Source of the DNA: Chiloscyllium plagiosum
Taxonomy: Eukaryota
Assembly: GCF_004010195.1 (NCBI RefSeq)
Contig: NC_057738.1
Location: forward strand, 26,203,063-26,267,062
Direction of reading: 5' to 3'
Length of the DNA: 64,000 bases
Shown here: one piece after another, positions 1-64,000 of the stretch
How the letters are laid out: each line of letters opens with the position of its first letter
Numbering within the stretch: position 1 is the stretch's first letter
Program-made: the position numbers and the translations under genes
The notes under the pieces: generated by a model
The model's database searches: none
The model's input: the letters and a program-made list of their open reading frames with translations, nothing else
What the model was told of the DNA's origin: nothing

Positions 1-445
1 CCTTCAAGACTCAATATTGAGTTCAGTAATTTTAAAGCTTGAACAACTTTCCCACAACTTCTTAATCACCTCAACAGCAGCACCCCCACCCCCTCAGCAT
101 GCCAGGCCTCAGCATCACATGAGCTGTTTTCATCACAACCAACCCATTTTCACCCATCAGCAGCATGTCTTCCCCCTTGGCTTACCATCAACCATATCGT
201 TTTCTGCTCAACTGCTGCTCTCTCTTTCTCTCTGGGCTCCATCTCCATCTATCGTTCACTCTTTTACCAACTCTTCCCTCCTCCACCATCCCTCAATTCC
301 CCACCATCCCAGTTTTCAGCATTTCTTCCTCGTTACAATCATTTCTGAAGAAGGGTCATCGGGACTTGAAACATTTAACTCTGCTTTTTCCTCCACAGAT
401 GCAGCCAGACGTGCTGAGTTTCTCCAGCAATTTCAGTTTTTGTTT
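1..445 (+). mobile_element. Penelope-like element 3' end (old subfamily) with degenerate hammerhead core
   Basis: Starts with a PSRLNIEFSNF-like GIY-YIG C-terminus, then a pyrimidine-rich UTR, CTGAAGAAGGGTCATCGGGACTTGAAAC (~345-372) and the typical CTCCACAGATGC..GCTGAGTTTCTCCAGC tail. Confidence 0.7.
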
Positions 446-589
446 GAGGATAAATGACCTCCTGCAATGTGACCATCATATGCTTCCCATCATTTTATGA
501 CTTTGATTTGTCCCTACTCACCAAACATTATTTAAAATTCAATGATCCAGCCTACTGCATCTTCATCCTTGTGCATGAGCTGTCTCATG

Positions 590-990
590 TGCTACACTGT
601 CATGATGGATTGGCATCTACATTGTCATGAAACCCCATGAAGTCCCATGGTATCAGGTCAAATTTGAGCCTGGGAATCTATTGCTAGTTACCATATACCA
701 CTCAGCTGATGAGAAAATGTTATTGTCCAGTTTGGAATTGCTCATAACAGCAAGGAGGCAGAATGCACTCTGACTGGCGTATTCCATTGACCATCATCCA
801 CATGGTGCAGTAGCACCACAACTGACTGAACTAGTCAAATCCTGAAGGGCAGAACTATCAGACTGTATTAGGTTGGGAGAGAACCCATGAAAGGATAGAA
901 CCTACTTGACCTCACCCTCACTAATCTATCCATCACAAATACAATTGTCCATGATGGTATTAGGAATGACGACTGCAGAATTTTTGTAGA
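590..990 (+). mobile_element. Degraded L2-type LINE endonuclease-region fragment
   Basis: Resembles the L2/CR1-group APE region (GAACCCCATGAAGTC...CTATTGCTAGTTACC; CTACTTGACCTCACCCTCACTAATCT = LLDLTLTN); many stops. Confidence 0.45.
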
Positions 991-1789
991 GACAAATGTA
1001 CTTTCCCGTTTTCTTACTCAGGTACCAGCATTATGTAGGCAGATTGCACTTTTATCCCGGGTTTAAAATTGTGGGTCCAATGCTTTTAACGTTCACTAAT
1101 GATCCAATTATTTATCTGCATACTGTTGCAATGCTCAACTGAACTAAATTACTAAATTGGGAAATGAGTGGTGCATTTCCCAATGAGCTATCCTTCTTAG
1201 CAGCACCTCCAGGGAGAGTGCAGATCTTCTATAAAGTACACGTTAATACGTTTACAGAATAAGTAGGGAATTAGTGTAAGAGCACAATATAAGGTAACAA
1301 GAACTTAATTTCTCTTTGCTATTGTTTTGCAGAAGTGCCTAATTAGAAGTTAATTGCTCTTTCAACCAACTTATTTCCTATGATGACAAAGGCATTTTAC
1401 AATTGCAAACTGAAGTACAAATCCAGCAAATGCAGTGTTTAATTTGTGCACAGAGTGCAACTGGTTTATTTGAGGTGTGTCACAATTCCAAAGTATCAAA
1501 ACCATAGTGTCCCCTATCACTGTTTTCCCTTTTCTGTCACTCTCTAATTCATTCTGTCTGTTAAAATAAATACTAAACTTTTCATACTTAGAGGCAGTCA
1601 CAATCTTTGGTGCATTCAATACTTATCAGAATTGAGAGTGGGTGAGCACTGGGAACTTGTGAATTCTGAATTTTGCAGGAGAGGATACAAAGAGTCTGGG
1701 AGAAGGCAGAATAGGATACTTGGGCTTGTGGGTCTGGGAGTGAAAAAACTATAGTCTGGACCAAGTATGGAGTGGAATATTAGAGTTGA

Positions 1790-2210
1790 GAGCAATAACA
1801 AAATGGTGCTGAGGCTTTGATATCATGGAGTGCAGATATAATGACCTTGAGAGCAGCCATACTCTGGTAGCATTGATTGAAAGGCCGGGGTCTTTCATAT
1901 AGGTGAAGGATGTCCAGAAAATGTCCAACAGTAATGACACTGTTTAAAAATTAGGTACCTCACTTTTAGGACAAAACTAAGGAGAATTATTTTCTCTCAG
2001 ATTATTATGCAACTTTAAAACTCTCTGCCTCATGTGGGGTCATGGAATATTCTTAAGACAAGAGGGGAATAGATTGTTGTTAGACAACAAAAACAATTGT
2101 GATTGAGTTGCTTGGAAATATGGAATTTCAAACACAAACAGGTCAGCCATGATCTGATTGTATGGTGAATAGATTCAAAGGTCCAAATGATTTACTTCTG
2201 CTCATATTTC
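1790..2210 (+). mobile_element. Degraded CR1 LINE 3' fragment
   Basis: Similar to the 3' end of the CR1 at 3040-4110 (AGAATTATTTTCTCTCAGA; CAGCCATGATCTGATTG...AAATGATTTACTTCTGCTC). Confidence 0.55.
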
Positions 2211-2234
2211 AAATGTTCACTAAAATTTGGACTT

Positions 2235-2745
2235 GCCTCACCTCAAACTATTTGCACTCCATCAGGCACTGTGTTCCCACTCTGCCGAGGACATGGAGGT
2301 GCTGGGCCTCCTTCACCGTCGCTCCCTCACCACCAGACGCCCTGGAGGAAGAACACCTCATCTTCCGCCTCGGAACACTTCAACCCCAGGGCATCAATGT
2401 GGACTTCAACAGCTTCCTCATTTCCCCTTCCCCCACCTCACCCTAGTTCCAAACTTCCAGCTCAGCACTGTCCCCATGACTTGTCCTACCTGCCTATCTT
2501 CTTTTCCACTTATCCACTCCACCCTCTCCCCGCCCCGGACCTATCACCTTCATCCGCTCCCCTGCTCACCTATTGTACTCTATGCTACTTTCTCCCCACC
2601 CCCACCCTCCTCTAGCTTATCTCTCCACACTTCAGGCTATCTGCTTGTATTCCTAATGAAGGGCTTTTGCCCGAAACGTCGATTTTGCTGCTCCTCGGAT
2701 GCTGCCTGAACTGCTGTGCTCTTCCAGCACCACTAATCCAAAATC
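2235..2745 (+). mobile_element. Penelope-like element 3' part (GIY-YIG C-terminus plus terminal repeat)
   Basis: Translates EEEHLIFRLGTLQPQGINVDFNSF; ends with CCTAATGAAGGGCTTTTGCCCGAAACGTCG (hammerhead core with one substitution) and CTCCTCGGATGCTGCCTGA tail. Confidence 0.85.
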
Positions 2746-3039
2746 CCACGTTATCAGACCAGTTCCCAAGGCGGAAGCCTGTTTGAAGTGTTTTAATGCA
2801 GCTTTTTGCTGTCTTCAATTCATTTAATTCAATAACTAACAGTGCCCTAATGAAGTGATATAATCATCTTTTAAAGGAAATATAGCTAAACATAACCAAA
2901 CACAAAGGATTCAGGCGGTTTGCTCTACTTAACTGAAAAATTAAACCTGCTTCAAGAGAAATTCCTCTCAGAGTTAAACATAATAAGCAGAAGAATTATG
3001 TATTTTACAAATGCAAAGTGAAATCAGTTGTTTCTTCAA

Positions 3040-4110
3040 CAAGTAGTACAGATTGAAGCTTGGTTGTCTGGCAGGAAGCAGAGAGTGGGGATAAAAAGGT
3101 GCCCAGGATGGCAGCCAGAGACAAGTGGTGTTCCACAAGGCTCAGTGTTGGGCCCACAACATTTCACTTTATACATTAACGATCTAAATGAAGGAATTGA
3201 GGGCATTCTGGCTAAGTTTGCAGACGATACAAAGTTATGTAAAGGTAGTGTTCACGAAATAGGGAGATTGCAGAAGGATTTGGATAGGTTAGGAGAGTGG
3301 GCAAAGAAGTGGTGGATGGAGTACAATGCGGGAAATTGTGAGGTCATACACTTTGGTAGGAAGAATAGAAGCATGGATTATTTTCTAAATGTCCAGAAAT
3401 TCAGAAGTCTGAAGTACAAAGAGGCAGGGCAGTCCTACAGAGGATTCTTTCAAGGTAAACTTGTACGTTGAATCAGTAGTTAGGAAGGCAAATGCAACGA
3501 TGGCATATATTTTGAGAGAACTTGAATTTAAAAGCAGGGATGTACTTCTGAGGCTCAAATGTCTCTGGTCAGGCCACATTTAGAGCATTGTGTGCAGTTT
3601 TGGACCCATCTCTCATGAAGGATGTATTGGATCTGGAGTGTATTCGGAGGAGGTTCATGAAAATGGTCCCAGGAATGAAAAGCTTAATGTATGAGGAATT
3701 TTGGAGGACTCTGGTTTAATACCCAGTGGAGTTTAAAAGGATGAGGTGTTCTAATTGAAACATATTGAATATTGATTGGCCTCAACAGAGTAGATGTTGG
3801 GAAAATGTTGCCATTGGTAGGTGAGACCATGACACAAGGGTCTGAGAGTAAAGGGAAGACCTTTTAGAATGGAGATAAAGAGAAACTTCTTCAGCCAGAG
3901 AGTGGTGAAGTATGGAATTCATTGCCACAGAAGGCTGTGGAGGCCATTGACTATATTTAAGATTAAGATAGATAGGCTCTTGAGTGCCAAGGGATCAAGG
4001 GTTATGGGGATAAAGTGGGAGAATAGGGTTGGGAAACTTATCAACCATGATTTAATGGCGAAGCAGACTTGATGGACTGAATGGCCTGATTTCTCCTCCT
4101 ATGTCTTATG
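3040..4110 (+). mobile_element. 5'-truncated CR1 LINE (RT pseudogene)
   Basis: WLSGRKQRV, GVPQGSVLGP, KFADDTK, RNFFSQRVV motifs; frameshifts; CCTATGTCTTATG tail. Confidence 0.93.
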
Positions 4111-5454
4111 ATCTTAAATAATATGACGTTTCCTTTCTATCTCTTGTGATTGTAATCTCATCAGGGAGATATTGAGGCATCTTGCCCACTGAAAATAAAA
4201 CAGCATCGCCCCAATAGGGTGCAGACCTTTTTTTAATACATTCCCATAAGTCGACTGACTGTCTCCCATGAAATAGGGAGGGGTCATTTAAACATGCCAG
4301 CTGGGATTCTGTGATGCACATAGACCCCTGATTACCACACAAAAAATCAACAGAAAGTCCTCAAACTGAGGAAATAAATAACGACATGCTTTCTTTGTCC
4401 CTTGAGATAATCTGAGTGGAAATATCAGGAGCAGAAATATTCTATTGAACTACTGCTCTCACCAAAAAGCAAAATAACAACGAGGAACCTCAGCATAAAC
4501 CTAATATTCTGTTGCTCGGTTGTTTCTCAAGATTAACTTCAATAGTTACATTGACGACATGACCAGTGCAGAATTCAAAACTGGGATTGATAAATTTTTG
4601 CCAGTGTATGAGATTAAAAGTTATGGAACCAAAATGGGTTAATGGAATTAACACATAGACCCGCCATAATTGAATGGAAAAACTGACTTACCAGGCCAAA
4701 TGGCTTGCCCCATACCTATATACCTTTTACTTTTGCAAGTGATGTGATGATTGAGTAAAGTATTAAAACTCATTCTTCACACAGTTTCTTTTTTTTCTTG
4801 CAATCTTCTCAACAACCTTTACCCTGTGGGCTGACTATCAATAATATCTTGTCTGATTTTTGTATTGATTGATCCTACATGAGCTGGCGCATTGCACTCT
4901 GAGTCTGCAGCTGACAGAAGTCAGATACAAACCCTGACAATAGTTTAACTGTGAAGGTGTGGAAAAGGACTCTGTCAGTGGTTATTGATTAGGTGTTTAA
5001 AGACTCAACTGGGAAGTTCAACTTCAATTACATGCGATGAGATGTTAGCTGAAATCAAACCCTTCGATGAAATAATGACTGAACTGACAAATGTATTCCA
5101 TGAGATTATAGGCAGTTTGAGGCGTAGCCTATAGACTATATGTGAAGACTGGTACACTTTTCACTGGTGCCACACAAGGAGTCTTTCTCAGTGTCGAAAT
5201 TGCTGATGGGTCCTTCTGGATAGCACAGTTGAAATCGTTCTCTAATCGTTTTACCAGTAACTCAATTCCTCAGCCACAAGTGGAATTGTTATCATTCCTC
5301 AGTCTGTCAAACAGGTGAAAGGGATTGACTCTCATACACACAAATAGCTGTCTTGCTCCATGGCAACTATTTCAATCGTGGGAGGTAGTGGATGGCAAGG
5401 AGCCCATTCAATGTTGAGTGTGCACTTCCTGAAACCTGGGTAAAATGGGATAGC

Positions 5455-5659
5455 GCTGAAAATGTGTTGCTGGAACAGCGCAGCAGGTCAGGCAGCATCC
5501 AGGGAACAGGAGAATCGATGTTTCGGGCATAAGCCCTTCTTCAGGCTTATGCCCGAAACGTCAATTCTCCTGTTCCCTGGATGCTGCCTGACCTGCTGCG
5601 CTGTTCCAGCAACACATTTTCAGCTCTGATCTCCAGCATCTGCAGACCTCACTTTCTCC
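5455..5659. mobile_element. Penelope-terminus inverted-repeat insertion with hammerhead core
   Basis: 81 bp arms 5455-5535 and 5544-5624 (2 mismatches); 14 bp TSD TAAAATGGGATAGC at 5441-5454 and 5660-5673. Confidence 0.9.
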
Positions 5660-5679
5660 TAAAATGGGATAGCACTTAC

Positions 5680-6150
5680 CTCTGCAGGTAGGGATGGGAT
5701 CCAGTGCTTGTCCAACCTTTATAATGTTGATTCCCTCCCTTCATTGAAATAGTGGTGAAGGGAATGAATATTTGTGAGTATGGTGTCAATCAAGTGGGTT
5801 TTTTTTCTGGATGATGTCAAGCTTCTTGCATAACATCGGACCTGTGCTTATTCAGGTAAGTGAGGAACATTCCATCATACATCAGACTTGTGCCTTGCAA
5901 ATGATAGGCAAGCCTTGAGGAGATATTGAGGAGGTGAGTAAGTTGCTGCAAAACTCTTGGGCTCTAACCTGCTGCTGTAGACACAGTATTTGTATGGTTG
6001 GTCTAATTCAGTTTCTGATTAATATCAAGCCCCAGGACATTGATAGTGATTTAACGATGGTAAAGCCATTCAACAACAAGGAGAGATGGTTCGATTTTCT
6101 CTTCTTGTAGAAGGTCATTGCCTGGAACTTGCATGGTATGGATGTTCCTT
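5680..6150 (-). mobile_element. L2-type LINE fragment
   Basis: Homologous to the L2 at 32200-33240 (GGTCATTGCCTGG, TCAAGTGGG..CTGGATGATGTCAAGCTTCTTG). Confidence 0.65.
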
Positions 6151-6864
6151 ACTATTAGTGAAGTAGAGACATAGACTGAAAATTAAAAAAAAATAGATTA
6201 GGTTAGATTTAGATTTATTGTCACTAGTATATATAAAAATAAAATGCTTTTTCATGTGCAAAAGGCAAAGTGTCACCATGCTCTGCCGCTATCTTGAGAA
6301 ATACAGAATATAATCCAAGACTTCCCTGCATCAGAGTTCATCTTTTTCCTCTTCTTCTTGTTACCTTCTGTTACTCTTCCATTCACTATCTGATACTGGG
6401 GTCTCTGGAATGGGTTCCAGCAGCTTGGTTATGGGTTTGCTTCTGCCACTCCCGCAAAGTCCAACTGGAACCATGGACCTGCTCTCATATCTCCTGCTCC
6501 CCCTCTGACACTCCTCCAGTCGCTGTCGCTGGCTGCAGGCTCCTCCACCAACCCACTGAAGCCTCTGCCACCTTAGCACCAGAGCTGGAACCGGATCTGG
6601 GCATGTGTGATGCCCAGTCCCAACCAACTCCCCTGCGGAAAGACAACAAACTTGTCATGGCACTGAATGATGAAGATGTGTGAGATGGTGTGGATGTGTC
6701 CATCTCCACTGAATGGAGCCCATGAACATCTGAGTGCTGGGATCAGAAGCCGAACTAAAGGGGCTAAATTCCATAGACCACAAACTTGGGTGCAGGGATC
6801 AGGATTCACAAATAGCATAGTGAGTCCATTCAGTGAAATGCAGGCAGCCAATTTCAGAATGGTT

Positions 6865-6960
6865 TTGGAGAAGGGTCACTGGACCCAAAACATTAACTCT
6901 GCTTTCTCTCCACAGATGTTGCCAAACATGCAGAATTGCTCCAGAAATTCCTATTTTCAT
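6865..6960 (+). mobile_element. Old Penelope terminal fragment
   Basis: AAGGGTCACTGGACCCAAAACATTAACTCTGCTTTCTCTCCACAGATG matches the 345-430 terminus. Confidence 0.6.
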
Positions 6961-7009
6961 TTCATTATAGCAGTTAATTTGTCCAGAGGGACAATGTTGG
7001 TGTGGATCT

Positions 7010-7225
7010 AGAGTCAGATGTTGATCATCAGTTCCCTTCTGTTAAGAGCATTAATGAACCAGATGGGTTCTCACATCAATAACTTCATGGTCATGTTTAG
7101 ACTTTTAATTCCAGATTTTTGTTGAATTAAAATTCCATCTCTTCCATGGTGGGATTCAAACTCAGGTCTCTAGAGCATTACCTGGGTCTCTCGATTACTA
7201 GGCCAGTGGTAATACCATCATCTCT
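7010..7225 (-). mobile_element. tRNA-derived SINE fragment (L2-tailed family)
   Basis: Reverse complement matches the head of the copy at 52128 (GGTATTACCACTGGCCTAGTAATC...GAGTTTGAATCCC, B-box-like). Confidence 0.7.
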
Positions 7226-7859
7226 CTCAGTACTTGTTCCCTGACATCCACCCTATAGTTTGCTGTGATGGTTTAAATACAGCTTGCACATTGGACAGCT
7301 GAGGAAGGAAGACAATATGATCTTTGCTTTGAACTGCATGACCTGTTGTCTATTGCCATACACCAGCTAAATATTGAGGGAAGGAAAGCTCTTTCAGTTC
7401 TAGACTGACAGCACTGATATGTAGTGTCCATAAAACAATATGCACAAAGTCAATAGCCCTCTGCATTATGAGGAATCTTGTCCAAGTTTCATAATCCCTT
7501 TGCCTACTTTTCACTGGCTAAAGGGAATAAAATATGATTAACTTCCTTCAATAAAAGATCCTCAGTGAATTTCCTTTTATAACAGTGGACAGTAAGTAGC
7601 AAGATTCTGCAAAAGTGGGAAGGAAACAAGCATGTAAAAATGTAGCTTCACATCTGCTGGTAATACAGCCTTTGACATTCTCAGGTTTCGAGGTTGTGGC
7701 TGAGGAAGTGGCAGGTCTCAGTATCAATTAGTGCATGAAAATACACAGAGCTGAGTGATTTGTTTGGAATGTGCAGCCTTGTATGTGACACTCAACAAAC
7801 GCACAGAGAGTTTACACTGAGATCAGAGCAGCAGAGGTTCGACTTAACAGAGGTAGAAT

Positions 7860-8270
7860 ACATCATATATGATTTTGGATGCAGCCAATGTGAGATGCTG
7901 TGTGCTACAGCAAAGCATCAACTTTGTAACATCTTCATTAAGGATCTGGTCCAGGGTGTAGAAGTATGGAGCTTAGGTCACACAACGGATGTCATCAGCA
8001 TGGACAGACTTGTGGCTTTGGTTGTATATCTGTCAAACAAGGTGGGGCCTGAGAGTGAACCCCGTGTTGGTCTTCTGGACAGACTTCGGATGCACGTGTC
8101 AACTCTAAATGTGTCTCACCAACTGTACTGACTTGGGTTGGAAGCACTTTGGACAGCTTTAGAAGCAGACCAGTGTGTTACACTTTGCTGTAGGCAGCTA
8201 TGAGGTCCAATAGAACTGTGTCTGTCTTCTGGTTCTTTTGGAAGCCATTATTGACATATATTGGGGAAAA
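7860..8270 (-). mobile_element. Vingi/Ingi-type LINE RT remnant
   Basis: Minus strand reads NNGFQKNQKTDTVLLDLIAAYSKV*HTGLLLKLSKVLP, then GSLSGPTLFDRYT, VHADDIRCVT and LDQILNEDVTKL. Confidence 0.7.
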
Positions 8271-10084
8271 CTGACATTGTGGTAGTTTTTAGTGAGGCTA
8301 CTCTCATTAATGTGAAAACATTTCACATATGGTTCTCCACAGAGGTTCAGTAAGAAGAATTACACCCTGAAGACCCTCAACAGAAATGCCTTACAGCTTA
8401 GACATCTTGCATCCAATTCATCCCTTGTCCTTTTATAACATGCAGTAAGATTTGGCCTGCCTTCTGTCATAGTGTATTTCACGTGGAATGTCTAAAAGTG
8501 TATATGCCTGCAGGCAACTGGTTTATACAGAAGTCACAAAGTCTGCAAAAGTGCTTTAGCATCTACCACACCATTTCCTGTTGATGTCTGTAACATGGAA
8601 GAACCATTAAGCATCAAAAATTGTAGCAATCATTCAAAGAAAGAAACCGACCGCATGCAACTTTTAAATAGCACGGGTGGGAGGACGAGGATCTTTCCTG
8701 CTCCTGACTGCATGTTTAATGGAGCAAGGGCATTAGCTTCGTAATAACACCACTGGAGTCACATCAAAACTGCTTATTTCACAACCTGCCTGTTCTGCAT
8801 TCACTTCATGAACTAACACCCTCAAAGACTTAACGTTCAGGCCAATGTCCTCATAAGTTTACCCCTGTACTACAGATGTTATTTTGTAGCACAACATCAC
8901 CGTTAATTCAGAAAGAATGTGTGTTAATCCCTCACTTGAACATTTTTCATGTACAGGTAACCCTGGCAGATTGTTCATTGGAAGAACGGATTTGACTTGA
9001 TTTATTATTGATTTCTCCTAGCCTGATACACATTCCAATGATTCTTGTTGAGCAAATGATAGTCTGCAAACCAAGTTCTCGATGTCAATGGTATCTGAGA
9101 AAGGATTTACAAGCATAGAGATATGCGTGGTTTTATATTACGTACATGATGTGTTGACGTGTCAGTCTTCCTAATTGCAAATGCCTGAGGGGTCATTCTG
9201 GTCACTGTACTATCTGCCTAGCTGTACCACTGAATGCCTGGTTAGTTTGCCTGCCTGGGTAATCTTTCAGAATTAAACTGAAGGGTTCATCTTCTCATTT
9301 AAGATGAACAATTATAAATTATTTAACCACTATTCCAAATAGTTATTATCTAATTAATTTACCACATAGGATTCAGACAAAGGCAGGTGCTCTGTCATCT
9401 TTTCAGCACACCTTTGTAAAATATTTCCAGCAACTTGTTATAACAATACTCGTTACAACCAATATTATGCCATTATCTCTTTTAACGGTTATTTGTCTTG
9501 GACTGTTAGCTACCATTACACTTAGCCGTTGTTTAAATTATTAATCATTGGTAGAATGGCCTTGTACTAAATTCTCCTCTAAATTACTAATGTAAATTAT
9601 TTAAATCCTAAAATCAATTTTTGAAATTACAATGCTAACAATATGAAGATTCCAAGTTGATTTTGTTTGATTGAGCTGACATATGCGAATTGTGATTAAT
9701 AGTGACAATGATGAGATTCAGATGTTGTTTTATGATGAGATTCTGCTTCCTTAAGGCCAGTATTAATTAACCTTTGGCCTAGAAATTAGTTCAGGTTAAA
9801 TTGGACAACACCCAAACACTGGAGTGGTAATTGTGGTACGTGATTAATACTAGTTTGTTTCTTTGTTTTGCAGGCAGCATGTTAAACTGCTAAAGGTTAT
9901 CATCTGGGAAAAGCAGTCCACATGATTTATATTCAATCCACTTAAATGTTCACTTTGTCCAACACTGATGTGACATGGCTGCAGTGTGTACCCTCTACGA
10001 GATGTACTGCAGCAACTTGGCAAAGGTCCTTTAGACGATCTTTCCAAATGTGCAATACCTTTAAAGGGAAGGGCAGAGCAATTG

Positions 10085-11098
10085 AGTGCTGAATTTTATG
10101 CATCTCCATGTGGGGACCAGAGGGGGTTCTGAAGTCCAGCATTAGCCTACTTACCCACTCACCCTGCCTTCCTATAATGTTACCAGTACCTGGCTTGGAA
10201 ACTTACTGCCTGCCACACACTTAAAGGTTGCAAACTGCGCAAGGCCTCATTTAGCCAGTGATGGGAGAGGTCCTCAACAAAAGGCCAGCATGGCCATTTT
10301 CCCTGGAAGGGATGGAGGTGCACAGTAGGTCTATCCTTAATGAATTCTCTGAATCCAATGGATGTCAGCTCCAAGATGTTGACATCTATTTTTGTTCACT
10401 TCATTCCAACCCTCAACTTGTTCATCATGGTCTGGCCCTGAGATCCAGAATCACCTGGAAACCTGGGTCCAAAGCTGTGTGCTTCCTCAAGCCTACATGA
10501 AGTAAATGCAAAGGCCATTGCTTCCCATTGCAACTTTTGGTACTGGAAAGCTGCTAGCCTCTGGCCAGCTGTATGCTGAGGCAGAACTCTCTACCCCTCA
10601 AGAACAGAAGTCTCACCTCCAGTCTATTGACCCAGCCAATTTTTGTTTTATTCATTCATGGGATGAGGACATCACTGGCTAGGCCAGCATTTATTGGCAA
10701 TCCCTAATTGTCCAGACAGCAATTATGAGTCACCCACATTGCTGAGGGTCTGGAGTCACATGCAGACCAGGCCAGGTAAGGTTGGCAGTCTTCCTCATAA
10801 AGGGCTTTAGTGAACCAGATGGGTTTTTCTGACAATTAACAATGAATTCATGGTCATCATAAAAATTTGGCATTAAGAGTTTAATTAAATTCAAATTCCA
10901 CCATTACAGTGGCGGGATTCAACCGTAACATTAACTCAGTCTTTGGATTAACAGTCTAGCAACAATACCACTAGGCCATCACCTCCCCGTTATCCATGGT
11001 TAATTGGCTGTTAAATAACAGTGGCCAGCCATTTCTCCCCTGCAATTCTTTTTGAGCGTAATGTTGCTGGTGACCATAGAACCTGGTAAAACCCTGCT
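10085..11098. mobile_element. Putative non-autonomous TIR DNA transposon (Harbinger-like), interrupted by a SINE
   Basis: Left end GTGCTGAATTTTATG and right end GTAAAACCCTGCT resemble the GGGCTGAAT-type termini at 46474 and 63487; degenerate. Confidence 0.35.
10645..10990 (-). mobile_element. tRNA-derived SINE with L2-type 3' tail, near full length
   Basis: Tail ATTCATTCATGGGATGAGGACATCACTGGCTAGGCCAGCATTTATT; head (reverse complement) GGGGAGGTGATGGCCTAGTGGTATT with GTTGAATCC B-box. Confidence 0.85.
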
Positions 11099-11129
11099 TT
11101 GAACCACCACCACCACCACCACCTCACAT

Positions 11130-11350
11130 TGCTTTCACACATCACTTTGATTTGGAGGTATATCGTTGTCTCTTCCTTGTTGCTGGGTATAAATTTTAAA
11201 ACTCCCTGTTTAACAGGACTGTGGAAGCACTTTCACCACAAAGACTGGATCATTTCTAGATGGCAGATCACTACCAAATTCTCCAGGAAATTTAGAGATT
11301 GGTGATAAGTACCAACCCTGCCAGCAGTGTCCACATACCATAAATGATTT
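11130..11350 (+). mobile_element. L2-type LINE 3' end
   Basis: Matches 20540-20745 (CATCACTTTGATTTGGAGGTATATCG...CCAGCAGTGTCCACATACCATAAATGA). Confidence 0.6.
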
Positions 11351-11730
11351 CAAAAAGCATGGTCTCTTAGATGGTTGACATCATGACTCAAGACACCATT
11401 GGTATTACAGAAATCCAGCAATCTATTCTCCAATAGAGCAATACAGTTACTGAGGTGACACCCCAAGTGAACATCCATGGCTACATGGAACAGACACCCT
11501 TTTGCCTCTCTCAGGACAGCATCCCTACTCCCTCTTCTACAGTTCAGCTGTAAGTATGTGCTCAAAAAACTTTAACAAGAAGGTGAGTGGGGAGGATGTT
11601 TGCATACACATCCTGAACTCAATTCTGTGTATTTTTTGATGGCATTAGGTAAAATAATGGGATACTACACAGCTTTATTTTGGCTCCCACATACCTTTGA
11701 AGTACAGAATAAGTGCTTATTGCTGACAGT

Positions 11731-12355
11731 CGTTATGGATCAGACCAGGCACCCTCAAAACATATTAAGAAAGTAGCCTGGACCCTAAATTTCTTGTTTC
11801 GAAGTGTTCCAGATGCAATTCGATTGGTCAAACTACTCAATATTAAGCAAAACACAATTTATTTTGTAATTATAGTTAAAATAAAACAAAGGAAAGACAA
11901 GCCTGGAATAACTTAACTCTATTGGAAAACTTAACAGTACAGTTGATTATTTCACTACTAAACAGTAACTGTTCCAATATAGTAACATCCCAGAAACACA
12001 CCGGTGGCAAAAAGCAAATTCAGAAAACCGATCATCTCACATGCAGTTCCTCAATCAGGAGGAAAGAATATCAAAAAACAATTCTGAGAGATAACTGAGA
12101 GAGAGAGACAGAGAGAATATAGCAACTGGGAGTGATTCACTGCCTTCCAACCCTGCTGAGACCCAGCATCAAATGCTGAAAGCTAACTAAAATCCTTGAC
12201 CACACCCACTTGGGCTGCTTCTATTGTTCCAACTTTAAAAACACCAAGGCCGCAAAAGTTGTTTATCTTCTCATAGACTGCTTGACATATGTCCCCCAAT
12301 CCCTCTCTAAAATAAACCAGAACAAAACATTCCTCTTAAAGCCATAGTATCGGCA
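11731..12355. mobile_element. Probable solo LTR
   Basis: (T>C)GTTATGG...CGGCA termini with near-TSD CAGT/TAGT; ~625 bp non-coding, organised like the 28231-29453 LTR. Confidence 0.45.
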
Positions 12356-13299
12356 TAGTTAAGAGAAATGAGTGAAACAAAATTGAGGATCAGAAAGAAG
12401 ACAAAAGATGAAAAAGTGGAGGAAAGCAAGTTCAACAGAAGTAAGGGTGAAAATAGCAATAACACTGCCTTCAGATAGAAGAAAAAGGTGGGAGTGAGAA
12501 AAGTGAAAAACAAAATATTTTTGAAAACAAAATTGAATGAGTTTTATTTTGTCTAAATCCTTATTTTAGAGGTTTAAGGGGCTATTTGGATTTGAAAGGC
12601 ACTGATGGAGTCAATGATGACTCCTGCAAAAGGAAGAACCTGTGAAAAAGGATTGCGTTTATCAGAGATTATCTGCTGTGCACATTTATTTTCTACCCGA
12701 CAATAAACTGTCTGTCATCAGTAATGGAAATTATCTGATATTGCTCAAACCTGTCAGACTAAAACAATGCAAGTGCCTCAGGGAGGACCTAAAAAGCAGT
12801 GCTTCACCTTAAACTCTGTACATCACATTCACAACATATATATGATGGAGGTCATAGTACAAACACTGAAATGCAGCATGATCTGAGAGTACACGTGCCA
12901 TGATTACAATGTATAGTTTTCAAAGAGGCTTTTTTTCCCCACAAGTCTTTGAGTTTTCAAGGAGATAAATTCAAAGATGTGTGAAAAAAAGCAAACAGAT
13001 TGGATAAGATCAGTAACTGCTGATAGCACTCATAGGAAGATAGGCTGATTAGAACAGTAATGAGATGACCTTGCTACTTTATTGTACTAACATAAGTAAT
13101 GCAATGTCCACTCTGCTAAAGTTTCCTCTCCTTAGTTAACTCATTATAGAATAACATAAAGAAACAAGAATTTAAGAAGGCTGTATAAAAGTCAGTTTGC
13201 TTTTTCAAAAGAAATTTGACTATCTGGACCTCTTGATCTGCTTCCACCTTTGAGTGTGGATACTTCAGTGGTGACATATTGAAATCTGGAAGATTTGTC

Positions 13300-14330
13300 A
13301 AAAACTGCTTTCCATTGTAGATATGGCCACAAAAGGCTCCCATGTGTCATGAATATTTCATGTAAGATGTGCATTGACATAAATAAATTCAGTATATCCA
13401 GTTGTGAAGGATCTCCCATTTCCCCAACCAGTTGCTGCTCATATCTCCTTCAATAGAGCTATATATTCAAATGCAGGTAGTTCTTCCAATTGGAGGTTGG
13501 GGATCCACTCTATAAAGGTCTTTATGTGTATATCTACTTTGGTTCAGGTAACCTGGAACTGTTGTGACTTGTTTATATTCTTTGGAAATGACTGATTTTT
13601 TTGACAGATTAAATGCACATTTGCCACTGTTGGTCATCACTGCCTTTGTCTGTGGGATCTCTTTGTTCCACTGCACTGATGCAGACTTGCAATATCTGAT
13701 ATTTTGTCTATGTTGTGTTTTTTTTTTATATACCTCTACTGAGAGTGTTAGCATCTTATGAACTTAATAGTTTCTGTTGCTGTGGTAAGGTTATTCTTCT
13801 CCTTGCAGAGCTTGTCTGTGATTTTTCCTGGTCTCCCAAGCTGATATGGATAGCCTTTTTTAATATTCAATCTTCCATGGACTGTGAAAGATCTGAAAAA
13901 TTCCAACAACAATTCTGTCTCGTATGAATTCTGAATTGCAAAGGTCCATAATCACAGGCATCAACTAATTGATAAAATCATTCCTTAAATTGTCTACAGT
14001 TTCTCCTGGAAGTTGAACCTTTTTATTAAATTTTGCTCATTCAAGAATTCTATTTGTTCTTAATGTAAAATAATGGTTGGAAACTTTATTCTAGTGTCAT
14101 CAGACAATTTGAAACTCCTATTTTCTGATGATTCATAACATCATGATTTCCAGAACCTATTAAATATCGTAGTGAATTAATGTGTTTTGCTTCTAATAGG
14201 TATCCAATTTTGAAGCAATTCTGGTTCTTCGGAACTGTTTTCTCAATCAAATCTAATGGTGTATTTTCAGAACTTGCAGTCTGTTCAATTCAATTAATTC
14301 ATGACTGATTTGTATCTTTACATCATCAGC
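13300..14330 (-). mobile_element. Gypsy (Mag-like) gag remnant
   Basis: Minus strand E*AKFNKKVQLPGETVDNLRNDFYQLVDACDYGPL and IRDRIVVGI, plus a decayed zinc knuckle (KKISHFQR); homologous to 24830-25260. Confidence 0.8.
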
Positions 14331-14349
14331 CCTTGTTGGTTTTATTTAA

Positions 14350-15200
14350 ATACCTTTGCCTAACAAAAACCTATCAATCTCTATTTTGAAATGTTTAATT
14401 GACCTTTAAGTTCTGCTAATATTTAGGGGCAAAAGTTTCAGCTATCAATTTGTGTGAATAAGTGCTTAGCTGACATTATTCCAATCAACTCTTTTTCACA
14501 TCATCTTTTTCTGATCATCCCCAAAGAGACAACATATTTTCCATCTAAATAGCCTATTAATTGCTTTAAACACCTCAGTCAGAGCACCCCTTGCATGTTT
14601 TGTGTCAGAAGGGAGTATAAACCCCCTTTATGCTATCTGTCCTCATATTGTACTCGTAAATCTGTGCTGTGCCCCCCCGGGTCCAAAATATCCCTCCTGA
14701 GGTGTACCCAGAACAGAGTTTAATACTTTAAATGAGGCTGATTTGTACGTTTATTCAGCTGTAACAATTTCCAGCCCTTCCAGCCCCCTCAAGATAAAGG
14801 CCAATATTTATTAGTCTTTTTTAATTATTAGTTTCTAGCAGTGCACTCATTTTTAAAAAATGATCTCTGAACACAGTTTTGCCAATCTCTCTATTCTTCC
14901 GCAATTTCTAGCTTCTTGCCTTTAAAAAAAAAACACTCCGATCAGTCTTCCTTCAGCTGAAAATGGATGACCTCATACTTTCTATGATTGGACTCCATCA
15001 GTCACAGTTTTGCCCATTCACTCAATCTATCAATGTCCCTGTGCAACTTTCTGCTCCCATCTACACTATTTAATGTGTTGCCTAACTTAACGCCGTCAGC
15101 AGACTTGGATTTACAGCTCTCTTTTCCTTCGTTCAAGTAATTTATAAATATAATGAAAAGCTGAGGCCCCCGTACATAACCTCATGGGACACCACTCAGC
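14350..15200 (-). mobile_element. Degraded CR1 LINE
   Basis: Reverse complement contains GGTGTCCCATGAGG..GGGCCTCAGCTTTTC and AAGTCTGCTGACGG (GVPQG/KFADD equivalents). Confidence 0.7.
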
Positions 15201-17110
15201 AAGTTAGACAGCATCTGTGGAGAGACAGAAAGAGTTAATGTTTCAGTTCAATCACCTTACATCGAAATTAATTAGAAAGTCCTACAGTGTGATAATTTAC
15301 TGGTGTCAATAAAGACAGGTATTTAAATCTATTTCCATCCTCTTTACCCATCAAATCTCTGTATCTTTTTACTCCCATTCTACAAAGCATTTTTGCATTA
15401 CTTTGTACATTGAAGATGCTATATAGCTGCAAGTTTTTATTTGTGGTTAGGAACATTCAGTAGGAAAGAAACAAATGGTGTACTTTTTAAAATCTGCAGA
15501 GATTTTGTCAAGGCACATGTACCACAAGAGAAACTAGGCATTCACCTTGAGTTGCAAAATTTGGGATAATGGAGAATGTCAAAAAAGGTGGACTATTCAT
15601 GAAACAACATATGTAACTGAACAGGCTTCAGCAGTGGAAATGAAAGATTTGAATCTACTGATACATATTCATATATACTTGACCTAGATATCCATGTATG
15701 CATGTTACAATTGCTATTAACATTCATGTTATACTCCTAATTCTGTTTATTTGCCAGTTTTATACATTTGTGCACTCACATGATTATTCTAAAATCACAA
15801 ACCAGTGATAGTATCAAGGAATGTGCTTTAAACTCGCCTGGTTTATCTCACTATTTATTGATTGTGTAAATTGTGCATAATATCACTTAGCAACTGCTAC
15901 AGGAACACACAGGAATGCACCATGTGAGCCATTTTACACATCATACTCTGCATTTCTTCCAGTACAGACACTGCAAAAAGTATAGAACAATGAGAAATTA
16001 GAATCAGTATCATAACATTCCTGTATTTCAGGTATGATGTAATTATGAGTGCAGAGTTTAAAAAAATCATTATCAGGCAATGCCTATCTCACAAGCTGTA
16101 AATTTTCACCTACTTTACAGAATTCACAAATACATTTCAAGGTCTATAATCAGGAGATCCTGGAGCTGCTCATCTCACACCTTGGACTATAAACCATGCA
16201 CATCATTATCCTTTATGCAATGATGTCCTTGTTGGGTGACAGGGGCATGGGGTGGAGGAAACAATTCTTATTTACCCTCCCACTATTACAATCTCTGACA
16301 GTATGGGTGCCAAAGAGCATGTTCGTCTGAATCAGGTCCATGTACAATGTAAAAGTTCTAAATAGAAGCATCCATTGCCCTACTTGCCAGAGGCCTCCGT
16401 GTTCCTCCGGTTTGAACAACAACGCCTAAATATAGGTGCTGTGTACAGTGACGGCTGAATGATCACATTATTGAGAAGCTGCTTTGTTTCTGACATTGTC
16501 CACACAGGGTCATGAACTTGGCCTCAGTGGATTTTCAGGCAGAGGAGCTGTTGTCTACTCTGTGTCTGTTGTGCTACAAGTGTCCACTAACATTGATAAG
16601 GAACCCATGTGTCTCGATGTCCTAATATGCAATTTTCAGCCAAAGGTGCCCTTATGATGCAGTAAAATTGCAGGAGCCTCGTGGTCTATCATCTTTCATG
16701 CATTGTCGTGCAGCTGAGAGAGGGGCAGTGAGACTACATTCTATGTGGAGGTAAAGATCAGAATGCCAACTCATGAGGCCCTGAATAAATGTAACACACT
16801 ACCTTCTTAATTGGGACCAATGAGGATCATAAGGTATCTTCTCAACATGAGGTTTCCATGTCTTTCAGGTCAGGAGTTTCATTGCAGTATAGTACAGACG
16901 GAGGCTGTTGATTTAACCTTTGGCACGATGAGTCAGGTGAGAGCCATGGGAGAAGATGCTGCATACACTTGTGGATGTGATAAACCATGAGTCTTGCTAG
17001 AGGTGCTTACTATATAACTATGACTCTTGGTGGATGGGACTCCATGGGAATCGCGCCTGAATAGTTATCGCTGAGGGAGACTTGACGTACTTTTGTCAGC
17101 TGCAGTGAAT

Positions 17111-17184
17111 AGTCATGCCTTCTCGAGGTTCCCACTGGTAACAGCATTAGCTCCGTGCTCGGCTATCGCTGGCTAATTGTGACT
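17111..17184 (+). ncRNA. HDV-like self-cleaving ribozyme core of the R2 5' UTR (decayed)
   Basis: P2 AGTCAT 17111-16 with GTGACT 17179-84; P3 GCC/GGT around L3 TTCTCGA; P1' TCCCACT 17130-36; GG; P4 CAGC..TAGCT/GGCTA..GCTG; J4/2 GCTAA with catalytic C at 17173. Confidence 0.8.
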
Positions 17185-17269
17185 GAGGAAAGTTCCAAGA
17201 TGGCTGTTTGATCTGTGTGGATTGCGATACTACTTAGTGAATACCACAAACAAAAAAAAACAACATAAC

Positions 17270-19835
17270 ATGGAGCCAGTGAAAGACTCTCATCAGTCCA
17301 GTTGGAATGCTTCCTCGAAGAAAAACCTCCCCATTGGTTCTTTGATGGTAGCGATCTGTGACAGGTGCCAATGCCACACAAAGAGGGAATTCATCTCCAC
17401 ACGGACGGAGGAGATGACGACTAGACCCGACATACACAGACCAATAGTCTACGCAAATCAAGGCCCAGTCAGACTTGGAAAACCAAGACCAGACATAGAA
17501 GATGAGAACCCTGTTGTGGAAGATGATGGTGACCCACCCCACAGCACAAACAATCACAACACAAATCTTCCAAACAGATGGGAGAAAGAAGCACACAAGC
17601 AACAGGGAACCAAAACATCTGAACTGGTGAACTACATCAAAGCAGTCATCATTGAGCCCTTGTTTTATAGAACAGCACTCAAGGAAGTTTTGATATACCA
17701 TCCCATGAATGGTCTGTTTTGTATGGCCTGCAACTCTGTTCTTCCTACTGTGGGGACCTTCAGAGAGCACCTGCCCAAGACACACCATGTCAAGACCTTT
17801 CGCACTAAATGCTCCAAATGTGATAAGAGTGGGGAATACCATGCTATAATGTGATTACGCGAAATGTACACTCCAAGACTACCAGGAGCCTTCACGTGCT
17901 GACATTCACACCGAAGATGGGCCTTGGCCAACATGACAGACACGAGCATGCCCAACACTGAAAGGAGAAACGTTTGGAGGTCCTGAAGAACACACCCAAG
18001 CCAGGTAGGAAGGCTGACAAATGGATGGAAGAAGAAAACAAACTTCTCTGTGAGTTGTAAAAGCAGTATGCAGCCTGTACTTCCATCAACTCGAAGATAG
18101 CCAGTATCCGTATAATCAAGACACCTAAACAAATCTTCAATAAGTGAAGGATGCTGCAAAATATTGATGTGGGATCTGAAGCTCCAGTGCTCAAACCTCC
18201 AGCGGTTACCCTTGCAGAGGGTGCTGAACACAAATCCTTAGATGTCCACCAATGAAAAAGAACTATCAGTCTAGTAGCCTGCACGCCAAAACATCGGGAT
18301 ATAGATGACCAGCTTACGCAGGCAGAAGAACGTATAAAGAAGAAGGGTGACCTCGATGTTAGAGCCCTGGGCCTGGGGCTAATAGAAAGTATCATGGACC
18401 TCCTTATCAATGGTGAAGACCTCTCTTCGAGGACAGAAGATGGATGTAAAGAAGACCAGAAGAGGAAGAAGACAGCAGAGGAAAGGAGAGAAAGGAGGAA
18501 AAGAAAAGAATTTCTGAAGAACTCCAGTGCCGGAAGATGCTCAGCAGTGAAGAAGACCAAGTTCCAGACCATTCAACTTCTTTACAATCAAACCAGGAGA
18601 CAGCTGGTTAGACAGATCGTGGGAGCACCAGCCCTCATGGAATGTCCACTCTCCCAGCAAGAGTTGGAAGACAATTTCATCATGAAGCTTTCAATCAAGA
18701 ACAGCAAGATAATATCAATATATTCAAACCATATACTGGCAGTAAGGATAATGGATTGCCGATGTGATCCATCGAGGAGGAGGAAGTCGACATGGCCATC
18801 AGAGGAATCGACCCCGGAGGGCAGCAGGACCAGATGGCATGAAGATGGATAACATCCAGAAGATCCATTATGGAAACGCCACAAGAATACCAAGAGTCTT
18901 CACCTTCGGATGAGGACAAGCACTATCCCAGAGCCACTGGTGAGGAGTTGGACAATCTCGATCCCGAAGACTGAAGACCCGAAGAAGCCAGATGACATAG
19001 ACAGTTGGAGGCCTATTTCAATCAGGCCCATGTTGCTTCACCCTTTCCCTAAAACCATGGAGAAGCGACTCAGTGAGAGAGTCCAACGTAACCCTGGACA
19101 AAAAGGGTTCTTGGCCGTGACACCAGGATGCAATGCGATCACTGCAGTCCTGGCCAATGTCATCAGAGGCACCAAGAGAAACAGGAAGGAACTTGCAATT
19201 ATCTAATGAAAATCCTGCAATGAGCTTGCTTGCCAAAGGGATTCATTCAGCTTAATCGAGGTTTTTTTCCCCAGCAATGCAACGAAAATCAAAGGTGATT
19301 GCTGCGGAACCATCCCGATAAACATCCTGAGAGGAGTCAAGTAGAGTGACTCCCTATTGCCAGTTGTGTTCAACATTGTATTGGATCCATTGATATACAC
19401 TCTCGAGGATGCCAGCAGAGGAGTGTCCATGCAACCAGACAGAAGGAAGATCAACTGGTCCACCCTGGTCTTTGCTGATGACATCACCTTGTTGAGTGAT
19501 TCCCACACGGGAATGGTTAAAAAAACCCTCAAAATCGTCCAAGCATTTTGTGAGAATAAATGTCTAACTATTAACATCTCGAAGACAAAATGATTCCATT
19601 TTACTTATTAAGTGAAGATCTTTCTTTCTAATCAAGAACGCAATTGGGTCCTAAAAGGAGGCATCATCGACTATTGAAAAATACCTGGGACCCCGTATCG
19701 ATCCATGGGTGGGTGTGTCAGAGTTGGGAGAGAAACTGAAGATGTGGATTTCCAAGGTTCAGAATACTGCTCTCCACCCAATGCAGAAACTGGAACTCAT
19801 GAAGATGCATATGATTCTGAGATTGTACTATCTTT
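17270..19835 (+). pseudogene. R2 ORF pseudogene (zinc fingers, Myb, reverse transcriptase, thumb; endonuclease lost)
   Basis: CMAC..FREHLPKTH; CSKC..YHAIM[CH]YAKC; FTPKMGLGQHDRHEH; Myb WMEEENKLL..KTPKQI (~18022-18150); AGPDG; IPK..WRPISI; QKGF; FNIVLDPL; FADD at 19471-19482; KYLG; PMQKLELMK. Many stops and frameshifts, and the DxxKAFD motif is deleted. Confidence 0.9.
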
Positions 19836-19839
19836 TAAA

Positions 19840-20145
19840 TTAGATTAGATTAGATTAGATTAGATTCCCTACAGTGTGGAAACAGGGCCTTTGGCCCAAC
19901 AAGTCAACACTGACCCTCCAAAGAGTAACACACATAGACCCATTTCCCTCTAACTAATGCACCTAACACTATGGGCAATTTAGCATGGCCAATTCGCCTG
20001 ACCTGCACATCTTTGGAGTGTGGGAGGGAACCGGAGCACCCGAAGGAAACCCATGCAGACACGAGGAGAATGTGCAAACTCCACACAGACAGCCGCCCGA
20101 GGCTGGAATCAAACCAGGGACCCTGGTGCTAACCACTGAGCCACT
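19840..20145 (-). mobile_element. HE1/V-SINE
   Basis: V-domain (reverse complement TGTGTGGAGTTTGCACATTCTCC..TGGGTTTCC), GGCCATGCTAAATTGCCC and (TTAGA)n tail. Confidence 0.92.
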
Positions 20146-20149
20146 AATC

Positions 20150-20745
20150 ACTGAATCCCCCATTATCAACATCCTGGCTATGACCACTGTCTAGAAACTG
20201 AAGAAAATAATTCACCTCCTGACTCTCCAAAGCCTGTCCATCATCTCCATGGGACAAATTAGGAATATGAATGCATACTCCCCTCTTGACTGGTTGAAGG
20301 CAAGTCAAAAAACATTCAAGAAGCCTGACATAATCCAATAGGAAGAAACTACTGGCAACCACACCCACAAACATTCACTCCCTCGAAAACTGATGTTTTG
20401 TAGCAACAGTGTGGACCACCTACAAGTTACAGTGTAGAAATTCACCAAGGTTTCTGAGACAGCATTTCTGAACCCACCATCACCATTATCTGGAAGGAGA
20501 AGGGCAGCAGATACATAGGAACACCATCATTTGCAAGTTCCTCCACAAGTCACTCATCATCTTGACTTGGAAATGTATCGGTATGCCATCAGTGTCAAAA
20601 TCCTGGAACTCTCTGTTAACAACTTTATGGATCTATGTACACCAAATGGACTGCAGCTGTTTAAGATGGGAGTTCACCACTATCTTCACAATGGCAACTA
20701 GGGATGGGGAATAAATCCTGGCCCAGCCAGAAATGAATGAATTTT
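20150..20745 (+). mobile_element. L2-type LINE 3' fragment
   Basis: ESPIINILA..; HSLE motif; ends GGCAACTAGGGATGGGGAATAAATCCTGGCCCAGCCAG..AATGAATGAAT. Confidence 0.75.
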
Positions 20746-20959
20746 AAAATACGCAGAAAGTCCTGGCATCAGTGAGCACAAGTTGACATGAGTGTGGAGA
20801 CCTGGGTGGGTGGTACATTCAAAGTGACGAGAGCAGCATAAAATTGTGTGAGAAAACTTGTCAGATCTCACAGAGAGAAATCTTCCATGAAACTCCCCAG
20901 AAGAGACATTTGGCCAACTCTTGGGGAAATTTAGCTTTTGCCCGACACTTAGAAATCAT

Positions 20960-21125
20960 CAAAGGAAAAGAAAAACTGGTTGCCTTACACTTCTGTTTGT
21001 GAAAGTTTGTCGCCCATCTTTCTTAAATTGTAACAGTGAGTACACTTCAGAAGTGTTTCACAGGATGTAGACCTCTTTAAGAAATCTGGTGCTCATGAAA
21101 GGCACTATATAAATGCAAATCCTTC
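20960..21125 (+). mobile_element. SacSINE1/Deu-type SINE 3' fragment
   Basis: ACAGTGAGTACACTTCAGAAGT...TGAAAGGCACTATATAAATGCAA tail. Confidence 0.55.
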
Positions 21126-22364
21126 TTTCACTTAAAGCAGAAATGGATGGGTTATTAGCTTGTTTCAGTCTATATTTAGGAAGTCATGTTTTGTAGCCAA
21201 ACCTCTCGGTTTGATGCGCCTATGGTAAAATTGGGATCATGCATGTTTTAAACATGTGGTGGGTAAAATTCAGTGAGGGTTTTCCTCTGCCTTTTAAACA
21301 TTTTGAAATAAAGGACAGAAAACTGCATGGATACAAAGACAGATGAGTAAGAGAAAGCCCCCAAAGAGAAAATAACCCCAGTACGTTTAAAGGAAAAGTA
21401 CCAATCACTCAAAGTGACAGAATTCTCTTTGCCTTTAAGATTATTGCATAAGATGCATCATGAAGGCAGTTGCAGGCTCTCCAAATGGATAATGTGTCAC
21501 AGGAATAATAAGAGTCCTTAGGCATTGCAGTGAGGTGATGCAGAGCTGTGTATCCAGCCACAAGTCACGGGGTGAGAGAAATGCTATTCCTCTGTAATGA
21601 AAGGGTGGTTACCGCGGAAATGAATATCCCAGTGAAAATTCTGTTGCAGGGCCATTAATAAGCACTTTTATGTTTTGCAGGGGCATTCTGCTCTGATTTG
21701 TTCACTAAATCTGCAGCTCAGAATTAGACCAGCATTTATGGGGTAGATAGAGAAATGAAATGAAAGTGATCCAAGGGAACTGGGTAAAATTAGATTTGCT
21801 GAATCAAATCTCCCTCTATTTTTTGGATATAATTTTTTGCTGGTGTTTATTTATTTCTCTTTATCAACATAAAGGTTATCAGAGCAATTGAACTCTTCCA
21901 ATTTAAATGTTTGAGTCTGGGTGGCCAAGGGGTGTGGGAATTATAATTCTGCTTCCTATGAAATAGATTTCTCAGGTAAGAGTAGACATCAGCGTAGATT
22001 TAGAATGGGACAGGGAGCGTTCACTTATAAACATTTATTTCACGCATGAGGGTTCTAATATCATTTATTTTGCGTCATGCTCTATCTTTAAATGGGCTCT
22101 TCAATGTCTCAGTGATTTCATTGTTCTGCATCTCACATCAATTCTTAATGGTTAGTCTGAATGAGATGATCAGTGAAAGAGCTGATTGAGAATAGGTACG
22201 TGTTGGTGACAAATCTGTATGAAAAATCTTTAGTTAATCTAGTGGAATAAGAAGACATTCTTCGAACATTTTGGGGGGTGTTGCAGTGGTAAGGATAGTG
22301 CAATAGAAGTGGAGAGGATGGCGCTCAGGAACTAACTTAACCCAGCCTGTTATTTATTTGTTGA

Positions 22365-22610
22365 TTTCACTTGATTAGTTACTATTACACATACGAAGAT
22401 ACAGTGGAAAGTATTATATAGTGTGTTGTCTAGACAAATCATACCTTATGCAGGTCCATCAGGTAAGTAGAACAGAATGCAGAATATAATGTTACAGCTA
22501 CAGAGAAGGTGCCAAAAAAGATCAACTCTAATACATGAGAGGCCCGTTCATAAATCTGATAACAGTGGGGAAGAATCTGTTCTTGTATTTGTTAGTGTAT
22601 GTTTTCAAAT
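22365..22610 (-). mobile_element. Rex1/Babar-like LINE 3' end
   Basis: Minus strand KNRFFPTVIRFMN (SFFPxxIRLLN-type C-terminus); related pieces at 40145-40390 and 41432-41675. Confidence 0.6.
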
Positions 22611-22654
22611 GTTTCAAGACATGTGTGTATCACTAACATGGTCAGTAAATAACA

Positions 22655-23065
22655 TCCATCCCTAATTGCCCTTGAACTGGGTGTCTTGCCTTACTATTTC
22701 AAAGGGCAGTTAAGAGTCAACCACAATTGCAATTGTATCTAGGCCAAGTGGGATATGGATGGCAGGTTTCCATCCCGAGAGCACTCAGTGGGCCGGAAAG
22801 TTTGTCACAACAATTGATCATAGGTGCATGGTGTGAAACCAACTTTCAATTCCACGTTTTATTCATTGAATATTTTTAAATATTCATTCGTGGGATATGA
22901 ACATCCCTGGCTGGGCCAGAATTTATTGCTAATCCCTAGTTGCCCTTGAGAAGGTGAGCTGTTTTCTTGAAACTGGAATTTAAATTTCATCAGCAGATGT
23001 GGTGGGATTTGAACTCATGTCCCTAAAGCATTAGGCTTCTGGCAGCATATTATATAGCAGCATGA
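22655..23065 (-). mobile_element. tRNA-SINE/L2-tail fragments
   Basis: CATCCCTAATTGCCCTTG, GGCAGTTAAGAGTCAACCACA, ATTCATTCGTGGGATATG, GGGATTTGAACTC. Confidence 0.65.
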
Positions 23066-23070
23066 CCACC

Positions 23071-23496
23071 TGTCATATAAGGTAATGGGTCTGATGGAGT
23101 TAATTTTCATGTTATAGTCAACACACCACATTCTGTTGCTATCACACACAGTCTGGAGGTGGAGATAATGTGTTCTACACCAGATTTTGTAGGGAATAAA
23201 TGCATTCTATACAGCTTGCTAATTATGCCCGAGGTGCAGCATAGTTGTACTTACTGCTATTACGCAATGTCTTGTTGATGAAGAAAAATGCCTTTTCTGT
23301 AAAGATTGTGTATTGCGTATCCACGACTAGGAGAAAGTGAGGACTGCAGATGCTGGAGATCAGAGTCGAAAAGTGCGGCGCTGGAAAAGCACTGCAGGTC
23401 AGGCAGCATCCGAGGTGCAGGAGAGTTGACATTTCCGGCATAAGCCCTTGTGTATCCTCTACCATTGACTATCAGTCTGGCCCGAGACAAAACACA
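23071..23496 (+). repeat. 5' LTR (contains a Penelope insertion)
   Basis: TGTCATATAAGGTAAT...CACATTCTGTTG..CACAGTCTG...AACACA; colinear with 27702-27991. Confidence 0.7.
23329..23449 (-). mobile_element. Penelope terminal fragment inside the LTR
   Basis: GAGAAAGTGAGGACTGCAGATGCTGG...GACATTTCCGGCATAAGCCCTT. Confidence 0.85.
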
Positions 23497-25282
23497 GGCA
23501 CAGTAGGTTAGTGACAATGAATTGTCTCAATCCCAACCCAACGCTGAACCATACACTAACAGAGGAAACAAATACCACTCGATCCTTTTCTGCAGAACTA
23601 CCAAAGGGCTGCAAAAGTACGAGTCTGACCCCCAACACGAAAAGAAGAAGTCAAAGAAAACCCAGATGAAAAGAAAAAACTTCGAGCATGTAAGGTCACC
23701 ATTTTAAGGACATCACTGCTTTAAAACAAAACAGACAGTTAGCAGCTAAAACATGATAAATCCACAAAACATGGCAGCAGCAACTGTGGAAGCAGCAAAA
23801 GGCATGGTAAGCACTTTGAAGGCAAAACTTCATTCAGAAGCTGGTAAAAAGTGCTGAATGGGAATTATGGCTAAGAAAAAGAGAGGAAAACCCAGCCAAA
23901 CTTATAAATTATGGAAACTTTAGACCTCTCTGTCAAGATCAACTGAAGAATCCAATAGGTAAAATTCGAGATCTCTAAGCGAATAAGGAACATGATGAAA
24001 AAACACTCAAAGATGAGAAAGGATCTCTCCTCTGACAATGAGTATTGCTGCCAGCAATCTTAAGCTCACAAGATATAAGTGCAAGAAACAGTGCAAGGAC
24101 ATGAACATGAATTTAGACCAGGTCTATACAATTGAGAAGAACTCAAAATTTATTTAAGTTAATATGAACAAAGTTAAAGAAATTTAATGAAACAATTCAG
24201 CCAAAGAAGCAAAGTCAGGAAAAGTATAAGGTTTAAAAGAACCAGAACACAAAACTTAAATCAGGATTTTGGTAGAACATTTACTACAGATCCAACCGGA
24301 GAACGTCCTGTAAAACATTGTGTAGAAGAGGGGCCTTGACATTTCAGCCCATGGAAAGCAGAAAACTCCCCATTTTCTTCAGAAGGATGACATGGCTGCA
24401 GAAGGCAGGAAAGAAGTGGTAGGCATCCTTGAAAAAGGAGATCTAGTGAATGGTACAATGATACAGTATTAAAAAGGAATGTATTTAAAATGTTTGAAAG
24501 CATTTAAATTATGAAAGCATACTCAGTAATACAATTTAAGGCTTTATTGAAGAACTAACATAATATTACAGTATTGCAATTTTAAAAGACTAGAAAATAA
24601 AAACCTATAACTATATAGCTGTAGGATGAAGTCTAATAGGTTCTACAGTCATTCAATTTAAAACAACATTCATCAATACAAGAAAACAAGCTGAAGGTAC
24701 AGCAGATGTAAAACAACAAGTTTTAAGGTTTAAAATACCTAACCATCAGTAAGATTAACCTACATTTGTGAAGAAATGGAAGGAGTCATGTTTCTTTATA
24801 GATTCCACAACAGAGAAGGACCACGTAGAACAACAACATTGGACTTTGTGGAGGTGCCAATTCTTAAGATATATCATTGTGTCCAAATTGAAAACTGAAA
24901 CTGAGCAAGTTAGTGCACTGTTTTATTCATTGAGTCTGACTGTGGGTAATGTTATTAACAGACAAAGTATCAAAAACAGTACAGACATTTTTGACGATGT
25001 TCCAACAGCTTTTGATAATTACTTAAGTTCATGGAAAAATAAAACTTTTGAATGAGCCAGACTTAATAGAAGAATTTAGCTTCCAGGAGAATCCACAGAT
25101 AATTTAATTAATGACATTCACTGATTAATGGAAAACCTGAATGCAAAGTTATGAAATCAGAAAGCATGAGAGACAGAATTGCTGCGAGCATTACGAATGA
25201 AGCTTTGTTGGATTTCTTAGAATCTAAAGAAGAATTAATTTGGGAGAAAGCAGAAACCAAAATGGACAGATTCTTAGAGAAG

Positions 25283-25568
25283 GCAAAAGTGAGGACTGCA
25301 GATGCTGGAAACCAGAGGTTAGATCAGAGTGGTGCTGGTAAAGCACAGCAGGTCAGGCAGCATCCGAGGAGCAGGAAAATCGACATTTTGGGGGAAAAGT
25401 CCTTCATCAGCCCTTCCTGATGAAGGGCTTTTGCCCAAAACATCGATTTTCCTGCTCCTCGGATGCTGCCTGACCTGCTGTGCTTCAGGGCTTTTGCCCG
25501 AAACGTCGATTTTCCTGCTTCTCAGATACTGCATGACCTGCTGTGCTTTTCCAGCACCACTCTGATCT
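25283..25568. mobile_element. Penelope-terminus inverted plus tandem insertion with hammerhead motifs
   Basis: 15 bp TSD AGATTCTTAGAGAAG at 25268-25282 and 25569-25583; one minus arm then two plus arms. Confidence 0.9.
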
Positions 25569-27029
25569 AGATTCTTAGAGAAGACTAAGGTTACCTCAAA
25601 AAGTAACAGAATCCATCCACTTCATAAGGTTTGGACATGCTAAAAAGGCATGTGACAAACCAATACAGAGAACAATCCAAACACCTGATGTAGAACAAAA
25701 GTATCAGCACTTTGGAATAACAAAAATTCACAGGCCCTAGAAGGAAAATTTACAAAACCATTAAAACTTGGAAATGAATGCTTTGGTCACACTGGAGTTC
25801 CATTTTGAAGTATACAAGCTGAGCTGGAACAGCATGTGTCATTCTTAATTTTTCTTCCCCTTCTGGAATTAGACCATGTCCTATAATCATTAATGAATGC
25901 TACATTTGCAATATTGTAGATCACTTCCAGAAAATGTGCAGAAATAAGTCACCATTTTGGAACAGCCAGAATACTGGTGATCATGAATGCAAAGAGATCT
26001 ACATAACTGAACCACCTTGAGAAATCTATTGGTAAAGATATCTGGGGTAGTAAATAAAGAACTAACAAACAAAAATGAGCCTGAATGGATAGAGCATTTC
26101 TGATATAATGGATATCCTGTTGATTTCGTCCTTGATACAGCAAGCATTACTGTCCTATCTAACTAGTTACCATGGCTGAAGGAGCACAAGTTAAGAGATA
26201 AGACCACATGGCACCAGTGGAATAGCTGTCAGAAGAATAGACACATAAGGATGCTACTGGTGACATTATAATAGAATTTACATAACAGAGTTGAAGATGT
26301 TCACAATCAATCAACTTCAATTCTGAGCCTGTTCCTGGGTCTCATTTTCAATTTCATCAGGAGAGTTTGAGATCAACAACCTCCCAAGAACAACTATTTC
26401 AGAAGCACACAGCTGCATAAACACTGCACTGCGATCGATCAGTCTGTCAAGAAGCCAACAGCAGAAGACTTCACTGAGCTCCCCCATAACATGGAACCAA
26501 GCAGAAAAAAAAAGGATTATTTAAGATCACTGTTGGACATTGAAGCTACAATCTTTACAGGACTGGTGGAAATGTTCACTCTTCTGTTTCTGAACTAGAA
26601 TGGCTAATGCCAGTGATAGACAAGGTGCAGAATAAGCAGCAATCCTTTACCAACATGACTGAGTGTCTGAAAAGTTCATTTCATCAGTTAAACAACCATC
26701 CTGGGTAGGTGAAAGCATCAAGTCATATCAACAACTCAATGCAGATCAGCTGCTTGTGGCTCTATGGCCACCACACCAATAGCTAAGAAGAGAAAATGCC
26801 TAGTTTTAGCATTCAAGATATTGCTAATAAAAAGTGACTACCTTTTCGAATTTGAAAGTGGTTGCTCAATTATGAGAAATCCTAACTTTGAGGGAAACAG
26901 AAACATGTGTTTCATCAGGACAGCTGTCATACATGGTGGACATTAATAAGATTAAAAATCCTCTATGTGCTGTTGTGGGGTAACTACCTGAGTGCCACAT
27001 ATGGTACCTCACACCTTCAATCCAATATC

Positions 27030-27372
27030 TGGGCCAACATTGCACTTACTATTAAACTTCACTTGAGAATGTAACTTTAAAGAAGTTCTGGGATATACAT
27101 ATGAAAGAACTGAAACTAACATACTCATTCTAAAAGATGAGAGACTTAACAAACAATCCAGGTCTTTTTCAATATATAATTTTAGTTACATCACACTGTA
27201 AATTTTTGCTATAAATTCTATGTCCTACGATCTTATACACCACAACCACCTGATGAAGGAGCAGCACTCCGAAAGCTAAGTGCTTCCAAATAAACCTGTT
27301 GGACTATACCTTGGTGTTGTGTGATTTTTAACTTTGTCCACCCCAGTCCAACACTGGCACCTCCAAATCATG
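27030..27372 (+). mobile_element. Penelope-like element 3' end (second family) with intact hammerhead core
   Basis: CTGATGAAGGAGCAGCACTCCGAAAGCTA at 27250-27278, followed by AATAAACCTGTTGGACTATA tail. Confidence 0.75.
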
Positions 27373-27701
27373 ACTAACCAGGAAGTTACTCTGTGAATAG
27401 AATTCAGGCAATATAGGATGTTCTAGGTAAGGGAGTGACCCAACAATATGGTCCACAAGGATCCAAAGTTCTTTGTGAAGGATAACCAAAAGATAAAAGA
27501 TTCTCCAGCAGAGAAATAATCCAGAAGCAATTTCAACAACCCTCTAGCAATAACATAATATTCTTCGACATTCAAAGAGAGTGCCTATATGGAAAATTGT
27601 GAAACATCCTGACCAACTGCATTTGTAAAGCGGGAGACAGTGATAAATGTAAGATGGTTTTATTCATAACTGTATCAATGGCTAACATGTGTGGATGGAG
27701 A

Positions 27702-27991
27702 TATTATATAAGGTAATAGATCAGAAAAAATACTGGTATTGAAGTTACATTGAGCTGCACACATTCTGTTGATGTCACAGTCTGTTAGGGAGTTCTACTT
27801 TAGCCTTCATTGGGAGCACATGTAATTAATACATTGTTGGCCATTCTAGTAATTATGACTGCCTCATAATGTAGTTGCTCTTATTATGCTACAAACCATC
27901 TTGTTAACTGAAAAGGTTATCTCAGCTGGATGGAATCTGCAGTAGTGAATCCATTGCTCCTGATCATTAGACAGGCTCTAGAAACATTACA
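27702..27991 (+). repeat. 3' LTR
   Basis: TATTATATAAGGTAAT...CACATTCTGTTG..CACAGTCTG...ATTACA; preceded by GTGGATGGAGA. Confidence 0.7.
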
Positions 27992-28230
27992 GACAAAGGA
28001 GGTTTGGTGATAATGTAATAATCAAATAACTCTTACTCTGAACTACACATGAGCAGAGGTGATAGATACCATGAGATGCTAATGGTTGCAATAAACATCT
28101 GCTTCAATCTGACAGAAAAGAGATTAAAATATAATTTTCTATCAATAAAACAGAATCATCTGGATCTCATCACGTTCAGCTTTACCTTGCTTTTCAGGGC
28201 AGTGGCAAATCTATTGGGTCTCCTTCCTTC

Positions 28231-29453
28231 TGTTATGACATAGCGGTGAACCTTTCTGTTAATCAAACCAAACACCCAGAAAAGCTCACCTCACCTCGTA
28301 ATCTGTTAAAATATATGTAATAGTGAACTCCCAAATTCCACTATTTAAAGAAAATAACATCAATTTATTCTGTAACTCTAAAAGTGAACATTTAAAAAAA
28401 ACACAACTATTCGCAACTCTAAGCCCTCCCTTCTCTTAACTGTTTGTAATCTGCTTCCATCTCTATAATCAGTATGCTGTAGCCATCAACAGGTCCAGGC
28501 AGCGGGCCATGGAGGGGGTCGTTAGGGCCGATTGCCTGCCCCTCTTCCGCGGTTACGTTAGGGCCCGGGTGTCCTTGGAGAAGGAGAACGCGGTAGCCAC
28601 CAACACCCTGGAGTTGTTCAGGGAGAGGTGGGCGCCGCAGGGAGTGGAGTGCATTATTTCCCCCTCCAACTCTATTTTGATTTAGTCCCTACCCTCCCTC
28701 TCACTGTTTGATCACACAGCATTGCCCTTTGATGTGAAGGGCAGTGTTTGTCACTGGCCACTCGGGTGTTTTCCTATCTTCCTGGTGGGGAAAATTGAAT
28801 AAAGATTTGTACACGATGTGTCTCTCACTGTGTCTCACACCTGCACACACACACCATGGGTGCTGGGAAAAAAAAGCACTACCGCAGTTAGGCGGTAGTG
28901 TGGGGGTTAAAAAAAAATTAAAAAATAAAAAAAGCAAGAAAAAAAAATCAGTATGCTCTTCCAAAAATACACTTATTAAAATTACATCAGCTTAATTTCA
29001 AAACCACACAGCTGCTGTCATCATTGGCGTTTTCTTCTTATGGCTGATTCATCCTCTTTGTTTTTACTGCGAATATGTTTTGTACGAAAATGTACCTTTG
29101 ATAGAGAGTGTTAACCAATTTCTTGGATCTTTGTTGATGGCAGTTGCTCTGTCTCTAATTTTCAAAATGCCTGCATTTTTGTATCCCCAACATCAGACCA
29201 TCTCATTCGTTTGATGTTGGCAAAACAATAAATTCAAACTTGATCAGGTTTTACTATCCTGGGGTATTCTTTAAACTGATTTGTATTATTGTCAACCAGG
29301 TATCCATTTCACGGCCAAATGTTCCATGTTTTCAATTTTCCAGTATACTCTGAGACTGTCATTTAGTCATATCAGAGGTGCTTGTAAGCTCTCAGTTCCA
29401 AACAGCATTCACTCTCTCTTAAAGGTACAGTCCATGCCTTCAACTTCATAACA
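28231..29453. mobile_element. Solo LTR interrupted by a Tx1 insertion
   Basis: Inverted termini TGTTATGA...TCATAACA; near-TSD CTTC/CTTT. Confidence 0.7.
28479..28945 (+). mobile_element. Young 5'-truncated Tx1-clade LINE 3' end
   Basis: Open frame AINRSRQRA..LFRGYVRARVSLE..LELFRERWAPQGV..LI*; CpGs intact; poly(A); 12 bp TSD AATCAGTATGCT at 28467-28478 and 28946-28957. Confidence 0.85.
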
Positions 29454-29489
29454 CTTTGTTCTATATATTTCTATGAGACCATTAATGTC

Positions 29490-29875
29490 TTCAGGATGCA
29501 CTGAATCTCCTCATAGACATTGAAGTCCTTTTGAAATGTAACTACAATTCCAGTACTGAAAAACAAAGCAGCCATTACCACTTCATTATCTGTCTGTCTT
29601 TTTAACTGTGGTTTGAGGGACAAATAGTGACCAGGAGACCAGAGAGTAGTTCTGACTTTTATGGAACCCTGCTATAGATTTTTGTTTTAAATTTCAAGAG
29701 TGGAAGAATGACATGGCCACAATTTAATGTCTTAGTCAATGATGGCATCTCTGACAATGTGATTCTCCCTCAACACTACACTGGAATGTCAGGCAAGACT
29801 TATCAATCAGAGGCTGAAGTAGGAGTTGAATCTGCAATCTGACTCCAAGAGAGATTGATACCAGCTGAGGCACAG
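29490..29875 (-). mobile_element. SacSINE1/Deu-domain SINE (old)
   Basis: TTTAATGTCTTAGTCAATGATGGCATCTCTGACAATG..CTCCCTCAACACTACACTGG resembles the reverse complement of the Deu domain; tRNA-like head near 29820-29875. Confidence 0.65.
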
Positions 29876-30974
29876 GTTTGTCATGAAGTCAATAACATTT
29901 TGCCACTGAGTTGAAGCATGTCAGAAAATGACCTAGGGAGTAACCTTGAAAGGTTGAGTGTATCGTCTGTACTTTATAGGCTGAGGACAAGCAGCCATGT
30001 TTCTCTAATCCCACAAGACCCTAATCCAGCACTTCCTGCTCAAACTTCCATTCAATAATTCCCTGCCTCAATCCACCAGCTATTCTAGGCCAGCCCAGTG
30101 CTGGAACAAAGGCATGGTGATAGGTGTAGCAGTTAAGGTTGCTGTGACCCATCTGCAGTGAGGTGGGCCAGAAACAAACAAACTCCTATGGTTTCTCACA
30201 GGAATCCCATTTAATGGTTACAGTCGACCACAAGATCCCAGAGATTCTCAGACAGTTTGTCAATCCAACAGAGGTTTTTTTTAAATGCACTCCAGCTGTA
30301 AAGAAGCTGAAAGACTGAATGAAGTCAGTAGAGAGTGAGGTCAAGTGACATGTAAAGCTAACGTTCCATCTGATCCTGTGGCCTTAATACAGAAAGAACA
30401 AAATTTCCAGAATCCCTGCTGTGCTGCCAACTTCCATTGTATCAACTTTGATATTTCTGTCTGCCTCTCTGCTCTACAGGAATGGATATGTTAAAGCACT
30501 TAATGTCAATTTGTATTTCATTTTCATACATTTCAATTAATTTCAATACATGCTATAATGAACCACGTAGAATGCGTGCAATCCACTAATCAATTTTCTA
30601 TGTAACAATCTCAAGCAGCTGTACGTAGGCTTGCCTGGCTGATAACCTGATTCGTTTCCATTTAATAGGTTTCGAAAATAAATATTAAGTCTGATGTTCC
30701 CTCATTTTGTTGTGGGATATTTGCCTTCCTTCTGCATTTGTTGCAAACCTGGGCTTAACAATGGTTAGCTGATGGGGTAGAGGTTTGAAATTCAGACTAA
30801 ACATTCTTTGTGTACTGAGTGGTAAATGTTTCCTGACTGAGTGGATGGTCAGATATTCAGATTGAGATTGACTTTTCGCATTCCACACAAGACTGTGAGT
30901 TTGCTATCAACTCAGCGACATGCTGAAGAGCAATATGGTTAGAAGTTAAAAGGTATGTGGAGCACATTTTTAAA

Positions 30975-33240
30975 GATTCTTTTGGGGGAACGTGGTCATC
31001 ACTGGCAGGGCCAGCATCTATTCCCTGTCACTAGTTGTCCTTGAGATGGTAGTGGTGACCGGCCTCCTTGAAGTGCTGTGCGCCACTTATAGAACATAGA
31101 ACATAGAACATAGAAGAATATAGCGCAGTACAGGCCCTTTGGCCCTCGATGTTGCGCCGATCCAAGCCCACCTAACCTATACTAACCCACTATCCTCCAT
31201 ATACCTATCCAATGCCCGCTTAAATGCCCATAAAGAGGGAGAGTCCACCACTGCTACTGGCAGGGCATTCCATGAACTTACGACTCGCTGAGTGAAGAAC
31301 CTACCCCTAACTTCAGTCCTATATCTACCCCCCCTTAATTTAAAGCTATGCCCCCTTGTAATACCCGACTCCATACGCGGGAAAAGGTTCACACTGTCAA
31401 CCCTATCTAACCCCCTAATCATCTTGTACACCTCAATCAAGTCACCCCTAAACCTTCTTTTCTATAATGAAAACAGCCCCAAGTGTCTCAGTCTTTCCTC
31501 ATACGATCTTCCTTCCATACCAGGCAACATCCTGGTAAACCTCCTCTGCACCCGTTCCAGTGCCTCCACATCCTTCCTATAGTATGGCGACCAAAACTGC
31601 ACACAATATTCCAGATGCGGCCGCACCAGAGTCTTATACAACTGCATCATGACCTCAGGACTCCGGAACTCAATTCCTCTACCAATAAAAGCCAGTACGC
31701 CATATGCCTTCCTCACCGCACTATTTACCTGGGTGGCAACTTTCAGAGATCTGTGTACATGGACACCAAGATCCCTCTGCTCATCCACACTACCAAGTAT
31801 CCGACCATTAGCCCAGTACCCCATCTTTTTGTTATTCTTCCCAAAGTAAATGACCTCACATTTAGCTACATTGAATTCCATTTGCCACCTTTCTGCCCAG
31901 CTCTGCAGCTTCTCTATATCCTGCTGTAACCTGCCACATGCTTCCTCACTGTCAACAACTCCTCCGACTTTCGTATCATCCGCAAACTTGCTCACCCAAC
32001 CTTCTAACCCCTCTTCCAGGTCATTTATAAAAATGACAAACAGCAATGGTCCCAAAACAGATCCTTGCGGAACACCGCTAGTGACGGCACTCCATGAAGA
32101 AACTTTGCCATCAACTACTACCCTCTGTCTTCTTCCATCCAGCCAATTCCTAATCCAAACCTCCAACTCACCCTCAATGCCATATCTCCGTATTTTCTGC
32201 ACTTGTTGTGGGTTAACTCCCAATGCCATTAGGGAGGCAATTTCAGGATTTTGACCCAGCGACAGTGAAGGAATGCAATATATTTCCAAGTCAGAATGGT
32301 AAGTGGCTTGGAGGGCAACTTGCAGGTGCTGGTCTTCCCACGTATCTGCTGCCTTGTCCTTCTCATAAGAAGTAGTTGTGAATTTGGAAGATGCTGCCTG
32401 AAGATCTTGGGTGAATTTCTGCAGTGCATCTTGTATATAGTGCACACTGCTGTAACTGAGTGTTGGTGATGGAAGGAGTGGTGCTAATCAAATGGGCTGT
32501 TTTGTCCTGAATGTTGTCAAGCTGAACATTGTGCAATCATCGGTGAACATCCCCACTTCTGACCTTATGATGGATGGTGTCAAGCTACTGTGTTTTGATG
32601 GAGTTGCACCCATGCAGACAAATGGGGAACACTCTATCTCATTCCTGTCTGTGCATTGTAGATGGTGGGTCAGGCTTTGGGAAGTCAGGGGTGAATTACT
32701 TGCCGCAGTATTCCTAGCTTCTGACCTGCTCTTGTAGTCACTCTTTTATATGGTGAGTCCGCTGGATTTTGGTAACTCCTAGGGGATTCAGTGATTGCAA
32801 CACCATTGTATATCAAGGAATAGTGTTTAGATTGTCTCTTACTAGTGATGGTCATTGCCTGGCATTTGTGAGGTGTGAATGTTACTTACCACTTGTTGGC
32901 CCAAGCTTGGGTATTGTCCAGATCTTGTTGCATTTGAACATGGACTGCTTCAGTATCTGAGGAGTCAAAATTAGTGCTGAATATTGTGCAATCATCAGCA
33001 AACATCCCCAATTATCAACTTATGATGGAGGCAAGGTCATTGATGAAGAAGCAGCTGAAGATGGTTAGGTCTAGGACACTACCTTGAGGAACTCCTGCAG
33101 AGATGTCCTATAGTTGAGATGACTAGCCTCCAACAATCATGACCATCTTCCTATATGTCAAGTATGACTTCACACACAGGAGAGTTTGCCTCCTGATCCC
33201 AGTTTTGTTAGGGCACATTGATAACACGTCTCATTGAATG
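30975..33240 (-). mobile_element. L2-type LINE split by a CR1 insertion
   Basis: L2 tail at 30975-31088; body resumes at ~32199 with reverse-complement GVPQGSVL (ACACTACCTTGAGGAACTCC) and FADDC (GCAATCATCAGCAAACAT). Confidence 0.8.
31089..32198 (-). mobile_element. Young 5'-truncated CR1 LINE
   Basis: Nearly intact RT (GVPQGSVLGP, KFADDTK, LVRPHLEYCVQFW); (AGAACAT)n tail; CpG-rich. Confidence 0.95.
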
Positions 33241-35444
33241 CATGCCTGCAAACCATTTTTGCATTGATATGCAACAATCCAGTCAAGGTGGGATTCTCAG
33301 GTAAAATATTTGAATAAAGCTTTGTTTCCATTTGAAGTCTGATTTAAATTTAACTCACCATGGATTTTCTAGCATGCAGGAAACCTGGAAGTGAAATGTA
33401 GGTGGAACTTGTTGGTTCAGGAAAGTAACTGCCTTTTGCAGCACCCAACCTAAAAATACCTTCCCACCTCACCACCAGACTCGCTTTGAATGGCTCAGCC
33501 TCTCCTTGTCCTCTCCTCATATGTCACCCTTTGCTTTAAATGGTGACCTCCCCACCTGTCTAAGCCGAACCCTGAAACCTAACTCGAATCCTGATCTCTA
33601 TTTCCCAATTTCCTAAATGCTGCTGCTTCCCTCGCCTTGATTCCAACCAAGTCCTCATCGCTATCTCCCTGCCCCAAACACTTTCAGGCTGTTTCTCCAT
33701 GAGCCATGGTTGAGGCCTTCTAACTGTTAACTTTCTGGTCCAAGAGCCAGCTAACTGTCCATTTGTCTTTTGGGAAATGGAAGTAAAGTGTTATGGTAAA
33801 GCACAAATGTTAAATTTATCAGGACCTCTGAGGACTTGATCTTGCTGGACATTCTCTCATATTGGTATGCTCCCTCATCTTCTCCCTGCAAAGACTGGTT
33901 CCTGTGTTTTAGTCAGTCAATCAAAATGAAACTGCAACAAGACATAGAGAATCATGGATTCCCGTGCATCAGTTCTCATAACCCATCCTGCATTCTTTAC
34001 ACTTCCTAGTAACTCTCCTTCACTTGGTATGACATTTTCCTGGTTCTTCTACTTCTGCATTCCAGTCAGTTTAAGATACTGTGTTCTACACAAATAAATA
34101 GAACTATTCTGAGGCATCATAGACCACAGTGTAAGATGTGTTGTCAAAATGGCTTTCCTCACAAATGGAGATCCAAAAGGGTGTTTCAAGAAAAGGGACC
34201 AATTATTAAATGGAAGATGTTCTTTTTCCTCAAATTTTCCTCTAAATACTGCACATAATGGTATATGTAACACTGGAAATACGTTACTTACCTCCTTATC
34301 TTCTTGGAGGCTAATAAAAGCTAATTCTACTACTACATAATCCATGCTTCAGAAAATCAAACAACTCATGGATCAATAGCTTTGATTTTGAACAGGACTG
34401 CACAGGATATTGAGTTCAAACTAAGGCCAGGAACTGGAGAAAATTACAGACTGCAATGATGTAAATTCAGATCCATGTATCAGAGTCAACCCTGAAGATT
34501 TAATTTTAATCTTCTAAATTGCCAAACTCAAGTAATAACTGAGGAATGTGATGCCGGACTTATAATCGCTAATTTTCAGAGTAATTAAAATCCAACGTGC
34601 ATTAAAAAAGAAACTGAGACTGTGGTTGACAAGCTCAAATTATCTGTGATGAGTTTGATTTCTAACCATGTACAAGAACACCAACTTTACGGACAGGAGA
34701 TTTTCGAAGCACAGTGAATCCGCTTAGACAAATTTAGAAAACTATTAGGCATGGAAAGAATGTTAACAGTGGAGTAAAAAGGGATGTTTTCTTTTATTAA
34801 AAAAAGGTAAGGTACAATGGCCATAATTTAGAAAGACAAAACAATTCCTGTGAGAAGGAGGTAGTCAATGATGCCACAGGAGCATCTATGGAGGTAGGGT
34901 TTAAATAATTTGCAGATGAGCCTCTACTGTGATGTATCTGTGATTTCATGTGAAAGAGAGCCTGCGAGAAAGATACAACTAAAGTGGCTGAAGGTGGAGA
35001 GCTCTACTGCACAATCATCTTGTGCAGTAATAAATATTGCTTAGAGAAATATCTTGACATCTGGCTTGAGCTCAGCCAAACAGAGAAACCCATTGTAAAA
35101 CAGCACCAGCTCTCGGAGACATAGCTGAGCTTTCAACAGTAATATCATTGGAGCATTGTGAGGTACACGAGGACTTAGTCTCAGGCCTCCATCTATTTTT
35201 AAGAGCACAGTAAGGTCTCTGCAGTTGCACCTTACTGCTTCACAATAGTCCAGGACAATACACAGAATGTCAGAAGGAGTTCTAGGTTACTCCTTGGCCT
35301 TTTCACTCAAACAATGTCAGGAATGGAACCCTGTTCTAAATGGATCAAATTCCTGACACAGGCAGCTCTGTGCTGGGAGCATAAAGAAAGAAGGATTACT
35401 TCAAACTGCAAAGTTAGAGGAGAACAAATTCCATTGGAATCTTT

Positions 35445-36270
35445 TTGCCAAGGATCTTGATCAGATGGATCAATGGGCCAAGGAGTGACAGATGAAGTTA
35501 AATTAAGTTAAATATGAGATAATGCATTTTGGAAATGCAAATCACGGCAGGACTTGTATACTTAGTGGTAAGGTTCTGAAAATTGTGTGGCTGAACAAAG
35601 AGACCGTGGAGCGCAGGTTCATATTTCCTTGAAAGTGAAGTTGCAGGTAGATGGTATGATGAAAAAGGCGTTTGGTATGTTTTCCTTTATTGGACAGTGC
35701 ATTGAGTATAGTTGTTGGGAGGTCATGTTGCGGCTGTGCAGGTCATTGATGAGGTCACTTTTGAAATACTGCATGGAATTCTGGTCTCCCTGTTATAAGA
35801 TAGATGTTGTGAAACTTGAAAGAGTTCAGAAAATATTTGCAAGGATGTTGCCAGAATTGGAGAGTTGTCAGAGTTCAGGGTTGAGGGGTGATAATAGAAG
35901 TTTACAAAATCATGAGGGCCATGGATTGGGTAAATAGAGAAGGTCTTTTCCCTGGGGTAGCGAAGTCCAAAACTAGAGGACATAGGTTTAGGGTGAGAGG
36001 GGAAAGATTTAAAAGGGACCTAAGGGGCAATATTTTCAAGCAGAGGGTAGTGCGTGTATGGAATGAGATGCCAGAAGAAGTGGTGGAGGCTGGTACAATT
36101 CTAATATTTAAAAAGCATTAGGATGGGTATATGAATAGGAAGGCTTTAGGGGGACATAGGCAACTTGCTGGCAATTGGGTCCAGCTTTATATAGGATATC
36201 TGGTCAACCATGGAAAGCTTGGACTGAAGGGTCTGTTTCTGTGCTGTATATCTCTATGACTCTATGACTA
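35445..36270 (+). mobile_element. CR1 LINE 3' fragment
   Basis: LKYCMEFWSP, KTRGHRFRVRG, FKQRVVRVWN; (CTCTATGA)n tail. Confidence 0.9.
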
Positions 36271-38299
36271 AGTTTGTCTTGTGTTCTGTCAGACAAAGCG
36301 CAATGAACTCATTCCATCAATTCCTTTTGATCATTCAACTGTGGTGTAGTTCTGATGAACATAAGCATTTCTTCACTTCAGAATAAATTATTATAACTGA
36401 AGAATTCATTTGTCATGTAAACATATGAACAATGAGAGGTTAGAAAAACCCTTCTGATCCATTCATGAATGGGTACTAGGTTTCCAAAATAATGAACAAA
36501 CACTCCAGCCCAAGTTCTGAGTCCAGCAATATTGCTCCAGTATTATGCAGTGAAATGTCTATTTGTTCACTGCTGCTGTGTCTTCCACGTCATCAAATGC
36601 ACAGAAAGTAAGGGTATTGGATGGACTGCAGTTTCCTGTTCATTACCCATCACACATATGTATGAAGTTTTCATCTTATAAGCTATGAAACAGTACATTG
36701 TTTCATTTCGCTTTATTTTATACAAATAAGTACTTCTTATTTGAGCTAAATATATATTAGACTTACCTTTGAAACTACTGGTAACAGTATCAGTATTTAG
36801 CATATTTTATGCACAATTAACACAGTAACTTCAAGCAAGATTAGATGCATAGCTAAATGCAAAAATCCACAAATTGCTGCCTGAGATTTGCCATTTAAAT
36901 GCATTGAGCAATGTGGAGTGGTTGTATATGAGCACAAATCAACTTCGTCATGGGAAATTAGAAGTTGTCCATCAAAGTCTCAGAATACTTTTTAACAATA
37001 TGATAAATCATAATTATTCTGAACCAACTTATTTGGCTCTCAAATTAATTAATACAGGCATCACATTCCCTCAGTTTTTACTTGAGTTTGGGAATTTGGA
37101 AGAAAAACATTAAATTACATCTTTTTAAAAAGTTACTTCTGACCTCTTTCTGGCATAATCCAATTAGTCTTTTCATCCTTTCATTTTGTTTTTTGTCCCT
37201 CATTTGATTTGAATTCATCATTCTAATATTTCCTAGTTTTAAGATTTATTTGTTGTTTAATTCATAATCTTTCAAGCATTTTATGTTAAGAAGACATACA
37301 GATGCATTGTCTGCTAACGCTGGTCTCAGATATCCATAGAGGTTACCCCATTGTTTCTAAGTCCAATTTACAACAATTTTCAGCGCAAAATCTCCCAGGA
37401 ATTAAATGGGCAAGGGCAAGTCTAAAAAAAGTTACTTGTACAATTTTCTCCCATTCAGATTCAGTCAATGTTAGCCTGTAATAGGTATTGTGAGAGAAAA
37501 TATATATGTTTAATGTTACAATATATAGAAGCTTGCTGTGCTATGAATGTTTCTGTTGACATTGGGTGTCCTTAAGGACATTTCATTCTGCAGCACACCA
37601 TCTGGTGTTTTCTTCAGTTTTGTCACCTGCATTGCAATAGTTATTGTTGTTAAATAAGGAACTTGGGAATTTACTATTCCGTTTGAAATAGGGTCTATGT
37701 TTCTGAGTAGGAATTCTGCAGTAGTGAGGGTGAAACTGCATGCCTGGGCTCAGTTCAAATAACACTTTCTCCTCAAATAATATATGTCTTGCTGCAGTTT
37801 TATCTGACTTGCCCAGTTGCAGCTGATCAGATTGTGCAGTGTCACCCAGTTTGCAACAACAATCAATGCAGGTTTTCCATGTTGTGCGTGTGCTTGCTGC
37901 TTCTCAGCAGTTTTAAAATTAGCTTTACTCTTGTTCAGTCCAGGTGGGAACAGAAAACCCACTGGAAATGTGAAGTGGTTACAAAAAGGAAAGTAGAAGA
38001 ATATTGCATGGTTCATCAAGTGGCTCCTTCAATTCCTTCTGAATGTTTAGAAAAATAGGGTGATGGAGAGAACTGGACACTGAAATTGACAGTGACATGA
38101 ATAGAGGGTTTGGAAATAATCAACTGAGTAACAACAATGTTATTCAGATAGTCAGGTCAGAATGAAGCTCATACAATAAAAGGAGATCAAGACTGAAGAT
38201 TTTAGTCATGAATGTTTAGTAAACTTGGTGCTAAAGTTACTTTATGAGTATATGTCATTGCTTCAAACAAAAAGTTCATAGTTTGTGGAATAGAGATTG

Positions 38300-38700
38300 A
38301 AGTAGAGATAACATGAGAGAGTGAGAAGAGTTTTGACACAGGGAACATGAAACTGCGCAGAAGTGGAGTGATAAGGGAAGGGAGAGAGGAAACAGAGTTA
38401 TAGACAGAGATTAGACAATGGGTTGAGAGTGGAGAAATGGGAAGAGAGATAGAGACAAAGTTAGTGTCAGAGAAAGAAAGATTAGACTGCAACATAGAGA
38501 GTTAAAATTTAGAGTAGAGAGGGTTTAAACAAAAAAAATGTGAAATGAGAGACAGCAAGTTAAAAACATTGAGTTGAAGCAATGACAGAGAGGAAAAGAG
38601 CATAATGGAGGGTGAAAGGGAGTGTGTGTGTGAGTGAAAGAGAGAGAGAGATAGAAGGGAGAAAGAGAGAGAAATAGCAACATTCTTGAGCAGACAGAGA
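38300..38700. repeat. GA-rich low-complexity tract
   Basis: Degenerate (GA)n and (GT)n runs. Confidence 0.7.
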
Positions 38701-40083
38701 TAGATCTTCCAATGTGATCAATGGAGCTCCGTCTAATAAGGCAACATTACAAGTTGGGCATTCAAAAGCCATTTGGCAAAAAAAAAGAAAAGATATAAAA
38801 GCCTAAGGTCTTTTTGGAAGCAGACATGTCAATGCTGAATTCAGGCCCATTGTGGGGCAGTAAAGACCTACCCTGTCTGACTGGACCTGAAAGTGTTTAT
38901 TTTTCCCAAATGGCCTGAGCAGACCCGAAAGGACTATGTAGACCCCAAAACAGAAACATTCTTTCTCCAAAAGCCAGTTAGTCCTGAGGTGTTCAGATGT
39001 AGGATTCCCTACCTGTGTTTAAATCATGTGGGTTTGAAACATATTTACCATCATGGATCATAAATGCTTTAAAACTCATTTATATTTTGATAATTACTTG
39101 TGAAGTAAATTTAATTTTGTTATTAAGCATGTTACAATCACTAAATATGTCTACTCCACCCCAAAATGCTGTTGAATTGGTCATGTATAAACATACTTTA
39201 ACATTAGCAGCCTCTGCCCAATAGTTCTTCACTTTTCAGTGGCTCTGACCAGAAGCAAAATGAAATAGCTTTCATTAAAACACTGACTTGTTACTTCTAT
39301 TCAAAAAAACACTTGAACTGAAGAAAAGTGAGAATTTTGCTCATTCCGATTTACTTTGTGAGAGAAGAGAATTAGTGATGATCACAGTGAAATTCACCTG
39401 AAGGGGATGTAATTGCACTGTCTTTCAGCGAGTTGTATAATGAAGGATGTAAAAGAGAATAAAATCTATATTTCATGCTGGAGTCTGGTGATAAGTTTGA
39501 TGCAGACCAATTTCCTTTATTTACGATGAGACCCAGAAAGCCTCAGAGTACCGTGATCTGCCTCTAATGGTGTCACATTAAACGTGATGAAGGATTAATT
39601 TCCACTTAAAACGACTGCACTTGGGGACTGACCTTTAGCCCAATTATAATCCGAATAAAACAGTACACAGACTAGTTAAGTAATAGGTTAATGGAAACAG
39701 CAGCAGTCTGCTGCAGAATGATTGACCTGGCCCTCTGCTGGCACAGCTGACAATCACTTTCTGAGTGCATTTGGATCTAACTGAAAAGGAACTCTTTACA
39801 TCTTCAACAGTTTCTGGAAGGATGAACAGTACTGATAACTGCTGGTTGGTAAAGCATAATGACTCGTTCTTCAATATGCACGTGACAGGAACATCTACAT
39901 CTAAATCTAAATGTCATTTTTCTTTTCTTAATGACTTTTTTTGGTATTGCAGTTTTGAGTTCTGCCTAACTATCTATTTGACTTTTCCTTTCTTCATTGT
40001 ACCATTAGATTCTTGGTATAGAGCTCTGAAACTAGATACAGTAGTCACAATTAAGCTGGAATAACTTAATCAAGATAAAATAG

Positions 40084-40638
40084 CATCGGACTATGTGCTA
40101 TTTCCAGAACAACTTGTTACTCAAAGGATATGCACCAAACAATTTGATTTGATTTATTATTGTCACATTTACTGAGATACAATGGGGAGTATTGTTTTGT
40201 GTTCTATGCCAGCAAGTCATACCTTACATAAACAGATCATTGTAATAGAACAGAATGCAGAATATAATGCTCCAGCTACAGAGAGAATACCCAGAAACAC
40301 CAACTTTAATAAACGAGAGGTGCATTGCTTTCAAATATCTGATAAGAATGGGGATGAAGGCATTTTGACTCTGTTGGTACGTGTTTTCAAACTTATATCC
40401 AATAAGTCCAATCATGTATCATGTATCCTATCAATGAGAAATGGACTCATAGTTTACATTAGGCTAGCTTTGAAACTACAGATTAGATTTACACAAAGTG
40501 TCACTGAACATGAGTAGTATCTAGGGTGTAGCAGATTGGCCATTATGCACACTTCCTTCTGTATCTTATCCCCAGATCCTTTTACTGCTTTTCTGAAGTA
40601 GCATTGGCCAACTCTAATGCCTCATTCAAATATCTAGT
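40084..40638 (+). repeat. Local direct duplication, copy 1
   Basis: Colinear with 41371-41915 from GGACTATG..CCAGAACAACTTGTTACTC to CTCTAATGCCTCATTCAAATATCTAGT. Confidence 0.9.
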
Positions 40639-41370
40639 TTTCAAGCAAACAAAAGCAAAAAGTATCATGCATGATGATCTATTAAGAGGTTAGTATATTG
40701 CTGATGCTGAATCTAAGTGATAACTAAGGAATATTTAGCATCAAGATCTGCTGTTCAATTTGCTCATGGTCATTCTAAGCTAAAGTAGGGTTTGTTAGTC
40801 AGTTCCATTATAGGAATGAGATGCTGTAGATGTTTTCTTTAATGTTGAAAAGTGAATGAGTGATTGAATGAGATGCAGGAAGATAATAAATACTGAGTAT
40901 GAAATGTAGCGTATTATACTTTCATATGGTGATTTAGAGATGGCATATGATGGGGACAGGGCTGAAATGTAGGTCAATTGGAAAATGCTTTGTAAGGTCA
41001 ACAGATAGGCAAGAAAAATAGTTTGCAGACTTACCGCTAAATATTGCTAACCAGCAGCTACAGATTTCCTGAGCATTGTCACAATAATGTGCCAAGTAAC
41101 AAGACATTCTAACTCATTTTTATCTCACATTTATTGGATTATACTGTTACAAGAAAAGAGTCTGTATTCTGCCTTATATATGGATATATACACAAGTAAT
41201 CATCGCCTGAAATGGGGGAACTAGTTGATTACAACATACCTTTGTCAAGAGGTAAGTTGCATTTACTGCAACATCGATTGAGCACAACGATGCCACAAGA
41301 TCCTTTGAGAGTGTACCTCACCCTGTTAACTAATTACCCGACCTCTCCGGAGTCAATTTAATTTTGGCCC

Positions 41371-41915
41371 CATTGGACTATGGGCCATTCCCAGAACAAC
41401 TTGTTACTCAGTGGATATGGGCCAAAAGATCTGATTTGATTTGAGTTATTGTTGTCACATATACAGAGATACAATGGGAAGTATTATAATGCTGTTCTAT
41501 CCAAGAAAATCATAAATAGATCATGGTAATAGAACAGAATGCAGAATATAGTGCTACAGCGACAGAGAAAGTGCCCAGAAATATCACCTTTAATATATGA
41601 GAGGTGCATTGCATTCAAACGTCTGATTACAGTGAGGGTGAAGGCATTTTGAATCTGTTGGTACGTGTTTTCAAATGTATATCCAATATGTCCAATCACG
41701 TATCGAATCAATGGGAAATTGACTCATACTCCATATCAGACTAATTTTGAAACTACAGTATAGATTCACATGAAGTGTCATTGGACAGGAGTAGTGTCCA
41801 AGGTGTAGCAGGTTGGCCATTCTGCACACTTCCTCCTGTATCTTATCCCTAAATCCTTTTACTGATTTTCTGAAATAGCGTCGGTCAACTCTAATGCCTC
41901 ATTCAAATATCTAGT
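41371..41915 (+). repeat. Local direct duplication, copy 2
   Basis: Colinear with 40084-40638; roughly 80% identical by eye. Confidence 0.9.
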
Positions 41916-42063
41916 AACCAAAACAAACACAGCAGATGCTGGAAATCTGAAATAAAGACCTGCACCTTCTGTGCCTGTGCCACCTTTAAAAGCCTACTCT
42001 GCCCCTAGGCAGGCACTGTCAGTCCGGAGCTACCCTGAGGAAGCTCTGAGATTTTCCCTGGAC

Positions 42064-42300
42064 ATGGCAGACAGGGAGAGATTAGTGTTCTATTTTGTGG
42101 AGAGGCTCCTGGATGTCCTAGTGGGCAGGGTGTTGTAAAGCAGGGCTGTCCTGTTCCCTCAGAACTGGCAGAGGATGTCATGCAGTCAGACTCTGCTGGC
42201 CTTGTCTGATGTTGCTAGCTCAGTCATTGCAGTCTCAGGCATCTGGAGGATTTCCCAACAGGGAATGAAGAAAGTCATTGACCCTCTCTGCTCATCTACG
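42064..42300 (+). pseudogene. Harbinger-type Myb/SANT-like DNA-binding protein remnant
   Basis: MADRERLVFYFVERLLDVLVGRVL*SRAVLFPQNWQR..TLLALSDVASSVIAVS..WRISQQGMKKVID; homologous to 62985-63190 on the minus strand. Confidence 0.65.
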
Positions 42301-42347
42301 TTACGTGCCACCAACCTTTCTCTGCTATTTTGCACTCACTCTATTTC

Positions 42348-42833
42348 ATAGAATCCTTACAGTGTGGAAACAGCCATTCGGCCCAACAAGTCCAATCAGA
42401 TTCTCCGAAGAGCATCCCACTTAGGCCCATCCCCCAACCCTAACCATGTACTTCCCATGGCTAACACACCTAACCTAAACATCTCTGGACGCTATGCAGT
42501 AACTTAGCATGGTAGAGGTGGGTACTACAGATGCTGGAGATTAGAGTCAAGATTAGAATGGTGATGGAAAAGCACAGCAGGTCAGGCAGCATCCGAGGAA
42601 CAGGAAAATCAATGTTTCAGGGAAAATCCCTTCACCAGGAACTCATCAGTAACTTAGCATGGCCAAACTACCTAACTTGTATGTCTTCAGACAATGGAAG
42701 GAAACCAGAGCACTCAGGGGAAACCCACGCTGACGTGGGGAGAATTTTCAAATACACAGAGAGTCGATCGAGAGTGGAACCAAACCCAGGTTCCTGGCGC
42801 AGTGAGGCAGCAGTGCTAACCAATGTGCCACCC
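42348..42833 (-). mobile_element. HE1/V-SINE interrupted by a Penelope terminus (42513-42646)
   Basis: V-SINE motifs on both sides; 16 bp TSD CAGTAACTTAGCATGG at 42497-42512 and 42647-42662. Confidence 0.88.
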
Positions 42834-42952
42834 TGCAATTTCTGCAACAGTACCCACCTTCCACCAAGAGTGATGCTCCATCACGCTCTCATTGTTACCT
42901 ATGACATCTTCTCCATGCCAAATCTTAACAGTGAACAAGTATCTCCAGATGA

Positions 42953-43157
42953 GTAGAAAGTAAGGACTGCAGATCCTGGAGATCAGAGTCAAAAGGTGAG
43001 GCACTGGAAAAGCACAGTCAGTCAGTCAGCAGCCAAGGAGCAGGTGGGTCAATGTTTTGAGCATAAGCTCTTCATCAGGAATGAGCTCTTCCTGATGAAG
43101 AGCTTATGCTCAAAACGTCGACTCTCCTGCTCCTCAGATGCTGCCTGACTGGCTGTT
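42953..43157. mobile_element. Penelope-terminus inverted-repeat insertion
   Basis: TTTTGAGCATAAGCTCTTCATCAGGAA paired with TTCCTGATGAAGAGCTTATGCTCAAAA. Confidence 0.85.
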
Positions 43158-43214
43158 AAAGGGAGTTGAATGTGGGAGGCTGGCAAGAAGTGCATTAGAC
43201 TAGTCAAATCCTTA

Positions 43215-43440
43215 AGACATAAGAACATAAGACCAGAGGAAGGCCACTCAGACCATCGAATCTGCTCTGCAATTCAATGAGGTCATAGCTGATTATGCTT
43301 AACTCCACTTTCCTGCCTTTCCGCCATAATCCTTGATTCCCTTGCTGCTTACAAATCTGCTTTTAATACACATAATGAATCAGACTCAATAGCTCTCTGT
43401 CATAAAGAATTGTGCAGATTTATAAATCTCTGAAAGAAGG
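43215..43440 (-). mobile_element. CR1 3' end
   Basis: (CATAAGAA)n tail; TTCAATGAGGTCATAGCTGAT. Confidence 0.7.
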
Positions 43441-43679
43441 CAAGACAAGTCAAGAGATGACAATCCTATTACTTATATTGTAACTTATTAATTAAAGCCT
43501 TCTGATTTTGGAACACACGGCCCAAAACATCATTTAAGGTTTCAGTATTTTATTTAAGTATAGAAACTCAAATTTATTGTATTGGTCTACCTATGTACTG
43601 TATATATTTCTTGTATAATCAAAATCCTTATACACTATATATACATATAACTGGCTGATGTTAATTGCTAGATGACTCA

Positions 43680-43835
43680 TACACATGCACATGATCAGAC
43701 AAACAGGCATTGATACACACATGCATGTATACACATACATATACACAGTGACAGGCACACACATCCAGAGACACACACATTTCATATGCACATATACATA
43801 CAGATTCACACAGCTACATACATGTATACACCCAC
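43680..43835. repeat. Degenerate (CA/TA)n microsatellite
   Basis: ACACAT-type repeats. Confidence 0.75.
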
Positions 43836-43914
43836 ATAAGAAATGGACAGACAGTAAATGGCCAATTGTTGCCCATCAAGTCTATTCCATTCAGTTGGCA
43901 TTACAATTAAACAA

Positions 43915-44410
43915 TATAAGGACATTAGAAGTAGGAGGAGGAGTCAACAATTCAGCCCCTCAAGCCTGCTCCAACATTTGATCTCATCTCAGCCTCAAAT
44001 CCACTTTCTTGCCTGGTCTCCATTATCTTCAACTCATGACAATTTAAAAGTCTCTCCCACCTTGAATGTATTCCATGTCTCAGTACATACCACATTCTGG
44101 AGCAGTGAATCCCACAGCTTCCTGACTCTTTGAGAGAAGAAGCTTTTTCTCATCTCTGTTGTAGATCTGTGACCTCTCGTTCTAGATTGTTCCATATGAG
44201 GAAACATCCTTTCTACATCTACTTTGTCAATCCCATTTAGCACCTTGTATACCTCAATTAGATTTCCTTTTATCTTCTAAACTCCAGAGAGTATGGATCT
44301 AAACTGCTCAATCTCTCTTCATAATACAAACCCCTCATCTCTAAAATCAATCCAGTTAACATCCTCTGAACTATCTCCAATACAATGACATCCCTCCTAA
44401 GATAAGGTCA
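43915..44410 (-). mobile_element. CR1 3' fragment
   Basis: Minus ORF SRTRGH..RKSFFSQRVRKLWDSL. Confidence 0.85.
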
Positions 44411-44608
44411 GTACTTCTGAGTAACTCCCTAGCAACAGTCATCAAATCTCCTATGAGAGATGACAAAGAAAGCCTTGGTCAAATAAGGGTAAAAAGAATT
44501 ATACTCTGATCTAGAATTGTATCAAAAACACATTTCAGCAGTGATCACTAGATACATTGCATAACATCCTACAAGACCTCTGTACTATGAGTTTGCCTGT
44601 TGTAGCAA

Positions 44609-44897
44609 TAGAATCCCTACAGTGTGGAAACAGGCCCTATGGCCCATACTGACCCTCCAAAGAATAACCCACTCAGACCGATTCCCCCTACCCTATATTT
44701 ACTCCTAACAAATGTACCTAACCTATACATCCCTGAACACTATGGGCAATTTAACACCCAACCTGCACATCTTTGGATTGTGGGAGGAAACCCATGCAGA
44801 CCTGGGTGCAAACTCCACATAAACAGTCACCCAAGGCTGCGATTGAACCCAGGTCCCTGGCACTGTGAGGCAGCAGTGCTAACCACTATGCCACCCT
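44609..44897 (-). mobile_element. HE1/V-SINE
   Basis: TAGAATCCCTACAGTGTGGAAACAGGCC tail; GTGAGGCAGCAGTGCTAACCAC head. Confidence 0.9.
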
Positions 44898-45316
44898 CAG
44901 AAGATGCTCAGCTTCTTACTGAACATTTGCAATGAATCTCCACTAACTGTACAAACCATGCATTTCTTCCAGAGGTCAATGATCCTTTGGTCAAAGGGAA
45001 ACTGCCAAAAGTCTAACTTTATGCTCATTCAACTTCTATGATTCTCACACTCAAAAAATCTACCCACTCCCTTGAAGTAAAAAGACATTCTTGCTGTGAG
45101 TTTTATAGATATTTTTCTCATCAACCTGTTCAGAGATGCTATTACACATCTTTGGAGCAGGTGGGACTCATATACTTGTGCTTACACACGCTCCTTTGAC
45201 AACAAAAAAAAAATTAGCATAAAAGGGTAGATTTTCTCACGGTACATTTGGTGGCTGTTTTCACATCAAAATTCTTGTGCAGTACTTTAACTCAGCATGG
45301 TCTCCTTTCAAGTACA

Positions 45317-45660
45317 GGGGGTGCCATGGTGGCTCAGTAATTAGCACTGTTGCCTCAAGGATCCATGTTCAATTCTAGCCTCAGGCAACTGTCTGTGTGG
45401 AGTTTGTACATTTTCTCTGTGTCTGCTTTGGTTCTCTTTGGGTGCTCCAGTTTCCTCACACAATCCAGAGATGTACATGTTAGGTGGATTGCCAGTATGA
45501 CATTGCCCATAACTGTCAGGGATTTGCTGGCTGGATGGATTAGCCATGGAAAATGCAGGGTTACAGGGATGGGGTGGGTCTGGGTTTGATGGTCTTCAGA
45601 GGGTCATGTTGGAGTCGATGGGCCGAATGGCCTGCTTCCACACTGTAAGGATTCGATAAC
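45317..45660 (+). mobile_element. HE1/V-SINE
   Basis: GGTGGCTCAGTAATTAGCACTG A-box, GTTCAATTC B-box, V-domain, CCACACTGTAAGGATTC tail. Confidence 0.88.
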
Positions 45661-46473
45661 TATGTGAACGAGATGTCATTTAAAAGAGTGAAACCCTGCA
45701 TTGTTTAATTTGCCTTAAGCCAAAGCATTCAGACATTTCAATTCACCTCACAATCGATTAGTAGCAATTGTAGAAACATCTCTGGGCTGAAGAGTTGTGT
45801 CTTGCCAGAAAAGTATCACTGTTTTGGATTTCTGCAGCTATCATAAAACAGAAATATTTGCATTCCATAAAATTGCCTTGTTCCTTTCTTGTGCCTCTCT
45901 CCTTACATTCTCCAGCCCAGAAAGCACCACCACTAACAACCTCCGACTGTGATACAATTCCTTGGGTTGCTGCTTGTCATCTGTGTCTGATCCAAGTTGT
46001 TGGTTTGCATGTGTGAGCCCACATAGTATGTTGGCAAGCTGTTCGACTGGGGGGGCGGTGGAGGTTATCAGCAATTATTCTAATTCAGCTCACTTGACAG
46101 CTATATTGCATTCCAGCTGGGCTTGTGGATAATAGTACGTCAAGAACTTCCTGCTTGCTGAGTTCTGAACAGGTAACACTATTGGAAAGGCTGGTCGTTA
46201 CCTCAAAGGGGCTGAAATGTAAAAAGTGCGAAGACTTGGCTCACTTGCTTTGCGATTTGGTCAAACCTCACCTGGAATTCTGGATTTTGCACTGTAGGCT
46301 GGGTATAGAGCCTGAGGGCTGGGATTCTGATTTATCTTAACAATATCAGGATGAGATGGGTTATTTCTTAAGGACACTGCATTGACTTGGTTTAAATTCC
46401 TTTCTGCCTAAAACATTAGGTAGTGATCCAATAAGCTTGCTTTGAATGGCAAATGATTGCTAGTTAATACAGA

Positions 46474-46760
46474 GGGCTGAATCTTCCCAGGTCCTGAATG
46501 GCATGCGCCATGGTGAAAATTGTGTGAGAAGTGGAGTGAGACCTTTTTCGGCGTTGGGAGTGACAAGTCATGCTTTTCGACTAAACCCGGGATGCTGTGC
46601 CGAGAGGACTATTAACAGGGAATTATCAATCATTATCACCTCATTATTAGTAAGTCTCAGATCCACTAGATAGAAACTAGATGCTGAGAATTCCCGCATG
46701 AAAGTCAGAGCGTGTCAGGTACCTGCCAATTCCAGCTCATCGCTTGCTCCTGCAGACCTC
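46474..46760 (+). mobile_element. Terminal part of a Harbinger-like non-autonomous element
   Basis: Starts GGGCTGAATCTTCC; homologous to 62216-62570 (AGACCTTT..GTCATG.TTT, GAATTCCC..TGAAAG, TCCAGCT). Confidence 0.55.
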
Positions 46761-46769
46761 CTCCTCACC

Positions 46770-47065
46770 CTGTTATGGGAAGGATATTATTGAGCTAGAG
46801 TAGTTCATAAGAGATTTACCAGAATGTTGCCAGGAATGGATAGTTGGAGTTACAAGAAGAGGTTGGACAGGCTGGGACTTCTTTCACTAAAGCATAGGAG
46901 ACTGAGGGGGTGATTTTAATCAGGTTTATAAAATCATGAGGTGTGTAGATAAAGTGAATGGCAGGTGTCTTTTACCTAGTCTGGAGAATTTCAAGACTGG
47001 GGGCATATTTTTAAGAGGACAGAAGAAAGATTGAAAAAAGACATGAGGGGCAAATTTTTAACACA
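46770..47065 (+). mobile_element. CR1 fragment
   Basis: GATTTACCAGAATGTTGCCAGG, FTQ-type end. Confidence 0.8.
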
Positions 47066-47239
47066 GGACGCCTTCTCGCAGAGCGCTTTAGGGAACATCT
47101 CCGGGACACCCATACCAATCAACCCCACTGCCCCATGGCTCTACATTTCAACTCCCCCTCCCACTCTGCTGAGGACATGCAGGTCCTGGGCCTCCTCCAT
47201 TGCCACTCCCTCACCACCCGATGCCGAGAGGAAGAAAAG

Positions 47240-47439
47240 TGGGCGGCACGGTGGCACAGTGGTTAGCACTGCTGCCTCACAGCGCCTGAGACCCGGGTTC
47301 AATTCCCGCCTCAGGCGACTGACTGTGGAGTTTGCACGTTCTCCCCGTGTCTGCGTGGGTTTCCTCCGGGTGCTCCGGTTTCCTCCCACAGTCCAAAAGA
47401 TGTGCAGGGTCAGGTGAATTGGCCATGCTAAATTGCCCG
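47240..47439 (+). mobile_element. Young HE1/V-SINE (runs into the N gap)
   Basis: GGGCGGCACGGTGGCACAGTGGTTAGCACTG A-box, GGTTCAATTCC B-box, CpGs intact. Confidence 0.95.
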
Positions 47440-47469
47440 NNNNNNNNNNNNNNNNNNNNNNNNNNNNNN
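47440..47469. other. Assembly gap (30 N)
   Basis: Run of N. Confidence 1.
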
Positions 47470-49419
47470 AGCACCATCCTCATGACCTGTCCTACCTGCC
47501 AATCTTCCTTCCCACCTCTCCGCTCCACCCTCCTCTCTGACCTATCACCTTCATCCCAGCTCCATCCACCTATCGTACTCTTGGCTACCTTCTCCCCAGC
47601 CCCACCCTCCACCCATTTATCTCTGCACCCCAGAGGCTCCCTGCTTTCATTCCTGCTGAAGGACTTTTGCCCAAAGCGTCAATTTTCCTGCTCCTCGGAT
47701 GCTGCCTGACCTGCTATGCTTTTCCAGCACCACTCTAATCTAGACTACCATTAAAGGGATGTTTAAAGGTTTACCAACATGGAAAGGCTGAGCATGTAAT
47801 TCCCTGCCACAGTAGCAGCCAATGGGACTGTTGTAATTAACTGGTGCACAATGAGGGAGAAAATGGCTGCGACTCCAGCTGGTGTGGGTGAGGTAAGTGC
47901 TTTATTCTGAGAACATGGGGGCTTCAAGTTTAAGGAATGCAAAGCCCTTCAAAGGATAACACCTGTCTATTGACCAAATCCTTGACCTAAGCATTCTTGA
48001 TCGTATCATGCAAGTGGGACTTGAACTTGATCCAGGAATAGGGACATTACTGCTGTGCCACAAGTGGGCCTTTCCTAACAATTAAAATGGAGGCCACCTG
48101 CTTCCTTCTAGGATTTCCCAATTCCTAGGGTTTATGTTTTTGTGTGTTTGATATCTAAGACCAGTACCTCCTTTGTAGATATTCCATAGTGGTTTATCAC
48201 CCACCACTAATACCTAAGTAGGCTTAAGATAGAACAAAGCCAAAGGTCAATGGTGATAGTAAACTACCTCAGGCAAGCCTTATCTATACGATAAAAATAG
48301 AAAACAGCATTGGGTGCCAGTAATGACCATCAGGCAAAATATATATCCGTCCCATCATAAACTTTGCCTTTTGTTCTTTATTTTCCTCCTCCACCCTCTT
48401 TTCCTCCCTTAGTACTTGGGTGGAGGCCCATGAGTCTGAAGTGTTAACTCTGTTTCTCTCTTGAAGGATGCTGTCAGATCTACTGCGTACTTATAGCGTT
48501 TCATTTTTTTATGTATTATATCTTTGGAATTCCTGGCCCATGGCATTAACTATCCGATTGAAACCCCGTTATCATAATATTCTGATTGAGATAAATAGTC
48601 GGTTTGCATTATTGATCTTTGCAGCCTCTAGCAGGGTGCATGTTTTGAGAGAAGGCTGGTTTTAAGTGGCAATAGTTGGAGGATATCTGCGGTAGCTACA
48701 TCATTGGTATTCAGGAAAGCCTCTACTTTGAAGCCTTACATCAAAAATGAAAGCATTCATGCACTGGTAGAAGGATCATAACTTTAATCTACAAGAGTAT
48801 AATTCACTAGCAATTTTGACATTTTTCCAAATACCCTAGATATCTCATAGTTCACCGCCTGATTTGCTGCATATTGATCTTCTCTCTGTCCTTTGATGCT
48901 TCAATGAATGTCCCATTTCTTTCCATTTGTCAAATGCTTCAACTCTTGAAGGAGTCTCACAAGTCTAAACAACAGCAATCACTTCTTGCCTTCGGTGCCT
49001 TTCCAGATGCAGGTGGAGTTTATGCATCAGTCTTTCAGTCAGACATGTCTCACAAGTGATTTTTGGGGAAAAGTGAATAACACTGACTGGTACTCCAACC
49101 GTAGTACTTTGACTTTGATTTCAAATGGCACTGTCACTTTCTTTCTGTTACCTTCAAGAAGTTTAGTTTCCTTTATCACTCCTAATGCTTACCTTTGTAC
49201 ATCCCTAACCTTCAGAATTTCTTCACTTTCAAGAAATCCAAATCCATTCAAAATATAAACCTGGATCTCACATCAGGTAGAACTCTTCTTGTAGCTCTCC
49301 GACACTCTTGGGTAGAATAACAGTCTCTAAGCTAATGGGTGATGTGCCTCTCACATCCAGACATACCTCCAAACCTTTTAATTCTTTTCTGTGTTGCCTC
49401 ATATTTTTTTCAAGAACAA

Positions 49420-49762
49420 ATTATTCCATGAGTATGAGCTTTGTTGCCATTTAGTCAAAACTTCAATGTGCACCACCAATTTCCCTTCGCCTAGAGGCTA
49501 GTTAGAAAATAACCACATTGCCATGTAAGGATGACAGGCCTTTTTCCCAAAAGGCCATTCTTGAACTAGTTCTTAGAACAATTTATATTGGTTCCATGGT
49601 TGTGAACACTAAAACTAGCTTTTAAGTCCAGATTTATTAGATAAATGCAAAATCCACTGGATGTCACTGTGGGATTTGAGCCAATATCCTCAGAACATTG
49701 GCCAGAGTCTCTAAATTTCAACTGGCATTAGCCACATCACTGCCTTTATCATCACCTCCCCC
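49420..49762 (-). mobile_element. tRNA-derived SINE (L2-tailed family), degraded
   Basis: Similar to 10645-10990; ends CATCACCTCCCC. Confidence 0.65.
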
Positions 49763-50379
49763 GTGTCATTATGCCACTGAAACTTCAGCTCTTCTTACAA
49801 CTACACTTCAAGTTTGTCATCTGAGGCGCTTATCTTCCTTATTGGAACCTTGCTGTGTTGAAATCAATGCAGCCTGAATTGACTCTTCACACAAAATTCA
49901 TTCAACATCATTTGCTTCCTGCGATGGGCCCTTACCCCTACATTTCAGTGGTTCAACAAAGCATGCACTGACAAATCAGGGATTAGGTTTGAATTTGCGG
50001 CATGTTGTGTTAATGTTTTTCCAGCCTTTCATGAGAAGATGGGGGTCACCTTTTCCTCTGCAGCCTGACATTTTTCTTTCTTGTTACTGCAATTCCCATT
50101 GCACCCCCTCCCCACTACTACCACCCCTCCACTCGTCAGTAAACGCTACTTAACAGCATTCTAGAAAGATTCAGCGCGGATTTGATTGAGGATATGAGGG
50201 ATAAGAAGTTGGACTTACAGACTGGAGAAGTGGAAATCATTCTTGTTAGAGAAGAGAAGGCTAAGGGAACTTTAGGAGATATATTTAAAATTATTTTGGT
50301 GGAGGAAATAACGAGATACGGTTCCACTGCTGGAAGAGCTGCTAAGAAGAGGGTGAAAATTGAAGGTAACATAGAACCA

Positions 50380-50940
50380 TTGCATAATTTATGACACAGA
50401 AGGAGGCCAATTGGTCCATTGTATCCATTCTGCTGCAAGAAACTGTCGGTCTAATCATAGCTTTCAGTTCTTAATCTATAGCTCTGTTGATTAAGCATCT
50501 TAATTACATATTATATTGTTTCTTTAATGCAATGAGTGTCGCTGTCACAATCACAAGTTTGAACCCAACCTCTTGGTGAAGAAACATTTTCCCTCAACTT
50601 CCCTCCAATCTTTCCACTAGTTATTTCAAATCTAAAGTATTGATTACTAATGTATCTGCTAAGGAGAATCAATTCTTCAGATCCACTCTATCAAGGCCCC
50701 ACTTAATTTGATACATCTCAATTAAATCTACCCTCAGCGTCTTTTGTTCCAAAAAAAGCAATCTTTCTGCATTCCTTCAATCTTCTCACAATCTTCTTTT
50801 GCAGCTCTTCTAGTGTGATGACATCCTTGCTGTAATGCTGTGACCAGAACTGTGCACAACAACCTGTGTTATACACTAATAGCATAACCTCATAACCTGT
50901 TATACTTTAAGCATCAGCTTAGAGAGGGATATGGGATTTG
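50380..50940 (-). mobile_element. Old CR1 3' fragment
   Basis: ATCCACTCTATCAAGGCCCC..ATCTCAATTAAATC; GACCAGAACTGTGCACA (reverse complement CVQFW). Confidence 0.65.
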
Positions 50941-51394
50941 AGCTGTCTATCGGATCAGGCCAGGATAATTGATCTACCTGAGGCTGTGTGCTAGGTTCCA
51001 AATTGAATTGGATGCTCTCAGAGTATTAGCATGCAGGTCTAGAAACGAGTCCATAGCATACTTGAACAATATTACTGAGCAATGTTTCCTCTGTGCAGCA
51101 TGACCGTGCATCAACCCTAAATCAACATAAATCAACCCCTTTAATTAACTGCATATCTTGTTGTTATCCAATTTTTATTACCATAGGACAGGTCAGATCC
51201 TAGATTGAAACCTGGCTTGAAGGAACATATCATTTTTAATTTATTTAATACAATGATCTTTCACTGAAACTTAAGTATGCAATGCTGGGTTATTTACAAA
51301 GCCATGTTTAACTATTTTTAGCTTTTAGTCACTCCTTCAGGTTTGTAACCAAACAACTCCGGCCTTGAATTTTCAAATTAAAACCATTACACTG

Positions 51395-51690
51395 AGGGTG
51401 GTACAGTGGTCAACACTGCTGCCTCACAGCACTAGGGACCTATTTTGATGACTGTGTGGAATTTGCAAATTTTTCCCATGTCTGCACTGGTTACTTTCCA
51501 CAGTCTGAGGATGTTCAGGTTAGGTGGGTTGGCTATGCTAAATCCCCCTGTGATATTCAGGGAAGTGCAGGCTAGCTGGATTAGCCATGGTAATTGCAGG
51601 GTTACAGGGATAGTGTTGGGAGGCTCTTCTGAGGGTCAGTGCAACTTGTGAGACTGAATGGCCTCTTTCTGCGCTGTGGGGATTCTATGA
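51395..51690 (+). mobile_element. HE1/V-SINE, degraded
   Basis: CACTGCTGCCTCACAGCACTAGGGACC; GGCTATGCTAAAT; GGGATTCTATG tail. Confidence 0.85.
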
Positions 51691-52127
51691 GGTAAATTAT
51701 CTTCTAACTGTTCTGAACTAACTCCTTTCCCTAGGAGAAATTGTGCTTAAATGTAAAACGAGTCATATTTTCTTTGAACACATTCTAATCAATGAGTTTT
51801 TCTTGAGCAAAATATTAATTCTAAATTCTTCTAAATCAAAAGTAAGCAAATGCCTTTCAATGTTCACTCTCTCAGATCATAAAACTCTCACTATACAAAC
51901 AGACTGGATTATCACTCCAAGAACATGCCAGTAACCTATTCTCTGACATTGGCTTAAAATCATAGCCTAGAAAGGCTGACAACTTAATTATTGTCCCTTC
52001 ATATACAATAAACAAAGCTCACATGTAACTAGTTCAAAACCCAAATGCTAAAATAAATGATATTAATGTATATAAATCACACAACATATGTCACAATGTA
52101 TAGCTATGCAAAATAATTTTATAATAT

Positions 52128-52349
52128 GGGGAAATGATGGCCTAGTGGTATTATCACTGCACTGAAAATCTTAAAACCCAGATAATGTTCTAGGGACCCA
52201 GGTTCAAATCCTAGAAAGGCAGAGAGTGAAATTTGAATTCAATTAAAAACACGGAATTAAGAATCTAATGATGACCATGAATCCATTGTTAATTGTTGGA
52301 AAAACCAATCTGATTCACTGCCAGCCTTATCTTGTCTGACTCCACAGTC
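52128..52349 (+). mobile_element. tRNA-derived SINE 5' half (3' half at 56895-56985)
   Basis: GGGGAAATGATGGCCTAGTGG A-box and GGTTCAAATCC B-box. Confidence 0.85.
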
Positions 52350-52697
52350 CATCTGGATGTAGGTTTGCTCACTGAGCTAGGTTTGTTTCAGATGTTTCAT
52401 CGCCATACTAGGTAACATCTTCCATGAGCCTCTGAAGGAAGCACTCATGGTGTAGCCCACTTTCTATTTATATGTTTGAGCTTTCTAGGGTTGGTGATGT
52501 CATTTCCTGTGGTTACATCATTTCCTGTTCTTTTTATCAGAGTCTGGTAAATGGTATCCAAGTCAATGTTTTTGCTGATAGGGTTCCGGTTGGAATGATA
52601 TGCTTCTAGGAATTCTCGTGCATGTCTCTGTTTGGCTTGTTCTAGGATGGTTGTGTTGTTCCAATCAAAGTGGTGTTCTTCCTCATCCATATGTCAT
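52350..52697 (-). mobile_element. Penelope-like element 3' end (third family)
   Basis: Minus ORF HHFDWNNTTILEQAKQRHAREFLEAYHS (GIY-YIG); degenerate hammerhead GAAGATGTTACCTAGTATGGCGATGAAAC. Confidence 0.85.
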
Positions 52698-52912
52698 TGT
52701 CGAGAATGTGGTGCTGGAAAAGCACAGCAGGTCAGGCAGTATCCGAGGAGCCAGGAAGTTGATGTTTCAAGCAAAAGCACTTCATCAGGTATCCTGATGA
52801 AGGGCATTTGCCCAAAGCATTGACTCTCCTGCTCCTCGGATGCTGTCTGACCTGCTGTGCTTTTCCAACACCACACTCTCGGCTCTAATCTCTAACATCT
52901 GCAGTCCTCCTT
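52698..52912. mobile_element. Penelope-terminus inverted-repeat insertion
   Basis: CTTCATCAGG-TAT-CCTGATGAAG centre with flanking inverted arms. Confidence 0.85.
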
Positions 52913-52929
52913 TCCACAGTCAATGAAAA

Positions 52930-55900
52930 TTTTCTGGCTGTAACAGCTGCTCCTTTTTTGAAGTATTTTAGGTGCTGGAGGTGATTTCCTCGAATTCCAG
53001 GAGCAGCAATTACTGTTTCATATGCTGTTGCATTGTCTTGGAACTTTGGAAAAAAAAGTCAAAACAACATCAGTTTTGAAAGGGAGAAGAACAGACAAAG
53101 GAAGAGTAACAAAAAGATGGGGTACTGGGCTAATGGTCGGATACTTGGTAGTGTGGATGATCAGAGGGATCTTGGTGTCCATGTACACAGATCTTTAAAA
53201 GTTGCCACCCAGGTAAATAGTGCGGTGAAGTAGGCATATGGCGTACTGGCTTTTATTGGTAGAGGAATTGAGTTCCGGAGTCATGAGGTGATGTTGCAGT
53301 TGTATAAGACTCTGGTGCGGCCGCATCTGGAGTATTGTGTGCAGTTTTGGTCGCCATACTATAGGAAGGATGTGGAGGCACTGGAACGGGTGCAGAGGAG
53401 GTTTACCAGGATGTTGCCTGGTATGGTAGAAAGATCTTATGAGGAAAGGCTGAGGCACTTGGGGTTGTTTTCATTGGAGAAAGGAAGGTTTAGGGGTGAC
53501 TTGATAGAGGTGTACAAGATGATTAGGGGTTTAGATAGGGTCGACAGTGAGAATCTTTTTCCACGTATGGAGTCAGCTATTACAAGGGGGCATAGCTTTA
53601 AATTAAGGAGGGGTAGGTATAGGCCAAATGTTAGGGGTAGGTTCTTTACTCAGCGAGTCGTAAGTTCATGGAATGCCCTGTCAGTAGCAGTGGTGGACTC
53701 TCCCTCATTATGGGCATTTAAGCGGGCATTGGATAGGCATATGGAGGATAGTGGGCTAGTGTAGGTTAGGTGGGCTTGGATCGGCGCAACATCGAGGGCC
53801 GAAGGGCCTGTACTGCGCTGTATTCTTCTATGTTCTATGTAAGCACATGGTGAGGTCAGTGCAGGAGAGAGAGGGAGAGAACCTGCACAGTTACTTCTTT
53901 TGATGTTTTGAATTCATGTATCACTGGACATTGGAGTCCGTCTGGGAAAATTAACAAACAGTGAAATTCACAACTAATCTTGGAGGAAACTGTTTGGGCG
54001 AAGTTCACAGCACAGAACCAGATAAGAGAAGCATTGTTTTAAGTGTGTCCAACAGAAAGGCTGCAGTAGTGAGTAGAGTGGGTTCTTTCTTAATTATATG
54101 TTTTTGGAGATATGTCTCTTGATTAAACTTAAAATATAAGTCATAACTATTAATTTAACCTGGGGCGGTGTTTTGTATAGGAATAAGATGGCGTTATTTT
54201 CTGGGTCTGTAAATTGTGAAGGAGCGAAAATGGCCTTTAGTACAGTGATATATACTTCTTGTCAGATGTGGGAGTTTAAAGAGAGTTTAAGGGTTTCTGC
54301 GGATTATATCTGCCATAAATGCTGTTGGATAACAATTTTATCAGATCAAATGGATCAGTTGGAGAGACAGATAGAAACAATGAAGAGTTTGTAACAGCAA
54401 CAGTATGTGATAGATGGCAGTTATAGGAAGGGGGGAAAGTCTCAGATACAGTCACATATATGGGTTAACTCCAAGAAAGGTAAGAGATGTAGGCAGTTAG
54501 TGCAGGACGCTTTTGTGGATATACCCATTTCAAACAGGTATGCTGTTTTCGAAAATGTAGGAGGTGATGGATTCTCAGGGGAACGTAGCAAAAACAGCCA
54601 GGTTTCTGGTATTGAGACTGGCTCTAATGCAATGTGGGGTACATCGGCTTCCAAGAGATCAATTGTGTTAGGGGATTCTGTAGTCAGAGGTACAGACAGA
54701 CGTTGCTGTGGCCAGCAGAGAAAAAGCAAAATGATGTGTTGCTGCCCTGGTGCCAGAATCGAGGATGTCTCAGAGAGGGTTCTCACGGGGAATAGGGGCC
54801 AGCAAGAGGTCATTGTCCACATTGGAACCAATGATATAGGAAGGGTAAAGGTTGAGATTCTGAGGGAAATTACAGAGAATTAGGCAGAAATTTAAAAAGG
54901 AGGTCCTCGAGAGTAGTAATATCTGGATTACTCCCAGTGCTACGAGCTAGTGAGGGCAGGAATAGGAGGATAGAGCAGATGAATGCATGGCTGAGGAGCT
55001 GATGTATGGGAGAAGGATTCACATTTTTGGATCATTGGAATCTCTTTTAGGATAGAAGTGACCTGTACAAGAAAGACAGATTGCACCTAAATTGGAAAGG
55101 GACTAATATACTGGCAGGGAAATTTGCGAGAACTGCTCGGGAGGATTTAAACTAGTAAGGTGGTGGGGGGGATCTCAGGGAGATGGTGAGGAAAGAGATC
55201 AATCTGAGACTGGTACAGTTGAGAATAGAAGAGAGTCAAACAGTCAGGGCAAGCAGGGACAAGGTAGGACTAATAAATTAAACTGCATTTATTTCAATGC
55301 AAGGGGCCTAACAGGGAAGGCAGATGAACTCGGGGCATGGTTAGGAACATAGGACTGGGACATCATAGCAATTACAGAAATATGGCTCAGGGATAGGCAG
55401 GACTGGCAGCTTAATGTTCCAGGATATAAATGTTACAGGAAGGATAGAAAGGGAGTCAATAGAGGTGGGGGAATGGCATTTTTGATGAGGGATAGCATTA
55501 CAGCTGTGCTGAGGGAGGATATTCCCGGAAATACATCCAGGGAAGTTATTTGGGTGGAACTGAGAAATAAGAAAGGGCTGATCACCTTATTGGGATTTTA
55601 TCATACACACCCTAATAGTCAGAGGGAAATTGAGAAACAAACTTGTAAGGAGATCTCAGCTATCTGTAAGAATAATAGGGTAGTTATGGTAGGGGATTTT
55701 AACTTTCCAAACATTGACTGGGACTGCCATAGTGTTAAAGGTTTAGATGGAGAGGAATTTGTTAAGTGTGTACAAGACAATTTTCTGAATCAGTATCTGG
55801 ATGTACCTACTAGAGAAGGTGCAAAACTTGGCCTACTCTTAGGAAATAAGGCAAGGCAGGTGACTGAGGTGTCAGTGGAGGAGCACTTTGGGGCCAGCGA

Positions 55901-56898
55901 CCGTAATTCTATTAGTTTTAAAATTGTGATGGAAAAGAATAGACCAGATCTAAAAGTTGATGTTCTAAATTGGAGAAGCGGTAGATGTGATCTATATGGA
56001 CTTCAGTAAGGCGTTCAACAAAGTTCCCCATGGGAGACTGATTAGCAAGGTTAGATCTCATGGAATACAGGGAGAACTAGCCATTTGGATACAGAACTGG
56101 CTCAAAGGTAGAAGACAGAGGGTAGTGGTAAGGGTTGTTTTTCAGACTGGAGGCCTGTGACTAGTGGAGTGCCACAAGGATCGGTGCTGGGTCCTTTACT
56201 TGTTGTCATTTACATATATGATTTGGATGCGAGTATTAGAGGTACAATTAGTAAGTTTGCAGATGACACCAAAATTGGAGGTGTAGTGGACAGCAAAGAG
56301 GACAACAGGATCTGGACCAGATAGGCCAATGAGCGGAGAAGTGGCAGATGGAGTTTAATTCAGATAAATGTGAGGTGTTGCATTTTGGGAAAGCAAATCT
56401 TAGCAGGACCTATACACTTAATGGTAAGGTCCTGGGGAGTGTTGCTGAACAAAGAGACTTTGGAGTGCAGGTTCATGGCTCCTTGAAAGTGGAGTCGCAG
56501 GTAGGAGGCTGACAGGTGACCTTATGGAGGTTTACAAAATTATGAGGGGCATGGATAGGATAAATAGACAAAGTCTTTTTCCTGGGGTGGGGGAGTCCAC
56601 AACTAGAGGGCATAGGTTTAGGGTGAGAGAGGAAAGATATAAAAGAGACCTAAGGGGCAACCTTTTCACACAGAGGGTGGTACGGGTATGGAATGAGCTG
56701 CCAGAGGAAATGGTGGAAGTGGTACAACTGCAACATTTAAGAGGCATTTGGATGGGTATATGAGTAGGAAGGGTTTGGAGGGATATCGGCTGGGTGCTGG
56801 CTGGTGGGACTAGATTGGGATGGGATATCTGGTCGGCATAGACGAGTTGGACCGAAGGGTCTGTTTCCATGCTGCACATCTCTAGGACTCTATGACTC
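52930..56898 (+). mobile_element. Long CR1 LINE with 5' UTR, ORF1 (zinc finger plus SGNH esterase), APE and RT; two internal deletions
   Basis: ORF1 from ~54230 (SCQMWE..CHKC; LGDSVVRG; PGARIEDV; HIGTNDIG; LHLN); APE FNARGL, GDFNFPNIDW, SDRN; jump at ~55977 to MDFSKAF; KFADDTK; jump at ~56505; (CTCTATGA)n tail. Confidence 0.92.
53103..53840 (+). mobile_element. Young CR1 nested in the 5' UTR of the long CR1
   Basis: Nearly identical to the reverse complement of 31091-31840 (KMGYWANGRILGSVD..MEDSGLV); TATGTTCTATG tail. Confidence 0.95.
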
Positions 56899-56985
56899 TA
56901 TAACTGCTCCCTGGGCATTTAGGGATGGACAATATATACTGCCCGAGTCAGAGATGCCCACATACCTTGAATGAATTTTAAAAAT
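56895..56985 (+). mobile_element. 3' half of the SINE starting at 52128
   Basis: AACTGCTCCCTGGGCATTTAGGGATGGAC...ATGCCCACATACCTTGAATGAAT L2-type tail. Confidence 0.75.
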
Positions 56986-57068
56986 GTTTCCTCGATTTAA
57001 ATGTATTGGCTATTTTGTTGTATATGCCAACTTGATCAGTTTCAGTGCTGAACATTCAGTGATACATG

Positions 57069-57164
57069 ATGAATTCCTGATGAAGGGCTTTTGCCTGAGA
57101 AGTCGATTCTCCTGCTCCTCGGATGCTGCCTTACCTGCTGTGCATTTCCAGCACCACACTCTTG
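57069..57164 (+). mobile_element. Penelope terminal fragment
   Basis: CCTGATGAAGGGCTTTTGCC; TSD ATTCA(G/A)TGATACATG at 57054-57068 and 57165-57179. Confidence 0.85.
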
Positions 57165-57629
57165 ATTCAATGATACATGTATGTGTGCTCTAAGCTGCCT
57201 CTTTCCTCTCCACATCTTAGGATCCTACCATTTATTACATATTCCTTTATTTTGTTGGTCCTCCTGAAATGTGTTACCTCATGCCTCTGCAAATTCAATT
57301 CACTTTGCAAATTTCCAATCCACTTGAACACTCCACGGATGTCTTCCTCCAGTCCATGATTTTTTTGCACCAGCAAGGTGAGGAATGACAACCCTGTCAA
57401 TACTAAGATTGTCACTTGCTGCTTCCAAACCAATAGTGCATTTGGCGGTGACTGTTTGTAGGTCTAACATCTGCTTGCTGCAGTGTGAATGCTCCTGTTG
57501 TGTTGCACACTTCAAACCAGATGGCCTTTTGATGCTCCCTTCCATTCTCACAGCTATGAATGTTTTGTTTTTAATCAATATTACAACACTACTCTTCCCA
57601 ACCCCCCATCTGTTTTTATTCTATTTGGG

Positions 57630-57905
57630 GAATCCAAAGCTAGAGGGCATGGGTTTAAAGTGACAAGGGAAAGATTTAAGAGAGACCTGAGAGGGCAACC
57701 TTTTCATGCAGAGGGAGATGTAAGTACGGAAGATGCTGCCAGAGGAAGTAGTAGAGGTGAGTACAATTACAACAGTTAAAAAGCATTGGATAGGTACACG
57801 AATAGGAAGGGTTTAGAGGGATATGGGCCAATTGCTGCCAAATGAGACTAGATTAATTTAGCATGGACGAGTTGGACTGAAGAGTCTGTTTCCCTGCTGT
57901 ACAAC
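57630..57905 (+). mobile_element. CR1 3' end
   Basis: SKARGHGFKVTRERFKRDLRG. Confidence 0.85.
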
Positions 57906-59169
57906 TTTAACTCGAGCCCTGCAAGCAGTAATTCTGAGCTGTCATTCCTGTCCTTTAATTGGCAGAAAATCCAGAGGGAAGATGAGAAGAATCATCCGCT
58001 TCACAATACGTTGCTGAGATCTGTAACATATTCCCTGAAAACATTTTGGAAGCAGCTTCAATTGGAATTTTCAAAAAGGATCTGCATAAATACTTGAAAA
58101 AGATTAAATTGCAAAGCTATGGGGAAACTGCAGGGAAGTAGGCCTAATTGGACAGCTTTTTCAAAGAATATTGTAATGTGGTGAATGACTTCTCCATGTG
58201 CTGTGTCTTTTTCTGATTTATACTTTATGGTATCATCATATTTATTTTCTGCAGCACCTTGTTTGTATCAATATTAATTTCCATCTGCCATTCATCTACT
58301 CAGCTGGTTACTGTCCCCAGATTCTTTTAAGTGACATTAATCTCTTTGAGATATCCTGCTTTTTCACATAATTTTATATTTTCCACAAACGTCGTAAAGT
58401 TATTCAGATTATCTTTGTCAAGGTCACCAATGCATATAATGTTTAGCAGGAGTTCAAGGACTGGTCTCTTGGGAACTCAACCAATCACAGCTGCCCAATT
58501 AGAACTATTAGTGATGATGACTACTCACTGGTTCCTATTATCTTGTCAATTAATAATCTAATTTATAGCTTTGTCTTGAAATCATTTGTGTTTCAGTTTC
58601 ATCACAAGATTCTGTTGAAGGACTTGATCAAATACTTTGGAGGTCAGGATATGAAACATTCATTGAATTGCTCTCATCCCTTGGCTCTGGCAGGCATTCA
58701 ACAAAAAATAAATAATATATTTTTAGGTGTTTTTGCCTTTCAGAATCCCCGATAGATGTTTCAGAATTGCTTCTGATAAAATAAACTGTGTTTGCTCCAG
58801 TTCAGAAATCAGTGAAGCAGTGCCATTTTTCCAACACGTCTTGCTTTTAGTCCTACCTTTGAAACTATTCATTGCAGGTCACTAATATTTACTCAGCATC
58901 ATCCTGGGATGCTGCGATGTAAAGTAAGAACTGTGTTTGTGACGCTGATATAGCACACATCTCAAGCTGAAACATCTTGACTATTCAAACATATGTGAAT
59001 GCTGATGTTAACACTACTCCTTGCAAGTGAATATCCCATTTTCAATGTGAAATAAAGTGATAATTTTGGAGAGTAGAGAAGTTGGGAAATGATTAAACCT
59101 ACCAGTAAAAGTTAAAACATGCATATTACACTTCGGATGTCTTCCTTATCCCTCCTTATTTGTACACCG

Positions 59170-59860
59170 TCTCTTCAGATCGAGGATGACTTTCTTCCGT
59201 TCTGATGTTGTGGTCCTGAGCTATCTGAATAGTCTAATACCAGATCTACAAACACTGCCATGACTGTGGATTCGCACCATCTGTAGCTTGCATTTGATCT
59301 TCATCTAGCCCCTGCATTTTTCAGGGAGCCATTGAGGATACCCCTTGAACCATTTCCACTGTCCCCATGACAACTGATCGATGTGGCAAAGCTTGGAGAT
59401 TGGAGGTTGTTTTGGAAGTTTTGTGTCAGATATGAGGCCGATGTGGTCCATCCAACAGAATTGATTGATTGTAATCAGCGTCCCAATACTGGCAATATTG
59501 GCCCGAAAGACACCGCTGTATTGGAGCCTATTTCTTGTCAGTGAATTTGCAGGATCTTGTGGAGGTACTGCTGGTGATATATCTCAGGGGACTCGAGATG
59601 AGTGCTGTATGTTGTCCATGTCTCCATACATACAGTAGAACAGAAAACACGGCTGCCTGTAGACCGAGTTTGTTGCCTGTGGTCATCAAACACACTGTTT
59701 CTCAGACGGCTATAAGTTTCACAGGCACACTGGAGGCGAGGTGGACTTTCACCATCAATGTCTGCCTGAGATGAGAGCAGGCTTCCAAGGTGTGGGAAGA
59801 GATCCATATTATCCAGTAGTTTTCTGTGGCTGATAGTCAGGGGGCACTGTTTTGTGGTGG
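59170..59860 (-). mobile_element. RTE-clade LINE 3' remnant
   Basis: Minus ORF FPHLGSLLSSQADIDGE..METWTTY..HQQYLHKILQIH. Confidence 0.8.
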
Positions 59861-59884
59861 GAGCAGGTGGCTGGATGACCTGTC

Positions 59885-60100
59885 TTTCTGATGGCATCAA
59901 TCACCAGTTTCCCCACACTCCACCTTACCCCAGTTCCAGCCTTGCAGCTCAGCACTGTCCTCATGACCTGTTCCACCTGTCGATCTTCCTTCCCATTGAT
60001 CCGCTCCACCTCACCCCCACCTCCATCCACCTATTGTATTCTCAGCTGCCTTCCCCCCAGCCCCACCCCCCTTCCCATTTATCTCTCCACACCTGAGGCT
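59885..60100 (+). mobile_element. Penelope-like 3' UTR fragment
   Basis: GGCATCAA..CTCAGCACTGTCCTCATGACCTG, homologous to 2390-2640. Confidence 0.8.
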
Positions 60101-60192
60101 CTAGGTTCATGTTGGAGAATCATTATGCTGTCTTCCCCTTCTCCCACATCATGTGCAAACATCCTTGACCGAGCAGCGCACATCAGAATGGG

Positions 60193-60410
60193 CAGAAGTG
60201 GGTACTGTAGATGCTGGAGATCAGAGTCAAGATTAGAGTGGTGGTGGAAAAGCACAGCAGGTCAGGCAGCATCCGAACATTCCTGATGAAGGACTTTTGC
60301 CCGAGATGTCGATTTTCCTGCTCCTCGGATGCTGCCTGACCTGCTGTGCTTTTCCAGAACTACTCTAATCTTGACTCTAATCTCCAGCATCTACAGTACC
60401 CACTTTCACG
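60193..60410. mobile_element. Penelope-terminus inverted-repeat insertion
   Basis: AAGTGGGTACTGTAGATGCTGGAG...CTCCAGCATCTACAGTACCCACTT arms; CCTGATGAAGGACTTTTGCCCGAG core. Confidence 0.88.
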
Positions 60411-61224
60411 TTTCTAATGTTTAAGCCAAGGATAATTCTCTCATATACCTCTGTGAATACATTGAAGATAGTTTTGAGTAGCACTTAAACTGCTGAATCC
60501 ATAAATTTTCTTCTTCCCAATTGGATAAGAGTTTTTCTCCTCTCTTACTGATACATCACTAATCATAGAGCACAACTTGTTCTCTTTCAAATGATTACTT
60601 AACCTAACAGTCTTTTAATTCCTCACTCAAGTGTCAACATGGTTTACAGTCAAGTTTATACACTGGAACTTGAACTAGCGATCTTCCTACTTTGAGGTAC
60701 AAGTGCTATTACTCAGCTAGCTGTTTGATGGTAAGATGAAGGAATCAGGCCTTAAGATGGGGAATCAACACAGATAAATTTTATCTTGTATCTAAACATT
60801 TTGAATACACTAAGAATCTCTTTTGAAGCTTGAAACATTATTCATGGCCATGAGCAAGGCATGTCAAGTCATTAATGGTGCTTGACAGGTAGAAAAATCT
60901 AACTTCGTCAAAAAGAAAATCTATTTCAATAGCTTTGAGGCTCTGAATTCCATGGGTAAACATTGAATATACTGAGTAGAGAATAGAAATCCCAGAACAT
61001 GACCTCCCCATGACACTCCCCAAGTCTGCATAATGTTTGTATTCATATGTACAGCGATACCTTCATGAGAATTTCCAGGATGTAATTTTGTTTTTTTCAA
61101 TGCATTGCTGTCTAGGTCAACACTTATTACCTATCCCTGTCAGCCCTAGAAAAGGTGGCAATCAGCTGCCTTCTTGAACCACTCAAGTCTGTGTCTTGTA
61201 GCTACATCACAGTGCTGTTGGAAA

Positions 61225-61810
61225 CTAGGTGTAAGAGTAGGCCATTCAACTCTTTGAGTTTAGGTTAGATCATTCAAGATGATCTACCTTGACACCATAT
61301 TCCTATTTTCTCTGCATACCTCTTGATGCCTTTATAATACTTAAACACTTATTAATCTCATCGTTGACAACAGACAGTGACCCCAGCCTCTACAGCCTTC
61401 CGTGGCAGCAGAAACCACACATTTCCTCATCTCAGTCCTAAATGACCTACTCCTTATCTTGACTCTGTGGCCCCTGTTTCGAGATTACCCAACCAGGACA
61501 AACATCCTCCCTGGAGAAAGTAAGGACCGCAGATGCTGGAGATCAGAGTCGAGAGTGTGGTGCTAGAAAAGCACAGCAGGTCAGGCAGCATCCGAGGAAC
61601 AGGAGAATCGATGTTTCGGGCATAAGCCCTTCATCATGAATCATCCTCGCTGCATCTATGTTTCAGTCAAATCTCCTCTCGTTCTTCTAAGTGATAGTGA
61701 ATACATAGCCAATCTCTCATACAAAAGCCTATTACAAGAATCAACTCAGTGAACCATGGCTGCACTCCCTCTGTGACATGAATATCCTGTTATAGGTGGG
61801 GAGACCAACA
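61225..61810 (-). mobile_element. CR1 3' fragment interrupted by a Penelope terminus (61514-61641)
   Basis: TTTCCTCATCTCAGTCCTAAATG CR1 motif; near-TSD CATCCTC(C/G)CTG at 61503-61513 and 61642-61652. Confidence 0.8.
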
Positions 61811-62215
61811 CTCTTAGGAAGTGAGTTCCAGGGTATTGAAAGAATAGTGATAAAATTCCATGTCAATTAGTTGGTGTGATATAAACGAAATAATAACTTG
61901 TTAAAATCAAAAACTACAGAAATATTGAGCGGCAGAGCTGTTAAATAAACTGATTCATTATTTATAAACCATGAAAAATGGTACTTTTCTCCTAAAATTC
62001 CTGGGTCTTATCACCAAGAAGACATCAGCTGTGTTGAGAGAATGGATCCAGGCACTGGATACAGTTTTAAATTGGTTTGTATTGTACAGACATCATGGAC
62101 AGATAGTCTCTAAGGAGAAGGTTGCAAGTGCTAAAATTGGTTAGTACTTACTCATGGATTATAATTGTGTACACACTTCAGTTAGTATCCACAGACATAG
62201 TTCTCCTCTGAAAAC

Positions 62216-63496
62216 TATGCAGAAATTTCACAGATTCTAGACAAAATGGATTAAGATGAAAAACATATTGAAGTTGAGCAAGACCTTTCCCAGCATTAGG
62301 AGCAATGTGTCATGTTTTCTGACATAGTTCTGGACGTTGAGATGGGATTCTCAGTACTGAGTGTCGAGAAGCTTATTAATAGCTTGATCATTCCCATTAT
62401 AAACCTCATTAACACCCTCATTACTGTCTAGACTTGCTTCATTAATATGTAAACTCCTTTGTGACGACATGCAGGATTAGAACAGCCTAGAATTCCCAAT
62501 GTGAAAGCTAGAGAAGGTACTTGGTGACTCCAGCTTGCCACTTGTTTCTGTGGACTTCCATCTGCAACAACATCTCAGGATATGGTCCAAGGGTGTGATC
62601 CAAGGACTGCAAGCTGTACATATCTCGTATCCACGGATACTGGCATCCAGCACATGTTAGTCTCTACGCTGAGACTCTTTCTGCCCTAGTGTGGGCCATT
62701 TTCTCCAGGATTGAGAGAAAGGGAGAGATTGAAACAGTTGAAAGTGGCTGGCACAGCTTTTAGCGCTGGTATAGGTAAGGGAAAGATAATGAGGTGTTCT
62801 GAGTGAGCGAGTAAGTAACTCAGGCCATACATGGTTAATAGCGTGGGGGATTAAGGCTAACTTGAGACCAGGTGAGGGAAGATGTTGCATGCTGTAGTGA
62901 GAATAGTAGAGAAGGAGCCTTGGTCAGAGATGGGTGCAGTATCAGAATTAGATTAAATGTAAGAAGAGACAAGACAGTGGCACTTATCCTGACAGAGCAT
63001 TGATCTTCTGACAGCACTGCTCGGTGTTTGTCCAGACTGCTGAGATCACACTGGCTCAAAGCAGGCTCGCTCTTGTGTCAGAGTTTCCTCTGCCAGTCTT
63101 CGGTAAATGAACAACTCCCTCTGAACCACTCCATCCACAATGATCTCTCCTAGTCCACAAAATGGGGTGCTAAATTCCTCTTCTTTGCCATCTCTGTGGA
63201 CAATGTCATTAACTGTGCAGCATTTGACTGCAATGGCTTTTTGAAAATGGCACTGGCACCAAACATCTCACTATATCCCAGGATATGCCACCAGTGGGGT
63301 GTACTTCCCATTATGCTGAGAAAGAGAATTGGTCTAGCACCTGATGAGCGGAGCAGTGCTGGACTGTGGTAGGCAGTTAAAGAGGCGAGTTTTGGGTTGT
63401 TGGAGTGAGGAAACCTACTAGGACACACAATGAGAAACCATCCCTTAATCCTGACAAAAATGATACTTTGCCAAAATATGATGGAGATTCAGCCCT
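62216..63496 (-). mobile_element. Harbinger-like non-autonomous element retaining a Myb/SANT remnant
   Basis: Right end GATTCAGCCC; left end homologous to the 46474 terminus; minus strand MAKKRNLAPHFVD*..EIIVDGVVQR..WTNTEQCCQKINAL at 63190-62985. Confidence 0.6.
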
Positions 63497-64000
63497 GTTT
63501 CTGATGTGTTGATATTATGGGACTTGGTAACCTGGTATTAAATAAAATAGGAAAGAAACAACTATACCACAGCTTTAGAGATTTTACATCCAAGAGACCA
63601 TTGCTTCTCTTTGAAAGATCTATCCAACTAGTCCACTGCCCTGTTTTCTGCCTAATACGTATGTATTTCTTTTTCTTTTCAGAATCTATTCAATTCCCTT
63701 TCAGACAATGCATATGAGACAGGACAACATATTCCAGTTTTGTTTTCACCTTATCTCCTCTCTAGTTCTTTCACCAATTGCCTTTACACTGTCCTCTGTG
63801 TTACTTCTCCATTCATCATGATTTTACTTACAACAGCATTCAGTCAATCAATCAACCACTCCCTTTTGCGAAATCCATCTCAAAAACTATTGTGCAGTCC
63901 AATCTGGATTTATCCTGCTGTCTAGATGATTTAGCACTTACTGTGTTTAAGGAACATCTCTGAATTCTCATGCTCCGATATTTCATTGCAAACATGAGGT

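Follow-up and report, generated by a model that had tools for sequence, protein, structure and literature searches.

The window, a stretch of 64,000 nucleotides (G000:C29), carries a broken R2 copy that extends from position 17015 to about 19840. Its first segment, 17015-17184, is very probably the remains of an HDV-like ribozyme, now decayed and likely inactive, with which an old R2 copy outside rDNA begins (Table 1). The flanks are not rDNA, and the copy has no 28S flank of the kind that marks a canonical insertion. The open reading frame (ORF), which starts (ATG 17270) 86 nt downstream of the ribozyme, retains N-terminal zinc fingers, Myb and an R2-type reverse transcriptase (RT), though broken by stops and frameshifts. 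Its N-terminal part gave a weak Pfam zf-C2H2 match below the cut-off, and this protein piece had no PDB match. The best PDB matches of the RT fragment (E 4e-12 to 1e-11) are three vertebrate-type R2 proteins, R2Tg (PDB 9dou), 9nl3 and 9nl2, of the three-zinc-finger R2s (lineage A), followed at E 0.002 by a protein named only 'reverse transcriptase-like'. The same three are the best structure matches of the near-intact relative L110, with the N-terminal fingers and Myb aligned (E 6e-187). Similarity of the window copy to near-intact relatives reaches 19837, with frameshifts and 11 stops against L110 and L111. R2 homology stops there, the query relatives themselves ending before the end of the endonuclease. 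Unlike R2Tg and the 9nl3 and 9nl2 proteins, the window copy has a broken ORF, and neither an endonuclease domain nor a 3' UTR was found downstream of 19837; the missing match and the missing 3' UTR suggest that the endonuclease was lost.

Table 1. Positions of the R2 copy, its ribozyme elements and the adjoining repeat within the window
Feature	Positions	Strand	Remarks
Retained 28S-derived leader	17015..17027	+	-20..-8 of the R2 site, 13/13 identical
J1/2 hairpin 1	17015..17067	+	TAACTAT 17015-21 with ATAGTTA 17061-67
Inner arm of J1/2 hairpin 1	17034-37 / 17042-45	+	ATGG / CCAT; contains GATGGGA (17033-39)
J1/2 hairpin 2	17068..17108	+	8/11 pairs change on both sides
P2 5' strand, P3, L3, P3', P1', GG of P1.1	17111..17138	+	P2 AGTCAT 17111-16; P3 GCC 17117-19 with GGT 17127-29; L3 TTCTCGA 17120-26, with C>U at 17121 and conserved G17125; P1' TCCCACT 17130-36, with G>A at 17134; GG 17137-38
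P4 hairpin	17142..17171	+	From folding; 17142-45/17168-71 plus 17148-52/17161-65
J4/2, then P2'	17172..17184	+	Putative catalytic C17173 in GCTAA, C in 8/11 old sisters; P2' GTGACT 17179-84
Broken R2 ORF, N-terminal part	17270..18150	+	Zinc-finger motifs and Myb-like WxEEE, read by eye; frameshift near 17850
Broken R2 reverse transcriptase and thumb	18853..19837	+	PF00078, E 3e-8
Abundant interspersed repeat, end of R2 homology	19843..20130	.	Presumably SINE-like

The interspersed repeat that closes the R2 homology is presumably SINE-like. Behind it, 20146-20733 matches L051 about 4.6 kb behind the R2 start of that locus (71-79%) and also L054 in reverse, and is taken as a separate common repeat. 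Other LINE fragments lie at 3022-3468 (+), 31462-32484 (-) and 55353-56006 (+), with RT domains (PF00078) twice and one endonuclease/exonuclease/phosphatase domain. A domain scan of 17 other ORFs in the window gave no host-gene domain and one RT match. No target-site duplication was found for the R2 copy, one 8-mer at 22690 being taken as chance, and AGGTGC-TTACTATA upstream of 17015 could not be shown to be a leader remnant or stutter.

HDV-like features and decay

Profile searches with models from two other R2 lineages, the window copy being left out, gave one match each in the 64-kb window, at 17015-17207 (E 4e-8) and 17029-17145 (E 1e-8). Together with the location at the 5' end of the R2 ORF, these matches bear out the HDV-like R2 ribozyme proposed in an earlier note on this DNA. 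An Rfam search at gathering and E-value thresholds matched no ribozyme family, and folding-energy z-scores were unremarkable (0.0 for J1/2, -0.55 for the core, 0.0 to -1.6 overall), so that the case rests on homology. The order and pairing of P2, P3, L3, P1', P1.1, P4 and J4/2 are HDV-like; the short motifs that the earlier note named lie where it put them, and its P4 hairpin folds. Between GCTAA and P2' there are two further bases (TT) that it left out; the spacing is shared by L051 and L069, the closest sisters.

The bases expected at the catalytic positions, C17173 and A17175 in J4/2 and T17120 and G17125 in L3, are present, and by analogy with HDV-like ribozymes C17173 may be the catalytic residue. 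In this individual C17173, G17125, the GG and P2-P4 have all survived, better than in most old sisters, although the copy was chosen because it could be recognised. Sisters have a P1 helix of 6-7 bp that opens with the cleavage-site G; the window copy, which is without the 5' strand, does not. The window copy is a remnant of an HDV-like ribozyme, not an intact one.

Two substitutions mark the core. At the base opposite 28S C-26, G stands in 6/11 old and 21/29 younger (lineage B) sisters, in keeping with the proposal that a CpG change turned an original UCCCGCU into the present P1'. A stands there in 4/11 and 5/29, and because this same change recurs in 9 of the 40 sisters together, A17134 reads as ordinary CpG decay. 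The CpG observed/expected ratio is 0.41 in the window copy, 0.70 in a young copy and 0.88 in an rDNA copy, and the window copy sits on a long terminal branch (0.61) of the RT tree. The L3 C>U change is private to it, C being kept in 8/11 old, 29/29 lineage B and 27/30 lineage C copies; it makes P1.1 a U-G plus a C-G pair, where 22 of the 26 rows aligned at that pair have C-G plus C-G. CPEB3 has U at that place in L3 and a weaker P1.1 (bioRxiv 10.1101/2022.09.22.508989). Since a U-G pair remains and CPEB3 has U there, the change likely slows the ribozyme rather than kills it. The probable inactivity assumed in the earlier note gains support, the ribozyme being likely inactive at present, but its attribution to the L3 change was not established.

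The covariation check across other copies that the note had called for covered 26 copies, drawn from all three groups (the window's group and lineages B and C). In the J1/2 hairpins and P1.1, 83% of cells are paired and both sides change in 12/21 pairs. None of 500 shuffles attained the values of three of the five measures, and 20 and 81 attained those of the other two; slid controls, at 28-45% paired, all fall below the real structure. These values are support and not a probability, because the structure was drawn from the same, related sequences. The TAACTAT/ATAGTTA stem, which the note had proposed, covaries across lineages; in hairpin 1 as a whole, 89% of cells are paired and 4/8 pairs change on both sides. 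In the alignment used (A2), the lineages are not in register at the P1 5' strand and P3; P1 was therefore counted by script, and only J1/2 and P1.1 by covariation.

The 28S boundary in sister copies

Searched with the N-terminal protein, the 3.56-Gb genome gave 128 matches, which brought in all sisters but the single one that the ribozyme region had retrieved as a DNA query. From these, 100 stretches were fetched, mostly the best-ranked of the 128, and 86 loci besides the window were analysed. At least 97 bases of 28S lie directly upstream in only 7 of the 86, a figure that is no measure of target specificity because rDNA is poorly assembled and chromosome-size contigs were favoured. The old group to which the window copy belongs ('A') is loosely defined, L051 lacking a usable RT row and L114 being placed by the tree with lineage B; its copies are 65-72% alike. 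Lineages B and C also have copies at the canonical 28S site (L074, in a 28S remnant, for B; L100, L128 and L129 for C) and so differ from R2NS families, which are defined by having none there and by dispersed copies that stay close to their consensus. The dispersed copies L110 (3343-6930, -) and L111 have open frames of 1196 and 1130 codons and, judged by sequence, are recent off-target insertions. A candidate observation of 28S pieces in 3' UTRs was rejected: the L011 reference lay behind an R2 3' end, and the pieces vanish with L006 as the 28S reference.

Most R2 ribozymes are reported to take the 5' strand of P1 from 28S, cutting most often at -28 (Eickbush, Burke and Eickbush 2013, PMC3774820). 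The earlier note had assigned this role to 28S here, and the genome's own 28S (L006) has GGCGGGA at -28..-22; the arrangement is not new, being the published rule for most R2s. We placed leaders by an anchor at -22..-13 with at least 8/10 matches, which accepted 32 of the 38 dispersed copies of the old group and lineage B and dropped six. In the 32, identity to 28S is 0.53-0.81 at -28..-23, positions that played no part in anchoring, as against 0.12-0.38 at -45..-29, a step that puts the start of the family's elements at -28. All six bases -28..-23 are carried by eight lineage B copies, and the leaders of young copies are identical to 28S. The window copy, 8 nt short of this boundary, matches none of the six: it starts at -20, and since -28..-21 is missing, the P1 5' strand has been lost. 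No GGCGGGA occurs downstream of 16900, in agreement with its absence in the earlier note. Short 5' losses of this kind are common, since 6 of the 32 (L078, L059, L060, L067, L071 and L084) match at most two of the six bases. On the evidence of the sister copies and published R2 assays, the parent ribozyme likely cut at 28S -28 with GGCGGGA as the 5' strand of P1.

In lineage B, a short form (L050, L054, L056, L070, L072, L074, L085, L098, L113, L115 and L121) lacks the first J1/2 hairpin, and the 28S leader appears to pair instead with the 3' strand of the second hairpin.

Rival readings and proposed history

The earlier note had suggested that the window copy may have been rewired to an rDNA-independent P1, with GATGGGA as the 5' strand and cleavage before G17033, which we regard as very improbable. 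GATGGGA makes 6/7 pairs with P1', with G-U at position 1 and a duplex energy of -6.6 kcal/mol as against -6.4 for the 28S strand, but a partner at least as good arises in 56% of 5000 shuffles of J1/2 (22% if a G start and at most one wobble are required), and the flank contains a second such partner at 16936. In a pseudoknot-free fold of 17015-17184, 17035-39 is paired with P1' at a probability of 0.77-0.86, which drops to 0.10-0.15 once 65 nt of flank is added. Two changes of the window copy, A17134 and A17039, improve the pairing; A17039 is private (T in the ten sisters with that arm, register set by eye), but A17134 recurs in sisters without GATGGGA, and GATGG is an inherited hairpin arm that pairs with CCCAT in sisters such as L087. 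The A-C mismatch at position 2 adjoins the cleavage site, and a single P1 mismatch went with undetectable cleavage in the horseshoe crab R2 (PMC3774820). Nor do orthologues point to constraint, among the differences listed. The insertion is present with its flanks in related organisms B and C; of the 41 differences in one organism B sample, at least 11 fall within the 170-nt ribozyme, where 6.3 are expected, so that there is no deficit. That sample carries G17125>A, a change of the conserved L3 G, and the other B sample has none among the differences listed; change of the same G abolished cleavage in a wasp R2 (PMC3774820).

That the ribozyme itself is a chance arrangement of short helices is hardly credible: the folding z-scores and the missing Rfam match would suit it, but the single matches from independent lineage profiles, the location at an R2 ORF's 5' end and the covariation, which none of 500 shuffles reached in three of five measures and no slid control reached at all, argue against it. 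Less remote, though still unlikely, is a parent that belonged to a dispersed R2 family without site specificity, with the 28S leader as its own 5' end, and did not reside in rDNA. Such a family would likewise start at -28, R2 families without target specificity have been described (PMC5035012), and no old-group copy was seen in rDNA among the loci examined. Turnover is reported to purge old rDNA copies (PMC13580325), however, and the canonical 28S copies of lineages B and C, the 28S identity of young-copy leaders and the dispersed 3' junctions, 18/32 of which run on into at least TAG of the 28S target, all speak for residence in rDNA. This alternative alters the parent only and leaves ribozyme identity and decay as they are.

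With an rDNA-resident parent, the preferred reading, the window copy would have arisen as follows. The parent likely sat in 28S rDNA and was co-transcribed with rRNA; its RNA would have cut itself at -28, GGCGGGA forming the 5' strand of P1, and the cleaved RNA was likely reverse-transcribed into an off-target site. The last eight bases would have gone uncopied or been lost on joining, as in several sisters. Later drift would account for the CpG decay in P1', the C>U in L3, the stops and frameshifts in the ORF and the loss of the 3' end.

Lineage C, 3' junctions and known systems

The off-target R2 fossils of this genome probably record a switch of the ribozyme cleavage site: the window group and lineage B would cut at -28, and lineage C at its own GGGGGGA, which would derive from a duplicate of the 28S leader and is accompanied by compensating changes in P1 and J1/2. 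Lineage C is a clade (support 1.0, two unlabelled rows inside) in the unrooted RT tree, for which 68 of the 75 rows with an RT match were kept. Its P1' has C where the other two groups have G in 30/30 copies, the P1 pair changing from C-G to G-C, and the first J1/2 stem has changed in step (A-U to G-C, U-A to C-G; one pair is G-C in 13 and A-U in 10). We parsed the 5' ends of 25 of the 30 aligned copies. The heptamer preceding TGTGACT pairs fully with P1' in 8 of them and with no more than one mismatch in 15 altogether; the other 10 have a shorter 5' end, and a mismatch to 28S at position 3 is common to all 25. The dispersed copies (L075, L076, L081-83, L088-93, L099-103, L105, L106, L110, L118, L119, L123, L125 and L127) have no 28S leader. 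Among those with 28S upstream, a G-run follows the leader in L077, L100 and L146 and is partly or wholly lost in L012, L128 and L129; Eickbush linked variable junctions to cleavage at the element's own end (PMC3774820). Lineage C thus likely cleaves at its own 5' end and likely records the cleavage-site shift modelled by Eickbush, which proceeds by duplication and for which R2 B and C of the sea squirt are the proposed examples (PMC3774820, Figure 8 legend and text); both this cleavage and the direction of the switch are inferred.

The 5' end of lineage C, GGGGGGA-TGTGACTAC, resembles a duplicated 28S leader and goes with a P1' of TCCCCC(T/C) and a long P4. The lineage B copies L064, L053 and L067 carry a tandem duplicate of the 28S leader. 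L025, also of lineage B, begins at the inner leader duplicate (TAACTCTGAC variant) and would represent an intermediate step of the duplication model. The window copy appears to witness the older, 28S-dependent state only, the rewired state appearing in a different R2 lineage at other loci. If the switch is real, lineage C frees itself without rRNA sequence, so that dispersed copies could be processed from host transcripts.

The window motif resembles the R2 ribozymes of earwig, silkmoth, flour beetle A and zebra finch (PMC3774820) in a P1 5' strand from 28S -28..-22 with a complementary P1', and shares with -28-cleaving R2 ribozymes the order P2-P3-L3-P1'-GG-P4-J4/2, a structured J1/2 and the location at the R2 5' end. 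Unlike those described there, it lies outside rDNA, lacks -28..-21 and has decayed in P1' and L3. Copies outside 28S are known as extra-rDNA R2s in Drosophila, a dead end there (Stage and Eickbush 2009, PMC2718515), and as R2NS families (Kojima 2016, PMC5035012). In contrast to these reports, dozens are present here in one genome, of many ages and with the boundary kept, beside on-target copies of the same lineages. Lineage C is like sea squirt R2 B and C (PMC3774820) in its 28S-leader-like 5' end, the joint change of P1 and P1' and variable rDNA junctions; it differs in being from a vertebrate, in that its cleavage is a prediction from sequence and in occupying other loci than the window copy's. 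R2s of sharks and rays have been reported (PMC5035012; PMC13188248), and shark R2s, extra-rDNA copies and non-specific families are described across PMC5035012, PMC12247875, PMC13188248, PMC11331408, PMC2718515 and PMC13580325. Our literature search found no study of shark R2 ribozymes or of dispersed shark R2 copies; Repbase reports, subscription journals and supplements (Figure S2 of PMC3774820; tables of PMC13188248) may list families and 5' ends.

As a decayed example of a published mechanism, the window motif carries little weight by itself, and the set of copies to which it belongs is more useful. Off-target insertions keep the 5' end of their template RNA and therefore show, in vivo and with no assay needed, where cleavage takes place; with 28S-dependent and likely rRNA-independent states in one genome, the 2013 duplication model can be tested. 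The 3' junctions bear on the strictness of R2 targeting, which a 2026 review called open and relevant to R2-based gene insertion (PMC13580325). In the 32 dispersed copies whose 3' end is recognisable, the sequence beyond it matches the 28S target over TAG to TAGCCAA in 18 and over TA or more in 27, one extra base being allowed; either the target or rRNA on the template could have supplied these bases.

At L134 (1970-2200), L137 (600-900) and L126 (846-960, oriented), the end of an R2 3' UTR directly abuts 28S pieces or an R2 5' end, junctions that may be head-to-tail tandems or template jumps. The 5' flanks of L061, L065, L070, L071, L050 and L080 contain the same repeat sequence (…CAAGAAGGGGAGTAGAGACAA…), possibly a preferred off-target site.

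Follow-up and report, generated by a model that had tools for sequence, protein, structure and literature searches.

A decayed R2 retrotransposon is present in the window, the 64,000-nucleotide stretch of Chiloscyllium plagiosum DNA analysed here. It is an old, dead and partly deleted R2 of the A-clade, an ordinary fossil, and it is an off-site member of its lineage, not a canonical insertion. The copy probably derives from an A-clade shark R2 lineage that resided in the rDNA and that, through leaky, semi-specific targeting, shed dead copies elsewhere in the genome.

A decayed R2 element outside rDNA

Three-frame translation, combined with a profile built from intact relatives, identified R2-like remnants at positions 17288-19843: three zinc fingers, a Myb domain and a reverse transcriptase (RT), with 8 stops in 654 mapped residues and several frameshifts. 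The three N-terminal zinc-finger remnants (17720..17960, + strand) follow the order CCHH, CCHC, CCHH, the second and third being broken by frameshift or deletion; the Pfam zf-C2H2 matches in this region are under the curated cut-off, and the three-finger pattern is intact in relatives of the copy. A Myb-like domain remnant containing two stops follows at 18022..18156 (+), its Pfam match (Myb_DNA-bind_6, E 0.16) being weak, as are those of the zinc fingers. The RT remnant (18660..19843, +) is interrupted by frameshifts and stops, and a deletion inside it, near 19206, takes out the first catalytic motif; the FADD motif is kept, and a Pfam profile search of the ORF remnants returned RVT_1 (E 3e-08). 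The best matches among solved structures were R2Tg (PDB 9nl3/9dou; E 3.5e-12) and another vertebrate-type R2.

The element breaks off at about 19843, just beyond the RT core, and its 3' third is missing: neither an endonuclease nor an R2 3' end or 3' UTR belonging to this copy was found across the 64-kb window. The C-terminal region is kept in the nearest relatives, L054 and L055, and also in lineages B and C. Where the R2 breaks off there is a (TTAGA)n tract (19835..19866), the tail of a later repeat, which we take to be the end of a shark SINE in reverse; an old repeat lies beyond the tract, on the 3' side. The right flank is therefore a deletion/SINE junction and not the original target, and is silent on specificity.

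An Rfam search of the whole window gave no match to rRNA, U2 or any other family; neither flank is thus rDNA, in agreement with an earlier note on this DNA. The stretch 16700-17600 was partly present in sequencing runs of two other organisms (shares 0.26-0.40 and 0.07 for B, 0.16 for C). Utopia elements are described as lacking a Myb domain and targeting U2 snRNA (PMC13188248), whereas the window copy has a Myb remnant and the window no U2 match.

The 5' end and its predicted ribozyme

The earlier note had the element begin with the 28S sequence found just upstream of the R2 site. An intact leader piece, TAACTATGACTCT, was indeed found at 17015..17027 (+): it is an exact match to 28S -20..-8, occurs once on the + strand and lines up, in register, with the leaders of L033, L034 and L042, the closest relatives. 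The match is limited to -20..-8, however: GGCGGGAG, which corresponds to 28S -28..-21, is missing in register, so that the copy is not strictly 5'-complete, contrary to what had been proposed.

The true 5' junction may be at 16974. The segment 16974..17006 (+) repeats the 5' end with a 33-nt period, 17 of 24 letters being identical to 17015-17038 at offset 33, and it is this repeat, equalled in score at none of 63,727 other window positions, that suggests the alternative junction. The same segment is identical to 28S -28..-1 at 16 of 28 positions; it is either a decayed tandem duplicate of the leader or a pre-existing 28S-like target mimic. Duplicated leaders were seen in L053, L060 and L064, and have been described for other R2s (PMC3774820). 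The heptamer GGGAGAA (16948..16954, +), located 26 nt ahead of the candidate junction 16974, which was picked after the sequence had been viewed, is probably an upstream target-recognition motif: its 28S counterpart is GGGAGTA at -25..-19, and sister copies, too, have the motif upstream more often than background (see below). Reconstruction of the empty site was attempted with the 5' flank 16350-17014, which matched old repeats to about 16907 only; no paralogue spanning the junction was found.

A predicted HDV-like ribozyme core (17111..17184, +) begins about 100 nt past the leader piece. It consists of P2 (17111-16/17179-84), P3 (17117-19/17127-29), L3 (TTCTCGA), P4 and J4/2, named according to PMC3774820 and the HDV fold. 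Its P1' (TCCCACT, 17130-36) is the complement, with one change, of GGCGGGA at 28S -28..-22. The MFE fold of the region recovered P2 and P4, with a stability not above that of shuffled sequences (z 0.54), and Rfam gave no ribozyme family match in the window.

Relatives of the window copy

In the genome (3.56 Gb), at least 150 related RT matches were scored among 292 candidates, and dozens of dispersed R2 copies, spanning several lineages and ages, were recognised. Four groups were distinguished, W, B, C and D. Group W is old and comprises the window copy, L033, L034, L054, L055 and probably L042; lineage C is young and AT-rich; a lineage-D protein shares 95% identity with a predicted Chiloscyllium punctatum protein. 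Full-length dispersed copies of the young lineage still have long open frames (1196, 1130 and 1062 aa).

A maximum-likelihood tree, built from 26 local copies and 21 homologues, and a FastTree tree placed the window copy within a shark clade alongside 28S-inserted C elements (support 99/100) and with B, D and catshark proteins (96.7/98). Support for group W as a clade was weak (81.7/58), and its tips are long (0.46-0.73). The FastTree tree left out 15 loci that had fewer than 200 aligned residues and retained 31 of 120 homologues. Named NeSL, R4, HERO and Utopia references are absent from the tree, and the exclusion of NeSL, R4 and HERO is indirect, via nesting among 28S-site R2s. That nesting, the R2Tg structures and the domain remnants support the assignment of the element to R2.

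A search of the genome for the leader pattern returned 20 exact matches (control, 0): 9 open dispersed R2s with non-rDNA 5' flanks, 7 lie at junctions of R2 with 28S, and the other 4 are in 28S that has no R2.

In lineage B, private substitutions are distributed evenly over the codon positions (388/406/367), as opposed to the third-position-rich shared substitutions (112/80/320), a pattern that points to neutral decay of the copies and to masters under selection. The dispersed copies of this lineage would thus be dead on arrival, with a few masters evolving under selection. Neutral private decay alone does not locate these masters, and is equally compatible with masters outside rDNA.

Links to 28S rDNA

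The extent of rDNA at each locus was judged by BLAST against 28S copies. Matches to downstream 28S numbered 36: 30 behind an R2 3' end, 5 with no R2 in front and 1 unresolved; with so few empty target sites in the assembly (5 of 36), on/off-target ratios are not obtainable. Junctions with 28S were found in all four lineages, among them L072, L128, L143 and L144 of lineage B, the D-type L119 and, for the W type, L126 only. Half of the lineage C 3' ends (20/40) adjoin 28S, compared with 3/40 for lineage B, of which 35/40 lie outside 28S; given the poor assembly of the arrays and the turnover of rDNA copies, these fractions are not rates. L126 is a 5'-truncated stub with a W-type 3' UTR (scores 59 and 55 versus shuffle maxima of 29 and 32); the same test for a window-type 3' UTR gave no match for L127 and L042. 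Insertion at the canonical 28S site, AAGG^TAGC, was thus found for sister copies in each of lineages B, C and D, plus one window-type stub, and not for the window copy.

Dispersed stubs with 28S tails of 55-226 nt were also found, several having no upstream 28S inside the 1 kb examined, as expected from read-through rDNA transcripts. Three loci (L040, L041 and L072) are dispersed, decaying rDNA pieces with an R2 inside. In Table S2 of PMC13188248, of which the comparison covered 12 of 15 Chondrichthyes matches, the upstream flank of the zebra-shark element R2-1_STig is 28S and its 5' end is, by eye, of the B type, and R2-1_CPl and R2-1_CPu have, by eye, C-type 5' ends. On these sequence data the elements that gave rise to the copies were most likely located in rDNA, which supports the view, already put forward in the earlier note, of a fossil of an rDNA-resident R2.

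Target sites of dispersed copies

The 3' end was located at 42 of 47 lineage B loci tried. The 3' flanks start with T in 41/42 cases, with TA in 36/42 and with TAG in 22/42 (TAG background, 1.6%); after removal of the hot-spot copies and of L100, TAG was still found in 14/29. Eight of the 40 lineage C 3' ends are dispersed single copies, and seven of these eight start with TAG.

A GGGAGTA-like motif, scored at 5/7 or better, was found 15-34 nt upstream of the 5' junction at 22/27 sites versus 163/660 background windows (p 2e-9). The motif was chosen after the first (CR1) hot spot had been viewed, and five hot-spot sites were excluded from this count; among the 27 sites, three have the second hot spot in common and the window junction was set by the analyst. 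Some of the motif matches could be partial leader duplications.

Twelve of the 42 lineage B flanks (one doubtful) correspond to one site within an RT sequence, and a site in another LINE is shared by three copies that belong to two lineages; we take the host LINEs to be CR1-type and Tx1/L1-type, respectively. Both sites, in their empty versions, contain the motif and are identical to 28S -28..-1 at 15 of 28 positions, and the spacing at the CR1-type empty site is one base longer than in 28S. The 3' flanks of the dispersed R2s mimic the 28S R2 site.

The known determinants of R2Bm targeting are T+1 and an upstream motif, with one extra base tolerated (PMC10499050), and the DNA protected by the N-terminal domains of A-clade R2s lies upstream, with centres near -30 and -15 (PMC11204384). 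The TAG bias could also stem from an RNA whose short 28S tail primes synthesis, and not from DNA recognition. Off-targets of an engineered avian R2 (about 1% and 0.1%) have mainly downstream primer complementarity in common (PMC11371274); a short 28S RNA tail may accordingly add to the bias in the shark.

5' ends of dispersed copies

Across 27 dispersed W and B copies, identity to 28S was 0.21 at -45..-29 versus 0.86 at -28..-12, and at least 6 of the 8 letters of -28..-21 were retained in 18 of the 27. This step in the sister copies, and the complementarity of P1' to GGCGGGA, support the earlier proposal that the leader was generated by a ribozyme cut at -28. Dispersed lineage C copies that retain a 5' end (L077, L081, L085, L086, L088 and L150) start at or within their own GGGGGGATGTGAC and have no 28S leader; their P1' is TCCCCCT-like, versus YCCCGCY. 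These starts and the altered P1' fit with the rule that P1' sets the position of the ribozyme cut (PMC3774820). The 5' ends of stray copies would thus report the cut of each lineage's ribozyme.

Origin of the window copy

From known R2 biology, the events leading to the window copy would begin with Pol I transcription through an R2-inserted 28S gene. P1' of the ribozyme would pair with 28S -28..-22 and, as predicted from the fold and from the 5' boundaries, cut there, leaving the 28S leader on the RNA. The protein may then bind a degenerate GGGAGTA-like motif about 26 nt before the nick and nick outside rDNA ahead of T, TA or TAG. Recurring sites of this kind, in the CR1-type and Tx1/L1-type LINEs, are seen for sister lineages and are presumed for the window copy, whose 3' junction is lost. 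Full-length reverse transcription would copy the leader, and the 5' end would be joined with a short duplication; the duplication is seen and the route to it is conjectural. The subsequent neutral decay and the shedding of the 3' third are observed in the window copy.

Several observations weigh against an origin in leaky rDNA-resident elements: the window copy has no 3' junction and its own target is unreadable; the W clade is weak and its tie to 28S is one 5'-truncated stub, L126; lineage B 3' ends are mostly outside 28S; and the stability of the ribozyme region does not exceed that of shuffled sequences.

It is conceivable, though unlikely, that shark R2s are stably semi-specific and that dispersed full-length copies, equipped with a self-cleaving ribozyme of their own and, in the young lineage, with long open frames, form a reservoir, transcribed by host read-through and able to recolonise rDNA. 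If so, such a reservoir outside rDNA would help to account for the survival of R2 through rDNA turnover.

It is also unlikely that the W lineage left rDNA and spread as a free-living family with relaxed specificity, like R2NS-1_SMed and R2NS-1_CSi, the leader being fixed as a part of the ribozyme. Most copies are dispersed, as the 3' ends of lineage B illustrate, the 28S insertions included no full-length copy of the window type, and a full leader with its ribozyme could free the RNA from host read-through transcripts. Against this, the leader is identical to 28S outside P1 across W and B whereas the sequence immediately after it differs; the shark copies show the junction variants and duplicated leaders that characterise insertion into 28S (PMC3774820); the dispersed stubs with 28S tails imply rDNA transcripts; and a B-type element is flanked by 28S in the zebra shark. 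A non-specific family was the second of two alternatives in the earlier note, the first being a lone accident; the dispersed copies are many, their targets mimic 28S and the same lineages are also found at the canonical 28S site, so that an either/or choice between the two is not supported.

Insertion of rDNA-derived R2 RNA in trans by the machinery of other LINEs (CR1, L2 or L1-type) is very unlikely. Such LINEs are abundant in the genome, with RT and APE matches also present within the window, and some of the copies that end in long 28S tails could have been carried along passively; however, the 3' junctions are uniform, lying at the element end and followed by T, TA or TAG, and the upstream motif resembles the R2 site, T+1 and such a motif being the determinants of R2Bm (PMC10499050). 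Copying, at the DNA level, of an rDNA unit with an R2 inside, followed by loss of the 28S flanks, is less credible again: the dispersed rDNA pieces containing R2 provide a precedent, but sister copies stop sharply at -28 and not randomly, and the window has no rDNA trace by Rfam. A one-off off-target accident of a strictly specific R2 would suit the few close DNA relatives of the window copy (2 matches for the 5' end, 9 for the RT) and is refuted at the family level by the abundance of related RT matches and of dispersed copies of several lineages and ages, which leaves it next to no probability.

Comparison with known R2 elements

Among site-specific retrotransposons R2 serves as the model, and safe-harbour gene insertion into rDNA is built on it. 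The shark genome is a natural library of off-site insertions by a vertebrate A-clade R2, and a large record of its off-target rules: the minimal in vivo target can be read as an upstream GGGAGTA-like motif plus T/TAG, abundant host LINEs act as decoy targets, and the predicted ribozyme cut of each lineage is readable from the 5' ends of its stray copies. Insertions of R2Bm outside 28S were reportedly observed by Xiong et al. in 1988.

The shark elements are like R2Tg (PDB 9dou, 9nl3) and the published shark R2s in domain order, RT similarity and predicted HDV-like 5' ribozyme, and, as in published R2s, AAGG^TAGC is the canonical site that sister copies use. By eye, the 5' ends of B and C are similar to rows of the set R2-1_STig, R2-1_CPu, R2-1_CPl and R2-1_SCa (PMC13188248). 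In that set R2 is defined by 28S flanks, whereas here dozens of copies are at degenerate mimic sites; dispersed copies are not described among the shark R2s in the available part of that paper. A literature search found no report of dispersed shark R2, although Repbase, subscription papers or other supplements could contain one.

The non-28S insertions of R2Bm (PMC10499050) share the upstream motif, T+1 and the tolerance of a spacing one base longer, as at the CR1-type site. They are rare in the silkmoth, however, while those of the shark are frequent, differ in lineage and in age, and are found repeatedly in two host LINEs. Dispersion of R2-type elements outside rDNA is also known for R2NS-1_SMed and R2NS-1_CSi (PMC5035012), for the R2-like elements of Blattella (PMC7650587) and for the R2 homologues of sponges (PMC13188248). 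Unlike all of these, the shark lineages keep 28S junctions, the leader (in W and B) and the 28S-like motif; the R2NS type is characterised by having neither 28S-site insertions nor a target motif, and both were found here, with few copies for the W group. The nearest mixed case is the oyster R2-1_CGi, one of whose two copies lies beside 28S. A 2026 review (PMC13580325) regards the split into specific and non-specific elements as a probable oversimplification, and the rates of loss within rDNA and elsewhere as potentially misleading. To judge by their sequences, shark R2s appear to work like canonical R2-A elements with relaxed recognition.

Tandem and dispersed lineage-C copies

Analysis of the 3' ends of lineage C, the young and AT-rich R2 group of this genome, showed that 8 of the 40 are tandem joins. 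In these head-to-tail arrangements the GATGTGACTACAG start of the next element directly abuts the 3' end of the preceding copy; they are located on small unplaced contigs (R2 loci L170, L171, L174, L175, L177, L180-L182 and L137) and probably originated by template jumping. Other lineage-C copies are dispersed outside the 28S rDNA and retain long open frames, of 1196 aa in L088, 1130 aa in L076 and 1062 aa in L079, which indicates that these off-site insertions are recent.

28S-associated fragments and complex loci

R2 stubs truncated at the 5' end and carrying 28S tails of 55-226 nt were found in non-rDNA sequence (L114, L116, L123, L126-L129 and L132), consistent with read-through co-transcripts. 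Dispersed 28S fragments with no R2 attached were also observed (L117:5036 and L118:5076, oriented coordinates); relative to the R2 site, their start lies approximately 10-13 nt upstream.

L048 is a complex locus: a tiny D-type 3' fragment occupies the 28S site and is followed by a lineage-C element, the 3' end of which is joined to upstream 28S sequence. L067 and L068 represent one R2 copy with an identical 3' flank on two chromosomes, at an RT distance of zero; this could be due either to segmental duplication or to duplication in the assembly.

The window also contains LINE remnants unrelated to its R2 copy. On the minus strand, 31465-32487 matches an RT (RVT_1, E 3.9e-16); on the plus strand, 55353-56006 matches an endonuclease of the APE type (E 9e-10).

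Related copies in other species

In the tree, the R2 protein P0009 of the turtle Chrysemys picta bellii was placed as sister of the shark clade (support 99.9/100), and is possibly a dispersed R2. It is annotated as a phosphodiesterase isoform and located on a 156-Mb contig. The white shark row R2-1_CCar in Table S2 of PMC13188248 shows no upstream 28S flank and begins in non-rDNA-looking sequence, so it may be another dispersed copy.
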